Shown here: positions 1 to 51,594 of the stretch, in pieces
How positions within the stretch are numbered: position 1 is the first letter of the stretch
Layout of the letters: every line of letters starts with the position of its first letter
DNA from: a virus
Lineage: Duplodnaviria; Heunggongvirae; Uroviricota; Caudoviricetes
DNA: 51,594 nt
Virus record (IMG/VR): IMGVR_UViG_2563366877_000002
Direction: 5' to 3' (one strand)
Notes under the pieces: generated by a model
The model's input: only the letters and a program-made list of their open reading frames with translations
What the model was told of the DNA's origin: nothing
The model's database searches: none
Translations under genes and position numbers: made by a program

Positions 1-1284
1 TTACAGACTTCTGGAAGGTTGCGCAGCTCTTACAACACGCGGTTGATCTTCCGCGGCGTCTTCCAGCGCACTTAAATCACGGTCTTTCACTTCTGGCATT
101 TTCAGCGCAGAGATTAAACCAATCACTGAATATGCCATGATCATAATGGCGATCGGATACCAGGATTCCGTCATGGTGCAGAAAATACCCGCCAGGATAG
201 GACCTAAACCGGAAGCGATAAGACCACCAATTTCTTTAGAAATAGCCATCCGGGTAAAGCGGTTTTTACAGCCGAACATTTCTGCCATGGTAATATTTTC
301 CAGAGCAAATAATCCCAGCACCGCACAGTTATGAATCACAATCAGTGCAACCATAATGGTGCTCGGGGCATAGCTTTTATCTACGATGATAGAAAGCATT
401 GGCCATGCCAGCACAATCGCGGAGGTATTCATAATAATATACGGGATCCGGCGACCAATTTTATCGGATAACCAACCAAGGAACGGAATGGTCATAAAGC
501 CGAGAATCGAACTGATCATCAATGCATCTGTTGGAATTGCTTTGTTAAACAATAACGTCTGCACTAAATAGCCCGCAAGGAAAGTCTGAATTAAACCTGA
601 GTTACCCGCCTGACCAAAACGCAGCCCTGTTGCCAGCCAGAAGGATTTGCTCTGGAACATGCTACCAGCAGGTGCAGGTTTTGCTGTCGGTTGGTTGCTG
701 TCGTTAACCTTCTCAAAAACCGGGCTTTCTTTCAGATTCATACGCAACCAGATAGCAAAGACCATCACGACAACGCTCGCCAGGAACGGTATACGCCATC
801 CCCACGCCAGCAGTTCCTCTTTACTGAGAATGAAGAACATAAAGGCCCAGATTGCCGTTGCGCTTAAAGTTCCGCAGTTAGTTCCCATAGCCACAAATGA
901 GGAGATAATTCCGCGCTTACCTTTTGGCGCATATTCCGCCAGCATCGTACCGGCACCGGAAATTTCCGCACCTGCACCCAATCCCTGAATAATACGCAGC
1001 GTCACCAGCAAGATGGGGGCAAAAACACCAATCTGTGCATAGGTCGGTAACACACCAATTAAGGTGGTACAGATCCCCATCATGGTGATGGTAATAAAGA
1101 GCACTTTTTTACGCCCTATTCTGTCGCCCATTTTGCCGAAAATAAATGCTCCGACAATACGCGCCACATAACCTGCACCGTAGGTTCCCATTGCCAGAAT
1201 TAACGCCATTGCCGTTGATGATTCAGGAAAAAATATTTCATGAAACACTAACGCTGCGCCGAGCGAATATAACTGGAAATCCAT
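1..1284 (-). CDS. ydfJ: MFS transporter, metabolite:H+ symporter type (host gene at prophage edge)
   Basis: 427-aa ORF with GxxxDRxGRK loop motif (GKMGDRIGRKK) and multiple hydrophobic spans; symbol from remembered synteny next to Qin pin/ydfK, not from a search. Confidence 0.6.
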   Translation of the reverse strand: MDFQLYSLGAALVFHEIFFPESSTAMALILAMGTYGAGYVARIVGAFIFGKMGDRIGRKKVLFITITMMGICTTLIGVLPTYAQIGVFAPILLVTLRIIQGLGAGAEISGAGTMLAEYAPKGKRGIISSFVAMGTNCGTLSATAIWAFMFFILSKEELLAWGWRIPFLASVVVMVFAIWLRMNLKESPVFEKVNDSNQPTAKPAPAGSMFQSKSFWLATGLRFGQAGNSGLIQTFLAGYLVQTLLFNKAIPTDALMISSILGFMTIPFLGWLSDKIGRRIPYIIMNTSAIVLAWPMLSIIVDKSYAPSTIMVALIVIHNCAVLGLFALENITMAEMFGCKNRFTRMAISKEIGGLIASGLGPILAGIFCTMTESWYPIAIMIMAYSVIGLISALKMPEVKDRDLSALEDAAEDQPRVVRAAQPSRSL

Positions 1285-1888
1285 AATTCACAGGTGTTTT
1301 TTCCCATCCTGTGGTTTCCTTGGCGTTTTCTAGGTTTTTTCAGATAGTTGCATTTTTTAAAAAGCATCCTAAGTTCGATCTCAGTGTCTATCTGGGGCCT
1401 ATTTCTGTCCCATATATGCCCCAAAAAAAACTCCCCAACAGATAAGTAGTTTTTTCATGGATTTATGCGTAAAATCAAGAACGGCTGGAAATCATTCAAT
1501 ACTCACACTATCGAAAAATTTACCAGCCAACCGCAGCACGTTCTTGCATAAGGCGTGTCTGCGGTTTTTCAACTATTCAGATACATCACTCCCATCACAT
1601 TCATTCCTCCGCATCAAAGGCATATAGGCTATATCACCTTGATATTTTTATTTTTCAGATAAAAACTGTTATCTATGTATACTTTTAAACCCAATCCGTG
1701 TAGAGTCTCTGCATAAGATAGTTTGCAGTTGCCGCTTCAGCTTGCGCCATAAACCGCCTGATTTTTGCTGCCACCTGTTAGCATTCCTGTATACCTGAAA
1801 CGACAATGTTTATCTACGAACTTTAAGAACACCCAAGATAAAAATTGTCAACTATATCATATATAACACATTACTAATTCGAGGCTAT

Positions 1889-2002
1889 ATGAACAGCATA
1901 CTGATAATCACATCTCTCCTTATCATATTCAGCATTTTTAGTCATGCCCTAATAAAATTAGGGATTGGCATATCCAATAACCCAGACAAAACCGATGTAT
2001 AA
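1889..2002 (+). CDS. candidate 37-aa small hydrophobic protein ([37 protein letters not shown])
   Basis: ATG preceded by GAGG about 5 nt upstream; one predicted transmembrane span; not in ORF track (below 60 aa); hand translated. Confidence 0.3.
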
Positions 2003-2070
2003 GTCAACATATCCTGAATCAGACATACAATATCGCAATGAAAATCAATAATATTTTAAGGAATATCTTC

Positions 2071-2304
2071 ATGAAATCAAAAGACACCCTAAAGTGGTTC
2101 CCTGCGCAGCTTCCTGAAGTAAGAATTATCCTAGGGGATGCTGTAGTGGAAGTAGCAAAACAGGGAAGACCTATCAATACCAGAACATTGCTTGATTACA
2201 TTGAAGGAAACATAAAGAAAAAATCATGGCTGGATAACAAAGAATTATTACAAACAGCGATATCAGTTCTTAAAGACAACCAAAATTTAAATGGTAAAAT
2301 GTAA
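2071..2304 (+). CDS. ydfK: YdfK/YnaE-like small protein (cold-shock-associated prophage gene)
   Basis: 77 aa from internal Met of track ORF 2038-2304; sits immediately upstream of pin as ydfK does in Qin; identity from memory. Confidence 0.5.
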   Translation: MKSKDTLKWFPAQLPEVRIILGDAVVEVAKQGRPINTRTLLDYIEGNIKKKSWLDNKELLQTAISVLKDNQNLNGKM

Positions 2305-2620
2305 TATAATAAACTTACTTTTTTATCATTTTTCCACTTTAACAACATTTTGCTCCACTTTTCCACGACCAAACAACTTGAAATCTGGTTAAAATAACAC
2401 GCAACACTATTCTTCTTCCTTGAGTCCGCCCGGAACTCGAAAAACAAACCGAGTTAAAGCCATTTTTCACAAAATCGATTTTGGGTCTCACCAAAATTAC
2501 GGGGTTGCATACGCATTCGTTTATTTTCGAACGTGTACATACAAATATGCACAAAAATAATCAAAATTATTTTCTGAGATGCATTATGATATGAACACCA
2601 ATTTCGTATAGAGTCTCACT

Positions 2621-3211
2621 ATGTCTCGAATTTTTGCTTACTGTCGGATATCAACGCTGGATCAGACCACCGAAAATCAACGCCGGGAAATCGAAAGTGC
2701 AGGTTTTAAAATCAAACCTCAGCAAATAATCGAAGAACACATTAGCGGCTCAGCAGCAACCAGTGAGCGTCCTGGTTTTAACCGGTTGCTTGCTCGCCTG
2801 AAATGTGGTGATCAATTGATTGTGACAAAACTGGATCGCCTTGGTTGTAATGCAATGGATATCAGGAAAACAGTGGAACAACTGACCGAAACAGGTATCA
2901 GAGTGCATTGCTTAGCATTGGGGGGCATTGACCTGACCAGTCCAACAGGAAAAATGATGATGCAAGTAATTTCAGCAGTCGCTGAATTTGAACGAGACCT
3001 TTTACTTGAACGCACTCATTCCGGGATAGTAAGAGCCCGGGGCGCAGGGAAACGTTTTGGTCGACCACCTGTGTTAAATGAAGAACAGAAACAGGTGGTA
3101 TTCGAACGAATTAAGTCAGGTGTAAGTATAAGTGCCATTGCCCGGGAATTCAAAACCTCGCGGCAAACCATTTTAAGAGCCAAAGCAAAACTTCAGACAC
3201 CTGACATATAA
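2621..3211 (+). CDS. pinQ: serine recombinase / DNA invertase, Pin-Hin-Gin family
   Basis: 196 aa; N-terminal catalytic region CRISTLDQ with Ser, C-terminal HTH; convergent with tfa. Confidence 0.85.
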
Positions 3212-3308
3212 AAAATAATCTCGGTGTGAGATGCTTTACGTCTTCCAAGCCACCTTCCTTGCCGTAAATGGAAAGATACATCTAATTATAGAATTTATAT
3301 GTTTTACC

Positions 3309-3884
3309 CTACGGCAGTGCTGGCCATTCAATATCCTGTGCAGTTGACGTATCAACACGGTTCAGCAATACCCGATACTTTTTCCATGCTTCCAGCAACG
3401 AGATTTCTTCCTCCGTTGCAATTTCCAGATCTGCAGCATCCTGAAGCGGCGCAATATGCTCACTGGCTACCTGCATCAGGCTGTTTTTTGTTTCTTCCGC
3501 CTCCCGGATCCGGAACAGTTTTTCTGCTTCCGTATCCTTCACCCAGGCTGTGCCGTTCCACTTCTGATATTCCCCTCCCGGCGATAACCAGGTAACATTT
3601 TCCGGTAACGGACCGAGTTCAGAAATAAATAACGCGTCGCCGGAAGCCACGTCATAAACCGTTTTACCCCGATGTTCTTCAACGAGATGCCACGATGCCT
3701 CATCACTGTTGAAAACAGCCACGAAGCCTGCCGGAATATCTGGCGGTGCAATATCGATACTGTTTGCTGGCAGACCTGTATGAGGCGGAATATATGCGTC
3801 ACCTTCACCAATAAATTCATTAGTTCCGGCCAGCAGATTATAAATTTTTATGGTCCGTGGTTGTTCACTCATTCTGAATGCCAT
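3309..3884 (-). CDS. tfa: tail fiber assembly protein Tfa
   Basis: 191 aa, lambda Tfa-like; start overlaps stf stop (ATGA). Confidence 0.85.
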
Positions 3885-6800
3885 TATGCAAGCCTCACAA
3901 TATAGTTAAATGCGATGTTTTTGACGGTGTTTTCCGCGTTACCAGCAGCGTTAACGGTGATGGTATGTCCATGTGAACCAATCGCAACGGAGTGCGTATG
4001 AGCACCAATACCGACAGTATGTGCGTGTGCACCTGCGCTTGCAGCAGTACCCGATACAGAGTGCGTATGAGCGCCTGCAGAAGAAGTGTTAACACTGTAT
4101 TTAGAATAATCAGGTGATCCACTTCCCGGAGCACCACTGGAACCACCTGAAACAAATGTCATCGAATGGGTATGTGCACCGGCTGAAGCAGCCGTACCGC
4201 TAACACTATGGGTATGCGCACCAGTGTTATTCGTGGATTTAGTGCCGTAATCAAACGACGATGTGGTTTTCGTCCCCAAATCCGTACTGGATACGCTGGC
4301 GCTGTGGGTGTGTGATTTAATGCCGTCCTGTTCCTGAGACAATACGGCTCGATCACTGGCGGGCTTGCCCTTAATCGTCCAGCCACGCATATCAGGGATC
4401 ACGCCTGACGGATAAGCGGCTGCAAGTTTCGGGTAAGCAGATTTGTCAAAAGTCTGCCCCTGCATCAGGGCATAACCAGACGGAACGGTATCTGATGGCC
4501 ACGGGATTGGTGCACCGACTGGATAAAACTCTGCAGGAGGATGAGCCGAGGTGTAAAGCTGCGCCCACGGCGACCAGTTTGCGTCGGTCGTATCCCGTCG
4601 TGAACGAATAAATGCCGGAGCATGAGCACCGCTTGTACCACTCCAGCCGATGAGTAACTCACCTTCGCCAACGGCTGTCATCCCTTTCAGGTGAATGATA
4701 TTTCCATACGCTGTTGGATATCCGTTGTTATACACCTCGTATAACTCAAGACCTGTTGCCCCCTGCGTATTGTCTGTCAGCGCGGTTACCCGACCTTTTG
4801 AAGACAGATTAACTGATGATACTGCTGTTCCACCTGACGGTAACGCCCCGATCTCTGATGCCGTTGGCTTATTTCTGGAGTTATAGTCCCTTCGCCAGCC
4901 AGGTGAATAATCTGTTCCGTGATTAATATAGGTAAACTGGGCGTTAGTTGTTCCACCACCAGTGGAGGTGGTCGGTGTGGTAATGCGGATCGTCATCGCT
5001 GACTTTATCCCCATTACTTCAATGACAGCTCCGGCGAGATGAATATTACCGCAGCCAGTATCAGTAATGATTTTATTATTGCCATAAGACCAGGAACCCT
5101 TGCACATCCAGTATGGATGGTTAAATGCTCCCTGAGAATCCAGCCACTCGATAAACTGTGCAGTCGTCCAGTTTCCTGTTGTTGTGCTTACTGACCCACC
5201 GAAGGCACGGCAGGCACCAATATTTTTCGTAAAGGTGTCTTTGCCAGGGATATCCGCACCGTTCTGATCTTTCTGCAGACGTTTCTCAGCATTGTCATTG
5301 GCTGCTTTTACTGCCTTTGGCGTTGCCGCCAGCGTTTCAGACGTGCTGTTGGTCGCGCTGCTTAGCTGGATTATCCCTTTCTGTGCTGTCGTTGCATCCT
5401 GTGCGGTGTATTTCCCGTTAGCCAGGTCATACGCGGCCTTAACGGCTTTTGGCGTTGCCGCCAGTGACTCGGAAGTGCTGTTGGTCGCACTGCTGAGCTG
5501 TACTATCCCCTTTTTCGTCGTGCTCGCATCCTCAAGCGCCACGGCGGATGCAATATCCTCTGCCCGTTTTGCCGCTGTCTCAGCGCGCGTTGCTGCAGAT
5601 TCCGCCGTACTTTTGCTCTGAGCTGCTGCCGTCGCACTGCCAGCTGCCTCTGTCGCCTTCGTGGATGCCGTCGTGGCGCTACCCTTCGCTGCTGACGCCT
5701 GTCTGGTCGCCTCATCTTTTGAAGCAGACGCAGATGATGCCGATGACGACGCCGAACTGGCTGACGATGCGGCAGCCGTTTTTGAGGATTCTGCGCTGGT
5801 TTCCGACGCTTTCGCGTTCGTTTCGGATGTCTTCGCTGCGGAAGCAGACCTCGCTGCTGCGCTGGCCTGTTCAGTGGCTTCGCCAGCCTTCGTTGTGGCT
5901 GTTGAAGCAGACGATGCGGCGCTTTCTGCCGATTTTCCGGCGGCGGTGGCACTGGCTGAGGCCTGCCCGGCACTTGTTGACGCTGCACTGGCAGACGACG
6001 CAGCCGCTGTTTTTGAGCCTGCCGCAGCCGAGGCGCTCTGTCCCGCTGCCGTTTCAGAAGACCTGGCGTTCGTCTCTGACGTTTTTGCCGCCTTCGCGGA
6101 ATTTCCTGCCGCTGTTGCCGAGGAAGCTGCGCTACTGGCGCTCGAGGATGCGTTCGTTTCTGATGATTTTGCCGCCTCTTTTGAAACCGCCGCATCCCGG
6201 GCTGAGGTGGCAGCTTCTGACGCTTTCGTAGTCGCGGTGGATGCAGAAGTGGCTGCTGATTGTTGTGACGCTGCAGCATTCGTTTCTGACGTTTTCGCGG
6301 CACTGGCACTGGTAGCTGCCGCGCTTTTTGAGGACTCTGCAGCGGCAGCACTTTTTGATGCTTCAGTGGCCTTTGTTGATGCCGTTCCTGCGCTGGAAGT
6401 CGCTGACTGAGCCGACGACGCGGCCTGTCCGGCTGACGTGCTGGCTGCGCGTGCTGAGCCTGCAGCATCAGTCGCATGGGTTGCCGCCTCACGGGCTGAT
6501 GTGCTGGCATCACTGGCTGACTTCTTCGCGGCTGCCGTGTTCTGTGCCACCACGGACGCGTTACGCGCCACCTCTTCCACCATCAGCTCAAAACGGCGCA
6601 GTGCCTCCGGACGGGCATCATCCTCCGTCATGGCACCGAGAAAATCATTCAGCGTACCGGGTCGGGAATCTTCATACACTGTGATGGTCCCGGCATGTGA
6701 CGGCGGGAATCCTTCCACCAACAGAATAACGCTGTACTGACCGTACTCAACGTCCATACTGTAACGCCCGGCTTCATCCGGATTTTCAGATGCCAGCGTG

Positions 6801-6907
6801 TTCACCACCACCGTGGTACTGTTACGTTTTGCTTTCAGCTGGATTGTGCAGTTCTGTACCGGTTTTCCTGTGCCGTCTTTCAGTACACCTGAAATTTTTA
6901 CTGCCAT
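3884..6907 (-). CDS. stf: side tail fiber protein Stf (long form)
   Basis: N-terminus [26 protein letters not shown] as lambda Stf; long Ala/Ser/Thr-rich shaft; C-terminal GAHTHS His-rich repeats; start taken at lambda-equivalent Met. Confidence 0.85.
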
Positions 6908-6916
6908 ATTCACCCC

Positions 6917-6945
6917 ACAAAAAAGCCCGCCTGAACCGGCGGGCT
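6917..6945 (-). terminator. rho-independent terminator downstream of lom
   Basis: GC stem agcccgcc/ggcgggct followed by T-run on minus strand. Confidence 0.5.
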
Positions 6946-6971
6946 GTCATAACACTGTGTTACCTGGCTAA

Positions 6972-7571
6972 TCAGAATTTATAACCAACACCCACGATGA
7001 ACCCGTCAGTGCGCCAGTCACCACTGCCGGAGCCTTCATAAGCGACATCAATGGCCACGGATTCGGTCGGGTTAAACTGCACGCCAGCTCCCCACGCCAG
7101 AGACGTGTTGCTGTGGCGACCGTCATCACTTCCGGTCAGCACATCGTGCTTTTTCCCCTTGTTGTCAGTTACGCGGAGATAATCCCCGGAGAAAGTCGAC
7201 ACACGGCTGTAAGCCACACCCGCCATCGCATACGCGCTGAACCATTCATTCACGCGCACAGACGGCCCCGCCATTACGCTGAACCAGCGGTTACGAACGG
7301 AATCTTCATGCCAGCGGGTATCGCTGTAACGGGTAATCTGGCGATTCTTGTCTCCTGCATAGCTGAACGACGTCACCATCCCCAGTGTGTCCGTAAACTC
7401 ATAACGGTATTTCACGTTAATCCCGTTCAGATCATCACTGCCGGGAACGTTCGTCCGGGCATGAAGATACCCCGCGCTCAGCGTGGACTGATGTTCAGAC
7501 GCCCATGCAGGCGCACCGGATACGGCCAGACAAATGGCTGCGGACAAAATGGCGGCATAAAGTTTACGCAT
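6972..7571 (-). CDS. lom: outer membrane protein Lom (Ail/Lom family)
   Basis: 199 aa with signal peptide and beta-barrel pattern ending in aromatic residue (GVGYKF). Confidence 0.85.
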
Positions 7572-7593
7572 AATTACCTCTCGCTTTTCTGCA

Positions 7594-7620
7594 ATAAAAA
7601 AGGCGTCATTTCTGACGCCC
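7594..7620 (-). terminator. rho-independent terminator after the original end of J
   Basis: stem ggcgtca/tgacgcc plus T-run on minus strand, between reconstructed J stop (7638) and lom. Confidence 0.5.
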
Positions 7621-7721
7621 GTTCTGGGTTATAAAATTCAGCTGATACTGATACCTGCTGTGGATTTTTTCATCACCACAACCAGCAGATCGCTGATACT
7701 GGTTGTTGGTGTATGTAGTGG

Positions 7722-12300
<4,579 letters not shown>

Positions 12301-12357
12301 TCACGCTCCATAAACGACAAAACCGCCCGCAGGCGGTTTCACATAAAACATTTTGCA

Positions 12358-13029
12358 TCAGCGACCAATCACCACAACCTGACCACCGTCCCCTTCGTCT
12401 GCCGTGCTGATCTCCTGAGAAACCACGCGTGACCCCACGCGCATTTCACCGTACAGAACCGGCAGAACATTGCCCTGGGCAACCATGTTATCCAGTGAGG
12501 AGAAATAGGTGTTCTGTTTGCCGTTATCCGTTGTCTGTGTACGGGGAGTTCTGGCTTTCGGTGCCAGCATCTGCGCCACACCACCGAGCACCATACTGGC
12601 ACCGAGAGAAAACAGGATGCCGGTCATACCACCGGCCCCAATGGCTGCCCCCCATGCTGCAAGGGTGGCTCCGGCGGTAAAGAATGATCCGGCAATGGCG
12701 GCAGCCCCCAGGACAATCTGGAATACGCCACCTGACTTGGCCCCGGCGACTCTGGGAACAATATGAATCACAGCGCCATCAGGCAGAGTCTCATGTAACT
12801 GCGCCGTTAACCCGGACGTGCTGACGTCCCGCCCGGCAATCCGTACCTGATACCAGCCGTCGCTCAGTTTCTGACGAAACGCCGGGAGCTGTGTGGCCAG
12901 TGCCCGGATGGCTTCAGCCCCCGTTTTCACACGAAGGTCGATGCGGCGACCAAATCGTTGTAAATCCCCGTAAAGGCAGATGCGCGCCATGCCCGGTGAC
13001 GCCAGAGGGAGTGTGTGCGTCGCTGCCAT
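12358..13029 (-). CDS. I: tail tip assembly protein I
   Basis: 223 aa, lambda gpI-like. Confidence 0.9.
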   Translation of the reverse strand: MAATHTLPLASPGMARICLYGDLQRFGRRIDLRVKTGAEAIRALATQLPAFRQKLSDGWYQVRIAGRDVSTSGLTAQLHETLPDGAVIHIVPRVAGAKSGGVFQIVLGAAAIAGSFFTAGATLAAWGAAIGAGGMTGILFSLGASMVLGGVAQMLAPKARTPRTQTTDNGKQNTYFSSLDNMVAQGNVLPVLYGEMRVGSRVVSQEISTADEGDGGQVVVIGR

Positions 13030-13670
13030 TTGTCGGTGTACCTCTCTCGTTTGCTCAGTTGTTCAGGAATATGGTGCAGCAGCTCGCCGTCGCCGCAGTA
13101 AATTGCGGCGTGATTCGGCACCGATGAACCAAAACAGCACAGCAGCACATCGCCCGGCTGTGCCGCTGACAACGGCACCTGATACAGCCCCGTCGCCTCC
13201 AGATTATCCAGATAGAGATTCTGGCCGTTACGCCACCAGTCATCCTCACGATGAAAGTCCGGCATCTCAATCCCCGCCAGATGATAAGCATCCCGGAACA
13301 GTGTGTAACAGTCCGTCACACCGTGCTCAAAGCGCCGCCCGGTGAGATGCGGCACACAGCGGAACTTATGAATCGTCCCCCGGCAGACCAGCCACCACGG
13401 CAAATCACTCTGCACCTGCAGCCGCCGGTCGGCCTCACTCAGCCAGGGCAGACCACCGGGGTGGCTGTGGACCAGCGCCACAATCTCACCCTGCATTTCT
13501 GCCTGCAGCCAGTCTTCCGGCGACATACGGAAATACGCCTCCGGCTCACCGGAGATATTCACGCAGGGGAAATATCTTTCCCCCTCCGGCGTGCTTACCA
13601 CGAAGCCGCACGACTCCGCTGGCGCACATCGCCGGGCGTGCGCCAGAATCGCTGATTCTGTCTGTGTCAT
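12927..13670 (-). CDS. K: tail tip assembly protein K (MPN/JAMM plus NlpC/P60-like)
   Basis: 247-aa ORF starting 5 nt after L stop; JAMM motif HSHPGGLPWLSEAD; shorter 199-aa start at Met49 (13526) is the alternative. Confidence 0.8.
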   Translation of the reverse strand: MTQTESAILAHARRCAPAESCGFVVSTPEGERYFPCVNISGEPEAYFRMSPEDWLQAEMQGEIVALVHSHPGGLPWLSEADRRLQVQSDLPWWLVCRGTIHKFRCVPHLTGRRFEHGVTDCYTLFRDAYHLAGIEMPDFHREDDWWRNGQNLYLDNLEATGLYQVPLSAAQPGDVLLCCFGSSVPNHAAIYCGDGELLHHIPEQLSKRERYTDKWQRRTHSLWRHRAWRASAFTGIYNDLVAASTFV

Positions 13671-13675
13671 GGGAT

Positions 13676-14374
13676 TTACTGCGAAAGTTTGTTAATGGAA
13701 AGGAAGCCGCCAAAGTTGCCGACGTTATTGCGGAACTTACAACCGCTCAGGCATTTGCTGCATTTATCCTTCGTGATATCGGACGTTGGCTGGTCATATT
13801 CATCCGCGACAGCCGGACCGCTATAACCGCACTCGTCACCGCGATAGGTCCAGGTGCAGGTGTTGGCCAGCATGATACGTCCCGGAAAAACAGCGCCATC
13901 CGTTTCCGTCGGCGTGGACAGTACAAAAGAGGCACTCACCGCGCTCAGTTCGCTGCACTGCTCAATGCGCCAGCGGCTGATCACCTCCTGCTCCGGATCG
14001 GCGCCACTGTTTCCGTTGACGAAGTTCACCGCATCCAGAAAACGGGCGTAAACCTTACGCCGGACCACCGTTCCACCGACCAGACTCTGCAGATCTTCCG
14101 CCATCCCGGTGACCATACCGTACAGGTTAGAAACCGTCAGTGTGGGGCGCGTACTGGTGCCTTTGCCATTCAGTTCAAAACCACTCCCCTGAATGGGATA
14201 CGGCTGATACTGTCGCCCCTGCCAGGTGACCGGCTCACCTTTTTCGTTCTGCTCATTACAGAAAAAATAACGTTCTCCACCGACCTCTGTCAGGTCGATT
14301 TCCCAGAGCACCACGCTGGCCGACTGCTCCGCACGGGTGCATTCATTCAGTGTTTCCTGCCGGATATCCTGCAT
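13676..14374 (-). CDS. L: tail tip protein L
   Basis: 232 aa, lambda gpL-like. Confidence 0.9.
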   Translation of the reverse strand: MQDIRQETLNECTRAEQSASVVLWEIDLTEVGGERYFFCNEQNEKGEPVTWQGRQYQPYPIQGSGFELNGKGTSTRPTLTVSNLYGMVTGMAEDLQSLVGGTVVRRKVYARFLDAVNFVNGNSGADPEQEVISRWRIEQCSELSAVSASFVLSTPTETDGAVFPGRIMLANTCTWTYRGDECGYSGPAVADEYDQPTSDITKDKCSKCLSGCKFRNNVGNFGGFLSINKLSQ

Positions 14375-14703
14375 CAGTTCACCACCTGTTCAAACTCTGC
14401 GCTGAACTCAACACGCAGCATACTGACCCGCGACGACCATTTTGCGCAGGTCACCTTTATCTGCCGCCACTCATAAGGCGGCGTCCACAGAAAGGCTTTC
14501 CAGCCCCCGTGCTCAGCCAGAAACGACTCCAGCGCCGTGGCCTCCCAACGGGGAACAGAAAACGTCACGCTGTACGTTTTCAGGTCGGCATTCAGCCCGG
14601 CAGGCGCTCGCTGGGAATAGCCATCACCAAAGCGCACTTTCCTGACGGAAGGGGCCGAAGCCACATCCATACCGGGTTTCACTTTCCAGCGGAAGGTCTT
14701 CAT
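14374..14703 (-). CDS. M: tail tip protein M
   Basis: 109 aa, lambda gpM-like. Confidence 0.9.
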   Translation of the reverse strand: MKTFRWKVKPGMDVASAPSVRKVRFGDGYSQRAPAGLNADLKTYSVTFSVPRWEATALESFLAEHGGWKAFLWTPPYEWRQIKVTCAKWSSRVSMLRVEFSAEFEQVVN

Positions 14704-17279
14704 CGTCCACCTCCGGAGAACAGACCACCATCGCGCATCTGTGCCTGAATTTCATCACGGGCACCCTTGCGGGCCATGTCATACACTGCCTTCATCATCT
14801 GTGGACCTGGCAGACCATTCGTACCGTCGTTCTGAATCACCACGTGATTGTTCTGATTAAAATTAATGCCTTCAGCCCGCCGCATCTGCGCCGGACTTCC
14901 GGCACCGCCCACATAACCACCTTCCGCATAGCCCCGCATCAGGCGGTACAGGTTGCCGACACCAATTCGGCTGGTTGCCTCCTTCGTGAAGACAAATTCA
15001 CCACGGTGAACAATCCCCGCTGGCTCATATTTGCCGCCGGTTCCCGTAAATCCTCCGGTTGCAAAATGGAATTTCGCCGCAGCGGCCTGAATGGCTGTAC
15101 CGCCTGATGCGGATGCGCCGCCACCAACAGCCCCGCCAATGGCGCTACCGATACTCCCGACAATCCCCACCATTGCCTGCTTAAGCAGAATTTCTGTCAT
15201 CATGGACAGCACGGAACGGGTGAAGCTGCGCCAGTTCTGCTCACTGCCGGTCAGCATCGCCGCCATATTCTGCGCAATACCATCAAAGGTCTGCGTGGCT
15301 GCACTTTTAACCTGCGACATACTGTCCGTGGCGCTCTCTTCCCACTCACTCCAGCCGGACCTGAGGCCTGCCATCCAGCTCCCGCGAAGCTGGTCTTCAG
15401 CCGCCCAGGTCTTTTTCTGCTCTGACATGACGTTATTCAGCGCCAGCGAATTATCGCCATACTGTTCCTTCAGGCGCTGTTCTGTGGCTTCCCGCGCTGC
15501 CTGCCGGTCAGTAAGCCCCCGGTTTTTCGCCTCAATGGCTGCCCGTTTTGCCCGTTGTTGCTGTGCGAACTTATCCGCCTGCTGCGCCAGCGCGTTCAGG
15601 CGCTCCTGATACGTAACCTTGTCGCCAAGTGCAGCCAGCTGGCGTTTGTACTCCAGCGTCTCATCTTTATGCGCCAGCAGGGATTTCTCCTGTGCGGACA
15701 GCTGGCGACGTTGCGCCGCCTCCTCCAGTACCGCGAACTGACTCTCCGCCTTCCACAAATCCCGGCGCTGCTGGCTGATTTTCTCATTTGCTCCGGCATG
15801 CTTCTCCAGCGTCCGGAGTTCAGCCTGAAGCGTCAGCAGGGCAGCATGAGCACTGTCTTCCTGACGATCGCCCGCAGACACTTTCACGCCGGACTGTTTC
15901 GGCTTTTTCAGCGTCGCTTCATAATCCTTTTTCGCCGCCGCCATCAGCGTGTTGTAATCTGCCTGCAGGATTTTCCCGTCTTTCAGTGCCTTGTTCAGTT
16001 CTTCCTGACGGGCGGTATATTTCTCCAGCGGCGTCTGCAGGCGTTCGTAAGCCTTCTGCGCCTCTTCGGTATATTTCAGCCGTGATGCCTCAGACTCGGC
16101 CCAGTCCTTTGCTGCCATCTCTCTGGCCTTTTCAAGATCGGCCTGCAACGTGGCGGCTGAAAGCCCAGGTTGCGCATTCGCTCTGTCCTCCCATGCTCCC
16201 CGGAGATTGGCAAGAAATGCTGAGGTTTTACCGCGCCGGTGGCTTCGGCTCTGATACCACTGCCATTTTTTGTCCGCCTCATCAAAAGCCTTTTCTGCTT
16301 TCTCCAGCATTCCCTGGGCAGTGTCCGGGCGACCAATATCCAGCACCGAATCCCACATGGATTTGAATGCCCGTGCTGTCCTGTCTGCCCAGGTCTCCAG
16401 CGTGCCCATGTTCTCTTTCAGGCGGCGGGTCTGGTCATCAAACCCTTTCGTTGCGGCCTCGTTCGCCGCCTGCAATGCCCCGGCTTCATCTCCGGAACGC
16501 TGCAACTGAGCAACATACGCAATCTGCTCCGCCGTCACGTTATGGAACTGACGTGCCATCGCTGTCAGTCCCGACGTCGGGTCTGTGGTCAGCTTCCCGA
16601 AGGCTTCAGCGACCTTGTCCACCTCCACGCCGGATGCAGAGGAGAAACGCGCCACACTCTGGCTGATCGCCTCAAACTGCTCACCACCACGCACACCGGC
16701 ATTCACCAGCGCCGTCAGTGACTCGCTGGTCTGGTTAAACGTCAGCCCTGCCGCCTGCCCGGCTCTGGACAGGGCCAGAATACGATCTGCCGTCAGTCCC
16801 GCCTGATTGCCGGAAAGGACCAGCGTTTTGTTGAAATCGGACAGGGTTGAGTTGCCCTGATACCAGGCATACGCCAGCGCACCGGTCGCCACCGCCAGCG
16901 AGGTGGCCCCCACCATCGGCAGGGTGATCGCACCGGCAAGCCCCCTGAACATGGGGATCATCCCGCCGAAGGAGTCCTTAACCTGACCACCCTGTTGCAG
17001 CAGGATCAGCCACGGACTTTGCCCGCCTGCAAGCTGCGTGGCCACGTCGGTGAACTGTGCAGGCAGCATACGCATGGCGGCTTTATACTGCCCGACGGAA
17101 ATCCCCGCTTTCTGTGCAGCCAGCGCCTGTCGGCTCAGCGACTGTTCAACGACTGCCGCTGTTTTTTTCGCATCAGTTTCCGTACCGGAAAAATGACGCC
17201 TGACTCTGGCCATCTGCTCGTCAAATCTGGCCGCATCCAGACTTAAATCAACGACCAGATCGCCTACCGGTTCAGCCAT
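14700..17279 (-). CDS. H: tail tape measure protein H
   Basis: 859 aa, lambda gpH-like start MAEPVGDLVVDLSLDAARFDEQ. Confidence 0.9.
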   Translation of the reverse strand: MAEPVGDLVVDLSLDAARFDEQMARVRRHFSGTETDAKKTAAVVEQSLSRQALAAQKAGISVGQYKAAMRMLPAQFTDVATQLAGGQSPWLILLQQGGQVKDSFGGMIPMFRGLAGAITLPMVGATSLAVATGALAYAWYQGNSTLSDFNKTLVLSGNQAGLTADRILALSRAGQAAGLTFNQTSESLTALVNAGVRGGEQFEAISQSVARFSSASGVEVDKVAEAFGKLTTDPTSGLTAMARQFHNVTAEQIAYVAQLQRSGDEAGALQAANEAATKGFDDQTRRLKENMGTLETWADRTARAFKSMWDSVLDIGRPDTAQGMLEKAEKAFDEADKKWQWYQSRSHRRGKTSAFLANLRGAWEDRANAQPGLSAATLQADLEKAREMAAKDWAESEASRLKYTEEAQKAYERLQTPLEKYTARQEELNKALKDGKILQADYNTLMAAAKKDYEATLKKPKQSGVKVSAGDRQEDSAHAALLTLQAELRTLEKHAGANEKISQQRRDLWKAESQFAVLEEAAQRRQLSAQEKSLLAHKDETLEYKRQLAALGDKVTYQERLNALAQQADKFAQQQRAKRAAIEAKNRGLTDRQAAREATEQRLKEQYGDNSLALNNVMSEQKKTWAAEDQLRGSWMAGLRSGWSEWEESATDSMSQVKSAATQTFDGIAQNMAAMLTGSEQNWRSFTRSVLSMMTEILLKQAMVGIVGSIGSAIGGAVGGGASASGGTAIQAAAAKFHFATGGFTGTGGKYEPAGIVHRGEFVFTKEATSRIGVGNLYRLMRGYAEGGYVGGAGSPAQMRRAEGINFNQNNHVVIQNDGTNGLPGPQMMKAVYDMARKGARDEIQAQMRDGGLFSGGGR

Positions 17280-17706
17280 ACCGGACTCCTCCTGCGATCC
17301 CTTCTGATACTGTCATCAGCATTACGTCATCCTCCGTCATGTCCGCCACATCCGGGGAAGCGGGGATAACTTCATTCCCGTCCGGGCCAAAACGAACGCC
17401 TCCGGCAAGCCCTGCCGCTTTCTGCATCAGCACATCATCTTCAGTCTCTTCGTCAGCCTCGCGCCGGTTCAGCAGACTGAAATCCAGCGGATGCATATCC
17501 GGATCGCTGAAAAACAGGCTGAGCACGGTGTACGTCAGCCCGGAAAAGTGCATATCCAGCAGAACATCATGAAAATAATGGGTACTGTAAAAGCGGTGCC
17601 AGTCGGCATACTCCGTGGATGACATCCCGGCAAGCATGGCACGCCAGTCGGGTCGCCCCATCTCGCGCGCCAGTTTCAGGGCAAAACTCAGCTCACCGTC
17701 GAACAC
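17272..17706 (-). CDS. T: tail assembly chaperone T (C-terminal part of G-T fusion)
   Basis: 144 aa, lambda gpT-like; -1 frame relative to G. Confidence 0.85.
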   Translation of the reverse strand: MFDGELSFALKLAREMGRPDWRAMLAGMSSTEYADWHRFYSTHYFHDVLLDMHFSGLTYTVLSLFFSDPDMHPLDFSLLNRREADEETEDDVLMQKAAGLAGGVRFGPDGNEVIPASPDVADMTEDDVMLMTVSEGIAGGVRYG

Positions 17707-18110
17707 TTTCCCGCAGAAACAGGCTCTGCAGGCCCGGCGTCTTCTGCCTGTTCAGGGGCATCATTCACCACAAACTCATACATACCGGACAGCCGGTACA
17801 CCACGTTTTCAGCATGAGAAATTGCCTCTGTAGGCCAGGTGGTAAGCACTTCCTGCTCAATCTGTTTAACGGCTTCATTCATGGAAGGCATCTGCGTCTT
17901 CTGCGGATGGTTATGCCACAGGGACATCGCCACCACACAAGCACCGGTTCTGATGGCGTCTTCCACAGTAAACTTCCGGTTGCTGTCTGACTCCGCCTGT
18001 TCTGCCTGCCGTTTCATCAGGGCGAGATGCTCAATACGCTGCAGGGCTGACAGTTCAGAAAGCGTGACGGTCACACCGTTATGTTCAAATGATTCGGTTT
18101 TCAGGAACAT
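17688..18110 (-). CDS. G: tail assembly chaperone G
   Basis: 140 aa, lambda gpG-like. Confidence 0.9.
   Translation of the reverse strand: MFLKTESFEHNGVTVTLSELSALQRIEHLALMKRQAEQAESDSNRKFTVEDAIRTGACVVAMSLWHNHPQKTQMPSMNEAVKQIEQEVLTTWPTEAISHAENVVYRLSGMYEFVVNDAPEQAEDAGPAEPVSAGKCSTVS
17706..17712 (-). other. G-T programmed -1 frameshift slippery heptamer (G GGA AAG)
   Basis: GGGAAAG read in G frame where the T frame opens. Confidence 0.7.
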
Positions 18111-18125
18111 CGCTGACTCTCCGGA

Positions 18126-18866
18126 TTAACTGGCGGTGACGTTGATTTCTGCAACCGCAGCAAGTTCACCATTACCGGATACGACCGGAATGTTGACCTT
18201 GCCTGCAGCAACACCTTTCACGGTGATGGTCATACCACTGACCGACACGGTGGCTTTTGTTTTATCCGCTGACACCGCACGGAAGCTCTTGTCGGTTGCG
18301 CCTTCCGGCTGGAATGCCACGGTCAGCGTGGTGCTCTGCCCTTTCACCACCGAGGTGCTGGCAGGCGTCACGGTCATGCCGGTTGCCGCTGTGACCGTGC
18401 TGTGATCTTCTGCCATCGACGGACGGCCCACATTGGTGACCTTCACCGTGCGGGTGATCACTTCCTTCGCCGTCACCGCCTTACCGATACTGCTGACCCA
18501 GCCGCGGAACACATCGACCGTGCCATTCGGGAAGCGGATTTTATAGGCTCGGGTATCCCCTTCATTAAACCACGCCAGCAGCGCCTGCTGCCCCTGCTCT
18601 CCGGGCATCCACGCCAGCGTGAAGCTGGTATCTCCGGCAGATTTCTGCCCCTGCCCGGTCGCAGTCCAGTCCGCATCTTCATCATCGAGATAGCTGTCGT
18701 CATAGGACTCAGCGGTCAGTTCGCCGGGCGTCAGGTCTTTAACTTTAGCCAGACGCGACCAGTCAACGTCTGAAAGCGGGTTCGCATAAGGGTCACCGTT
18801 CCCCTTATAAACCCACAGTGTGGTCCCGGCCCCTTTCACCGGCATTACTGGATTTGGTACAGGCAT
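18126..18866 (-). CDS. V: major tail tube protein V
   Basis: 246 aa from lambda-equivalent Met ([14 protein letters not shown]); Ig-like C-terminal domain. Confidence 0.9.
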
Positions 18867-18873
18867 AGCGTCC

Positions 18874-19269
18874 TCACATTTCATAGGTAATGACATAAGT
18901 CAGATCGGCTGAACTCCACAGGCCCGCATCATCGTCGCGCCGGTAGTCATAGCCGCTGGCCACCATACTGGTGATCAAATCTGACAGTGCCGGGATATCG
19001 CTCATCACCGGATAAATCCGGGACTCCATCCACGAATCCAGCTCTGAATCCGGCACCTGAGCAGGCAGGAAAACTTCAATATGCAGCTCCGCCTGCCAGG
19101 TATCGCTGTCCAGCTCTTCGCCCGTGTATTCAGCGCCGGTGAGATAAACGGCAATTGCCGGAAAATCCGCCTCATCAAAAACAGCGGGGCGACCATCAAA
19201 AAGCGTCGCCCCGGTGTCATGCTTCTCCAGTGCATCCAGTACGGCTGCACGGAGTTCAGTATGTTTCAT
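18874..19269 (-). CDS. U: tail terminator protein U
   Basis: 131 aa, lambda gpU-like. Confidence 0.9.
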
Positions 19270-19844
19270 CGCTTTATTACCATTCTCAGTTGATGCTGCA
19301 GCGCATAGCCCAGCTCTTTCGGAAGACGTTCACGCCGTATCCGTTCAATATTCTGTTTAAACGCCGTGGTCAGCGGCACCGCCATCGGGATTTTCACCAC
19401 ATCAATGGGGTAACGGTTTTTCCCGGCCACACGCTGCATGACATGCCAGCGGCCATTTTTCAGTTGCTGAATAAACGCGCCGGGAATACGACGGTTTCCC
19501 ACCACAAGCACGCTGCCGCCACCTTTCAGGGCTGAACGCTGCCCCTTTTTACGATGCCTGCGTCGGGACAGGACAATCCGCGCGTTACCCAGCTTTATTA
19601 CGGGCAAATCCCCCCGGTTAACCCTGATTCTGGCCTGCGGATTTTTGACCGTGGCCCTTTTCAGCCTGGCCCTTTCCTTTACCAGTTTCCGGCGTACCTT
19701 TGTCTCACGGGCAACCTGTGACGCCGACTGCGATATCGCGGATGAAGCAACGCGGTTAATGGCCATTGCGGCGGCACCAGGCACCGCCGTTTTGCTGATA
19801 CGGCTGAGGTTTTCAACGGCCTGCTCAAGACCTTTTATGACCAT
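19266..19844 (-). CDS. Z: tail completion protein Z
   Basis: 192 aa, lambda gpZ-like. Confidence 0.9.
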   Translation of the reverse strand: MVIKGLEQAVENLSRISKTAVPGAAAMAINRVASSAISQSASQVARETKVRRKLVKERARLKRATVKNPQARIRVNRGDLPVIKLGNARIVLSRRRHRKKGQRSALKGGGSVLVVGNRRIPGAFIQQLKNGRWHVMQRVAGKNRYPIDVVKIPMAVPLTTAFKQNIERIRRERLPKELGYALQHQLRMVIKR

Positions 19845-19855
19845 ACATCCCCCTT

Positions 19856-20209
19856 TCAGCGGCGACGGTTAACGGCAGGCGGTACGCCCCGTCCAAGCCA
19901 GAGATGACAACTTCCGCCATCATCCGGCGAAACCCGATCTACCCAGAAATTTTCCTCACCGATGGTCAGCGTGTCTCCACGCCGCAGCTGCCGCGCATCA
20001 TCAGTCCGGACAAACAGGGACGGGCTGGAGCCTTCAACGCGCACGCCCTGTCCGGCATAGCTGATATTTTCAGGGTCATCAAAAACACCACGTATCACCG
20101 CACCTGACTGCTCACCGGATGTAATGGTGGCTGACGTTCCCATGTACCCGCGTATCGTTTCATCGGCGCGGGCAATGGCAGCATCGAACAGGTTATCGAA
20201 ATCAGCCAC
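19856..20209 (-). CDS. FII: head-tail joining protein FII
   Basis: 117 aa, lambda gpFII-like. Confidence 0.9.
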   Translation of the reverse strand: MADFDNLFDAAIARADETIRGYMGTSATITSGEQSGAVIRGVFDDPENISYAGQGVRVEGSSPSLFVRTDDARQLRRGDTLTIGEENFWVDRVSPDDGGSCHLWLGRGVPPAVNRRR

Positions 20210-20220
20210 AGCGCCTCCCG

Positions 20221-20619
20221 TTATTGCATTCTGGCCAGGCCGCGCTCTGTCATTTCGGCTGCCACACCGGCAGAGACACGAAACGCCGTTCCCGGCAGCA
20301 CAAATGCCACAGGTTTATCCCGCGTGGCGTGAAGTGCATCAGTATGCAGCGTCACCAGTGCCACGACCGTGACCAGTTCAGCCGTATCCTGAATCACGGT
20401 ATCCGGCTGCGCTGATACCACCTCATTTTCATGCCCGGTCAGCACATTTTCCCGGCTGAGAGGGGTGTCCTGACCGGCAGTTTCATCCGTGTCATCAAGC
20501 TCTTCTTCCAGCTCTGCCACACGAAGCGCCAGTTCTTCTTTCGTTCCCGTCAAACTGACATCGCGGTTCAGTTGCTCACCCAGCTCCTGAAGACGGGCAA
20601 TCAGTTCATCTTTCGTCAT
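20221..20619 (-). CDS. FI: DNA packaging protein FI
   Basis: 132 aa from lambda-equivalent Met (MTKDELIARL). Confidence 0.9.
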   Translation of the reverse strand: MTKDELIARLQELGEQLNRDVSLTGTKEELALRVAELEEELDDTDETAGQDTPLSRENVLTGHENEVVSAQPDTVIQDTAELVTVVALVTLHTDALHATRDKPVAFVLPGTAFRVSAGVAAEMTERGLARMQ

Positions 20620-20660
20620 GAACTCCTCCACAGAGAGAAAATGGCCCCGAAGGGCCATGA

Positions 20661-21686
20661 TTACGCCAGTTGAACGGACACGAACTCATCAGGGTCAGCC
20701 AGCAGCATCAGCGGTGCTGACTGAATCATGGTGAACTCACGCGCCGGATCGCCGGTGGTCACCCAGTTTTTCGGGTAACGGGCAGAGGCGTTAATGCCTT
20801 CGCGCTGTGCGTCCGCATCCTGAATGCAGCCATAGGTGCGCAGACCGCGAGCCTGAGTGTTCCCCAGCACCATCGTGTTGTCCGGCAGGAAGTTCTTTTT
20901 GACGCCGTTTTCCACGTACTGTCCGGAATACACGACGATGGCCACATCGCCATACATTCCCTTATAGGACACCGCTTTGCCCAGGTCTTTCACCGCTGTC
21001 TCCAGCTCGGAATGAGAGCCGCGACGGGTATCCAGCTTCTCCTTGACGGCTTTGAAGGAACGGAACAGCGCCCAGCCTTTCGGGTCAAACACGATGATAT
21101 TCACCACACCGCTGGCGTTCAGCGCGTAGGCTTCGATATCGTCGGTCGGGTCATACGTGGACTTGTCACGCTTGCTCCACTCCGTGACGCCGGACTGTGT
21201 GATGTTGTTCGCCGCACTGCGGCCCATATCCACCTCAACCGGATCGAAGGCTTCACCGGTCATGGTGTATTTGCCCTTGAGCACGGCAGAAACTGCCTGC
21301 ATCTCTTCGACCTGAGCAATGGCCAGCTCTTCGTCACGCATGTTCTGCATGATGATGCGACGGCGGCGGTAAGCCGGGTCCGCCAGATTCTGCGGATCTT
21401 CATCCGGCAGGCGACGCAGGGTCATCTGCGGATTCACCTCATGCTTGGGTTTGACATATCCCGGCGTAAATTCAGAGGTGGAGCCGCCACGGGAACGGAT
21501 AACCTCACCGGAAACAATCGGCGAAACGTACAGCGCCATGTTTACCAGTCCCGGAATTTGTGAGAGATAGACTTTCTCCGTAGTGAAGGGATAGCTCTCA
21601 CGGAAAAAGAGACGCAGAAACAGCGGATCAAACTTAAATTTCTGCTCATTTGCCGCCAGCAGCTGGGCGGTTGTGTACATCGACAT
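20661..21686 (-). CDS. E: major capsid protein E
   Basis: 341 aa from MSMYTTAQLLAANEQKF. Confidence 0.9.
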   Translation of the reverse strand: MSMYTTAQLLAANEQKFKFDPLFLRLFFRESYPFTTEKVYLSQIPGLVNMALYVSPIVSGEVIRSRGGSTSEFTPGYVKPKHEVNPQMTLRRLPDEDPQNLADPAYRRRRIIMQNMRDEELAIAQVEEMQAVSAVLKGKYTMTGEAFDPVEVDMGRSAANNITQSGVTEWSKRDKSTYDPTDDIEAYALNASGVVNIIVFDPKGWALFRSFKAVKEKLDTRRGSHSELETAVKDLGKAVSYKGMYGDVAIVVYSGQYVENGVKKNFLPDNTMVLGNTQARGLRTYGCIQDADAQREGINASARYPKNWVTTGDPAREFTMIQSAPLMLLADPDEFVSVQLA

Positions 21687-21741
21687 AAAAAAATCCCGTA
21701 AAAAAAGCCGCACAGGCGGCCTTTAGTGATGAAGGGTAAAG

Positions 21742-22074
21742 TTAAACGATGCTGATTGCCGTTCCGGCAAACGCGGTCCGTTTTTTCGTCTCGTCGCTGG
21801 CAGCCTCCGGCCAGAGCACATCCTCATAACGGAACGTGCCGGACTTGTAGAACGTCAGTGTGGTGCTGGTCTGGTCAGCAGCAACCGCAAGAATGCCAAC
21901 GGCAGCACCGTCGGTGGTGCCATCCCACGCAACCAGCTTACGGGTGGATGTGTCCAGCATCAGCGGGGTCATTGCAGGCGCTTTCGCACTCAATCCGCCG
22001 GGCGCGGTTGCGGTATGAGCCGGGTCACTATTGCCCAGCGGCTGGTAATGGGTAAAGGTTTCTTTGCTCGTCAT
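21742..22074 (-). CDS. D: head decoration protein D
   Basis: 110 aa from [12 protein letters not shown]. Confidence 0.9.
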
Positions 22075-22083
22075 AAACATCCC

Positions 22084-22689
22084 TTACACTGGTGTGTTCA
22101 GCAAATCGTTAACGGCATCAGATGCCGGGTTACCTGCAGCCAGCGGTGCCGGTGCCCCCTGCATCAGACGATCCAGCGCAGTGTCACTGCGCGCCTGTGC
22201 ACTCTGTGGTGCAGCTGCCAGAATGCGGCGGGCCGTTTCCACGGTCATACCGGGGGTTTCTGCCAGCACGCGGGCCTGTTCTTCGCGTCCGTGAGCCTCC
22301 TCACAGTTGAGGATCCCCATAATGCGGCTGTTTTCTGCCGCAACCGCAGCGGTGATCTGCGCGTTCACGTCCGGCTGCGCCGCGCTGGCGTTTTCGCCCT
22401 CCGTCGCTGGCACCACGTCAGTAACGTCAGCCTGCGAAGCAGTGGCTGAAACAGTTGTTGATTGAGTCTCTTTGGTCATTCGCCCTCCTGAGAGACGGGA
22501 TTTACGTGCATCCAGTGCATCACGCATAACGGTGATCGCATCGGTGCTGTTGACAAGTTCATCAGCCAGTCCGGCATCAATGGCCTCCTGACCGCTGTAC
22601 ACTGCAGCCTCGGTATCCAGCACAGCCTGCACGGACAGGCCGGTATATGCCGACACCTTCTGTGCAAACATCCGGCGGGTTGCATCCAT
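22084..22689 (-). CDS. nu3: scaffolding protein Nu3 (in-frame internal start within C)
   Basis: assigned by lambda organisation (same stop as C); start position by analogy, not verified. Confidence 0.5.
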   Translation of the reverse strand: MDATRRMFAQKVSAYTGLSVQAVLDTEAAVYSGQEAIDAGLADELVNSTDAITVMRDALDARKSRLSGGRMTKETQSTTVSATASQADVTDVVPATEGENASAAQPDVNAQITAAVAAENSRIMGILNCEEAHGREEQARVLAETPGMTVETARRILAAAPQSAQARSDTALDRLMQGAPAPLAAGNPASDAVNDLLNTPV

Positions 22690-23383
22690 CCGGGACTGCA
22701 ATGTTTCCCGGACATCATCCGGTAGATGGCTGTAGGGGTTGCCATCCACCTTATGGCTGCCGCTGTAAATCAGCGTGATTTCCACGCCCTGTTTCTCCAG
22801 TGCAGCGCCGTAATTACTGTGAGCCATCATGACGCCGATGGAGCCTGTTCGGGCGGTCTGCGTGACCAGACGCCGGGAGGCGGCACTGGCAAGCAGCTGA
22901 CCTGCGCTGCAGTTCATGTCATTGGCCAGCGCCCATACCGGCTTTATGTCACGCACACGGGCGATGATGTCAGCGCAGTCAAATGCCCCCGCCACCATCC
23001 CGCCGGGCGTGTCCATATCGAGCAGAATGCCGTCCACCATCGGATCGCTGGCAGCCTGTTGCAGACGGGCGATAATGCCGTTGTAACCGGTCATCCCCGA
23101 GTACGGCTGCAGCGCCCGCGTCCGGCTGACCAGCGTGCCGGACACCGGCAGCACGGCGATGCCGTTCATGACCTGATAACTGCGGGCCTGTCGTGGTCCG
23201 TCATCATCACCGGATAATGCCAGCGTCGCGAGTGCCTCCTGGGCAGTCAGGCTGTCGCCGGACACCGCATCCGTCAGGCGGCTGATCCCAAGCTGGCCTG
23301 CAAGCGCACAAAAGAAAACCCGCGCATAGGCGGGTTCAAGCATCAGCGGCTCATTAAAAGCCATGCTGGCAATATGCGGGAGA

Positions 23384-23403
<20 letters not shown>
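22084..23403 (-). CDS. C: head protease / minor capsid protein C (GTG start)
   Basis: 439 aa from GTG at 23403 (VTAELRNLPHIASM); overlaps end of B as in lambda. Confidence 0.85.
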
Positions 23404-27084
<3,681 letters not shown>

Positions 27085-27110
<26 letters not shown>

Positions 27111-27630
27111 TCAGCAACCCCGGTATCAGTTCATCCAGCGCGGCTGCTTTGTTCATGGCTTTGATGATATCCCGTTTCAGGAAATCAACATGTCGGTTTT
27201 CCAGTTCCGGAAAACGCCGCTGCACCGACAGGGGGATCCCGTCGAGAATACTGGCAATTTCACCTGCGATCCGCGACAGCACGAAAGTACAGAATGCGGT
27301 TTCCACCACTTCAGCGGAGTCTCTGGCATTTTTCAGCTCCTGTGCGTCGGCCTGCGCACGCGTAAGTCGATGGCGTTCGTACTCAATAGTCCCTGGCTGG
27401 AGATCTGTCTCGCTGGCCTGCCGCAGTTCTTCAACTTCCCGGCGCAGCTTTTCGTTCTCAATTTCAGCATCCCTTTCGGCATACCATCTTATAACGGCGG
27501 CAGAGTCATAAAGCACCTCATTACCCTTGCCACCGCCTCGCAGAACGGGCATTCCCTGTTCCTGCCAGTTCTGAATGGTACGGATACTCGCACCGAAAAT
27601 GTCAGCCAGCTGCTTTTTGTTGACTTCCAT
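27085..27630 (-). CDS. nu1: terminase small subunit Nu1
   Basis: 181 aa starting MEVNKKQLADIFGASIRTIQNWQEQGMPV. Confidence 0.95.
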
Positions 27631-27807
27631 TGTTCATTCCACGGCCAAAAACAGAGAAAGGAAACGACAGAGGCCCAAAAGCTCGTTTTCAGCACCTGTC
27701 GTTTCCTTTCTTTTCAGGGGGTATTTTAAATAAAAACATTAAGTTACGACGAAGAAGAACGGAAATGCCTTAAACCGGAAAATTTTCATAAATAGCGAAA
27801 ACCCGCG

Positions 27808-27819
27808 AGGTCGCCGCCC
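27808..27819 (-). other. cos site core (cosN 12-nt cohesive end GGGCGGCGACCT); cosB lies between it and nu1
   Basis: minus strand reads GGGCGGCGACCTCGCGGGTTTTCGCTATTTATGAAAATTTTCCGG, the remembered lambda left end. Confidence 0.8.
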
Positions 27820-28018
27820 CGTAACCTGTCGGATCGCCGGAAAGGACCCGCAAAATGATAATAATTATCATCTGCATGTCACAACGTGCATCTACGCCAT
27901 CAAACCACGTCAAATAATCAATTATGACGCAGATATCGTATTAATTGATCTGCATCAACTTAACGTAAAAACAACTTCAGACAATACAAATCAGCGACAC
28001 TGAATACGGGACAACCTC

Positions 28019-28252
28019 ATGTCAACGAAGAACAGAACCCGCAGAACAACAACCCGCAACATCCGCTTTCCTAACCAAATGATTGAACAAATTAACATCG
28101 CTCTTGAGCAAAAAGGGTCCGGGAATTTCTCAGCCTGGGTCATTGAAGCCTGCCGCCGGAGACTGTGCTCAGAAAAAAGAGTTTCTTCTGAAGCAAACAA
28201 AGAAAAGAGTGACATTACTGAATTGCTCAGAAAACAGGTCAGACCAGATTGA
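28019..28252 (+). CDS. ynfO: small basic protein at prophage right-end region (YnfO-like)
   Basis: 77-aa ORF just beyond cos, opposite strand to nu1; name from remembered Qin synteny. Confidence 0.5.
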   Translation: MSTKNRTRRTTTRNIRFPNQMIEQINIALEQKGSGNFSAWVIEACRRRLCSEKRVSSEANKEKSDITELLRKQVRPD

Positions 28253-28309
28253 AGCAATTTAGATAATCGTGCAGACTACGCCCCCTCATATCACATGGAA
28301 GGTTTATCT

Positions 28310-28720
28310 ATGGATCAGGTAGTCATTTTTAAACAAATATTTGATAAAGTTCGAAACGATTTAAACTATCAATGGTTTTATTCTGAGCTAAAACGTCACA
28401 ATGTCTCACATTACATTTACTATTTAGCCACAGAGAATGTTCATATTGTATTAAAAAATGATAATACAGTGTTATTAAAGGGCCTAAAAAACATTGTGTC
28501 TGTCAAATTTTCAAAGGATAGGCATCTTATAGAAACGACCTCTAATAAGCTGAAATCCAGAGAGATCACATTTCAGGAATACAGAAGAAACCTTGCTAAA
28601 GCAGGAGTTTTTCGGTGGGTTACAAATATCCACGAACAAAAAAGATATTACTATACCTTTGATAATTCATTACTATTTACTGAAAGCATCCAGAAAACTA
28701 CACAGATCTTACCACGCTAA
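28310..28720 (+). CDS. ydfO: DUF1398-type prophage protein (YdfO/YbcV-like)
   Basis: 136 aa from internal Met MDQVVIFKQ; family assignment from memory. Confidence 0.5.
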
Positions 28721-28871
28721 ACCATAACGTCCGGCTTCTCTCACTCCTGAGCCGGACTGCATTGGTTTAATAAAAACCATCAACAATTGTGATTTAGATA
28801 TTCGGAACCATTCAAATATAACAAAACCCCGTAAAAACGAGGTTTATGGATAAATTTTATTATTGAATACA

Positions 28872-29045
28872 TCAGATTAAATTAATCTTGACATCATAGC
28901 TTTCAAGACCCGTCATTTTTTCCCGTGCGGTAAACTGAATACTGGTAACTTCTTTCCCGGTCTTTTTCTTAAGTTCAATAATTTTTTTTGTTATATATTC
29001 AGAAATATCTGCTTCTGCTTTTGTTTTTAAGTTTTCAATATTCAT
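28872..29045 (-). CDS. gnsB: GnsA/GnsB family small protein
   Basis: 57 aa MNIENLKTKAEADISEYITKKIIELKKKTGKEVTSIQFTAREKMTGLESYDVKINLI; AAGAGGA SD; hand translated, not in ORF track. Confidence 0.7.
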   Translation of the reverse strand: MNIENLKTKAEADISEYITKKIIELKKKTGKEVTSIQFTAREKMTGLESYDVKINLI

Positions 29046-29216
29046 CATTTCCTCTTTTAGTCTGTTATGACTTTCCAGTTACACAGTAAGTCGATTATAT
29101 GGTGCAAACGTGTAAAAGATAAGATGAAACATCGCAATAATCAACATACGATAGTCTAAATTTTACACAAACAGACAAAGAAAATTTTCCTGAATTATCA
29201 ATACAATAGCATCAAA

Positions 29217-29372
29217 TCAACTCAAGAGCCTTATTGCTGCTTCCAGAATTTCTTCTGAAGTAACATGTCGATCCGCGGCTACATAAATGACTTTATGATC
29301 TCCGGTCAGAGATGGAAACCCTGCGGCCATTACAGTAAGGTGTGTTTTTTCGCCATTTGGATATTCACGCAT
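29217..29372 (-). CDS. ynfN: small protein, YnfN-like (start uncertain; ORF open up to 29489)
   Basis: 51-aa version MREYPNGEKTHLTVMAAGFP..; weak SD; position between gnsB and cspI. Confidence 0.35.
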   Translation of the reverse strand: MREYPNGEKTHLTVMAAGFPSLTGDHKVIYVAADRHVTSEEILEAAIRLLS

Positions 29373-29718
29373 GATGGTGTTAACTCCAGTCATCGCTGGC
29401 ACTACCACTGCAGGTTCAGAGTTAAAAAAAACTATGATTTTTTTCATGATGTTACCGTAGTATGTGAGTATCCATCGAATAGATACCAAGCAAAAAAGCT
29501 CCCGAAGGAGCCTTCATTTTCACTTTTTTAAATCCAACGACAGACGGCTGGCATTTAAGTATTGTGAAATATTATCAAATGTAATCATCATTGATTTACA
29601 AAAGATACATTTTGCCCCGAAAGGATTCATGTCAGAAACATCAAAAGATGATGTTCTATACTGGGAACCATGACAACACGGGCATCTAAAGTGAATATGG
29701 TTTGTAATATTGTCTACC

Positions 29719-29931
29719 TCAAAGCGCCACTACATGAACAGCGGCAGGACCTTTAGGTCCGTTCTCAATACCAAATTCAACTTCCTGATTCTCAGTTAAT
29801 GTTTTGAAATCGTTGCTCTGAATTGCTGAGAAATGGACAAACACATCTTTGCTGCCATCTTTCGGCGTGATGAAACCAAAACCTTTTTCAGGGTTAAACC
29901 ATTTCACTAAACCAGTCATTTTGTTAGACAT
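29719..29931 (-). CDS. cspI: cold shock protein, CspA family
   Basis: 70 aa [34 protein letters not shown] with RNP1/RNP2 motifs. Confidence 0.85.
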
Positions 29932-30294
29932 AATTATTACCTTTTGAAGAAATTAGCCCTTGGGCAGAATGGTCCGAAAAAAAATATCAGAGAGAAAAAC
30001 CAACAAGGAAATCTCAAGAGGTACAAATAATAAAATTATAACAATGACTGCTTCAGATAAATTTGTAACAAACCAGAACACCATTAACGCATGATTAACC
30101 ACCCATAGCAAGGATTACTTTTGTAAAGAAAAACACAGCAATGAAAGAATAGCTTTATTTATTAATAATAACGTGTCATTCTGATTAAGACCTTTTATCT
30201 TACCCTTAAGATTTCAGGAATTTTGGCTCATGGAAGAGTCCTTTTTATTTAAATTTTACATTCCGCGATGTAAATGTTCCGATTTAATATTACC

Positions 30295-31317
<1,023 letters not shown>

Positions 31318-31321
<4 letters not shown>

Positions 31322-31629
31322 ATATATTTATGATGAGGACGCTCGTGCTTATTGGCAGGATTTTCAATCTTAAAGGAGTACTGATGCTGCAGATAAGACT
31401 CAACTTTTTCTGACAATTTTTCTGCTACTTCCAGGAAGACTTGCCGGACGCTCCTTCTGGCTGCTGCCTCATAAAACTCCAGCGCAGCTCCTTCAACACG
31501 GTCCATGGCGACATCCAGGTCAAAAATTTCACCGTCAAAGCGTTCTTTGTCCTGTAAGGCTACAGTTACCGTAACTTTATTCTCAAAATTACGGACTCCT
31601 TTCACAACCAGTTCATAGTCTTGAGTCAT
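31318..31629 (-). CDS. ydfR: DUF1327-type prophage protein
   Basis: 103 aa between holin and endolysin as in Qin; family from memory. Confidence 0.6.
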
Positions 31630-31633
31630 TGGA

Positions 31634-31849
31634 TTACTCTCCTCTCGCAGCCTTACGCCTGTCTTCTTTAATCTTGAAATAAAGATTTGTCAGATACGTC
31701 AGCAGGCCAAAAACCAGGCTACCCAGCACACCGATTGCAGCCCACTGTGACGGAGTTACTTTATCGAGTAACTGCAATGCCCAGAAACCAGCATTACCCG
31801 CCGATGTGCCATAGGCAACACCTGTTGTTAACTTATCCATTGATTTCAT
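31634..31849 (-). CDS. essQ: pinholin (phage 21 S-type holin), dual-start motif MKSMDK
   Basis: 71 aa, two transmembrane segments, charged C-terminus; pairs with SAR endolysin. Confidence 0.8.
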
Positions 31850-32068
31850 ATCCTCACCCCGATGTACACGGATGGTGCAATATGTTTGAAAAGATCGGAG
31901 TCTACGGGGTAGTTTTGACAGCACACGTTGTTCTCAACGGCGCTAAAAAAACATACACATTAAAAATGTGGGTAATTATTTTGAAAGAAAGTCATATATA
32001 AAATAATAATACGAGAAATGTTTTCATATTTAGTGTACTGTATACGGCCATTTATACAGGAAAAGCCT

Positions 32069-32239
32069 ATGTCAGAACGTAAAAACTCAAAATCACGCCG
32101 TAATTATCTCGTTAAATGTTCCTGCCCAAACTGCACCCAAGAGTCAGAACACAGTTTTTCAAGAGTACAAAAAGGTGCCCTTTTGATCTGCCCTCATTGC
32201 AACAAAGTATTCCAGACAAATCTTAAAGCTGTAGCCTGA
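32069..32239 (+). CDS. small zinc-ribbon protein (CxxC..CxxC), 56 aa
   Basis: MSERKNSKSRRNYLVKCSCPNCTQ..ICPHCNKVF; AGGA SD upstream; may match a Qin small protein (possibly ynfU). Confidence 0.45.
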   Translation: MSERKNSKSRRNYLVKCSCPNCTQESEHSFSRVQKGALLICPHCNKVFQTNLKAVA

Positions 32240-32297
32240 TTGATTTTATTAGTAACAAGTATTTTTTATATTTTAATAATATATTTAAAGCAGATAA

Positions 32298-32321
32298 TAA
32301 AAAACCCGCCTGAGCGGGTTT
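32298..32321 (-). terminator. rho-independent terminator (minus orientation, possibly bidirectional)
   Basis: stem aaacccgc/gcgggttt with A-run upstream on plus strand (T-run on minus). Confidence 0.45.
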
Positions 32322-32602
32322 GAGATTGTGGTGCTTTTTGTGGGAGTCATCCACTTACGCACTTTGTTTTGCCATGCCAGCAGTTAGCTTCTGCTGTAAA
32401 ACTATTCATGCAGCAAACCTGCACTTCACCACAATGGTTAGCATACTTTTCCTGATTAAGATTTTGCCAAATATGCTAGCCATTGTTTCATGTATTGGAC
32501 CTCCTTACTTTTTATTAAAGAGATCCAATATTCACTACTCTGTCCGTATCTCTACTCAGGCATCAGCCTTCTTCGTTATCGTATACAGACGAGCGATGAA
32601 TT

Positions 32603-32818
32603 TTAATCAGTAATGATGACATTTGCTGCTGCAGGACCTTTAGCACCACTCTCTATAGAGAAGGTAACCTTTTGACCTTCAAATAAGGTTCGATAATTAT
32701 CATTCTGAATCGCAGAAAAATGCACAAACACATCTTTACTACCATCAACAGGAGAAATAAAGCCGAAACCTTTATCAGCGTTAAACCATTTTACTAAACC
32801 AGTCATTTTATTTGACAT
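32603..32818 (-). CDS. cspB: cold shock protein, CspA family
   Basis: 71 aa [53 protein letters not shown]. Confidence 0.85.
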
Positions 32819-33118
32819 TCTACATTCCTTAACTTGAGCCTTTCGGCATAAATGGTTTGCATAACAGAAACGACTTCGTACTTAATTGGAGAGACTCAAA
32901 GAAGGAATAAGTGAATAACACCTGAAATGAGAACTGCTTTAGTAAACTACTTCGTATATCGTCTGTTCTTCAAACCGACGCAATCATTAACGCATAGTTG
33001 AACATATGAAGCAATGTTTATTTTAGACATCCAGCCATCTTCAACCCCATCAAAAAACTATAGCTTTCTTCAGGAACGTGTGTATAGTGCGCCAAGTTAT
33101 CAGTATTAAGGAATTTTT

Positions 33119-33331
33119 TTGTCCCGTAAAATGACAGGAATTGTCAAAACCTTTGACGGCAAAAGCGGCAAGGGTCTTATCACCCCATCCGATGGTCGTA
33201 TCGATGTCCAGCTTCATGTCTCAGCGCTCAATCTCCGCGATGCAGAAGAAATTACCACCGGATTACGCGTGGAATTTTGCCGGATAAATGGTCTGCGTGG
33301 CCCTTCAGCTGCCAATGTTTACCTTTCATGA
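33119..33331 (+). CDS. cspF: cold shock protein homologue, CspF/CspH type (TTG start)
   Basis: 70 aa (M)[25 protein letters not shown]; TTG start with AAGGA SD. Confidence 0.8.
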
Positions 33332-33621
33332 GCTATATTAAAGCTTTAATTTCAGGCCCCATCGGATCACACATGGAGAGTTTTTATGAATAACCCCGTC
33401 TGTCTTGATGACTGGTTGATTGGCTTTAAAAGCTTATGCTGTACTTTGGCCGTAATAGCTCTGCTAATAATATAATAAGCAGACTCATTGTGTTTAGGGA
33501 CATTGTACTGGAAGAAAACATTTTAAACATCAGGCAAATAACCAAGTCACCAGCTAAATAATAAGTTAACAGACATGAGTCCCGGGATGAGATTCAACAT
33601 TACCATTGCCCCATTTAAAGC

Positions 33622-33656
33622 ACAAAACCCGCTCATCAGCGGGTTTTCTACTTTTT
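33622..33656. terminator. rho-independent terminator between cspF and Q (tR-prime-like position)
   Basis: stem aaacccgc/gcgggttt flanked by A-run and T-run. Confidence 0.45.
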
Positions 33657-33752
33657 CTTAACGTCGGGTATACAAAGCCCATCGTTGAAAAAATTTTATC
33701 CATATTTTTTGAAAAATGCAAACATCATGTCGCCATCTTCAGCAAAAATCAT

Positions 33753-34505
33753 TTATCTCGTCACCTTCCTCAATTGCGCTTCCGCGTATGCTTCTTCCTG
33801 CCAGCACTTTGTTACCAGTTTACCAATGACGTCCGCATACCCCTTATACCACTGATAATCGGTCAGGTCTGGTACCAGCTTCTGGACATGACGTCGTGCC
33901 AGCGTGGTCGGTAAACGACTAAACCGGTTTCCATTACAACGCCCACAAATCTTATATACCGGTACGCCATGAAACCGGGTTCTTTTTTCATCCAGAACAA
34001 TCCCTTTACCCTTACACCCTCTGCACGCTGTGCTGGCTTCGCCCTTACCATGGCAATGCTGACATAGTTCCTTCACCCATTCTTCCTTGATTACAGATTC
34101 CCCGCGTCTGTAGTGTTTCACCACTTCGCGCAATACATTATAAAATCCCGTACCTGAACAATGCTCACAGCGAGCCTTACTTGCCGCAGACCTGGAGTAA
34201 TCAGCAAAGGCAAAACTCACGAGGTAAGGAATAATCTGTAACCGGATTTCTTCACTCAATTTGTTCAATGTCGGGTTATCCAGTGCCATCGCGTAATTTA
34301 GCAGGCCTTCAATCGCAAACTGAGGGTCCTGAACACCAACTTTTGCCAGAAATAAGGCCAACCCAAGTGGTGCTTTCGACTGCACCATCCCCTGCGCTGC
34401 CATTACATCCGTAATTGTTAAACAACCGGTGCCTGTCGCTGGAGCGTCATCGCTCAATTTTGGAGATTTTGGGGAGTAATATTTTGGTAAGGCTTCAAGG
34501 TTCAT
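33753..34505 (-). CDS. quuQ: late gene antiterminator Q-like protein
   Basis: 250 aa from MNLEALPKYY; Cys/His zinc-finger motifs (CEHCSGTG, CQHCHGKG, CRGCKGKG). Confidence 0.75.
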   Translation of the reverse strand: MNLEALPKYYSPKSPKLSDDAPATGTGCLTITDVMAAQGMVQSKAPLGLALFLAKVGVQDPQFAIEGLLNYAMALDNPTLNKLSEEIRLQIIPYLVSFAFADYSRSAASKARCEHCSGTGFYNVLREVVKHYRRGESVIKEEWVKELCQHCHGKGEASTACRGCKGKGIVLDEKRTRFHGVPVYKICGRCNGNRFSRLPTTLARRHVQKLVPDLTDYQWYKGYADVIGKLVTKCWQEEAYAEAQLRKVTR

Positions 34506-34518
34506 GCTCGTTCTCCAC

Positions 34519-35607
34519 TTACGCCAGTACGCCAATTGCCAGCGCGCGATCGATAAAACGAAATATCAGCTCCAGTTGGGAGCCATACTTATCTTCAAAT
34601 GCCACTGTATCCGTATGCAGCTCGTTGTGATGCTTTCTGCACAAAGGCAACACAAAGAGATCATGTGCTTTTGTTCCCATTCCGCCCTGCCCGTGACCAA
34701 TCAGATGATGCGGATCGTCGGCTGGCATACCGCAGCAAGCACACGGCTGTGTCTTAACCCAACGTGTGTATTTCTCCTTAACCCAGCGGCGACGTTTAGG
34801 CAGCTTCATGAAAGATTCCGGAGACTCTGGATCAACGGTGATGCTTACCACCGTCTTTTCCTGTGGTGATTTTTGTTGCTGGTGGGCGTAAGGCAACGGT
34901 GCAAGATTTTTTGTGCGTTGTTTCAATATGCTGGTGGCGGTCTGCTCTCCCGGTACGATGTCGCTTTCGCGGTACACCGAGCAGATTTTTTCCGCTGGTA
35001 ATCCCAGCGAACGACGCGATACAGCCTCAGGTAGTGCATCCACCACCTGATTGCAGACCGCCCACCAGGATAATTCAGCCAAAGATAATTCCCGCTCCTG
35101 CGTACCGCTTATTGCGTGACGGATGACGTCAATCACCCATGCTGTCAGATTTTGTTGAGCAAGCAGCTCCAGTGATTCCGATGTCTGGTCACGCAGTTGG
35201 TTGTCGCAGTGCCAGCACAACACCATTGCGCCGGTACCATAACGGTGAATGACTGTTTCAGTGTGATGGTAATCGCCATTAGGCCACTGGCAGGATGTAA
35301 CATGACGTAATAGCCAGTCGGACAATGCGCCAACGCCGCCAGCAGCACGAATCACCCGTTCGTTACTAAAAAACGGCAGCAATGTTTTGTCTTCCGCCAG
35401 CGGCTGGCGAACGGCAGGAACGACTCCGGATGGCAGATTACGCATGCTTTTTGGTTCCGGTTCCACCAGCACTCGAGGATTATGAAATATCTGTATGGAT
35501 TCACGGCCCGGCTTAAGGACCACCAGCCCAAGCTCAGGCACCAGAACAGGTCTAAGTAATACCCGCACGTTACCTCCAGATCCGTTGCTGGAAAGTGCGG
35601 GACGCAC
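34519..35607 (-). CDS. ydfU: DUF968-type prophage protein with HNH-like Cys/His motif
   Basis: 362-aa ORF (true start uncertain); C-terminal CACCGMPADDPHHLIGHGQGG..CRKHHNELH. Confidence 0.65.
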   Translation of the reverse strand: MRPALSSNGSGGNVRVLLRPVLVPELGLVVLKPGRESIQIFHNPRVLVEPEPKSMRNLPSGVVPAVRQPLAEDKTLLPFFSNERVIRAAGGVGALSDWLLRHVTSCQWPNGDYHHTETVIHRYGTGAMVLCWHCDNQLRDQTSESLELLAQQNLTAWVIDVIRHAISGTQERELSLAELSWWAVCNQVVDALPEAVSRRSLGLPAEKICSVYRESDIVPGEQTATSILKQRTKNLAPLPYAHQQQKSPQEKTVVSITVDPESPESFMKLPKRRRWVKEKYTRWVKTQPCACCGMPADDPHHLIGHGQGGMGTKAHDLFVLPLCRKHHNELHTDTVAFEDKYGSQLELIFRFIDRALAIGVLA

Positions 35608-35848
35608 GTGGTGGGCGTTCGGAATAAGGCAGCCTGACAGAGATTATCCAGTGCCGATAGTCGAGACTGAGAGCTTTCTTAACCTCGAACCCGCGCCTGC
35701 GGTAAGAATGAATCAGCCATTCGGCCTGTTCTGCAGTGCATGGAGGGTGCTGGAACCATTCAGACTTGAATGCGTGAGAATACCGCCCGTGCGTGCAGGC
35801 AAGAACGGGCGAATTATCAGAATTGTAATATTTTGCGTTGCGTGCCAT
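35570..35848 (-). CDS. rem: Rem-like small protein
   Basis: 92-aa ORF upstream of ydfU; name by Qin synteny from memory. Confidence 0.5.
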   Translation of the reverse strand: MARNAKYYNSDNSPVLACTHGRYSHAFKSEWFQHPPCTAEQAEWLIHSYRRRGFEVKKALSLDYRHWIISVRLPYSERPPRASRTFQQRIWR

Positions 35849-35914
35849 CGGTTTTCTCCGGTGGCACGGTGTTACTCAGCGGGAGTTCAGCCCCGCGCAA
35901 GATTGTAGATGAGT

Positions 35915-36166
35915 TTATTCTCCTGAAAAAGCAGAAAAGCCAGCTTTTATTCCGATCTCTTTCAATGCCTGTAATGAAGTGACAAACTCACCTTCGCGCA
36001 AGATAAATCCGTCCGTGACCCGAGCATCCACAAAATTAATTAACGCAGCCCCATTCTTTCGCAAACACATAATGCGGTAATGACTAACAAGATTTCCATT
36101 TTCAACGCACACAGCATAGAGGCCATCTTCACAAAAAATTTTACGCAGTTCTTCGATGTTCATCAT
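35915..36166 (-). CDS. hypothetical 83-aa protein
   Basis: ORF between rem and hokD; no recognisable motif. Confidence 0.4.
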   Translation of the reverse strand: MMNIEELRKIFCEDGLYAVCVENGNLVSHYRIMCLRKNGAALINFVDARVTDGFILREGEFVTSLQALKEIGIKAGFSAFSGE

Positions 36167-36282
36167 CAGAATCCTTCCGGATAATTAGCTCTCCCCTTTA
36201 AGGGACCATCCCTCTTATCCCTGCGCGCTACTTAAGTATTTTTGATTCTATTCCGGCACCGTCCAGAACTTCAAACGCGTTG

Positions 36283-36314
36283 AAAATAAAAACAAAAACC
36301 CGCCGAAGCGGGTT
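36283..36314 (-). terminator. rho-independent terminator downstream of hokD
   Basis: stem aacccgc/gcgggtt followed by T-rich run on minus strand. Confidence 0.55.
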
Positions 36315-36382
36315 AAGTGCGGGTGCGTTGAGGATGCCTGCCACATCAGAGGTGGCGAGGGATTTCTCCCCCGCCGGGTCTC

Positions 36383-36538
36383 TTACTCCTCAGGTTCGTA
36401 AGCTGTGAAGACAGCGACCTCCGTCTGGCCGGTTCGGATTCGTACCTCGCAGAGGTCTTTCCTCGTTACCAGTGCCGTCACTATGACGGTTAAACAGATG
36501 ACGATCAGGGCGATTAACATCGCCTTTTGCTGCTTCAT
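36383..36538 (-). CDS. hokD: Hok-family type I toxin
   Basis: 51 aa MKQQKAMLIALIVICLTVIVTALVTRKDLCEVRIRTGQTEVAVFTAYEPEE; hand translated; track only shows antisense ORF here. Confidence 0.85.
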   Translation of the reverse strand: MKQQKAMLIALIVICLTVIVTALVTRKDLCEVRIRTGQTEVAVFTAYEPEE

Positions 36539-36609
36539 AGCCTGCTTCTCCTGTCAACGCAAAGCAGAAGTGTCACCTTCGGTGCGAAACAGAGATGTCA
36601 TGCTTTGGT

Positions 36610-36897
36610 TCAGAGAATGCGTTTGACCGCCTCGCTATATACTTCCGAGCGTTCTCTTTTCCCAACAGAAATCACGAAAACGACAACTTTCTCGTCTATA
36701 ACCTGGTATACAAGGCGATAGCCTGAAGACCGGAGCTTAATCTTGTAACAATCAGGCATACCACGGAGCTTGTTTGCTTCAATCCGGGGTGACTCAAGTA
36801 CTTCAACCAGCTTCTTTTTCAACTGTTCACGTACCGTCGAGCCCAGCTTTCGCCATTCCTTTAGTGCCCGCTCGTCAAAATCCAGAAAATACGCCAT
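36610..36897 (-). CDS. relE: RelE toxin (mRNA interferase)
   Basis: 95 aa, RelE-like. Confidence 0.85.
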   Translation of the reverse strand: MAYFLDFDERALKEWRKLGSTVREQLKKKLVEVLESPRIEANKLRGMPDCYKIKLRSSGYRLVYQVIDEKVVVFVISVGKRERSEVYSEAVKRIL

Positions 36898-37136
36898 CAG
36901 AGTTCATCCAGCGTCACACGTACTGGCTTAGGATTACGAAGCCGTTCTTTCACTATCTCCACAAGTTCAGCATCTTCATCACTCAGGAGTGTCTGTTTGA
37001 ACGGCAAGCGTTCATTGTCAGCGATATACTCGAGCATGAGACGAAGCGCTTCAGAAGGAGTTACACCCATTTTTTCAAGCGCGGCGTAAGAACGCGCTTT
37101 AAGTTCATCGTCAATACGCAGGTTAATGCTACCCAT
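36897..37136 (-). CDS. relB: RelB antitoxin
   Basis: 79 aa, overlaps relE start by 1 nt. Confidence 0.85.
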   Translation of the reverse strand: MGSINLRIDDELKARSYAALEKMGVTPSEALRLMLEYIADNERLPFKQTLLSDEDAELVEIVKERLRNPKPVRVTLDEL

Positions 37137-37160
37137 GTCTTACACCTCTTGTAATTACAA

Positions 37161-37466
37161 ATGTCATTACAAGTATCGCACTACAACATGCTTAGGGCAA
37201 GTCACGAAGGAAGTCAGAAAGTAGTCGTAAGAACGGTGATCACTGTCCGCTTTGTGCCAGGAGCAGCCATTGCTAAGTCCATCCTGTATTGTGCAGGTCA
37301 GCTCGTTTTTAAAGAGTCCGGCCATCATCTTACTGGTACAGACACCATATACTTTGTGACGGTCAGGCTACATATGCACAACTCAACTTATTCATCTATT
37401 TTTTGCTTTAGCATGTCAGTGTTGCTTTCTCGTCGGCGGGTGAGCGGTGACCTGACCTGTCGATAA
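37161..37466 (+). CDS. ydfV: hypothetical protein, YdfV-like
   Basis: 101-aa ORF between relB and flxA; name by synteny. Confidence 0.4.
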   Translation: MSLQVSHYNMLRASHEGSQKVVVRTVITVRFVPGAAIAKSILYCAGQLVFKESGHHLTGTDTIYFVTVRLHMHNSTYSSIFCFSMSVLLSRRRVSGDLTCR

Positions 37467-37618
37467 AGGAACGTAGCACGTTTTATGCAACACCCGCATG
37501 CGGCAGAAAATTATTGCCGAACGTTTACCCCTGTCAACAAGCTTTACTTTCTGAGGCGCGCCAGCCCGCGAGGAAAACAATCTGAACATCAAACAATTAA
37601 TGACACAAGAAATACGAT

Positions 37619-37645
37619 TAAAGATTTTTTTGTGCATGCCGATAG
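37619..37645 (+). promoter_or_regulatory. sigma-28 (FliA) type promoter upstream of flxA
   Basis: TAAAGATT-N11-GCCGATAG, 14/16 match to remembered consensus TAAAGTTT-N11-GCCGATAA, about 24 nt upstream of flxA ATG. Confidence 0.55.
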
Positions 37646-37668
37646 TGCTTTTTTAAAAGGAGAAATCT

Positions 37669-38001
37669 ATGTCTGTCACAATTCAGGGAAATACCTCAAC
37701 CGTTATTTCAAACAACTCCGCCCCGGAAGGAACATCAGAAATAGCCAAAATCACAAGACAAATTCAGGTGCTGACTGAAAAGCTTGGGAAAATCTCATCG
37801 GAAGAGGGGATGACGACACAGCAGAAAAAAGAAATGGCTGCATTGGTACAGAAGCAAATTGAAAGCCTCAGGGCTCAACTGGAGCAGTTGTTAAGGCAGC
37901 AGGCAGAGAAAAAGAATAAAGACGCGACAGTTCAGCCTGATAAAAAAGAAGAGAAAAAAGACGATACAAATACCGCTGGCACCATTGATATTTACGTCTA
38001 A
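37669..38001 (+). CDS. flxA: FlxA-like protein
   Basis: 110 aa, coiled-coil, Lys/Glu-rich C-terminus. Confidence 0.7.
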   Translation: MSVTIQGNTSTVISNNSAPEGTSEIAKITRQIQVLTEKLGKISSEEGMTTQQKKEMAALVQKQIESLRAQLEQLLRQQAEKKNKDATVQPDKKEEKKDDTNTAGTIDIYV

Positions 38002-38015
38002 GTGACAGCCGTATT

Positions 38016-38038
38016 GTGGCCCTCATCGGGCCACTTTT
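38016..38038 (+). terminator. rho-independent terminator after flxA
   Basis: stem gtggccc/gggccac followed by TTTT. Confidence 0.6.
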
Positions 38039-38437
38039 CGCCATCAGCCTTTTCTTTAAAGACATATTATCTTTGTATCATTTCTGATAGTTAACATTAC
38101 AAGATATAAGTAATGGACGCACTCCCAATTAGTCTATTTAAATCGCCACGAGTTTAACTGACAACCCATGATCAATTATGAATTGCAACTATTTCTGTAG
38201 TCACTTTTGTGGGGACAGTCCACAAAACTGCCAACTTCCGCTTCTTGCTCTTAGCGGACATTAGCATAGGCTATTTACCATAACGCCTCATTACGCGCAC
38301 CGCCCAGACTGACTCAGCGCGTTTCTGGCATATCCCCGGTAAAACAAGTAACAAACCACCCGAAAATGAACACCAGAAACGCGACTTAAGAATCTACCCT
38401 ATGAATGGATATGCACTCAACCGAATCGATCTTGGTT

Positions 38438-38990
38438 TCAATCTTTTTTATCGGGATCAGGCTTCTTTTTAGGTAACTTCGGGGGCTTAACTTGCTGATG
38501 ACTTTGCGTTCGGCGCGTAAGCCAGGGATGGTCAGCTTTAGGTTTAACATAGTATTTTGAGCGTAAATCAATACGGGCATTATCCACTCGTTCATGGACA
38601 CTCTTTTCATCATCCAGTGGTATAGGCTCCGGGCCATCAACATACTTTTCCCAGCCCAGCGCTTTCCCGTCATACAGAACGTTAATTTCACCGTCAAAGT
38701 TCTCGCATACAGTAACAACCGAATGCCTAAGTCGATATCCCCGGCCCTCACTGCGTACCTGAAACGCACTGCTTTTGTACTGGAAAGTGAGATTTTTAGA
38801 CAGAACGCGCTTCGCCTGTAGGCTGAAGATATAACCCAGTTCCTCTTCAGAATGGTGCACATCAAGATGAGCATTATCAGTAGTACGAGGCGACGTAGCG
38901 AACCGGTTGTTATAGGCTTCAATAAAGGTCGGCAACCATGCATTTGCTGTTTCAATATCACTGATATTCTGAAGCCGCATTTCTTTGACC
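38438..38990 (-). pseudogene. C-terminal fragment of a DDE (rve) transposase interrupted by IS629
   Basis: reading frame continues from the 40301-40683 fragment across the IS629 insertion. Confidence 0.55.
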
Positions 38991-39032
38991 TGAACCGCCC
39001 CGGGTTTCCTGGAGAGTGTTTTATCTGTGAAC

Positions 39033-39923
39033 TCAGGCTGCCAGATCATCGTTTCCGATGGAAGCATAATAAGCTTTTTCTGCTTCTGCCGGAGGAGTAT
39101 GGCCCAGCCTTTCCAGCAATCGTCGATTGTTATACCAGTCCACCCACGTGAGTGTGGCCAGTTCCACTTCTGCACGGTTTTTCCAGCTCTTACGGTGTAT
39201 TACCTCCGCTTTGTAAAGACCATTGATGCTCTCCGCCATCGCGTTGTCATACGAGTCGCCTGTACTTCCTGTTGATGCCAGTAATCCGGCTTCCTTAAGC
39301 CGCTGTGTGTAGGCCAGCGATACATACTGAGAACCTTTATCACTGTGATGGACCGTGCCGGACGGTCGACGGGCCCATAACGCCTGCTCCAGTGCATCCA
39401 GCACGAATGTCGTTTCCATGGACGATGAGACCCGCCACCCCACGATGTATCCGGCAAACACATCAATGATGAACGCCACATAGACGAAGCCCCGCCATGT
39501 GCTGACGTAAGTAAAATCAGCCACCCACAGCTGGTCAGGTCGTTCTGCCACGAACTGACGGTTTACGCGGTCGCCTGCGGCAACGGCTTTCCGGCTGATG
39601 GTCGTACGGACCTTTTTACCCCGGAGAACACCGGCAAGTCCCATAACCGCCATGAGACGTGCCACAGTGCATCTGGCCACTCTGATACCTTCCCGTAACA
39701 ACTGACGCCAGACTTTACGCACACCGTATACCTTGTGATTTTCATCGTATACGCGCTGTATCTCTTTCTTCAGCCAGTCATCGCGCTGCGCACGGGCACT
39801 GCGTTTATCCGGATGATGTCGCTGTTGCTGACAGTGGTAATACGTTGACGGGGCAATATGCAGTTCGCTGCATAGCGGTCCGACCCCGTACTGCTCACGC
39901 AGCTTATCCAGCAGTGGCATCAT
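39033..39923 (-). CDS. IS629-type transposase OrfB (rve)
   Basis: 296 aa DDE catalytic core. Confidence 0.85.
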
Positions 39924-40246
39924 TTTTTCCAGAGGCGGTCGAACTCCGCCTTCGCAAAATAAGCGGAAGCCTGGCGAAGGATATCGTTACTGCGGCGCAG
40001 TTCACGATTTTCACGTTCCAGCTCTTTCAGACGCTGACGTTCAGCGGTGGTGAGCCCTCCATCACCGCCCCCGGTATCCCGCTCATGCTGGCGAACCCAG
40101 ACACGCAGAGTCTCCGGCGTACAGCCAATCTTTGGAGCAATGGAACAAATTGTCGCCCATTGTGAGTCATATTCGCTCTGACTTTCCAGAACCATACGGA
40201 CTGCCCGTTGACGGACTTCGGGGGAAAAACGAGTATTTTTAGTCAT
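39920..40246 (-). CDS. IS629-type transposase OrfA (HTH)
   Basis: 108 aa [35 protein letters not shown]. Confidence 0.85.
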
Positions 40247-40300
40247 CCTGTTTACCTCTTTCTCAGGAAGTTTAGTCTCCAGGATTCCCGGGGCGGTTCA

Positions 40301-40683
40301 ACCAGCCTGTCCTGTAGTGTCTGATTGGCGCGCTCTACCCGCCCTTTTGCCTGCGGGCTGTTGGCATGGATTGGCTCGATGCCCAGTGTCTTTATCGCAC
40401 GAGTGAACTGGGTCAGCTCACCTTCCCGCTCTGGGTTATTTACCCTGAATATACTGTGTCTATCAGAGTAGAGAGCGAGCGGTACGCCATGATCATTAAG
40501 GTAACCCCGGAGGGTTTCCATGTAAGCCCGGGTTGTTTCAGCAGGCACAAAACGCAACGCCATCAACGCACTGGTGGCATCATCAATGAAAACGATCAGT
40601 GTACATCTGGGGCCTCGATTTTCAAACCAGTCATGAGGTGAGCCATCAATCTGGATCAGTTCACCGTAAGATGGTCGTCGCAT
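40301..40683 (-). pseudogene. middle fragment (rve core) of the transposase interrupted by IS629
   Basis: LIQIDGSPHDWFENRG..FIDDATS integrase-core motifs; frame differs from the N-terminal fragment. Confidence 0.55.
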
Positions 40684-40720
40684 GCGGCGTTGATATATAC
40701 GGGCAATTTTACGACGGCGT

Positions 40721-41092
40721 TCACGCCATACCCCCCTCTTCTATCATCCACTTTCTGAGAGTTTCAACGGATAAAGATAAACCGTGTATCTCGCGCAATT
40801 TTTCGCACGCAAACGTAGGTCCAAAATCAGCGTAACGGCCTTTGAGGAGTGAAATTACTGTTGCTCTGAATTCAGTAGAAAAGGAATTATTAGGACGCTT
40901 TCCACGTCGGTGGGAAACCAGACCAGAAGGCCCTTCATTTCTATACCGTTGCACCAGACGTTTAACCTGCCGAATAGAAATGCCAATGCGTGCCGCAGCT
41001 TGTTCCTGAGTAATATGTCGATTAATTGACTCCTGAATAATCTGAAGTCGGTGGAGTTCCTTATGACTCATCGTAACAGTTTCTTTGGTCAT
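40721..41092 (-). CDS. transposase N-terminal HTH fragment of the degenerate host IS
   Basis: 123-aa HTH-containing ORF upstream of, and out of frame with, the rve fragment. Confidence 0.5.
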   Translation of the reverse strand: MTKETVTMSHKELHRLQIIQESINRHITQEQAAARIGISIRQVKRLVQRYRNEGPSGLVSHRRGKRPNNSFSTEFRATVISLLKGRYADFGPTFACEKLREIHGLSLSVETLRKWMIEEGGMA

Positions 41093-41426
41093 GAAAAATC
41101 CCCCAGAGAATTGTCTGGGGACATTTTAGAATGGTTCAAAGGGGACATTACAGCTTGGTGTTAACAATAGCCTGCTTCTCCTTGCCTTTCGGCACGTAAG
41201 AGGCTAACCTACATGTGTCTGGCATGAAATTGGCCTCAGATTAATGTTAAGCGTCTTGCAGGACGCGTAATGTTAACTGGGGCTTTTCTCTACCTGCCGT
41301 TGGTGTTCGTGCCCGAGGCAGATAGCCTCAAGCACCCGCAGTCATTCTACTTAACTAAGATTTCCCCGCAAACCGTTTTTGTCCAGCACAGTAAATATCC
41401 AACTAAACCAATGGAGTTCGCTGTAT

Positions 41427-41606
41427 TTACCGCCAGTATTCAATGCACATGACCGCCATGAACACCCCTAAAAAAAGGGCATTTATATATCCAAATATTA
41501 ATATCAAAACATCAACTTTTTCCATATACCTTGCTGTGAAGATGATGGGCATACATGATGCGAACAACCAGAACGCAACAAACAAAAACTGCAATGCGTT
41601 TTTCAT
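41427..41606 (-). CDS. hypothetical small membrane protein (59 aa, two predicted TM helices)
   Basis: start preceded by AGGAGGA SD; MKNALQFLFVAFWLFASCMPIIF.. Confidence 0.4.
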   Translation of the reverse strand: MKNALQFLFVAFWLFASCMPIIFTARYMEKVDVLILIFGYINALFLGVFMAVMCIEYWR

Positions 41607-42758
41607 TATTCCTCCTACAATCAATGTGCAATTACATTTAAACACACCTCAATTTGGCCGGACATATAAATATCTAAACCAGAAAAAATCACTTACATAG
41701 CGTTACAAACTCTTTAGTCTAAAGGTTCATCGTAAAACATTCCCCATACTTATCAGTCCGTTCCGCGCCAGGTAGCTCATTGCCTTATCTGGCAACCTGT
41801 AATCAGGTTTCCGCTTTTTCAGTTGGCTGGTCGTTTAACCGACATAGTTAACCCATTAATCTAGTTGCCGGATGTTGGTGGATTTTCGCGTTTTAGTTGT
41901 TCATAAAAGTGCACAGCTTTAACCAATTCTTCTGATGTAACCGGGACTGGTGAGGCAGTGAATAAGGCCTGAATTTGATAGTTCGGCCTGTCGTTACAAT
42001 CCTCTTTTTTCGGTACATATTTCCAGTCACCAGACCACTACTTCCCCTGAAAGTCCGTAACGCCTTTTTTCACGTAGCGATATCGCCATGTCACTGGTTT
42101 TGCTTGCCCCGCCGTTTCATGCCCTTCCTGATAATTAATCTCGCTCATTCATCGCCCCACTCATCACAATATGCTTCGACCGGAGTTTTTCCCGCTTCAT
42201 AGTCATCACGCTAGGATTCGACATCAGCAGCACTTCCACCGCGTAACTCACCATAGTCCATTAATAGTTCATCCCGCTCTTCAAAACTGATGTTATATTT
42301 AGCTGAACAAAAATCAGCCACTTTGTTCTTCCTCATCGTCTTTTATTTCGTGGTATGAGTAATTGCAGTAGTTAAAGAAAATTTCTTATGCTCCGTCATG
42401 AATTTCATCAGGTGTTGCGTCATCGTCCACTTCGAATACATCCTCAAAATCTCCACCAGCTATTCCCGTTTCAATAATAATTTTGAACTTTCGCATTTCA
42501 CTACCGCCCTTTCGGGCGGCCTCCTGATGTTCTGAGGGTGCAGAAATCCATCCGGTTAAGGATTAAGTTTTATTTACAGAACTGAATTTAATTATTCAGA
42601 TATACGTATCTGTAACCTTACGAATCTACTCACTGGATGCCTCTTTCATAAAAATAATCCAGTGGGTTTTATCGTTTTTTCCCTGTTCGTTGACAGATAA
42701 CAGGCTTTCTATCTGTCAGTGCCAGAATCTGGCTTACCGGTATTTGCGTTTCATTCCA

Positions 42759-43115
42759 TTAAAAAATCAGAACGCCGTGCGGCCTCAACACCCGAAAAGC
42801 TTCTTTAAATCTCTGTCGCAAATCATCACGCCAGGCATCTTTATTCAGCCGTCCATATTTCTTTCCCATCCAGGCGTTATCACCAACACGCTCAAGATGC
42901 GGAGGGTCTAATACAACCATCGAAAAAGATGCGTCTGCAAATGATAATGCACGAAAATCTGCGATAATGTCAGGGCTGATAATCAAGCGTCTCCCATTGC
43001 GTAATGTGTATCCTTCTTTTCTGATATCGCTGAATATCGCCCGTTTGTCAGACTTATCGAACCAGAACATGCGGCTGCCACAGCACATATCAAGAATGGT
43101 TGCCGGTGCACTCAC
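42759..43115 (-). pseudogene. methyltransferase-like protein, apparently C-terminally truncated
   Basis: motif I-like ILDMCCGSRMF and motif IV-like VVLDPPH; only 118 aa; downstream sequence has only short broken frames. Confidence 0.4.
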
Positions 43116-43534
43116 TGCGCCACGTCCTGAAAATTACCCTGATAGAAAGCCAGTATGCGCTGCATAACTTCGCTCTTCCGGCACTCGCGACAGATTATGT
43201 TTAGGCGACTGTCGTAGCGACGTATTTCTCCGTCAGGTGATGACCAGATAAGGTCCGGATCAACCACAGCAGGTTTCTTCACCTTTGCCCTCGAGAGTTT
43301 TTTGCGGGCGTTTTGCCAGTCCTTACGCGCCTGTTCAGAGGGGAATAACCCGTAGCCGGAGTTGTATACATCGCCACTGGCTACCAGCTCTCTGGCAAGA
43401 ACGCTCATCAGATATCTAGTCGCACCTGTTTTAGCTTCCAGTTGCCGTAACGTCTCACGGCCGCTCTGGCGCACGAGTTCCACCACCTGCCATTTAATTT
43501 TTTCCCGCTCTTCTTGTGTAAAAACTTTTGCCAC
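43112..43534 (-). CDS. hypothetical protein (140 aa) in replication module
   Basis: ORF translationally coupled (ATGA) to the methyltransferase-like gene; occupies helicase-loader position but too short to call. Confidence 0.45.
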   Translation of the reverse strand: MAKVFTQEEREKIKWQVVELVRQSGRETLRQLEAKTGATRYLMSVLARELVASGDVYNSGYGLFPSEQARKDWQNARKKLSRAKVKKPAVVDPDLIWSSPDGEIRRYDSRLNIICRECRKSEVMQRILAFYQGNFQDVAQ

Positions 43535-43574
43535 CAGTCCCCCTTAAAATTACCTCATGACCTGAAATCAACAC

Positions 43575-44540
43575 TTATCCTCTGAAACCAGGCGGAATTT
43601 CTGTATCCGGTTCAGAAATATGATTAACACAACGCTGTACAGGTGAACGTCCCAGGCGGATGACCAGTTCGTCCCATTTTTCGCGGAGCTTTGACGGGCT
43701 CATGATGTTTTTTACCCAGAATGGATCTCGCTGAACCCGACCAAACATTTCGCAAATTTGTCTGTGGCTTCTGCCATCCAGCATCCGCATTGTGCGCACG
43801 TCATTGGCCCAGGCAGTCCAGTTAGGCTCTTTTGGTCGCATGATCTCGCCATCATCACTGGCTGCCTGTTCGTAGAGACCCACGATCCGCCCCCAGATCC
43901 ACTGCGCACACGCCAAATCCTCCCTGCTACCCCACTGGCGTTTTTTCGCACTAAACACAACCGCGTCGGAGTTCCGGGTTAAAGAATCCTGTTCAGTCGT
44001 CTGCGGGTCCGGTTGCGAAGCTTCCGGACGAAAAGTGTTTTTATTCTCTGTAGTAATCTCTGTTGTATTCTCTGTAAGATCATCAGGCCATTTTGACCCG
44101 ATGACATTGGGTCGTTTTGAACCAATGGAGCGTTTCATTTTGACCTCTTCCATCGTGTCATTTTGACCTGATGGAGCGGCGCATTTTGAACCGATGGATT
44201 CGCTCAATTTGCCACCATCTAAAAGCTCGCTCCCATAGTTGATCGTGTAGAAATTGGTCATATCGCGCTTTGATTTATTGAGCTTTTCACAACGCAAAAG
44301 CCCCAGCGTTTTCAGACTTGCAAACGCGCGCTTTAACGTTGACTCTGACCAGAATGGGAACTGTTCCAGCCATTGTTCCGTTGTGTTATAAATCCAGCGA
44401 ACACCATCACATTCCATGCCGGAGTTGGTATCTCTCAACCAGTAGTGCAGTTGTTGCAAAACAATGGCTTCGTTTAAGCCAATTTTCATTGCCAGCTGCG
44501 TGTTTATAACCAGTGGGCGTTCAGCAAAAAGAAGGCTCAT
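43575..44540 (-). CDS. replication initiator (lambda O-like replisome organiser)
   Basis: N-terminal wHTH-like region; repeated SIGSK peptide repeats encoded by iteron DNA; position after cro/cII-like genes. Confidence 0.6.
   Translation of the reverse strand: MSLLFAERPLVINTQLAMKIGLNEAIVLQQLHYWLRDTNSGMECDGVRWIYNTTEQWLEQFPFWSESTLKRAFASLKTLGLLRCEKLNKSKRDMTNFYTINYGSELLDGGKLSESIGSKCAAPSGQNDTMEEVKMKRSIGSKRPNVIGSKWPDDLTENTTEITTENKNTFRPEASQPDPQTTEQDSLTRNSDAVVFSAKKRQWGSREDLACAQWIWGRIVGLYEQAASDDGEIMRPKEPNWTAWANDVRTMRMLDGRSHRQICEMFGRVQRDPFWVKNIMSPSKLREKWDELVIRLGRSPVQRCVNHISEPDTEIPPGFRG
44091..44220. repeat. iteron array, putative phage replication origin inside the initiator gene
   Basis: 5-6 direct repeats of cATTTTGA(C/A)C.. 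spaced 23-24 bp (TTTTGA at 44091, 44115, 44138, 44161, 44184); adjacent short TCTCTGT repeats at 44041-44090. Confidence 0.6.
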
Positions 44541-45042
44541 AATTCCATCCAGCTTTTTGTTGGTATTGCTGTCGATACGCAAGCTTGAAAGCAATTGCTT
44601 TTTCTATAAGTTCGTCAGTTTCACGATCCACTACGGCAGGATCAGCAAAAAGCAGTCCGGACTCCACCACATCGCCATATTCTTTGTTTAACCCGGCGAT
44701 CATGCACGTGATGCTTTTTCCGTCAGTAATTTCACGATACAACCTGAAATCACTAATCCGGATAGCCTCCATAATCGCAGGCACTAGCGCCGTGAACTTT
44801 TCACGCTTATCCCTGGTGTCGATAGCCTTCCAGCGTTCGAATATCTTCACTCGATTAACACCAAGCGCTCGCTGATCAACCGCGCCACCTTCATCTGTGA
44901 CACGCTGAACATCGATGTTCGGGCGCTCTTTCAAAGCCCAGAATGCTTCAGTGATTAATATCGTCGCCTGCTCCTGTGTCATTCCTGGTCGACATATCCA
45001 GGCATCCAGAGCCTCACGAGCCTGTTCAGGAGTGATTTTCAT
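44521..45042 (-). CDS. hypothetical regulatory protein in cII position (173 aa)
   Basis: ORF between cro-like dicC and the replication initiator; family not recognised. Confidence 0.45.
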   Translation of the reverse strand: MKITPEQAREALDAWICRPGMTQEQATILITEAFWALKERPNIDVQRVTDEGGAVDQRALGVNRVKIFERWKAIDTRDKREKFTALVPAIMEAIRISDFRLYREITDGKSITCMIAGLNKEYGDVVESGLLFADPAVVDRETDELIEKAIAFKLAYRQQYQQKAGWNYEPSFC

Positions 45043-45256
45043 TGTTCAACCACCCCGCCCGCTTCGTCTTACGATATTCATCATAAACTTTGGGATCATA
45101 CTGAAGCTCCCCGCCAGATGCCTCCTGTAGACGCATCGCGCGACCTTCGGGAACTAAATCCCCTTTCCAGCTATAAAGCGAAGCCAAACGAATACCTGCT
45201 GCTTGTGCAAGTTTTGTTTTTGAACCGAAATACAAAAGAGCGTCAGTTTTAAGCAT
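45026..45256 (-). CDS. dicC: Cro-like repressor DicC
   Basis: 76 aa, divergent from dicA across operator region. Confidence 0.75.
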   Translation of the reverse strand: MLKTDALLYFGSKTKLAQAAGIRLASLYSWKGDLVPEGRAMRLQEASGGELQYDPKVYDEYRKTKRAGWLNNENHS

Positions 45257-45260
45257 TTAA

Positions 45261-45327
45261 AACACTTTTATTGTTAGTCATAACTAACAAGATAGATGTT
45301 AACAAAAACATAGTCAATACGATTTAG
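45261..45327. promoter_or_regulatory. dicA-dicC intergenic operator/promoter region with palindromes
   Basis: perfect palindrome TTGTTAGTcataACTAACAA (45261-45280) and related TTAGCattaGCTAA (45314-45327). Confidence 0.5.
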
Positions 45328-45339
45328 CATTAGCTAACT

Positions 45340-45747
45340 ATGGAAACAAAAAATTTAACTATCGGCGAACGCATCAGGTATCGTCGGAAAAACCTCAAAC
45401 ACACCCAAAGGTCTCTTGCTAAAGCCCTGAAAATCTCCCATGTGTCTGTATCACAATGGGAACGGGGTGATAGTGAACCTACAGGGAAGAACCTTTTTGC
45501 CCTCAGCAAAGTATTGCAATGCTCACCAACATGGATTCTATTTGGCGATGAAGACAAGCAACCAACACCACCTGTTGAGAAGCCAGTTGCCTTATCCCCC
45601 AAAGAACTAGAGCTCCTTGAGCTGTTTAATGCACTGCCAGAATCAGAACAGGATACCCAGCTCGCCGAAATGCGAGCTCGAGTAAAAAACTTCAATAAAC
45701 TCTTTGAAGAATTACTAAAAGCCCGTCAGCGGACAAATAAAAGATAA
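45340..45747 (+). CDS. dicA: HTH (XRE family) repressor DicA
   Basis: 135 aa METKNLTIGERIRYRRKNLKHTQRSLAKALKISHVSVSQWERG. Confidence 0.85.
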   Translation: METKNLTIGERIRYRRKNLKHTQRSLAKALKISHVSVSQWERGDSEPTGKNLFALSKVLQCSPTWILFGDEDKQPTPPVEKPVALSPKELELLELFNALPESEQDTQLAEMRARVKNFNKLFEELLKARQRTNKR

Positions 45748-45913
45748 CATCATCAATGAGTTATCTTTTACCACATCAATTATGTTAGCTATAGCATACA
45801 AAATCACTTGACCGATATGTTAGTCATGGCTAATCTTGTTTGCATCAACACACCGCACGGTGTTCTCAGCAAACAGTTCCGCTACCCCAGCGTTAAGGGG
45901 AAATGAGGTCCGC

Positions 45914-46069
45914 ATGGATACTATCGATCTTGGCAACAACGAATCTCTGGTGTACGGCGTGTTTCCAAACCAGGACGGTACGTTCACCGCGATGACGTAT
46001 ACCAAAAGCAAAACGTTTAAAACCGAAAATGGTGCCCGTCGCTGGCTGGAAAGAAACTCAGGTGAGTGA
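45914..46069 (+). CDS. ydfA: small protein YdfA
   Basis: 51 aa MDTIDLGNNESLVYGVFPNQDGTF.. Confidence 0.7.
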   Translation: MDTIDLGNNESLVYGVFPNQDGTFTAMTYTKSKTFKTENGARRWLERNSGE

Positions 46070-46070
46070 T

Positions 46071-46199
46071 ATGGATTTCGACACAATCATGGAAAAAGCT
46101 TACGAAGAATACTTCGAAGGTCTTGCCGACGGCGAAGAAGCTCTCAGCTTCAACGAATTTAAACAGGCGCTTTCCAGTTCGGCAAAATCTAACGGCTGA
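46071..46199 (+). CDS. ydfB: small protein YdfB
   Basis: 42 aa MDFDTIMEKAYEEYFEGLADGEEALSFNEFKQALSSSAKSNG; hand translated; starts 1 nt after ydfA stop. Confidence 0.65.
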   Translation: MDFDTIMEKAYEEYFEGLADGEEALSFNEFKQALSSSAKSNG

Positions 46200-46228
46200 T
46201 AAGCGAAACAGCACCGCGAGGAATCAGT

Positions 46229-46447
46229 ATGCAGAAACGAGAACCCGTCATCATCGCGCCAGACTATACCGATGATGAACTTTATGAGTGGATGCGCCAG
46301 AAAATTAATGCAGCGCAGGATCTGAAATGGGCCGATGAAGCCAGGGCTAAGCAGGCTGAAAATCTGTCCGCTCTGGAGCAGGATATCACCAATCTGGAAA
46401 AAGCAGCGGCATTAAGCATTGCCAGAATGATTACATACCCGCGTTAA
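46229..46447 (+). CDS. ydfC: small protein YdfC
   Basis: 72 aa MQKREPVIIAPDYTDDELYEWMRQKI.. Confidence 0.7.
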   Translation: MQKREPVIIAPDYTDDELYEWMRQKINAAQDLKWADEARAKQAENLSALEQDITNLEKAAALSIARMITYPR

Positions 46448-46786
46448 TAGCTAACCAACGAAGCTAAGGTTGGTAATTAAGGAGTTCTCCACGGGTGAGG
46501 TGGAGTGCGTGCGCCGGACACGGGTGAGCATCCGGCACTGACAGTTTACTGAAAGGATATTTCCCTGAAAAGTCAGACCATAACGCGAAAGCGCACGGCG
46601 AGGTAGCTGGTTCATAGATAGCCTGTCGTTAAATTTTCGTCGACCGTGCGCTTCCGGTTGTGGCAACCCGCGAAATGGTGCGGCGGTAAGTATGGCGGGG
46701 TTATTTCTTCCCCGTTGAGGACACCGGGTTGTCAGGTTGACCATACGCTTAAGTGACAACCCCGCTGCAACGCCCTCTGTTATCAA

Positions 46787-46844
46787 TTTTCTGGTGACGT
46801 TTGGCGGTATCAGTTTTACTCCGTGACTGCTCTGCCGCCCTTTT
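46787..46844 (+). ncRNA. dicF: DicF small RNA (ftsZ-targeting sRNA) with its intrinsic terminator
   Basis: TTTCTGGTGACGTTTGGCGGTATCAGTTTTACTCCGTGACTGCTCTGCCGCCCTTTTT matches remembered DicF; terminal GC hairpin plus T-run. Confidence 0.8.
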
Positions 46845-47014
46845 TAAAGTGAATTTTGTGATGTGGTGAATGCGGCTGAGCGCACGCGGAACAGTTAAAA
46901 CCAAAAACAGTGTTATGGGTGGATTCTCTGTATCCGGCGTTAATTGTTAACTGGTTAACGTCACCTGGAGGTACCAGGCACTGCATCACAAAATTCATTG
47001 TTGAGGACGCGATA

Positions 47015-47203
47015 ATGAAAACGTTATTACCAAACGTTAATACGTCTGAAGGTTGTTTTGAAATTGGTGTCACTATCAGTAACCCAGTATTTACTGAAGA
47101 TGCCATTAACAAGAGAAAACAAGAACGGGAGCTATTAAATAAAATATGCATTGTTTCAATGCTGGCTCGTTTACGTCTGATGCCAAAAGGATGTGCACAA
47201 TGA
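47015..47203 (+). CDS. dicB: cell division inhibitor DicB
   Basis: 62 aa MKTLLPNVNTSEGCFEIGVTISNPVFTEDAINKRKQE.. Confidence 0.85.
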   Translation: MKTLLPNVNTSEGCFEIGVTISNPVFTEDAINKRKQERELLNKICIVSMLARLRLMPKGCAQ

Positions 47204-47391
47204 ATTCAGCATTTGTGCTTGTTCTGACAGTTTTTCTTGTTTCCGGAGAGCCAGTTGATATTGCAGTCAGTGTTCACAGGACAATGCAGGAGTGTATGAC
47301 TGCAGCAACCGAACAGAAAATTCCCGGTAACTGTTACCTGGTCGATAAAGTTATTCACCAGGATAATATCGAAATCCCGGCAGGTCTTTAA
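47200..47391 (+). CDS. ydfD: small protein YdfD (lysis-associated), start overlaps dicB stop (ATGA)
   Basis: 63 aa MNSAFVLVLTVFLVSGEPVDIAV.. with N-terminal hydrophobic segment. Confidence 0.75.
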   Translation: MNSAFVLVLTVFLVSGEPVDIAVSVHRTMQECMTAATEQKIPGNCYLVDKVIHQDNIEIPAGL

Positions 47392-47483
47392 AACAGTTCC
47401 GTAATAAATATCCGGTTTCATTCTTATATGCCAGCAATGGCAGGGATTTGTTCATCCTTAAATCTGTCATGAGGTTAAAACAA

Positions 47484-49955
47484 ATGAGTAAAGTCTTTAT
47501 TTGCGCCGCTATTCCTGACGAACTGGCAACAAGGGAAGAAGGCGCTGTGGCTGTAGCCACAGCCATTGAAGCTGGCGACGAACGCCGTGCTCGAGCAAAA
47601 TTTCACTGGCAATTCCTGGAACATTATCCGGCTGCTCAGGACTGCGCTTATAAATTTATTGTCTGCGAGGATAAACCTGGCATACCCCGCCCTGCCCTCG
47701 ATTCATGGGATGCTGAATATATGCAGGAAAACCGCTGGGATGAGGAGTCTGCTTCTTTTGTCCCGGTTGAGACTGAATCCGATCCGATGAACGTCACTTT
47801 TGACAAGCTGGCCCCTGAAGTACAGAACGCTGTCATGGTTAAGTTCGACACATGTGAAAACATCACCGTTGATATGGTTATTAGCGCACAGGAATTGTTG
47901 CAGGAAGACATGGCAACATTCGACGGACATATCGTTGAAGCGTTGATGAAAATGCCAGAAGTTAACGCCATGTATCCGGAGCTTAAGTTGCACGCCATTG
48001 GGTGGGTTAAGCATAAATGTATTCCTGGTGCTAAATGGCCCGAAATTCAGGCAGAGATGCGCATCTGGAAAAAACGTCGCGAAGGTGAACGCAAGGAAAC
48101 CGGAAAATACACGTCTGTTGTTGATCTCGCCCGCGCCAGAGCCAATCAACAGTACACTGAAAATTCAACAGGAAAAATCAGCCCGGTCATTGCTGCCATT
48201 CATCGCGAATACAAGCAGACATGGAAAACACTGGATGACGAACTGGCCTACGCTCTCTGGCCTGGTGATGTGGATGCCGGAAACATTGACGGCAGCATCC
48301 ATCGCCGGGCAAAAAATGAAGTTATCGACAACGACCGCGAAGACTGGAAGCGTATCTCGGCATCAATGCGCAAACAGCCTGATGCCCTTCGCTACGACCG
48401 CCAAACTATTTTTGGCCTTGTCCGTGAGCGTCCGATCGACATTCACAAAGATCCCGTAGCACTGAACAAATATATCTGCGAATACCTGACGACAAAGGGC
48501 GTGTTTGAGAATGAAGAAACAGACCTGGGCACTGTTGATGTTCTCCAGTCATCAGAAACACAAACTGATGCAGTGGAAACTGAGGTATCTGATATCCCAA
48601 AAAATGAAACCGCGCCGGAAGCTGAACCATCTGTAGAGCGTGAGGGGCCGTTCTATTTCCTCTTCGCAGATAAGGACAGAGAAAAATACGGTCGCGCAAA
48701 CAAACTTTCTGGTCTGGATAAGGCACTGGCTGCTGGCGCCACTGAAATCACAAAAGAAGAATATTTTGCCCGAAAAAATGGCACATACACGGGCTTACCG
48801 CAAAATGTAGATACCGCTGAAGATTCAGAACAACCAGAGCCGATAAAAGTTACCGCTGACGAAGTAAACAAAATTATGCAGGCAGCCAATATCATCCAGC
48901 CTGACGCCGATAAGTTGCTTGCTGCATCACGTGGTGAATTTGTTGAAGGGATTAGTGACCCGAATGATCCGAAATGGGTTAAGGGGATCCAGACCCGCGA
49001 TTCTGTGAACCAGAACCAGCATGAATCGGAACGGAACTACCAAAAAGCGGAACAAAACAGCCCAAATGCGTTACAAAACGAGCCAGAAACGAAACAGCCT
49101 GAATCAGTGGCGCAACAGGAAGTGGAAAAAGTCTGCACCGCCTGCGGTCAGACCGGCGGCGGCAACTGCCCTGATTGTGGCGCGGTAATGGGCGACGCAA
49201 CATACCAGGAAACATTCGATGAAGAGTATCAGGTTGAAGTTCAGGAAGATGATCCGGAGGAAATGGAAGGCGCTGAACATCCACACAAGGAGAACACTGG
49301 CGGCAATCAGCATCACGATAGCGATAATGAAACTGGCGAGACGGCAGATCACTCAATTAAGGTGAACGGTCATCAAGAAATCACATCCACCAGCAGGACG
49401 TGTGACCATCTAATGATCGACCTTGAAACCATGGGAAAAAATCCTGATGCCCCGATCATCTCAATAGGTGCAATATTTTTCGATCCGCAAACCGGAGATA
49501 TGGGACCGGAATTTAGTAAGACTATCGATCTGGAAACTGCTGGCGGAGTCATTGATCGGGACACCATTAAATGGTGGCTTAAGCAATCACGCGAAGCGCA
49601 ATCTGCCATTATGACCGATGAAATCCCGTTGGATGATGCACTGTTACAATTGCGGGAATTTATCGACGAAAACTCCGGTGAATTTTTTGTTCAGGTCTGG
49701 GGAAATGGAGCCAACTTCGACAACACGATTTTGCGCCGTTCATACGAACGGCAGGGGATCCCCTGCCCGTGGCGTTACTACAACGATCGCGATGTACGCA
49801 CAATCGTTGAGCTGGGGAAAGCCATAGACTTCGATGCCAGAACGGCTATTCCATTCGAAGGTGAGCGCCATAATGCACTTGATGACGCCCGTTACCAGGC
49901 AAAATACGTTTCAGTTATCTGGCAAAAACTGATCCCGAGTCAGGCTGATTCTTAA
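47484..49955 (+). CDS. ydfE: large YdfE-like protein: acidic N-terminal region, C4 zinc ribbon, C-terminal DEDDh 3-prime to 5-prime exonuclease domain
   Basis: 823 aa from MSKVFICAAIPDEL; CTACGQTGGGNCPDCG; exo motifs DLET, GNGANFD, HNALDDA. Confidence 0.7.
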   Translation: MSKVFICAAIPDELATREEGAVAVATAIEAGDERRARAKFHWQFLEHYPAAQDCAYKFIVCEDKPGIPRPALDSWDAEYMQENRWDEESASFVPVETESDPMNVTFDKLAPEVQNAVMVKFDTCENITVDMVISAQELLQEDMATFDGHIVEALMKMPEVNAMYPELKLHAIGWVKHKCIPGAKWPEIQAEMRIWKKRREGERKETGKYTSVVDLARARANQQYTENSTGKISPVIAAIHREYKQTWKTLDDELAYALWPGDVDAGNIDGSIHRRAKNEVIDNDREDWKRISASMRKQPDALRYDRQTIFGLVRERPIDIHKDPVALNKYICEYLTTKGVFENEETDLGTVDVLQSSETQTDAVETEVSDIPKNETAPEAEPSVEREGPFYFLFADKDREKYGRANKLSGLDKALAAGATEITKEEYFARKNGTYTGLPQNVDTAEDSEQPEPIKVTADEVNKIMQAANIIQPDADKLLAASRGEFVEGISDPNDPKWVKGIQTRDSVNQNQHESERNYQKAEQNSPNALQNEPETKQPESVAQQEVEKVCTACGQTGGGNCPDCGAVMGDATYQETFDEEYQVEVQEDDPEEMEGAEHPHKENTGGNQHHDSDNETGETADHSIKVNGHQEITSTSRTCDHLMIDLETMGKNPDAPIISIGAIFFDPQTGDMGPEFSKTIDLETAGGVIDRDTIKWWLKQSREAQSAIMTDEIPLDDALLQLREFIDENSGEFFVQVWGNGANFDNTILRRSYERQGIPCPWRYYNDRDVRTIVELGKAIDFDARTAIPFEGERHNALDDARYQAKYVSVIWQKLIPSQADS

Positions 49956-50027
49956 TGTTCAACTGTCGCCGGTTGTGACTGGTATTCTGCAACCGGCGCT
50001 CGTCTGATGTAAGAGATAAAGAAATCG

Positions 50028-50279
50028 ATGAGCGAAGTAATCATGATTGTCTCTCCCGGCAAATGGGTATCCGAAGAGCAGTTAATTGCGCTGAAAGGAA
50101 TAAAAAAAGGTACGTTAAAAAAGGCCCGGGAAAAATCGTTTATGGAAGGAAGGGAATATAAGCATGTCGCTCATGACGGTATGCCATGGGATAACAGTCC
50201 ATGCTTTTACAACCTGGAAGAAATTGATCGCTGGATTGAGCGCCAGGCATCAGCAAGACCAAGACGTCATCTTACTTGA
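50028..50279 (+). CDS. xis: excisionase-like small protein
   Basis: 83-aa basic ORF immediately upstream of integrase. Confidence 0.5.
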   Translation: MSEVIMIVSPGKWVSEEQLIALKGIKKGTLKKAREKSFMEGREYKHVAHDGMPWDNSPCFYNLEEIDRWIERQASARPRRHLT

Positions 50280-50313
50280 CTAAAAGCCACACTAACTAAT
50301 GAGAGAAGTTGAA

Positions 50314-51594
50314 ATGAAATATCCGACAGGCGTGGAAAACCATGGAGGGAAATTACGTATCTGGTTTGTTTATAAAGGCGTAAGAGTCAGGGAAAACCTG
50401 GGGGTTCCTGACACAGCAAAAAACAGGCGCGTTGCAGGTGAGCTACGCGCCTCTGTTTGTTACGCAATAAAAACTGGTGTTTTCGACTATGCAAAACAGT
50501 TTCCCTCCTCACGCAATCTGGAAAAATTTGGTGAGACTCGACAAGATTTAACCATAAAAGAACTGGCTGAAAAATTTCTGGCACTGAAAGAAACTGAAGT
50601 CGCAAAAACATCACTCAACACATACCGTGCCGTCATCAAAAATATCCTGAGCATAATCGGTGAAAAAAATCTTGCCTCATCGATTAATAAAGAAAAATTA
50701 CTGGAGGTTCGTAAAGAGCTACTGACTGGATACCAGATCCCCAAAAGTAACTATATTGTTACACAACCAGGGAGATCGGCTGTAACTGTAAATAATTACA
50801 TGACAAATCTTAACGCCGTGTTCCAGTTTGGTGTTGATAACGGTTACCTGGCAGATAACCCGTTTAAGGGGATCTCGCCATTAAAGGAATCAAGAACCAT
50901 TCCGGATCCTCTTTCGCGGGAGGAATTCATCCGTCTTATCGATGCGTGCAGAAATCAGCAAGCCAAAAATTTATGGTGTGTTTCTGTTTATACTGGCGTT
51001 CGCCCTGGTGAGCTGTGTGCACTTGGATGGGAGGACATAGATCTGAAAAATGGAACAATGATGATCAGGAGAAATTTAGCAAAAGACCGTTTCACGGTAC
51101 CAAAAACACAGGCGGGAACCAATCGGGTCATTCATCTTATTAAGCCAGCAATCGACGCTCTCCGGAGTCAGATGACATTAACGAGACTGAGCAAAGAGCA
51201 TATCATTGATGTTCACCTCAGAGAGTATGGCAGAACAGAAAAACATAAATGCACCTTTGTTTTTCAACCTGAAGTGTCAGCGAGAGTAAAAAATTATGGT
51301 GACCATTTTACCGTTGACTCAATAAGGCAGATGTGGGACGCAGCGATAAAACGTGCCGGACTCCGCCATCGAAAATCATATCAGTCGAGACATACTTATG
51401 CCTGCTGGTCGCTGACAGCTGGTGCTAATCCGGCATTTATAGCAAACCAGATGGGCCATGCAGATGCGCAAATGGTATTTCAGGTATACGGAAAATGGAT
51501 GTCTGAAAACAATAATGCACAGGTAGCTTTGTTAAATACACAGTTAAGCGAGTTTGCCCCAACCATGCCCCATAACGAAGCAATGAAAAATTAA
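50314..51594 (+). CDS. int: tyrosine recombinase / phage integrase
   Basis: core-binding and catalytic domain pattern (..SRHTYAC..HADAQMVFQVYGKWM); start at second ATG with SD (ORF opens at 50299); stop is last codon of window. Confidence 0.85.
   Translation: MKYPTGVENHGGKLRIWFVYKGVRVRENLGVPDTAKNRRVAGELRASVCYAIKTGVFDYAKQFPSSRNLEKFGETRQDLTIKELAEKFLALKETEVAKTSLNTYRAVIKNILSIIGEKNLASSINKEKLLEVRKELLTGYQIPKSNYIVTQPGRSAVTVNNYMTNLNAVFQFGVDNGYLADNPFKGISPLKESRTIPDPLSREEFIRLIDACRNQQAKNLWCVSVYTGVRPGELCALGWEDIDLKNGTMMIRRNLAKDRFTVPKTQAGTNRVIHLIKPAIDALRSQMTLTRLSKEHIIDVHLREYGRTEKHKCTFVFQPEVSARVKNYGDHFTVDSIRQMWDAAIKRAGLRHRKSYQSRHTYACWSLTAGANPAFIANQMGHADAQMVFQVYGKWMSENNNAQVALLNTQLSEFAPTMPHNEAMKN

Follow-up and report, generated by a model that had tools for sequence, protein, structure and literature searches.

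The window analysed here, a stretch of 51,594 nucleotides from a virus of the Caudoviricetes (Duplodnaviria; Heunggongvirae; Uroviricota; IMG/VR record IMGVR_UViG_2563366877_000002), carries at one end a truncated MFS transporter gene, ydfJ' (1-1284, minus strand), and, 604 nt away from it, an ATG-to-TAA frame of 37 codons plus stop that is evident both in the sequence and in its list of open reading frames (ORFs). This frame is the small-protein gene ynfT. The cold shock gene ydfK follows 68 nt downstream (Table 1); next come genes for an invertase of the Pin family, for tail-fibre assembly, and for a tail fibre (1009 codons). Much of the original prediction, which was made from the sequence alone, describes this arrangement well: the peptide has a strongly hydrophobic helix followed by a polar tail, its gene lies between the transporter gene and ydfK, and a GAGG precedes the ATG, at a spacing of 4 nt where about 5 nt had been given. 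The GAGG is retained in the Salmonella-type copy of ynfT, and two divergent loci (L216 and L217) have a purine-rich GGAG or AAGGA at the equivalent place. The single membrane helix proposed for the peptide fits the sequence (the best 18-residue Kyte-Doolittle window has a mean of 2.41, and homologues reach 2.69-2.73); one transmembrane helix in YnfT is thus plausible, as a prediction. The length of the ORF is by itself not significant: the ~800 nt that separate ydfJ' from ydfK contain five ORFs of at least 37 aa.

Table 1. Features of the ynfT-ydfK locus, and RNA elements elsewhere in the window
Feature	Position	Strand	Basis
Terminator-like hairpin followed by U5	1529..1571	+	dG -20.7 kcal/mol, z -4.55
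Conserved upstream block (TAAAAATTGTCAA...), left edge of the cassette, presumed promoter/5' UTR	1836..1888	+	homology to 118970_sal3 begins
Shine-Dalgarno (SD) GAGG	1881..1884	+	4 nt upstream of the ynfT ATG
ynfT CDS, YnaM/YnfT family small protein	1889..2002	+	ORF, RefSeq CDS, Pfam/NCBIfam, selection
ynfT-ydfK spacer, 68 nt, with ydfK SD and predicted Fur-box cluster	2003..2070	+	sequence; PMC2189734
ydfK, 77 aa, cold shock protein YdfK, Pfam PF27475 YnaE family	2071..2304	+	annotation
IS009, overlapping tfaQ	3343-3541	-	Rfam gathering level
isrC	8781-8903	-	Rfam gathering level
cspA-type thermoregulator leader (first of two)	29692-30077	-	Rfam gathering level
cspA-type thermoregulator leader (second of two)	32587-32979	-	Rfam gathering level
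ALIL frameshift pseudoknot	39849-39965	-	Rfam gathering level
DicF	46789-46840	+	Rfam gathering level

Two other statements of the original prediction have to be revised. The ORF had been called unannotated, whereas RefSeq holds a CDS at identical coordinates, ynfT, described as 'YnaM/YnfT family protein': in NZ_CP010129.1 (L001) the CDS of WP_120795384.1 occupies positions 3604-3717, which correspond to 1889-2002 of the window on the same strand and in the same frame. It had also been placed at the prophage-host junction, but ynfT belongs to a mobile prophage module and not to host junction DNA, since the copies in the Rac and Qin prophages of Escherichia coli K-12 are nearly identical to the window in DNA sequence from about position 1524 onward through pin, with flanking pinQ/tfaQ alike. 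In K-12 MG1655, ynfT (b4748, 1632890-1633003) is part of the Qin prophage, where it likewise sits between ydfJ' and ydfK, and an identical paralogue, ynaM (b4744), is found beside ynaE in Rac; the peptide encoded in the window is 100% identical to both. The prophage of the window is itself lambdoid and of the Qin type, and more complete than K-12 Qin, with a tail-fibre ORF of 1009 aa against a 963-nt stfQ CDS in K-12.

YnfT is therefore already known, as a named gene with published detection of its protein and with families in Pfam (PF23676, 'Protein YnaM-like', 96.2 bits against a cutoff of 27, residues 1-37 of 37), NCBIfam (NF041477, 63.9 bits against a cutoff of 35), and PHROG (phrog_35882, 72.7 bits). 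When the intergenic region was compared by megablast with complete E. coli genomes, ynfT was annotated under every match listed; several GenBank phage records leave it unannotated. A short query consisting of the ORF and its immediate flanks located ynfT in 2,807 of 5,426 complete E. coli genomes, at 3,401 places, and carrier genomes often have two or three copies. The YnaM/YnfT family is nevertheless narrow: an exhaustive HMMER search of 1.84 billion representative proteins gave 4 clusters, all from Enterobacteriaceae and from few genera. Relatives were sought by HMMER, by a degenerate DNA pattern for the tail, and by searches anchored on YdfK; searches at the DNA level were more useful than tblastn against phages, in which only the polar tail of YnfT aligned because the low-complexity filter masks the helix.

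The association of ynfT with ydfK is close. Of the 205 loci collected, 192 show both genes, and in every one of these they are direct neighbours with the same orientation, separated by a spacer of 62-75 nt; at the 11 loci that appear to hold ydfK only, the contig ends exactly at ydfK. They need not be an obligate pair, since two loci (L169, 8514-8621, and L189, 10341-10454) hold an intact Salmonella-type ynfT, together with its conserved upstream block but without ydfK, directly abutting a tail-fibre assembly gene. Just upstream of ynfT, L189 also has a 729-aa ORF with AEAKAK repeats and then an overlapping 90-aa ORF.

The limits of the shared segment are seen in Salmonella phage 118970_sal3, which has a different tail module (with baseplate wedge genes) and whose homology to the window is confined to ~1836-2308, a stretch that begins ~50 nt before ynfT and takes in the stop codon of ydfK. 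Upstream of 1836 the sequence is unrelated, and the length of the small ORF is unchanged in the phage. The ynfT module also occurs in the phage genomes mEp460, Tritos, 2H10, Turner, Kati and others, and divergent loci (L005, L216 and L217) likewise have a ynfT-family gene upstream of, and co-oriented with, ydfK. In several unrelated backbones, the neighbours are tail-fibre, tail-assembly, or invertase genes, or the end of the phage. Judged from these sequence comparisons, ynfT-ydfK is a compact mobile two-gene accessory cassette of ~470 bp that has moved between unrelated phage backbones.

Further from the window, YdfK homologues have other companions. Those of 61-64% identity (L206-L213 and L219-L221, about 2170-2737 in each) lack ynfT, and upstream of most of them there is a divergently oriented small gene for a YnfU-like zinc-ribbon protein; a gene of ~2860 aa resembling GH94 glucan synthases was noticed downstream of the distant homologues, which come from Enterobacter and E. 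coli where a source name is given. In L222 (8-474), a Cys-rich 68-aa ORF stands co-oriented 26 nt upstream of the YdfK homologue. Two loci (L214, 2305-2424, and L215, 688-807) carry a hydrophobic 39-aa ORF (MNFPGWIAIVLMIAFAGAGIVALVKIASQVSNNNDEKEP) and, 76 nt further downstream, the gene of a YdfK homologue with 60% identity; the small ORF resembles ynfT in position and architecture and has the motif AL(I/V)K...(I/V)SNNxD. This ORF has no Pfam YnaM match and was not counted as a member of the family; it is possibly a very distant homologue, or else an analogue. Hits in a contig scan with YdfK were almost confined to Escherichia and Shigella; beyond these came MAG contigs that are probably contaminants and two divergent hits, L016 and L018. 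Four assemblies labelled Caldithrix, Alistipes, Draconibacterium, and Chryseobacterium (L007, L009, L012 and L015) contain a YdfK CDS 99-100% identical to that of the window, most likely as a result of E. coli contamination of the bins or assemblies.

The original prediction turned on whether the reading frame of the small ORF is conserved in homologous regions, and all the intact homologous loci that were found preserve it, among them loci reached without bias through ydfK (with YdfK 67-88% identical). Between the E. coli and Salmonella types of ynfT, the frame, length, SD, and stop are all retained at 21-25% nucleotide divergence. In this comparison, the annotated frame has a dN/dS of 0.08 and differences at codon positions 1:2:3 of 4:4:15, whereas the other five frames either have an omega of about 1-4 or are interrupted by stops, apart from the one antisense frame with shared third positions, where omega is 0.3-0.45 and stops occur as well. 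When 28 random substitutions were simulated, an ORF of ynfT length stayed intact in only 16% of cases, and the 10 residue changes observed compare with 18.2 +/- 1.9 in the simulations, of which 0 of 20,000 gave a number as low. Alleles of the E. coli type differ by 11 synonymous and 2 non-synonymous changes (expected synonymous fraction 0.22, P=3e-6); for codons 1-24 only, which lie outside the tail search pattern and are therefore free of ascertainment bias, the numbers are 8 and 2 (P=1.5e-4). These tests rest on five allele types, a small diversity that follows from the narrowness of the family.

Contigs with YdfK homologues, which were collected without reference to ynfT, extend the comparison: L216 (YdfK 67% identical) and L217 and L218 (72%) have an intact 39-codon ORF 27-32 nt upstream, and the two peptide sequences encoded there both pass the Pfam YnaM model, with 66.5 and 61 bits. 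For distant pairs we used pN/pS, because pS climbs to about 1.0, so close to saturation that a JC-corrected dN/dS is meaningless; the values for ynfT (0.15-0.24) are close to those for ydfK in the same comparisons (0.13-0.22). The codon-substitution analysis that the original prediction had called for thus returned a conserved frame under purifying selection, as strong as that acting on the accepted gene ydfK. The most conserved part of YnfT is K/R23 together with the tail GIGISNNPD(K/R)TD, the 12-residue tail being invariant; the helix (about residues 4-22) is less constrained than the tail and tolerates conservative changes. Disrupted copies of ynfT were found only in L016 and L018, which are decayed remnants with ydfK frameshifted too, and because both genes have decayed jointly, these loci are uninformative on ynfT alone.

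Published experiments on K-12 agree with a translated gene. VanOrsdel et al. (2018; PMC6001520) printed the identical 37-aa sequence for the ynaE/ttcC (ynaM) and ydfJ/ydfK loci and marked both as positive in a tetracycline ribosome-profiling screen; their study used chromosomal SPA tagging and immunoblotting, and YnaM and YnfQ are named among the proteins identified (PMC6001520). Names have drifted since: the ydfJ/ydfK copy was 'ynfQ' in that paper and is ynfT in RefSeq and in the y-ome paper (PMC11551758), where ynfQ is now a separate Qin gene. YnaM-SPA expressed from its native locus reached levels above most newly found small proteins in ordinary growth (Weaver et al., bioRxiv 10.1101/511675). 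In the same work, an initiation peak for ynaM was absent with retapamulin or Onc112, possibly, in our reading, because reads from two identical copies are non-unique. An RNA-seq table lists ynfT as up 5.7-fold (adjusted p 0.067) with ydfK up 5.3-fold, and with cspB, cspG, cspI, deaD, rhlE, and ymcE among the genes rising in the same table (PMC13058169); the pattern resembles cold shock, and gives a hint compatible with co-regulation of ynfT and ydfK. Our literature search found no paper that assigns YnfT/YnaM a function or tests its toxicity.

The region upstream of ynfT contains a terminator-like hairpin (Table 1) more stable than any of 200 shuffled sequences, ~320 nt upstream of the gene, where the homology to Rac and Qin begins. 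A simple terminator scan overlooked it, probably because of a bulge in the stem. The hairpin would insulate ynfT from upstream transcription, so the gene is probably transcribed from a promoter of its own within 1572-1888. Of this interval, the Salmonella-type cassette shares just the final ~50 nt, and this conserved block is the presumed site of promoter function. A promoter scan gave 7 promoter-like sites where 6.0 were expected, and upstream of ynfT it showed no -35/-10 pair that was both conserved and convincing. In the circularised phage, the hairpin would lie just beyond attP and downstream of int, which is the position of tI/sib in lambda. An information-theory scan (PMC2189734) predicted a 17.1-bit cluster of Fur sites at +8 relative to the earlier annotated start of ydfK/ynaE; by our conversion, the centre of the cluster falls at about 2046 of the window (~2038-2058), inside the spacer between ynfT and ydfK, and part of the cluster sequence (AATATTTTAAGGAA) is conserved in the Salmonella-type cassette.

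For the partner gene, an AlphaFold2 model of YdfK (pLDDT 78, pTM 0.67) depicts a small protein made of helices, and the PDB entry that it matches best is 2oxl_A, YmgB/AriR of E. coli (TM 0.68/0.83, rmsd 1.8 A over 59 columns). Foldseek gives this match a probability of 1.00 but E=0.22, and small helical bundles match easily. A weak match to the YcgZ HMM reached 15.9 bits against a cutoff of 80, and an alignment profile of YdfK compared with PDB sequences gave nothing significant. The model is suggestive of YdfK belonging to an AriR/YcgZ-like fold of small regulators. The ycgZ-ymgAB genes are induced at low temperature, as is reported for ydfK, and the products of the ycgZ-ymgA-ariR (ymgB) operon are low-temperature connectors; the operon has no YnfT-like membrane peptide.

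Taken together, these observations make it highly probable that ynfT is a genuine translated small-protein gene within the ynfT-ydfK cassette and neither a toxin nor a mere leader; most likely its product is a single-pass membrane accessory protein with a functional tie to YdfK. The original prediction had named a membrane regulator among its options, and a small single-helix membrane protein fits the sequence. As to how it would act, we tentatively propose that YnfT, in the manner of other small membrane proteins of bacteria, inserts in the inner membrane and binds a larger membrane protein through its helix and tail, a possibility that we hold somewhat short of probable. The protein would span the inner membrane of the lysogen once, its conserved K/R23 and tail would contact the partner membrane protein, and it would act with or parallel to YdfK as a cold-responsive module of benefit to the lysogen. 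Under the positive-inside rule, K/R23 beside the helix would place the C-terminus in the cytoplasm, yet the tail is net acidic. AcrZ, MgrB, MgtS and others are characterised single-pass small membrane proteins of E. coli that modulate larger membrane proteins; YnfT shares with them its size class, a single hydrophobic helix, and detectability from the chromosome, with no sequence relationship, and differs from them in being prophage-borne and confined to a few enterobacterial genera.

Of the alternatives, the first is a role in superinfection exclusion or anti-phage defence, in which YnfT in the inner membrane of the lysogen would block DNA entry or another step of infection. Positions of 'moron' genes near the tail-fibre or attachment-site end of lambdoid phages often hold exclusion genes, and several unrelated phage backbones do have ynfT at the end of the prophage, next to genes for tail fibres, tail assembly, and invertases; the single hydrophobic helix, expression in lysogens without induction, and the retention of ynfT alone beside tfa in L169 and L189 would also suit such a role. 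Since, however, the tight linkage to a cytoplasmic cold-shock protein would be left unexplained, and YnfT has neither a PADLOC match nor similarity to any described exclusion protein, we regard exclusion as rather unlikely.

Translation of ynfT might, alternatively, merely control ydfK, as a leader peptide or upstream ORF whose product is itself functionless. ynfT does lie on the same strand as ydfK, 27-75 nt upstream of it in 192 loci, and the joint induction of the two genes in one RNA-seq data set (PMC13058169), as well as the predicted Fur site and the ydfK SD in the spacer, are compatible with it. The peptide is, on the other hand, constrained as strongly as YdfK and ends in an invariant tail, which is unexpected for most leaders; it is intact where ydfK is missing, the tagged protein accumulates stably, and no attenuator-like structure was seen in the region (z -0.87). 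A leader function without a functional peptide is for these reasons improbable in our estimation.

The original prediction had also raised a type I toxin, that is, a membrane-damaging hydrophobic peptide whose translation is repressed by a small RNA, either antisense or encoded close by. YnfT is small, hydrophobic, and prophage-borne, as are the peptides of Hok/Sok and other type I systems; there is a very weak match to PepG1 (E 0.055), and two paired hexamers resembling a promoter (2080-2053, minus strand) might give rise to an antisense transcript. The PepG1 match, the only one to a toxin family, has 13.1 bits, however, far below the cutoff of 70, PADLOC returned no match, and the promoter-like sites of the region are at chance level. 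A permissive Rfam scan of 1200-2700 (E<=1) detected no antitoxin RNA, its matches being a sub-threshold CssrB upstream (24.4 against 76 bits) and a spurious microRNA. The method is able to detect such systems, since with this library at the gathering threshold the sok antitoxin RNA was found in the same window; it served as a positive control (41166-41337, minus strand, 99.8 against 59 bits) and marks an authentic type I toxin-antitoxin locus of the hok/sok kind carried by this prophage. Other RNA elements found at the gathering level are given in Table 1; among them, the ALIL pseudoknot suggests an IS3-family insertion near 38.4-40 kb.

Structure points the same way. The leaders of hok and ldr are long and folded, whereas the conserved block upstream of ynfT has only ~50 nt, and neither the ynfT leader with its ORF (z -0.87) nor the antisense strand (z -0.78) folds better than shuffled sequences. 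Constraint is stronger on the polar tail than on the helix, and during normal growth the native locus yields readily detectable protein (bioRxiv 10.1101/511675). Unlike Hok/Sok, then, ynfT is natively expressed and comes with no antitoxin RNA match, structured leader, or family match; the toxin suggestion finds no support here, and a type I toxin is very unlikely on what the sequence offers. Finally, a chance ORF without coding function in AT-rich intergenic DNA, the remaining option of the original prediction, for which the number of ORFs of this length nearby and the start-codon peak missing from two initiation-profiling data sets (bioRxiv 10.1101/511675) might speak, is refuted by conservation and detection together, the frame being intact in independently reached divergent loci at a dN/dS of ~0.08 with far fewer amino-acid changes than random and a strong synonymous excess, the family curated in Pfam and NCBIfam, and the protein seen by immunoblot (PMC6001520).

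Returning to YnfT as an accessory protein tied to YdfK, a more speculative version of this reading, which we think doubtful, is that YnfT, by way of its invariant GIGISNNPD(K/R)TD tail, recruits or cooperates with an AriR/YmgB-like cytoplasmic YdfK at the inner membrane, reprogramming in the lysogen an envelope sensor of the host such as the Rcs phosphorelay. If this were true, ynfT-ydfK would amount to a membrane-anchored 'connector' system carried by phages, and the YnfU-like zinc-ribbon peptides beside other YdfK homologues would suggest that small-protein partners are interchangeable. More generally, ynfT is carried by about half of complete E. coli genomes and is among the many small proteins of this species that are so far without a function; what is added here is that it is constrained as strongly as ydfK, that its tail is the most conserved part, that it appears to move within a cassette of ~470 bp, that a type I toxin is unlikely, and that its companion YdfK may have an AriR-like fold.

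Follow-up and report, generated by a model that had tools for sequence, protein, structure and literature searches.

The resolvases of the transposons Tn3 and γδ are small serine recombinases composed of an N-terminal catalytic domain and a C-terminal HTH. Three dimer-binding res subsites lie immediately upstream of their gene, tnpR, which is divergent from tnpA. Assembly of the γδ synaptosome is served by a 2–3′ interface that includes R32 and E56. The Din invertases (e14 PinE, Mu Gin, P1 Cin and Salmonella Hin) have the same fold, and members of the Din/Hin family are about 60–70% identical to one another. A further described system is TIME-RES (Szuplewska et al. 2014, PMC4133298), a Tn3-derived non-autonomous element whose cargo is limited to a res site and the gene for a resolvase. 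The gene described here is the same as pinQ (Qin) and pinR (Rac) of Escherichia coli K-12. Comparison with these systems makes it quite probable that pinQ is the tnpR of a degenerate, non-autonomous Tn3-family element with the layout IR-res-tnpR-IR, now most likely a crippled remnant.

pinQ and its prophage context

The DNA analysed is a 51,594-nt stretch of a virus genome (51.6 kb, hereafter the window). Its sequence identifies the recombinase gene as pinQ, carried by a nearly complete lambdoid prophage of Qin type. The gene occupies positions 2621–3211 on the plus strand and encodes a 196-aa small serine recombinase that, like γδ and Tn3 resolvases, combines an N-terminal catalytic domain (Pfam Resolvase, PF00239, E = 2.5e-36) with a C-terminal HTH (HTH_7, E = 3.8e-11). 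As in Din systems, the gene lies beside prophage tail-fibre genes: the tail-fibre assembly gene tfa (3309–3884, minus strand; Caudo_TAP, E = 9.7e-43), a neighbour outside the element described below, and stf (3884–6913, minus strand). The original prediction that pinQ converges with tfa across a gap of about 97 bp holds, the stop codons being separated by exactly 97 bp (3212–3308).

The pinQ region is 98.9–100% identical to annotated pinQ regions of E. coli genomes (98.9% to K-12-derived strains), and PGAP calls identical copies pinQ. The gene order ydfJ′-ynfT-ydfK-pinQ-tfaQ is shared with K-12 Qin; however, K-12 Qin is a truncated cryptic remnant, whereas the prophage in the window is nearly complete, with a 1009-aa Stf, Lom, J, head genes and int. 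The PinQ protein is 99–100% identical in the viable phages Tritos, 2H10, mEp460_ev081 and HannyBb.

The ORF is intact and nearly invariant, with 0–4 nt differences among 12 alleles, and is carried by thousands of genomes as well as by viable phages. This near-invariance fits either selection or recent spread, and the same 0–4 differences leave dN/dS inside the pinQ lineage undecidable. Relative to the copy on a ColV-type plasmid (L004), pN/pS is 0.21, a value that mostly reflects the functional lineage.

Affinity of PinQ and the search for an invertible segment

PinQ had been described as a Pin-family invertase, and a comparison with e14 pinE and Mu gin had been proposed. The label proved misleading. 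PinQ is 38% identical to PinE and Gin-type proteins and 38–39% identical to P2/Mu-type phage invertases, as opposed to 72–84% for the plasmid and Tn3-family resolvases of L004 and three other loci (L005–L007), with which DNA homology reaches into the upstream leader. The relatives compared comprised about 75 diverse genomic loci and 121 aligned homologues, with 180 non-pinQ relatives used for the count of the catalytic Arg given below. PinQ grades into plasmid and transposon resolvases along a continuum of 61–85% identity, and matches at E ≤ 1e-60 were obtained in 1,643 plasmid records, 150 of them at 80–90% identity. A Tn3-family transposase gene is found directly upstream in 26 of the approximately 75 loci, and 19 of these 26 share one transposase family, whose full-length form has 994 aa and is divergent from tnpR.

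These relatives have the organization of Tn3 and γδ, with three dimer-binding res subsites immediately upstream of a tnpR that is divergent from tnpA, and the half-site of the PinQ clade starts with TGTCCG, a trait shared with Tn3/γδ. The similarity to the Tn3 and γδ proteins themselves is distant (phmmer E = 2.7e-22 for γδ and 6e-22 for Tn3) and weaker than the match to Gin, so that the PinQ clade appears as a separate TnpR lineage, by score slightly nearer Gin than γδ/Tn3. With the Din invertases PinQ shares the S/Y/R catalytic core except R71. In contrast to these systems, its locus has neither 26-bp inverted crossover sites nor an alternative tail-fibre cassette, and the cognate site of its clade has a 4-bp central spacing and accessory sites, where Din sites have 2 bp. 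By sequence identity, PinQ is assigned to the Tn3-family/plasmid TnpR clade with TGTCCGAAA-type res and not to the Din/Hin family.

No gix/hix-like crossover site had been seen near the gene in the original prediction, and scanning bore this out: with up to two mismatches, AAACCNNGGTTT has no match in the tfa gap and none within 600 bp upstream of pin. The scan of the whole window for Din-type motifs that had been called for gave 24 matches to AAACCNNGGTTT, against 26 expected by chance at the same threshold. The e14 pix repeat has no match anywhere in the window at up to three mismatches. No paired inverted repeats bracket the stf 3′ end, tfa and pin, and generic searches for inverted and direct repeats returned only short pairs at chance level. 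Between ydfJ and the tfa stop (1285–3308), tblastn with Stf, Tfa and the e14 proteins StfP, TfaP, TfaE and StfE detected no significant tail-fibre coding remnant, the best hit (E = 0.048) falling in a low-complexity stretch. The description of the recombinase as an orphan is thereby upheld, no usable site for PinQ being present beside the gene or elsewhere in the window.

These results bear directly on the suggestion that the locus is the relic of a tail-fibre switch like the Mu G or e14 P segment, in which a deletion took stf′/tfa′ and the crossover sites and left the invertase behind. The position of pinQ beside stf/tfa does resemble e14, Mu and P1, and the gene is named pin and often annotated as a DNA invertase. 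However, neither stf′/tfa′ fragments nor Din-type sites were found, and the orientation relative to stf/tfa is opposite to that in e14, the reading direction being toward tfa for pinQ and away from the invertible segment for pinE. The protein falls in the Tn3/plasmid resolvase clade, outside the Din clade, and the gene is flanked by relics of a res site and of Tn3-family IRs and by a 5-bp TSD. In both Tritos and strain 1428, moreover, the cassette is the same but the tail-fibre module that it adjoins is an unrelated one. A lost switch is accordingly extremely unlikely, and probably no G-segment-like switch ever existed at the pinQ locus.

Terminal repeats and res subsites around pinQ

Relics of both ends of a Tn3-family element were identified around pinQ. 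The left one is a 38-bp IR-L relic, TGAGTCCGCCCGGAACTCGAAAAACAAACCGAGTTAAA (2421–2458, plus strand), which matches the IR-L of L004, GGGGTCAGTTTGGAATTCGGAAAATAAACCATGTTAAG, at 26 of 38 positions and is placed colinear with it by MAFFT. The right one (IR-R, 3220–3254, minus strand) matches the IR-R of L004 at 25 of 36 positions with gaps and at 25 of 38 without; it has a 3-bp deletion near its outer end, which reads CCACC here and CCCCC in other alleles. The two relics are the best and second-best IR matches in the window (both strands, 103 kb scanned) and are inverted around pinQ. The pentamer TTCCT abuts the outer end of IR-L (2416–2420) and that of IR-R (3255–3259), and it occurs outside both relics in all pinQ/pinR alleles examined. 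The relics are identical at only 25–26 of 36–38 positions, which is a point against a transposon reading.

The element so delimited (2421–3254, 834 bp) encodes no transposase, and pinQ is its sole ORF with a domain match. An intact mini-element of 852 bp, with 38-bp IRs of the form GGGG...TAAG, is present in L004, and IRs of the same family (36–38 of 38 identical) bound complete transposons in which close PinQ relatives are encoded, including transposons with the 994-aa TnpA. The window element resembles TIME-RES in having 38-bp Tn3-family IRs, a res region and a resolvase gene, no transposase and a 5-bp duplication. It differs in that both IRs and all res subsites are degenerate and the catalytic Arg is substituted, and in that its resolvase has 196 aa and resides in a lambdoid phage genome, whereas that of TIME-RES has 309 aa and resides on a Pseudomonas plasmid.

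An empty target site was sought by matching the joined flanks against 5,426 E. coli genomes, 50,697 phage records and IMG/VR; none of these spans the junction, so that the evidence for insertion consists of the IR relics and the TSD. The cassette-free phages lambda, mEp332 and ev099 share homology with the window only from about 3303–3319 onward. A repeat (1689–1709 and 2597–2617) was considered as the relic of a second cassette and rejected as marginal, its alignment score of 35 barely exceeding the 95th percentile for shuffled sequence (33).

Three res subsites are present in 63 of 75 relatives, at −113 to −115, −73 to −75 and −30 to −32 from the ATG, and PWMs with these 63 as reference were scored on the window. 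At −113, the relic of crossover site I, CATACGCATTCGTTTATTTTCGAACG (2508–2533, plus strand), scores −5.5 bits, as opposed to 23.7–46.4 bits (median 41.4) in the 63 relatives, and is identical to the consensus TGnCCGAAACCGnnCGGTTTCGTACA at 13 of 26 positions. The accessory site II relic at −73 (2548–2579, plus strand) scores 6.5 bits versus 25.7–52.5, and the accessory site III relic at −30 (2591–2610, plus strand), which overlaps the pinQ promoter/leader, 10.8 bits versus 17.2–34.6. The site II and site III relics are the top matches to their matrices across the entire window. An intact site I is absent from the window, where the best score is 0.8 bits and shuffled sequence averages 3.4. Position and score thus point to a tripartite res that is present by descent and below the score range of all relatives with a full res.

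A prophage allele on a 5.4-Mb contig (L087), which is considered reliable, retains Arg at position 76 of PinQ and good sites II and III together with only a relic of site I, a pattern suggesting that DNA binding may outlast recombination. Four further alleles with Arg76 (L088–L091) were considered as a decay series and dropped, since they lie on short contigs and are only apparent intermediates. In L089–L091 the first 240 nt of the coding sequence match L004 exactly and the rest matches pinQ exactly, and L089 and L090 show an intact plasmid-type res identical to that of L004. L088 breaks at the same point, but its 5′ portion resembles L004 without being identical to it, and too little upstream sequence is present on the contig to cover sites I and II.

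The preferred explanation is that an IR-res-tnpR-IR element inserted by transposition in the b-region of the phage, on the immediate downstream side of tfa, where it would have generated the 5-bp TTCCT duplication. It would then have decayed in place. As it stands, the IR relics are about 66–69% identical, res site I is essentially destroyed and the catalytic Arg is lost. An invertible segment would never have been part of the pinQ locus, and PinQ would be incapable of recombination in cis.

Catalytic residues of PinQ and action in trans

Most of the catalytic residues of Tn3 resolvase (Y6, R8, S10, D36, R68 and R71) have counterparts in PinQ, in which Y7, R9, S11 and R73 are present. Glu39 at the D36 position is a clade trait, found in essentially all 121 aligned homologues. 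The position of the catalytic Arg R71 of γδ and Tn3 is occupied by Cys76, whereas Arg is found there in 115 of the 121 homologues and in 100% of the 180 non-pinQ relatives. In Tn3 resolvase, R71A and R71K abolish recombination and lower cleavage about 1000-fold (PMC2794168). Such R71 mutants are described as "not inert", and a Cys variant could retain trace activity. The γδ interface positions R32 and E56 correspond to Q35 and K61. Overall, among the 114 positions with a conservation of 95% or more, PinQ departs from its relatives at 11, as compared with 0–3 for 25 control relatives. An R2Q change is also present in some PinQ alleles. The recognition helix of the HTH has been kept (TSRQTILR versus TTRQTILR) and is near-identical to that of relatives with an intact res. 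Taken together, R76C, Q35 and K61 predict, on sequence grounds, the loss of both catalysis and synaptosome assembly.

The conserved helix raises the alternative that PinQ is a working resolvase or a repressor, acting in trans wherever a related Tn3-family transposon or a ColV-type plasmid cassette brings in an intact res site. It would resolve cointegrates, or repress or jam the res/tnpA-tnpR control regions of elements that enter the lysogen. Such res sites are common in Enterobacteriaceae plasmids, as indicated by the plasmid records counted above, and L087 retains Arg76 and good sites II and III. This alternative is nevertheless quite unlikely, given the predicted effects of the three substitutions and the lack of a target res in the window.

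The original prediction also allowed for action of the recombinase in trans at a different locus. In the study of Kirigo et al. (2025), over-production of PinQ from pCA24N-pinQ reportedly increased the inverted fraction of the e14 P segment from 30% to 88%, deletion of pinQ lowered it, and T2 infection induced pinQ/pinR (PMC12529663). PinQ might thus be a functional orphan invertase that evolved for the pix sites of the P segment, the resulting StfE2/StfP2 chimeras blocking T2 adsorption. The evidence given for the reported pix cross-reaction is whole-genome sequencing of survivors, orientation qPCR and induction by T2, and the effect is lost in ΔstfP, ΔstfE and Δe14 strains (PMC12529663). With a shift of one base, the half-site of the PinQ clade, TGTACGAAACCG, is similar to that of pix, and TCTCCCAAACCA ranks within the top 0.16% of all 12-mers in the window.

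Several observations weigh against this role. In a ΔpinE strain the P segment stays locked although pinQ and pinR are intact, and the study describes neither a catalytic-dead PinQ control nor expression of pinQ in a ΔpinE host (PMC12529663). An unbiased invertase would be expected to give about 50% inversion and over-produced PinE gives 49%, so that 88% would suggest selection or bias. PinQ lacks the equivalent of R71, and the recognition helices of PinQ and PinE, proteins of the 38% identity given above, read QTILR and STLYK, respectively. The pix half-site scores 1.9 bits, as opposed to about 20 bits per cognate half-site, and has a central spacing of 2 bp instead of 4 bp. Finally, in genome 23AR0998, whose pinQ region (1285–4300) is 100% identical, icd is uninterrupted and there is no e14 at that position; the rest of the window is closer to other strains. 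The reported shift of the P segment by over-produced PinQ argues for some activity in trans, and inversion of this segment in trans is possible. Direct catalysis by PinQ at the P segment is not supported, because of its Cys76 chemistry and the locked state of the ΔpinE strain, and a dedicated role as an invertase of the e14 P segment seems unlikely.

Another conceivable role, to which we assign a low probability, is that lambdoid phages retain PinQ as a non-catalytic or barely catalytic DNA-binding "pseudo-recombinase" that modulates other recombinases at foreign sites. The R71 Arg and the interface residues (R32Q- and E56K-like changes) are gone and the HTH is kept. Such a protein could bind the res of incoming Tn3-family transposons and plasmids or pix-type sites, for example biasing PinE-catalysed inversion of the P segment toward one orientation. 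If true, this would reconcile the T2-resistance phenotype, the locked ΔpinE strain and the Cys76 chemistry.

Under the preferred explanation, that of a decayed Tn3-family element, PinQ most likely persists as a DNA-binding remnant with crippled catalysis and would be carried along as a hitch-hiker in the phage end module ynfT-ydfK-pinQ. At most, it may be a very weak recombinase or a modulator in trans. An origin as a resolvase cassette would explain the missing flip-switch beside pinQ, and with it the old oddity of a pin gene that has nothing to invert. The locus would document the fixation, in a phage genome, of a mini-transposon that has res and a resolvase gene and no transposase. Thousands of E. 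coli and Shigella genomes contain pinQ/pinR, as do several lambdoid phages that are viable; "DNA invertase" is the routine annotation of these genes, and the anti-phage mechanism proposed in 2025 presumes that PinQ is an active invertase (PMC12529663). Descent from a resolvase cassette, the decayed res and ends and the missing Arg would change both the reading of the PinQ inversion results and the controls that they need. For annotation, PinQ/PinR-like proteins on plasmids and transposons would be TnpR-type resolvases.

Gene layout at the pinQ locus

The first gene in the window is ydfJ, an MFS transporter gene represented by its 3' part (1–1284, minus strand), followed by ynfT, the ydfK ORF (2038–2304, plus strand) and a 196-aa ORF (2621–3211, plus strand) whose product matches the Pfam families Resolvase (E 2.5e-36) and HTH_7. 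Further along, on the minus strand, are tfa (3309–3884, with a Caudo_TAP match), stf (3884–6913; 1009 aa, with phage_tail_N, fibre repeat and Collar matches) and lom (6972–7571), then an IS3-family element and the rest of the lambdoid prophage genes, ending with xis/int. In a megablast search, region 1285–4300 was found at a query coverage of at least 80% in 2,035 of 5,426 complete E. coli genomes, with 100% identity in strain 23AR0998 and 98.9% in K-12 derivatives, and the E. coli matches are annotated ynfT - ydfK - pinQ - tfaQ. Judged by these annotated, near-identical matches, the 196-aa ORF is identified as pinQ of prophage Qin. The Qin prophage of K-12 is a remnant, whereas the prophage in the window is far more complete.

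The IS3-family element (7714–8971) separates lom from the J gene (8956–12297) and consists of a transposase ORF (7722–8468) between inverted arms of 26 nt (7714–7739 and 8946–8971). Stf has a very long repetitive centre rich in Ala, Ser and Thr and His-rich GAHTHS repeats towards its C-terminus; these repeats give rise to many spurious long ORFs in other frames.

The convergent arrangement of pinQ and tfa across a 97-bp gap is exactly as originally described, and the reported lack of an invertible segment and of a gix/hix-like crossover site is borne out by a scan of the entire window. The Din-type core AAACCNNGGTTT, with up to two mismatches, occurs 24 times as opposed to 26 expected, never in the gap or near pinQ, and the e14 pix repeat has no match in the window even with three mismatches. 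Repeat finders returned only short, chance-level inverted pairs around the locus, and no coding remnant matching Stf, Tfa or the four e14 P-segment proteins was detected between ydfJ and the tfa stop codon. An invertible segment was presumably never part of the pinQ locus.

Tn3-family relics around a resolvase-like gene

Although the gene had been labelled a Pin-family invertase, PinQ is only 38% identical to both PinE and Gin. Identical or 99% identical copies are found in the viable lambdoid phages Tritos, 2H10, mEp460_ev081, HannyBb and the PhiR phages; beyond these, the phage collection contains one 61% match, and all other proteins, including all invertases of the Mu, P2 and P1 type, fall below 47%. 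A search of 5.8 billion proteins and a plasmid collection instead revealed a dense continuum of relatives at 60–85% identity, carried by 1,643 plasmid records and by many genomes of Enterobacterales, Methylomonas and other organisms. The 79% identical relative at L005 is divergent from a PGAP-annotated Tn3-family transposase, the relative on Erwinia plasmid pEA29 adjoins parA/parG, and that on the ColV-type plasmid L004 (84.5%) adjoins a RelE/ParE pair. A Tn3-family transposase homologue lies directly upstream in 26 of about 75 non-pinQ loci. These are resolvase contexts, and by sequence PinQ belongs to a resolvase clade of the TnpR type, not to the Din family.

DNA homology with the plasmid copies extends 50–80 bp 5' of the pinQ ATG. 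When the upstream regions of the relatives were aligned, a strongly conserved tripartite res became apparent, with site I (TGnCCGAAACCG-nn-CGGTTTCGTACA) at −113 to −115 from the ATG, site II (TGTCCGAAAGT...TTTCGnACA) at −73 to −75 and site III at −30 to −32, and a TATAAT between II and III. The full set of subsites is present in 63 of 75 relatives; res of Tn3 likewise comprises three resolvase-dimer sites (PMC2794168). Position-weight matrices built from the relatives assign 6.5 bits to site II (window 2548–2579; 25.7–52.5 in relatives) and 10.8 bits to site III (2591–2610; 17.2–34.6 in relatives), and both relics are the top matches of their matrices across the entire 51.6-kb window. Site I (2508–2533) scores −5.5 bits, compared to 23.7–46.4 in relatives, and no intact copy is found anywhere in the window, where the top score is 0.8 bits against a shuffled-sequence mean of 3.4. 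A prophage pin allele with the YnaE - pin - tfa synteny of pinQ (L087, 6001–6591, on a 5.4-Mb contig of E. coli GCA_910593615.1) retains good sites II (28.1 bits) and III (25.8 bits) with a site I relic like that of the window; the crossover site was therefore the first to be lost.

The L087 allele has Arg76 and a coding sequence close to the plasmid type (93.7% to L004), and its tfa is interrupted by an IS66 element. In four short metagenome/Logan contigs (L088–L091), the first ~240 nt of pin correspond to the copy on the ColV-type plasmid (an exact match in L089, nearly so in L088) and the remainder is pinQ-identical; all four encode Arg76 and are followed by phage tfa, and L089 and L090 have an intact res. 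Such contigs reflect either recombination between plasmid and prophage in nature or chimeric assembly. A direct repeat (1689–1709 and 2597–2617, 17/21 identical, within 1659–1710 and 2560–2618) covers parts of the site III relic and of the pinQ leader; extending the alignment gives a score of 35, where 33 is the 95th percentile of shuffled sequences, and the repeat could be due to chance or be the trace of a second cassette.

On L004, the res-resolvase pair is bounded at both ends by textbook 38-bp Tn3-family inverted repeats (GGGGTCAGTTTGGAATTCGGAAAATAAACCATGTTAAG and GGGGTCCGCTTGGAAAACGGAAAATATCCCACGCTAAG, 30/38 identical to each other), which delimit an 852-bp element that lacks a transposase and has no 5-bp duplication. 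The same repeat family (36–38/38) also bounds full transposons that encode a close relative of PinQ alongside a 994-aa TnpA. When both strands of the window were searched with these repeats, the top match (2421, plus strand, 26/38) and the second (3220, minus strand, 25/38 without gaps or 25/36 if a short deletion close to its outer end is allowed for) were found to flank pinQ in inverted orientation; the third-ranked match reaches only 23/38. The outer side of both relics is abutted by TTCCT (2416–2420 and 3255–3259) in every allele checked, and a 5-bp duplication is a signature of the Tn3 family (PMC4133298). With the relics and TTCCT so placed, the 97-bp gap resolves into 8 bp of spacer, a 35-bp relic of the right repeat, the 5-bp duplication and 49 bp of phage DNA. 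Outside the right repeat of L004 lie 8 nt (5638–5645, AAGGAAGA) whose reverse complement is found outside the left relic in the window (2413–2420, TCTTCCTT), which could be coincidence, target preference or shared flank ancestry.

The idea that pinQ is the relic of a lost G-segment-like switch thus gives way to another origin, as the locus carries relics of res and Tn3-family repeats in place of Din-type sites and tail-fibre remnants. No empty target site turned up in 5,426 E. coli genomes, 50,697 phage records or IMG/VR, so we infer from the repeat relics and the duplication that the pinQ cassette arrived by insertion. Transposase-less elements composed of inverted repeats, res and a resolvase gene have been captured experimentally and named TIME-RES (PMC4133298). 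An element of this type would have jumped into the b-region of a lambdoid phage ancestor, directly downstream of tfa; its subsequent decay would have taken place as it travelled with the ynfT-ydfK end module. In Tritos and E. coli strain 1428, the same pinQ cassette keeps roughly 111 bp of the tfa 3' end as a stub beside an unrelated tail-fibre module, and therefore a recurrent recombination junction lies inside the tfa 3' end, near window position 3420. The regions compared are 3309–3420 in the window, 9592–9818 in L001 and 9025–9135 in L003 (loci of Tritos and strain 1428).

Changes in PinQ and the reported inversion in trans

Residue 76 of PinQ is Cys (in DRLGC), at the position of R71 of γδ/Tn3 resolvase and of the corresponding Arg of Gin. 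Of 121 close homologues, 115 have Arg at this position, and the six that do not are the pinQ/pinR clusters and a cluster of 85% identity. All 75 non-pinQ loci and all 180 de-duplicated relatives have the Arg too; the substitution amounts to a single C-to-T change (CGT to TGT). In Tn3 resolvase, R71A and R71K make recombination undetectable and cleavage about 1000-fold slower, yet the mutants are "not inert" (PMC2794168). At positions conserved in at least 95% of relatives, PinQ deviates at 11 of 114, as opposed to 0–3 (median 0) in 25 control relatives, and these deviations include Q35 and K61, aligned with γδ R32 and E56. Both γδ residues are part of the 2-3' interface, which is required for assembly of the res synaptosome; E56K is also among the changes engineered into the accessory-site-independent NM resolvase. 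Some pinQ/pinR alleles (L012, L013 and L016) carry R3Q together with V159A, and R3 aligns with γδ R2, a further residue of the resolvase inter-dimer interface. The HTH recognition helix has been kept (TSRQTILR in PinQ, TTRQTILR in relatives), so DNA binding with the specificity of the family is plausible. The changes in PinQ are of the loss-of-function type, and PinQ is predicted to be incapable of recombination in cis and to have severely reduced catalytic activity.

An orphan recombinase acting in trans, as in the original prediction, finds some backing in the literature. Kirigo et al. (NAR 2025, PMC12529663) reported that over-production of PinQ raises the inverted fraction of the 1,797-bp e14 P segment from 30% to 88% and that this inversion blocks T2 adsorption, and they found no inversions within Qin or Rac themselves. 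That PinQ directly catalyzes this inversion nevertheless seems improbable to us. In a ΔpinE strain with pinQ and pinR intact the P segment is locked, and the text of Kirigo et al. contains neither a catalytically dead PinQ control nor pinQ expression in a ΔpinE host (PMC12529663). Over-produced PinE yields 49%, as for an unbiased invertase, and the 88% seen with PinQ suggests selection or bias. The Cys76 substitution also argues against direct catalysis, as do the pix sites, which differ from the PinQ-clade site in central spacing and whose half-site scores 1.9 bits against ~20 bits for the clade half-site, though still within the top 0.16% of 12-mers. Finally, strain 23AR0998, whose pinQ region is 100% identical to that of the window, has no e14 at icd, since iraM - icd - rluE is uninterrupted (L093, 2,788,189–2,790,690), although the window outside 1285–4300 is closer to other strains (99.5% to NZ_OW968288.1). 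Inversion in trans by PinQ is therefore kept as an unlikely rival reading, and a role as a non-catalytic modulator is a further possibility of low probability.

Implications for pinQ annotation

Earlier publications already cover pinQ, its status as an orphan and a proposed function in trans, and the TIME-RES kind of element is itself known, the pinQ cassette being a further example. In the literature searched, we found no account that derives pinQ or pinR from the Tn3 family; what is new is the re-classification of PinQ as a resolvase of the TnpR type, the decayed IR-res-tnpR-IR mini-transposon and the target duplication around it, and the Cys at the R71-equivalent position. The re-classification corrects a widespread annotation of pinQ, and the findings present a specific, testable challenge to the recent mechanistic claim of inversion in trans.

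Follow-up and report, generated by a model that had tools for sequence, protein, structure and literature searches.

Origins placed within the gene of their own initiator are the closest described counterparts of the locus analysed here. In phage lambda, the iterons, with starts 20, 24 and 23 bp apart, are followed along the direction of transcription by an A+T-rich segment, and the O protein binds A+T-rich single-stranded DNA (PMC7466680). P22 carries an annotated rep_origin inside gene 18, where four iterons, with starts also 20, 24 and 23 bp apart by our own count, precede an A+T-rich segment of repeated ACAAAAGACAATA. The order of iterons and then A+T-rich DNA in lambda and P22 (PMC7466680, PMC8022706) is the one found here. 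Six iterons are described for Stx phages, of which the distal ones are weakly bound (PMC7466680). A second relevant group is that of the RepA_N initiators (pSK41/pTZ2162 RepA, PDB 4PTA), in which the N-terminal domain binds repeats located centrally in its own gene, the central linker is encoded by the origin and the C-terminal domain recruits host replication proteins (PMC5703833). The iterons they bind are built as semi-palindromic repeats that meet at a poly-A tract (PMC7145576), and the N- and C-terminal domains of these initiators are exchanged as modules, as in pPR9 (PMC5703833). The RepA_N-like fold is reported to be rare in Gram-negative bacteria (PMC7145576).

The window, a stretch of 51,594 nucleotides analysed as a whole, encodes a 321-aa replication initiator on the minus strand (43575-44540; ATG at 44540, with an upstream TTG at 44594 in the ORF list). 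Initial inspection of the sequence had proposed a candidate origin inside this gene, arranged as lambda ori is within O. Our analysis supports this proposal and suggests that the repeat array together with an adjoining, easily melted stretch is very probably where a lambdoid (Qin/mEp460-like) prophage starts its vegetative replication. A literature search found no publication on the origin of this phage family.

Iterons and 12-bp repeats within the initiator gene

The iteron array occupies 44081-44219 on the minus (coding) strand and consists of six 23-bp units, in gene order 44197-44219, 44174-44196, 44151-44173, 44128-44150, 44105-44127 and 44081-44103, with spacings of 23, 23, 23, 23 and 24 bp. 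It spans codons 108-153 of 321, thus providing the mid-gene series of at least four dyad-symmetric direct repeats that characterises lambda-type origins. The unit consensus is a near-palindrome, CATCGGGTCA-AAA-TGACCCGATG, in which inverted half-sites converge on an A-tract, and the 23-bp consensus is self-complementary at 18 of its 23 positions. Judged against the descriptions in PMC5703833 and PMC7145576, the RepA_N combination of a central origin with semi-palindromic iterons on poly-A is present as well. Matches to the consensus CATCGGGTCAAAATGACCCGATC number 15, 19, 20, 16, 18 and 20 of 23 positions in gene order; four units are thus good, another has degenerate arms, and the outermost is weak but lies nearer to the consensus in relatives (GAGGTCAAAGTGA). 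The degeneracy of two of the six units counts against the origin reading. The exact core GGTCAAAATG was found three times in the window, every copy within the array.

The regular 23-24 bp direct repeats claimed from the sequence were confirmed on recount as six units. The period-23 autocorrelation over 44081-44219 is 0.56 (z=10.6 against 5000 shuffles with a mean of 0.34, sd of 0.021 and maximum of 0.45), a value equalled by just 0.1% of 139-nt windows across the sequence. A direct-repeat search returned start-to-start spacings of 23, 23 and 23 as well as 24, 46 and 23. Tandem Repeats Finder, the check suggested with the initial claim, reported both a period-23 array (44115-44198, 3.7 copies), which is the sole tandem repeat at score >=60 in the entire window, and a period-12 array (44045-44076, 2.7 copies).

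The latter corresponds to three 12-bp ACAGAGAWTAC units on the minus strand at 44042-44077 (ACAGAGAATAC-A / ACAGAGATTAC-T / ACAGAGAATAA), a candidate DNA-unwinding and helicase-entry element. These are the TCTCTGT-type repeats that had been noted as preceding the iterons; the repeats are indeed there, but they lie downstream of the iterons in the direction of the gene, where they form an element of low stability. The GC content is 0.30 at 44040-44079, and no 40-bp duplex of the gene is less stable than 44038-44078 (dG -45.6; mean over the gene -56.5, sd 3.6; a difference of approximately 3 sd). The locus therefore shows the lambda-type arrangement of mid-gene iterons followed, along the direction of transcription, by an A+T-rich and easily melted region directly downstream. 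At ~40 bp this block is short, and its A+T content is only moderate, which is a further point against the origin reading. The strand complementary to the 12-mers carries CTG once per 12 nt; CTG is the start trinucleotide of E. coli DnaG, and 12 nt is about the length of one primer. Among the matches listed, the 12-mer also follows unrelated iterons in several bacterial phyla.

Just past the 12-mers lies a G+C-rich inverted repeat, GTCCGG-N11-CCGGAC (44007-44029, no strand assigned), placed like the palindrome to the right of lambda's A+T-rich region, and by this analogy it may have a similar role. The GTCCGG motif was seen again after 12-mers in many unrelated loci among the matches listed.

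An array of initiator-binding sites could alternatively serve control, by autoregulating the gene, by titration or handcuffing, or by excluding related phages, with the true origin elsewhere. Sites of this kind also act in copy-number control in iteron plasmids, and ectopic copies of the lambda origin are described to inhibit phage growth in the available parts of PMC4488673 and PMC3349717. However, this array lies directly beside the least stable duplex in the gene, array and conserved 12-mer block together contain every part of the origins of lambda, P22 and pSK41 (PMC5703833), and no other tandem repeat reaches a score of 60 in the window (Tandem Repeats Finder). The two functions could also coexist in one array, and we consider a solely regulatory array very unlikely.

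Selection on the DNA and co-inheritance with the N-terminal domain

A 23-bp period shifts the reading frame, being indivisible by 3, and the codon phase accordingly varies among the six units (1, 3, 2, 1, 3 and 3 in gene order), so that all three frames are used. The SIGSK peptide repeats noted in the sequence-only reading proved to be real in three of the six units, which share one phase and encode (S/V)IGSK; the remaining units read DGGKLS, PSGQND and EEVKMK, and the peptide motif is a by-product of the DNA repeat. Diversity was computed over 53 distinct alleles of the initiator gene. At third positions it falls to 0.022 inside gene nt 322-510, compared to 0.145 outside, a 6.6-fold drop (Mann-Whitney p=7e-8), while first and second positions are more diverse inside the same interval (0.036 vs 0.022 outside). 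Third-position diversity is 0.009 in the 12-mer block and 0.015 for 44001-44030, the low-synonymous-diversity stretch within which the inverted repeat sits. Given the three-frame reading and the suppression of synonymous diversity along with raised non-synonymous diversity, the repeat is selected as DNA and not as peptide. The ~90 residues at the centre of the protein serve mainly as a linker, with a sequence dictated by overlapping DNA signals.

These data also bear on the idea that the tandem repeat matters at the peptide level, as a flexible linker of SIGSK type without any cis role, its DNA periodicity merely reflecting duplication of a coding segment. Three units do encode (S/V)IGSK, and the region lies between two folded domains with a linker-like composition. 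Nevertheless, a 23-bp period does not preserve the reading frame, the six units give unrelated peptides, and a depletion of diversity at synonymous sites with an excess at amino-acid-changing sites is the opposite of what protein-level selection produces; the true peptide repeats of the window, in the tail-fibre gene, have a period of 21. On the reading-frame and diversity evidence this explanation was rejected as extremely improbable.

Klebsiella phages have the N-terminal domain, iterons and 12-mers in common with the window at 78% identity, and the homology ends at 44042; Stx phages with otherwise unrelated O genes carry the 12-mer block at 97.5% identity. The iteron array is kept in mEp460 variants and in one Klebsiella phage. 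More distant homologues of the N-terminal domain, picked by protein similarity alone from Erwinia, Klebsiella, Pseudomonas, Bacillus and Staphylococcus phages, possess 22-24-bp arrays of their own in the equivalent place, which differ in sequence (PEp14 GGGCAAATTGCCC, SopranoGao GGGGCAAAATGC, Bacillus BMBtp2 GTGTCAAAATGAATC and a Staphylococcus phage AGGTCAAAATGACC). Iteron arrays thus co-vary with N-terminal domains across the homologues, and these comparisons show that the repeats move together with the N-terminal DNA-binding domain. Taken together with the DNA-level constraint, this co-movement supports the origin reading.

The initiator protein and its genomic setting

The initiator matches PHROG 391 'replication initiation O-like' (E=6e-91) and its 99.8% identical counterpart in phage PhiR42_1 carries the annotation 'DNA replication protein O'; the MSLLF... 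start is conserved among distant homologues. The name 'O-like' suits the C-terminal half of the protein, whose C-terminal domain (aa ~207-294; 43659-43922, minus strand) is homologous to the P-interacting C-terminal domain of lambda O (34% identical residues across 148 aa by BLASTP, E=5e-26; E=5e-21 when the window was searched with lambda O by tblastn). It does not suit the N-terminal domain (aa 1-107; 44220-44540, minus strand), a predicted winged-helix origin-binding domain. No match to Pfam PF04492 Phage_rep_O was obtained with the whole protein (E<=0.01) or with aa 1-109 (E<=1), while the same scan scores the N-terminal domains of lambda O and P22 gp18 at E=6e-37 and 1e-38, respectively, and comparing the family alignment with the lambda O N-terminal domain in hhalign gave a probability of 0.05%.

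Structural modelling predicted a winged helix of the DnaD-NTD-like fold found in RepA_N initiators, the nearest structure being that of a plasmid initiator whose iterons lie within its own gene (PMC5703833), suggesting that the N-terminal domain is by predicted fold closest to the RepA_N plasmid initiators. RepA_N (PF06970) was absent from the Pfam scans (whole protein, E<=0.01; N-terminal domain, E<=1), and a family profile searched against PDB sequences retrieved neither 4PTA nor related RepA chains. As Pfam, the PDB profile search and hhalign revealed no sequence homology of the domain to any solved structure, it is tied to RepA_N/DnaD by the predicted fold only. All 120 matches listed in the homology search with this domain are shorter than 190 aa, and all but one (DUF4222) lack Pfam domains; they were used for the structure alignment and excluded from the full-length analysis.

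The protein ends in a 20-aa tail, QRCVNHISEPDTEIPPGFRG (43578-43637, minus strand), which resembles the C-terminus of the host primosomal protein DnaT (phmmer against PDB chains 2ru8, 6aep and 9zbt_D, E=2e-4 to 5e-4; 14 of 20 residues identical). Similarity to full-length DnaT (NCBIfam NF002770, cutoff 201 bits) amounts to 16.2 bits and is confined to these last 20 residues. The tail persists in relatives having other C-terminal domains (…DYSQIPAGFRG, …DYSVPAGFRS), and a literature search found no publication on the PPGFRG tail. In the available part of a 2026 preprimosome paper (PMC13377028), the DnaT C-terminal domain is described as docking on PriA and the DnaT linker on PriB, and that part of the description does not mention the last 20 residues of DnaT.

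A pR-like promoter (45289-45317, minus strand; TTGACT-17-TATCTT by consensus scan) lies upstream of cro, a cII/YdaT-like gene and then the initiator gene. Transcription from it would traverse the origin, and an activating role may be considered by analogy with lambda. This site upstream of cro and weak hairpins elsewhere were all that was found, with no internal promoter or terminator at the array. An Rfam scan of 42000-46500 gave no match at E<=1, and a non-coding RNA reading was rejected given this empty scan. A DnaA-dependent origin is not indicated because no DnaA boxes occur inside the gene, the nearest match being TTTTACACA at 43515.

The gene after the initiator is DUF977/LygF, so the adjacent cognate helicase-loader (P) or helicase gene of lambda-type origins is missing, which counts against the origin reading; lambda P, P22 gp12, an Stx-phage helicase and two DnaC-like proteins had no tblastn match in the window. 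The same loader-less layout occurs in mEp460 phages and in the Klebsiella phage examined. Cargo genes of the K-12 Qin type lie nearby, as do a methyltransferase interrupted by a frameshift and part of an IS transposase; because of the latter two, the prophage in the window may be defective, another point against the origin reading. The array could then be a true origin by descent that is now inert, a relic in a decaying Qin-like element, as this surrounding decay and the missing helicase-loader gene might suggest. On the other hand, the window has an uninterrupted initiator ORF, which shares 99.8% identity, as well as its neighbours, with the one deposited for phage PhiR42_1, the loader is likewise missing from the mEp460 phages and the Klebsiella phage examined, and strong purifying selection acts on the DNA signals across the 53 alleles, making an inert relic unlikely. 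The same gene and array are found in the deposited complete phage genomes PhiR42_1, HannyBb and mEp460.

Proposed initiation and comparison with known origins

Combining these analyses, we propose that this origin would work as follows. Winged-helix dimers of the N-terminal domain would bind the six near-palindromic 23-bp iterons, and the phased, A-tract-centred array may be bent or wrapped into an 'O-some'-like complex, by analogy with lambda O and pSK41 RepA. The resulting stress would open the adjoining 12-mers (44042-44077), the least stable segment by computed stability. The C-terminal part, consisting of the lambda-O-type domain and the copy of the DnaT tail, would then bring the host helicase. 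Because no phage P, DnaC or DnaB gene is present, loading probably proceeds via host DnaB-DnaC, possibly through restart-primosome proteins; this is the weakest step of the proposal.

Rather tentatively, the origin in the window could be one case of a very widespread, undescribed four-part design. Such a design may comprise an initiator of a winged-helix N-domain family absent from Pfam, iterons of nearly any sequence at a fixed 22-24-bp period, an invariant ssDNA element, the 12-nt ACAGAGAnTAC repeat, kept across several phyla and reading frames among the matches listed, and swappable C-terminal recruitment domains. The constant 12-mer could be recognised by a constant part of the system, perhaps a conserved surface of the initiator on the opened strand, a recognition of ssDNA that we liken to that of the oriC/RK2 unwinding-element repeats. 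Alternatively, the entry or priming machinery could recognise it, given the complementary-strand CTG. In E. coli, such a module would have lost any helicase loader of phage origin and may plug into the host restart primosome via a mimic of the DnaT tail. Literature searches for 'initiator-solo' modules and for the 12-mer in an origin context found no publication.

The origin belongs to a known, lambda-like kind in a very common, unstudied E. coli prophage family. Of 5426 complete E. coli genomes, 1996 carry the 401-bp origin region; RefSeq names the initiator 'hypothetical protein' in all eight E. coli genomes listed, and the single RefSeq record inspected closely has no origin feature. The value of the origin finding itself is one of annotation: knowing the origin and its specificity determinant should improve prediction of cross-activation or exclusion among co-resident prophages, and its position tells where in-situ amplification starts after induction. 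If confirmed, a RepA_N-like N-terminal domain joined to a lambda O C-terminal domain would link two origin-in-gene systems usually treated apart, the 12-mer would be a simple signature for locating this origin class in phage and prophage genomes of many phyla, and the DnaT-tail mimic would offer a testable path to P-independent helicase loading.

Compared to lambda, the locus has the same mid-gene array of dyad-symmetric iterons ~23 bp apart and the same early-right operon place as O/P, after cro and a cII-like gene. However, lambda has four iterons of unrelated sequence compared to six units here, an A+T-rich part of ACAAAAGACA-type instead of 12-bp ACAGAGAWTAC units, a P gene after O, a Phage_rep_O N-terminal domain and no DnaT-like tail. 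The Stx-phage origins share the six iterons, and their weak distal ones resemble the degenerate outer unit. P22 likewise has its origin inside the initiator gene with iterons before A+T-rich repeats, but both elements differ in sequence from those here, and neither the Phage_rep_O N-terminal domain of gp18 (E=1e-38) nor the neighbouring DnaB-type helicase gene gp12 has a counterpart. With the RepA_N initiators the locus shares a three-part protein (NTD, origin-encoded linker and CTD) and a module exchange, matched here by the Klebsiella and Stx comparisons. Unlike these plasmid initiators of Firmicutes, the present one belongs to a phage of a Gram-negative host, shows no sequence-level match to them and has a lambda-O-like C-terminal domain in place of the staphylococcal DnaG-binding domain. 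Rep proteins are described, in the available part of PMC10602881, to hold double-stranded iterons and the ssDNA of the unwinding element together. Similar to the 13-mers in the unwinding elements of oriC, RK2 and F, which are bound by the initiator in single-stranded form, the 12-mers are short direct repeats in a region of low stability adjoining the double-strand sites of the initiator; they differ from these 13-mers in their unrelated sequence, in lying inside a coding region and in remaining constant while the iterons vary.

Iteron array in the initiator gene

On the coding strand of the initiator gene (43575-44540, minus strand; 321 aa counted from the ATG in the ORF list), six 23-bp units run from 44219 to 44081 in steps of 23, 23, 23, 23 and 24 bp, each agreeing with the consensus CATCGGGTCAAAATGACCCGATC at 15 to 20 of its 23 positions. 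This consensus is near-palindromic, with 18 of the 23 positions self-complementary and the half-sites converging on AAA. TRF found a period-23 and a period-12 array at the gene, the former being the sole tandem repeat scoring ≥60 across the whole window. The period-23 autocorrelation was 0.56 against 0.34 ± 0.02 in 5000 shuffles (z = 10.6), and by this measure the array region ranks in the top 0.1% of windows along the stretch. The five to six direct repeats of about 23 bp, spaced at 23-24 bp, that the sequence-only reading had proposed were thus confirmed as six units on recount and by the TRF period of 23.

The same reading had also recognised the repeats as SIGSK in the protein. Three units do encode (S/V)IGSK, and the other three give DGGKLS, PSGQND and EEVKMK. 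As 23 is no multiple of 3, the codon position at which a unit begins varies along the array (1, 3, 2, 1, 3 and 3). Close relatives are found at no fewer than 596 loci in IMG/VR, of which a sample of 80 provided 53 distinct full-length alleles for diversity analysis. Third-position diversity was 0.022 inside gene nt 322-510, the iterons plus 12-mers, and 0.145 in the rest of the gene (Mann-Whitney p = 7e-8), while diversity at first and second positions was higher inside (0.036) than in the rest (0.022). Low diversity at third positions and high diversity at first and second positions therefore indicate selection on nucleotides and relaxed selection on the protein, as would be expected where a cis-acting site overlaps a linker. 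The interpretation of the array as a peptide repeat was rejected on account of the mixed codon phases and of the decrease in synonymous diversity alongside the increase at first and second positions. Two other strongly periodic stretches served as contrast, each with a period of 21: one (5722-6591) lies in a tail-fibre ORF rich in Ala/Ser (1009 aa; 3884-6913, minus strand), and the other (48984-49122) falls where a related E. coli record has its RecE-type exonuclease gene. Both are genuine peptide repeats, and their period is a multiple of 3, as is usual for such repeats.

The 12-mer block and its wider occurrence

A set of three 12-bp units follows the iterons immediately in gene direction: ACAGAGAATAC-A, ACAGAGATTAC-T and ACAGAGAATAA (44077-44042, minus strand). 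The shorter repeats said to precede the iterons are these units, which come after them when read along the gene. This block coincides with the GC minimum (0.30) and with the gene's least stable 40-bp duplex (44038-44078), with a nearest-neighbour dG of -45.6 compared to a gene mean of -56.5 ± 3.6. Just past the 12-mers is a G+C-rich inverted repeat, GTCCGG-N11-CCGGAC (44007-44029), still inside the stretch of very low synonymous diversity. The GTCCGG motif was seen again at the matching relative position in many unrelated loci. No DnaA box lies within the gene, and no Rfam family matched 42000-46500.

Among the extracted comparison loci, ACAGAGAnTAC usually occurs in 2-4 copies immediately downstream of 22-24-bp iteron arrays whose sequences are often unrelated, in phage and prophage initiator genes of several bacterial phyla (L092-L171 and L220-L299). 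An IMG/VR scan for ACAGAGANTACNACAGAGA returned at least 120 stretches, of which 80 were read, the frequencies being sample figures. The match stood in one codon phase in 74 of the 80; as a rule it fell in an ORF some 250-370 aa long, most often near residues 135-200. In the 140 nt upstream, the best period at the 69 analysable loci was exactly 23 bp in 53 and 22-24 bp in 64, with a score above that of shuffles by z > 4 in 60, and the consensus units varied widely between loci, many without recognisable common sequence. BLASTP single-linkage clustering placed 63 of 68 N-domains in one cluster with the window's protein, and the lambda O N-domain fell outside.

Scanning genome contigs for ACAGAGANTACNACAGAGA, one genome per species, gave matches from many taxa, of which 80 were read, as a sample only. 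The chance expectation in this collection is ~70 matches for 17 fixed bases, and some matches are clearly due to chance, such as those in RDYDRD- or TETT-repeat proteins. It is the context features that tell chance matches from origin-like loci. Strict filtering for phase, an ORF ≥200 aa, a 22-24 period and z > 4 left 34 of the 80, belonging to alpha-, beta- and gamma-Proteobacteria, Desulfuromonas, many Firmicutes, Chloroflexi (Thermanaerothrix, Amarolinea), a cyanobacterium (Chlorogloeopsis) and Gracilibacteria; a Fibrobacteres contig had an equivalent layout with a period of 21. Codon invariance was argued only from a small set of motif-independent, protein-selected homologues (14 loci), not from loci selected by the exact 12-mer; in the protein-selected set, ACA GAG is nearly always the codon pair used for the Thr-Glu ahead of the variable base. 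In Bacillus BMBtp2 the 12-mer units are spaced by 11 and 10 nt (IPETTQRIPETT), so the middle unit is read in another frame, and Lactobacillus, Burkholderia and Bacteroides phages carry a 12-nt-periodic CCAGATA variant. The 12-mer as a putative DNA motif recurring across phyla is regarded as a lead; no description of it in an origin context was found in the literature.

The initiator, its relatives and its operon

The designation of the initiator as O-like holds for the C-terminal half, which shows homology to lambda O (aa 147-294 versus 135-270, 34% identity, E = 5e-26), and not for the N-terminal 107 residues. These gave no Pfam match, with lambda O and P22 gp18 matching Phage_rep_O at ~1e-37 alongside, and hhalign of the N-domain with lambda O returned a probability of 0.05%; on these two results its assignment as a lambda O domain was rejected. 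Structure prediction for the isolated N-domain points to an initiator-like winged-helix fold, closest to that of RepA_N plasmid initiators.

Distant homologues picked purely by N-domain protein similarity have their own iteron arrays at the equivalent position. Erwinia PEp14 has five units in 23/24-bp steps with one 48-bp gap (GAAGAGGGCAAATTGCCCT), Klebsiella SopranoGao 4-5 × 23 bp (GGGGCAAAATGC) and Bacillus BMBtp2 a 23-bp period with an autocorrelation of 0.69 (GTGTCAAAATGAATCAATG). Staphylococcus fPfSau02 (L091 1814-1889), with an N-domain 52% identical, carries 3-4 × 22/23 bp (AGGTCAAAATGACCCGAC), whose core AGGTCAAAATGACC, at 22-23-bp spacing, is identical to that of the E. coli prophage iterons. 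Conservation of domain and putative binding sites spans Gram-positive and Gram-negative hosts. Across these homologues the array travels and changes with the N-domain, which is how binding sites would be expected to behave relative to their initiator.

A Klebsiella prophage-type phage (L006) has the N-domain, iterons and 12-mers in common with the window (78% nucleotide identity); homology stops exactly at 44042, the distal edge of the 12-mer block, and the C-domain differs. In Stx-converting phages the N-domain is unrelated and the iterons are of GGGAAAC type; sequence is shared with the window at the 40-bp 12-mer block alone (97.5% identity; 44042-44081 versus 2501-2540 of the Stx2a phage locus L002), the flanking O-gene halves being otherwise unrelated. 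From these alignments the block looks like a junction for exchange of N-domain-plus-iteron modules and C-domains.

The gene is set in a lambdoid early-right operon, in which a pR-like promoter (45317-45289, minus strand), next to a cI-like repressor gene (45340-45747, plus strand), is followed by cro (45256-45026), a cII/YdaT-like gene (45042-44521) and the initiator gene, then DUF977/LygF ('Ren-like') and a truncated methyltransferase gene. The annotations of Escherichia phage PhiR42_1 (99.8% identical), HannyBb and mEp460 show a matching gene order, and the context in E. coli chromosomes is a Qin-like prophage. The methyltransferase ORF (42759-43115 and leftwards) has 118 aa covering 52-165 of the 229-position family profile, and related records have a frameshifted methyltransferase with adjoining IS/transposase fragments; these remnants are signs of local decay beside an intact replication gene. 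Of 5426 complete E. coli genomes, 1996 (37%) carry the origin region (43900-44300), almost always chromosomally. RefSeq labels the initiator gene 'hypothetical protein' in 8 of the 8 E. coli records listed, with no annotated origin feature in the single record examined in detail.

The last 20 residues, QRCVNHISEPDTEIPPGFRG (43578-43637, minus strand), are identical to the E. coli DnaT C-terminus at 14 of 20 positions (E = 2e-4), and relatives with other C-domains retain the tail …D(Y)S(Q)(I/V)PAGFR(G/S), which may mimic this host primosome protein. No binding partner of the DnaT C-terminal tail was found in the literature consulted. The 51.6-kb window, including the stretch after the initiator gene (42759-43575), has no P, DnaC-like or P22 gp12/DnaB-like gene, nor is there a helicase or loader gene beside it in PhiR42_1, the mEp460 phages and the Klebsiella phage examined. 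This loader-less context, together with the DnaT-like tail kept by relatives, suggests helicase recruitment via host primosome or DnaB-DnaC proteins. The features that merit follow-up are the conserved 12-mer, the constancy of the 23-bp phasing and the possible DnaT-tail mimic.

Proposed mechanism and known origins

Our computations showed phased palindromic sites under DNA-level constraint adjoining the weakest duplex, in a gene whose product pairs a lambda-O C-domain with a predicted winged-helix N-domain of the initiator type. N-domain dimers would bind the iterons, with bending or wrapping of the array, the adjoining 12-mer block would open, and the C-terminal part of the initiator would recruit the helicase.

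Read along transcription from pR, the order is iterons, low-stability region and inverted repeat inside the initiator gene, in agreement with the lambda-ori arrangement initially proposed. Lambda has iterons (39034-39118), an A+T-rich region and a palindrome, TCAGAGAATTCTGGCGAATCCTCTGA, in the matching order, and the annotated rep_origin of P22, inside gene 18, is built likewise; lambdoid origins in general are described in PMC7466680 and PMC8022706. Iteron-start spacings in lambda (L003 1035-1119) and P22 (L212 1341-1420; counted by hand) are apparently alike at 20, 24 and 23 bp; the iteron sequences differ, and both origins have a repeat of ACAAAAGACA type within their A+T-rich part. Among plasmid initiators of the RepA_N family, pSK41 Rep binds four boxes placed centrally in its own gene, its central segment being a linker that the origin encodes and that can be dispensed with, and its C-domain recruiting host DnaG (PMC5703833). 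The RepA_N iteron form, half-sites converging on an A-tract, is exactly that of the window's iterons. By analogy, the element would work like ori-lambda and the pSK41 origin. The lambda O C-domain is shared, whereas the DNA-binding half belongs by sequence to neither lambda O nor the pSK41 family. An iteron origin embedded in the initiator gene is a well-known kind of system, of which the window holds a previously uncharacterised initiator/origin family.

Follow-up and report, generated by a model that had tools for sequence, protein, structure and literature searches.

An intact ydfABC-dicF-dicB-ydfD operon, almost certainly the dicBF operon known from Escherichia coli K-12, in a Qin-type lambdoid prophage

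Operon layout and comparison with the K-12 locus

The stretch of DNA analysed here (the window, 51,594 nt) carries at 45914-47391 a set of genes in which, judged from the sequence and the ORF list, ydfA, ydfB, ydfC, dicF, dicB and ydfD are all intact and stand in K-12 order (Table 1). We identify the locus, almost certainly, as the dicBF operon of K-12, which is here the early-left (PL-equivalent) operon of an E. coli lambdoid prophage of Qin type, and nothing that we found in the sequence contradicts this identification. The operon sits 3' of dicA/dicC and 5' of an uninterrupted exonuclease gene, xis and int. Such a locus is already known: it is a textbook system, very common, and almost identical to the K-12 copy, and it has little significance beyond its correct annotation.

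A preliminary description had read this segment as the complete operon, an interpretation supported here by the ORFs, by the Rfam, Pfam and NCBIfam models and by the K-12 alignment, all of which point to intact elements. Its extent needs one amendment: the genes do span 45914-47391, but the transcription unit would start upstream of them, at the putative promoter/operator (~45808-45836) between dicA and ydfA. The same account was right that an intact exonuclease gene (823 aa, 47484-49955), and not an IS, comes next, although its wording "beyond dicA" should read "beyond ydfD".

Alignment against the cryptic prophage Qin of K-12 MG1655 was gapless and returned 24 substitutions in 2227 nt, i.e., 98.9% identity (window 45257-47483). 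None of the 24 falls in dicF, in dicB or in either operator/promoter core. The K-12 locus (ydfABC-dicF-dicB-ydfDE, b1571-b1577) shares gene order, spacing and chromosomal site with the window, and its dicF, dicB, DicA and Rem are identical to the copies here. The dicA gene has one synonymous change and ydfA two, whereas at the protein level the window differs by YdfB E20D and S28N, YdfC N36D and YdfD P47L; to these are added a G>A in the Shine-Dalgarno sequence (SD) of dicC and eight substitutions in the ydfC-dicF spacer. The two prophages also differ downstream, where ydfE' of K-12 is truncated by IS2E, while the window retains the full exonuclease gene as well as intact xis and int. RefSeq loci with 99.9% identity are annotated alike.

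One could ask whether the small ORFs and the RNA match arose by chance in intergenic prophage DNA, given that no Pfam or NCBIfam model matched ydfB or ydfC and that the opposite strand also has antisense ORFs of 111 aa. We regard this as having virtually no chance of being true. Matches to DicF, DicB, YdfA and YdfD reach E-values of 1e-15 to 1e-40, and the dicBF family scores, taken with the K-12 alignment, were judged far beyond chance; moreover, the locus is 98.9% identical to a characterised one and is kept in thousands of genomes. On these sequence comparisons the chance reading is already refuted, and the dicBF identification stands.

Table 1 Features of the dicBF operon and its surroundings (positions in the window).
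Feature	Position	Strand	Description
rem, antirepressor of DicA	35915-36166	-	83 aa, 100% identical to K-12 Rem
dicC, Cro-like	45026-45256	-	NCBIfam DicC 155.7 bits vs 130; Pfam P22_Cro
dicC-dicA divergent promoter/operator region	45257-45339		Putative operator function, from K-12 literature
Operator-like palindromes, dicC-dicA region	45272-45289, 45324-45337
dicC promoter-like site	45317-45289	-
dicA, CI-like repressor of dicBp and dicC	45340-45747	+	135 aa; NCBIfam DicA 234.3 bits vs 101; Pfam HTH_3
Second, imperfect operator-like site	45783-45800		Repeat search
Putative dicBp	45808-45836	+	-35 TTGACC, 17-nt spacer, -10 TAATCT (45831-45836); K-12-identical sequence
Operator-like site TGTTAGTCATGGCTAA, overlapping putative dicBp	45818-45833		Repeat search
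ydfA	45914-46069	+	51 aa; Pfam DUF1391, E 1.7e-28
ydfB	46071-46199	+	42 aa
ydfC	46229-46447	+	72 aa
DicF precursor spacer (ydfC-dicF)	46448-46787	+	340 nt, non-coding
dicF small RNA	46788-46840	+	53 nt; Rfam RF00039
dicF-dicB spacer (dicB leader)	46841-47014	+	174 nt
dicB	47015-47203	+	62 aa; Pfam PF05358 / NCBIfam NF049927
ydfD	47200-47391	+	63 aa; DUF1482, PF07358, E 5.8e-24
Weak terminator-like hairpin after ydfD	47429-47442	+	Terminator scan
Exonuclease gene, full-length form of K-12 ydfE'	47484-49955	+	823 aa, uninterrupted
Excisionase gene	50028-50279	+	Pfam DUF1233 (putative excisionase), E 1.6e-31; RefSeq annotation agrees
Tyrosine integrase gene	50314-51594	+	426 aa; window ends at its stop codon

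The DicF RNA, its precursor and the operon's proteins

The Rfam DicF model (RF00039) matched with 76.7 bits (E 2.9e-15; gathering score 48), and the covariance match is full length, covering model positions 1-52 of 52 at 46789-46840. Compared with K-12 b1574, the 53-nt DicF has zero differences, both target-pairing regions included. Its 3' terminator hairpin, with a folding energy of -15.9 kcal/mol (z = -2.05), runs into UUUUU at 46841-46845. We also paired DicF with the ftsZ leader of K-12, the host ftsZ lying outside the window: in the duplex, ...CAGUUUUACUCCG... pairs with CGGAG/AAACU around the ribosome-binding site and the AUG. The naive energy of this duplex was equalled or beaten by 75 of 1000 shuffles, which is not significant, and it was excluded from the evidence. 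The pairing between DicF and ftsZ has been proven genetically with compensatory mutants, and for an identical RNA (PMC5069750).

Upstream of DicF, the precursor spacer folds into a long hairpin at ~46577-46679, and the same fold is found in the window and in K-12. Among the spacer substitutions, C46596 pairs with G46646 in this hairpin, giving a G-C pair here and a G.U pair in K-12. The hairpin is presumed to be the RNase III substrate. In K-12, RNase III cuts at +813/+814 (PMC10448788), and if transcription starts a few bases past the putative -10, the corresponding cut would be placed near 46656, in the 3' arm of the hairpin. The 190-nt DicF species is accordingly predicted to have its 5' end near that position and its 3' end in the U-run of DicF. 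Further downstream, in the dicB leader, lies the hairpin CCTGGAGGTACCAGG (46964-46978), whose loop differs from that of K-12 by one substitution. The Rfam model STnc100 also matched over its full length at 46838-47047, at a sub-threshold score (31.6 bits vs 47).

The antisense 111-aa ORFs lie at 46451-46786 and 46816-47151; coding support was not found for them and both were dropped as candidate genes. The first lies opposite the structured DicF precursor, and its protein is altered by four of the eight spacer substitutions. Some RefSeq records carry a "hypothetical protein" inside the matched stretch, possibly one of these two ORFs.

DicB was matched over its entire length by Pfam (E = 1.9e-40; 136.8 bits vs 27; residues 1-62 of 62) and by NCBIfam (132.8 bits vs a curated cutoff of 100), and the dicB nucleotide sequence is that of K-12. 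Protein identity with K-12 DicB thus suggests that the product is a MinC-dependent division inhibitor that also inhibits ManYZ (PMC6832061). YdfD scored 84.2 bits against a threshold of 25 with DUF1482 (PF07358), has both of its two conserved cysteines (Cys32 and Cys45), and is identical to K-12 YdfD at 62 of 63 residues; it is probably a lysis protein that acts by inhibiting IspG. The ydfD start and the dicB stop codon overlap in the sequence ATGA. These results bear out the earlier reading of DicF with its terminator hairpin and of an intact DicB with an overlapping ydfD: DicF has not diverged and the dicB frame is unbroken in the K-12 alignment, and the roles in cell division and phage sensitivity given there for DicB and DicF are as published (PMC5069750, PMC6832061, PMC10448788).

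The key products match those of K-12 exactly, and on this ground the mechanism worked out there can be transferred to this copy; it is drawn from four sources (PMC10448788, PMC5069750, PMC6832061, PMC8835842). On this model, the CI-like DicA would bind palindromic operators and repress dicBp and dicC, and the Cro-like DicC, together with the antirepressor Rem, would flip the switch and relieve this repression. The resulting polycistronic ydfABC-dicF-dicB-ydfD transcript would be cut by RNase III in the upstream hairpin, yielding the 190-nt species, and by RNase E, yielding the 53-nt DicF, whose 3' end would be set by its own intrinsic terminator. With Hfq, DicF would then repress manX, xylR, pykA and ftsZ by base pairing, in the last case at the ribosome-binding site, as described for ftsZ and for metabolic mRNAs (PMC5069750). 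DicB would bind MinC and deliver it to ZipA at the septum, so that the Z ring dissolves, and by way of MinC DicB would also block ManYZ and thereby exclude lambda and 434; the published effects on the Z ring via MinC/ZipA and on ManYZ via MinC include ~100-fold resistance to lambda as well as resistance to 434 (PMC6832061). YdfD would inhibit IspG and lyse dividing cells, in agreement with a report that it binds IspG and lyses cells and that both of its domains are needed (PMC8835842). By analogy with K-12, the host therefore has a functional-looking DicF/DicB/YdfD module that, once derepressed, could make the cells filament and lyse and could exclude lambda-type phages by way of ManYZ.

Lambda Kil, encoded in the PL operon, and KilR of Rac are likewise small early-left lambdoid products under repressor control. 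Both block FtsZ-ring assembly, but they are proteins unrelated to DicB and work by other mechanisms, DicB acting via MinC and ZipA, and compared with them dicBF adds a small RNA, DicF, that represses ftsZ translation.

The DicA/DicC switch and changes private to this copy

The genes dicA and dicC are divergently arranged, and the DicA protein is that of K-12. Exact matches to TTAGYN4RCTAA were found at three sites, all of them in the dicC-dicA and dicA-ydfA intergenic regions. For the 16-nt operator pattern, three matches compare with 0.28 expected; both patterns were derived from these very sites, which makes the statistics partly circular. When one mismatch was allowed, the total did not exceed chance (at least five matches in 39 of 100 shuffles), and only the three exact sites are informative. 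A consensus promoter scan upstream of ydfA did not call a + strand promoter, because the -10 of dicBp matches at only three of six positions; the putative dicBp was therefore assigned by its identity with K-12 and not by the scan. In published K-12 work, deletion of dicA led to a 22-fold derepression of dicBp. The distant rem gene probably encodes a trans-acting inducer of the operon, a function taken from K-12 (PMC10448788).

The closest complete genome is that of strain A38, with five differences in 7074 nt, and three positions (45266, 46334 and 47339) differ from both A38 and K-12. The first, C>T on the + strand, is a G>A change in the SD of dicC (AAAGGUG to AAAAGUG, 6 nt before the AUG), and the predicted anti-SD pairing drops with it from -3.9 to -0.4 kcal/mol; this allele was found in none of the 719 genomes holding the dicA/dicC region. 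The second underlies YdfC N36D. The third, C>T, gives YdfD P47L, a rare change: 12 of 3875 records have its exact 61-mer. P47L falls within the C-terminal domain (residues 29-63), which YdfD needs in order to lyse cells (PMC8835842). All three changes could alter switch behaviour or YdfD activity. As DicC of K-12 is required for spontaneous and stress-induced dicBp switching, the SD change might make repression more stable; such an effect is speculative, and neutrality or a sequencing error would explain the change equally well.

A rival reading would hold that the operon is intact and that its control and output are attenuated: less DicC would be translated, the DicA/DicC switch would flip more rarely, and YdfD P47L would lyse cells more weakly, representing an early taming of a toxic module. 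The loss of predicted anti-SD pairing, the absence of the SD allele from all 719 region-holding records, and the position and rarity of P47L (within the lysis-required residues; 12 of 3875 records) are in line with such attenuation, and in K-12 DicC is required for spontaneous, urea-induced and heat-induced activation of dicBp (PMC10448788). However, these are single nucleotide changes that could be neutral or sequencing errors, DicC is dispensable for Rem-mediated induction, and deletion of dicC in K-12 left basal dicBp activity unchanged (PMC10448788). We consider attenuation distinctly unlikely. Extending it to the whole element, one arrives at a full-length Qin-type prophage close to the ancestral state, in which point mutations and not deletion are taming the toxic early-left operon, the SD change biasing the switch towards repression and P47L blunting lysis, a scenario that we would call highly improbable. 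If true, the alleles would be a natural pair with which to test what sets the frequency of dicBp switching.

Prophage context and distribution

The window comprises a whole Qin-type lambdoid prophage, from the ydfJ' remnant to int, at the site between ydfJ' and rspB; strain A38 has the same genes annotated, with rspB adjoining int, and its prophage is 99.95% identical to the window over 40301-51594. Downstream of ydfD, the weak terminator-like hairpin probably coincides with the expected 3' end of the 1,608-nt transcript of K-12, where none longer than ydfABC-dicFB-ydfD was detected (PMC10448788). Residues 1-256 of the exonuclease are 100% identical to K-12 YdfE, whose gene then enters IS2E; residues 246-625 resemble the middle of RecE, and residues 642-813 match an Rv2179c-like 3'-5' exonuclease domain (E 2.5e-67). 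The rest of the cargo includes lambda-like head and tail genes, lysis genes, cspB/F/I, hokD and relBE. An IS3-family insertion of 1310 bp (38991-40300) is present in the window; A38 is without it.

This completeness invites the question of whether the module is not a host-domesticated part of a cryptic prophage but the working early-left operon of a still inducible one, in which DicF, DicB and YdfD would serve as lytic host-takeover functions like lambda Kil. The prophage is of full length, with head, tail and lysis genes and an intact exonuclease, xis and int, and isolated temperate phages carry the same operon. Phages PhiR42_1 (98.6%) and Tritos (98.0%) contain the 1478-nt stretch in full, the record of the latter annotating DicF, DicB and YdfD; phage mEp460_ev081, of which 65% of the stretch is matched at 94% identity, has been reported to be functional (PMC10448788). 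Against inducibility, the early-right region of the near-identical A38 prophage (ydfW to the replication genes, within the 99.95%-identical part) has frameshifted genes and an ISEsa1 remnant, and the window has its extra IS3-family insertion. We rate this working-operon reading as rather unlikely; in either case the identity of the operon as dicBF is unchanged.

Of 5426 complete E. coli genomes, 4665 have part or all of the 1478-nt stretch and 2230 have at least 80% of it, the median number of places per genome being two, in agreement with published surveys (PMC5069750). PPompW prophages (from strains carrying Stx2a phages) and Stx2a records have only ydfC to dicB (61% coverage). The junction that IS2E breaks in K-12 is uninterrupted in 3477 of the 5426 genomes, which makes K-12 the exception and the window the common state; the full-length exonuclease-xis-int arm is the state from which Qin of K-12 decayed. 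Finally, the dicA/dicC immunity region occurs in only 719 genomes compared with ~3870 for ydfD, and the operon is therefore best viewed as a mosaic module that has been joined to differing immunity regions.

A complete Qin-type prophage and its composite exonuclease gene

The window (1-51594) runs from the end of the ydfJ' remnant to the stop codon of the integrase and is therefore a single, complete prophage of the Qin type that carries lambda-like genes for morphogenesis. The characterised Qin copy of E. coli K-12 is far less complete. Judged from its sequence, the 823-aa 'exonuclease' encoded downstream of ydfD is a composite protein. Specifically, residues 1-256 are those of K-12 YdfE, and residues 246-625 are similar to the middle part of RecE/ExoVIII, which is non-catalytic, with a score of 283 bits that falls well short of the equivalog cutoff. 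At residues 642-813, the nuclease domain found in RecE is replaced by an Rv2179c-like DEDDh 3'-5' exonuclease domain.

Variants and a candidate leader in the dic region

Two substitutions were noticed in and around the division-inhibition operon. At 45266, in the 5' leader of dicC (minus strand), which codes the Cro-like partner of the repressor DicA, a G>A change turns the Shine-Dalgarno motif AAAGGUG into AAAAGUG and is predicted to weaken the anti-Shine-Dalgarno duplex from -3.9 to -0.4 kcal/mol. Across 719 E. coli records holding the dicC region the allele was absent throughout (0/719); it is private to the window. The second is P47L in the lysis protein YdfD (window position 47339, codon 47), two residues past the conserved Cys45 and within the C-terminal domain, which is required for lysis (PMC8835842); the exact 61-mer carrying this allele was recovered from only 12 of 3875 matching records. 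Between dicF and dicB, a full-length STnc100 match scored below the Rfam gathering score (31.6 bits vs 47, E = 1.9e-4), and the STnc100 'sRNA' family may really represent the dicB leader.

A second hok/sok-type locus and mobile or structured elements

The strong sok antitoxin match marks a second hok/sok-type locus, distinct from hokD, at which the Rfam scan of the window gave no sok match. This second locus is flanked by an HTH gene on one side and a frameshifted gene on the other, in a stretch lacking annotation in A38, the E. coli strain with the closest complete genome. The A38 prophage, although otherwise near-identical, lacks the IS3-family element, and the BLAST segments flanking this element overlap by 3 bp, which suggests a target duplication. 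A38 also has no counterpart of the segment bearing the isrC match (about 7657-9341). The IS009 match overlaps a tfaQ-like gene, and the two cspA-type leaders correspond to cspI and cspB, the cold-shock genes carried by the prophage, an arrangement that is the same in K-12 Qin.

Window coordinates of genes, mobile elements and structured-RNA matches
Feature	Coordinates	Strand	Details
IS009 match	3343-3541	-	Rfam, full-length, 221 bits; tail-fibre end
isrC match	8781-8903	-	Rfam, full-length, 150 bits; tail-fibre end of prophage
cspA-type thermoregulator leader, two copies	29692-30077 and 32587-32979	both -	Rfam
hokD	36383-36538		
IS3-family element	38991-40300		1310 bp; inserted inside older ISEsa1 transposase remnant
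ALIL frameshift pseudoknot	39849-39965		within IS3-family element
sok antitoxin match	41166-41337	-	Rfam, 99.8 bits vs 59
STnc100 match	46838-47047	+	spans dicF-dicB spacer and start of dicB
823-aa 'exonuclease' gene	47484-49955	+
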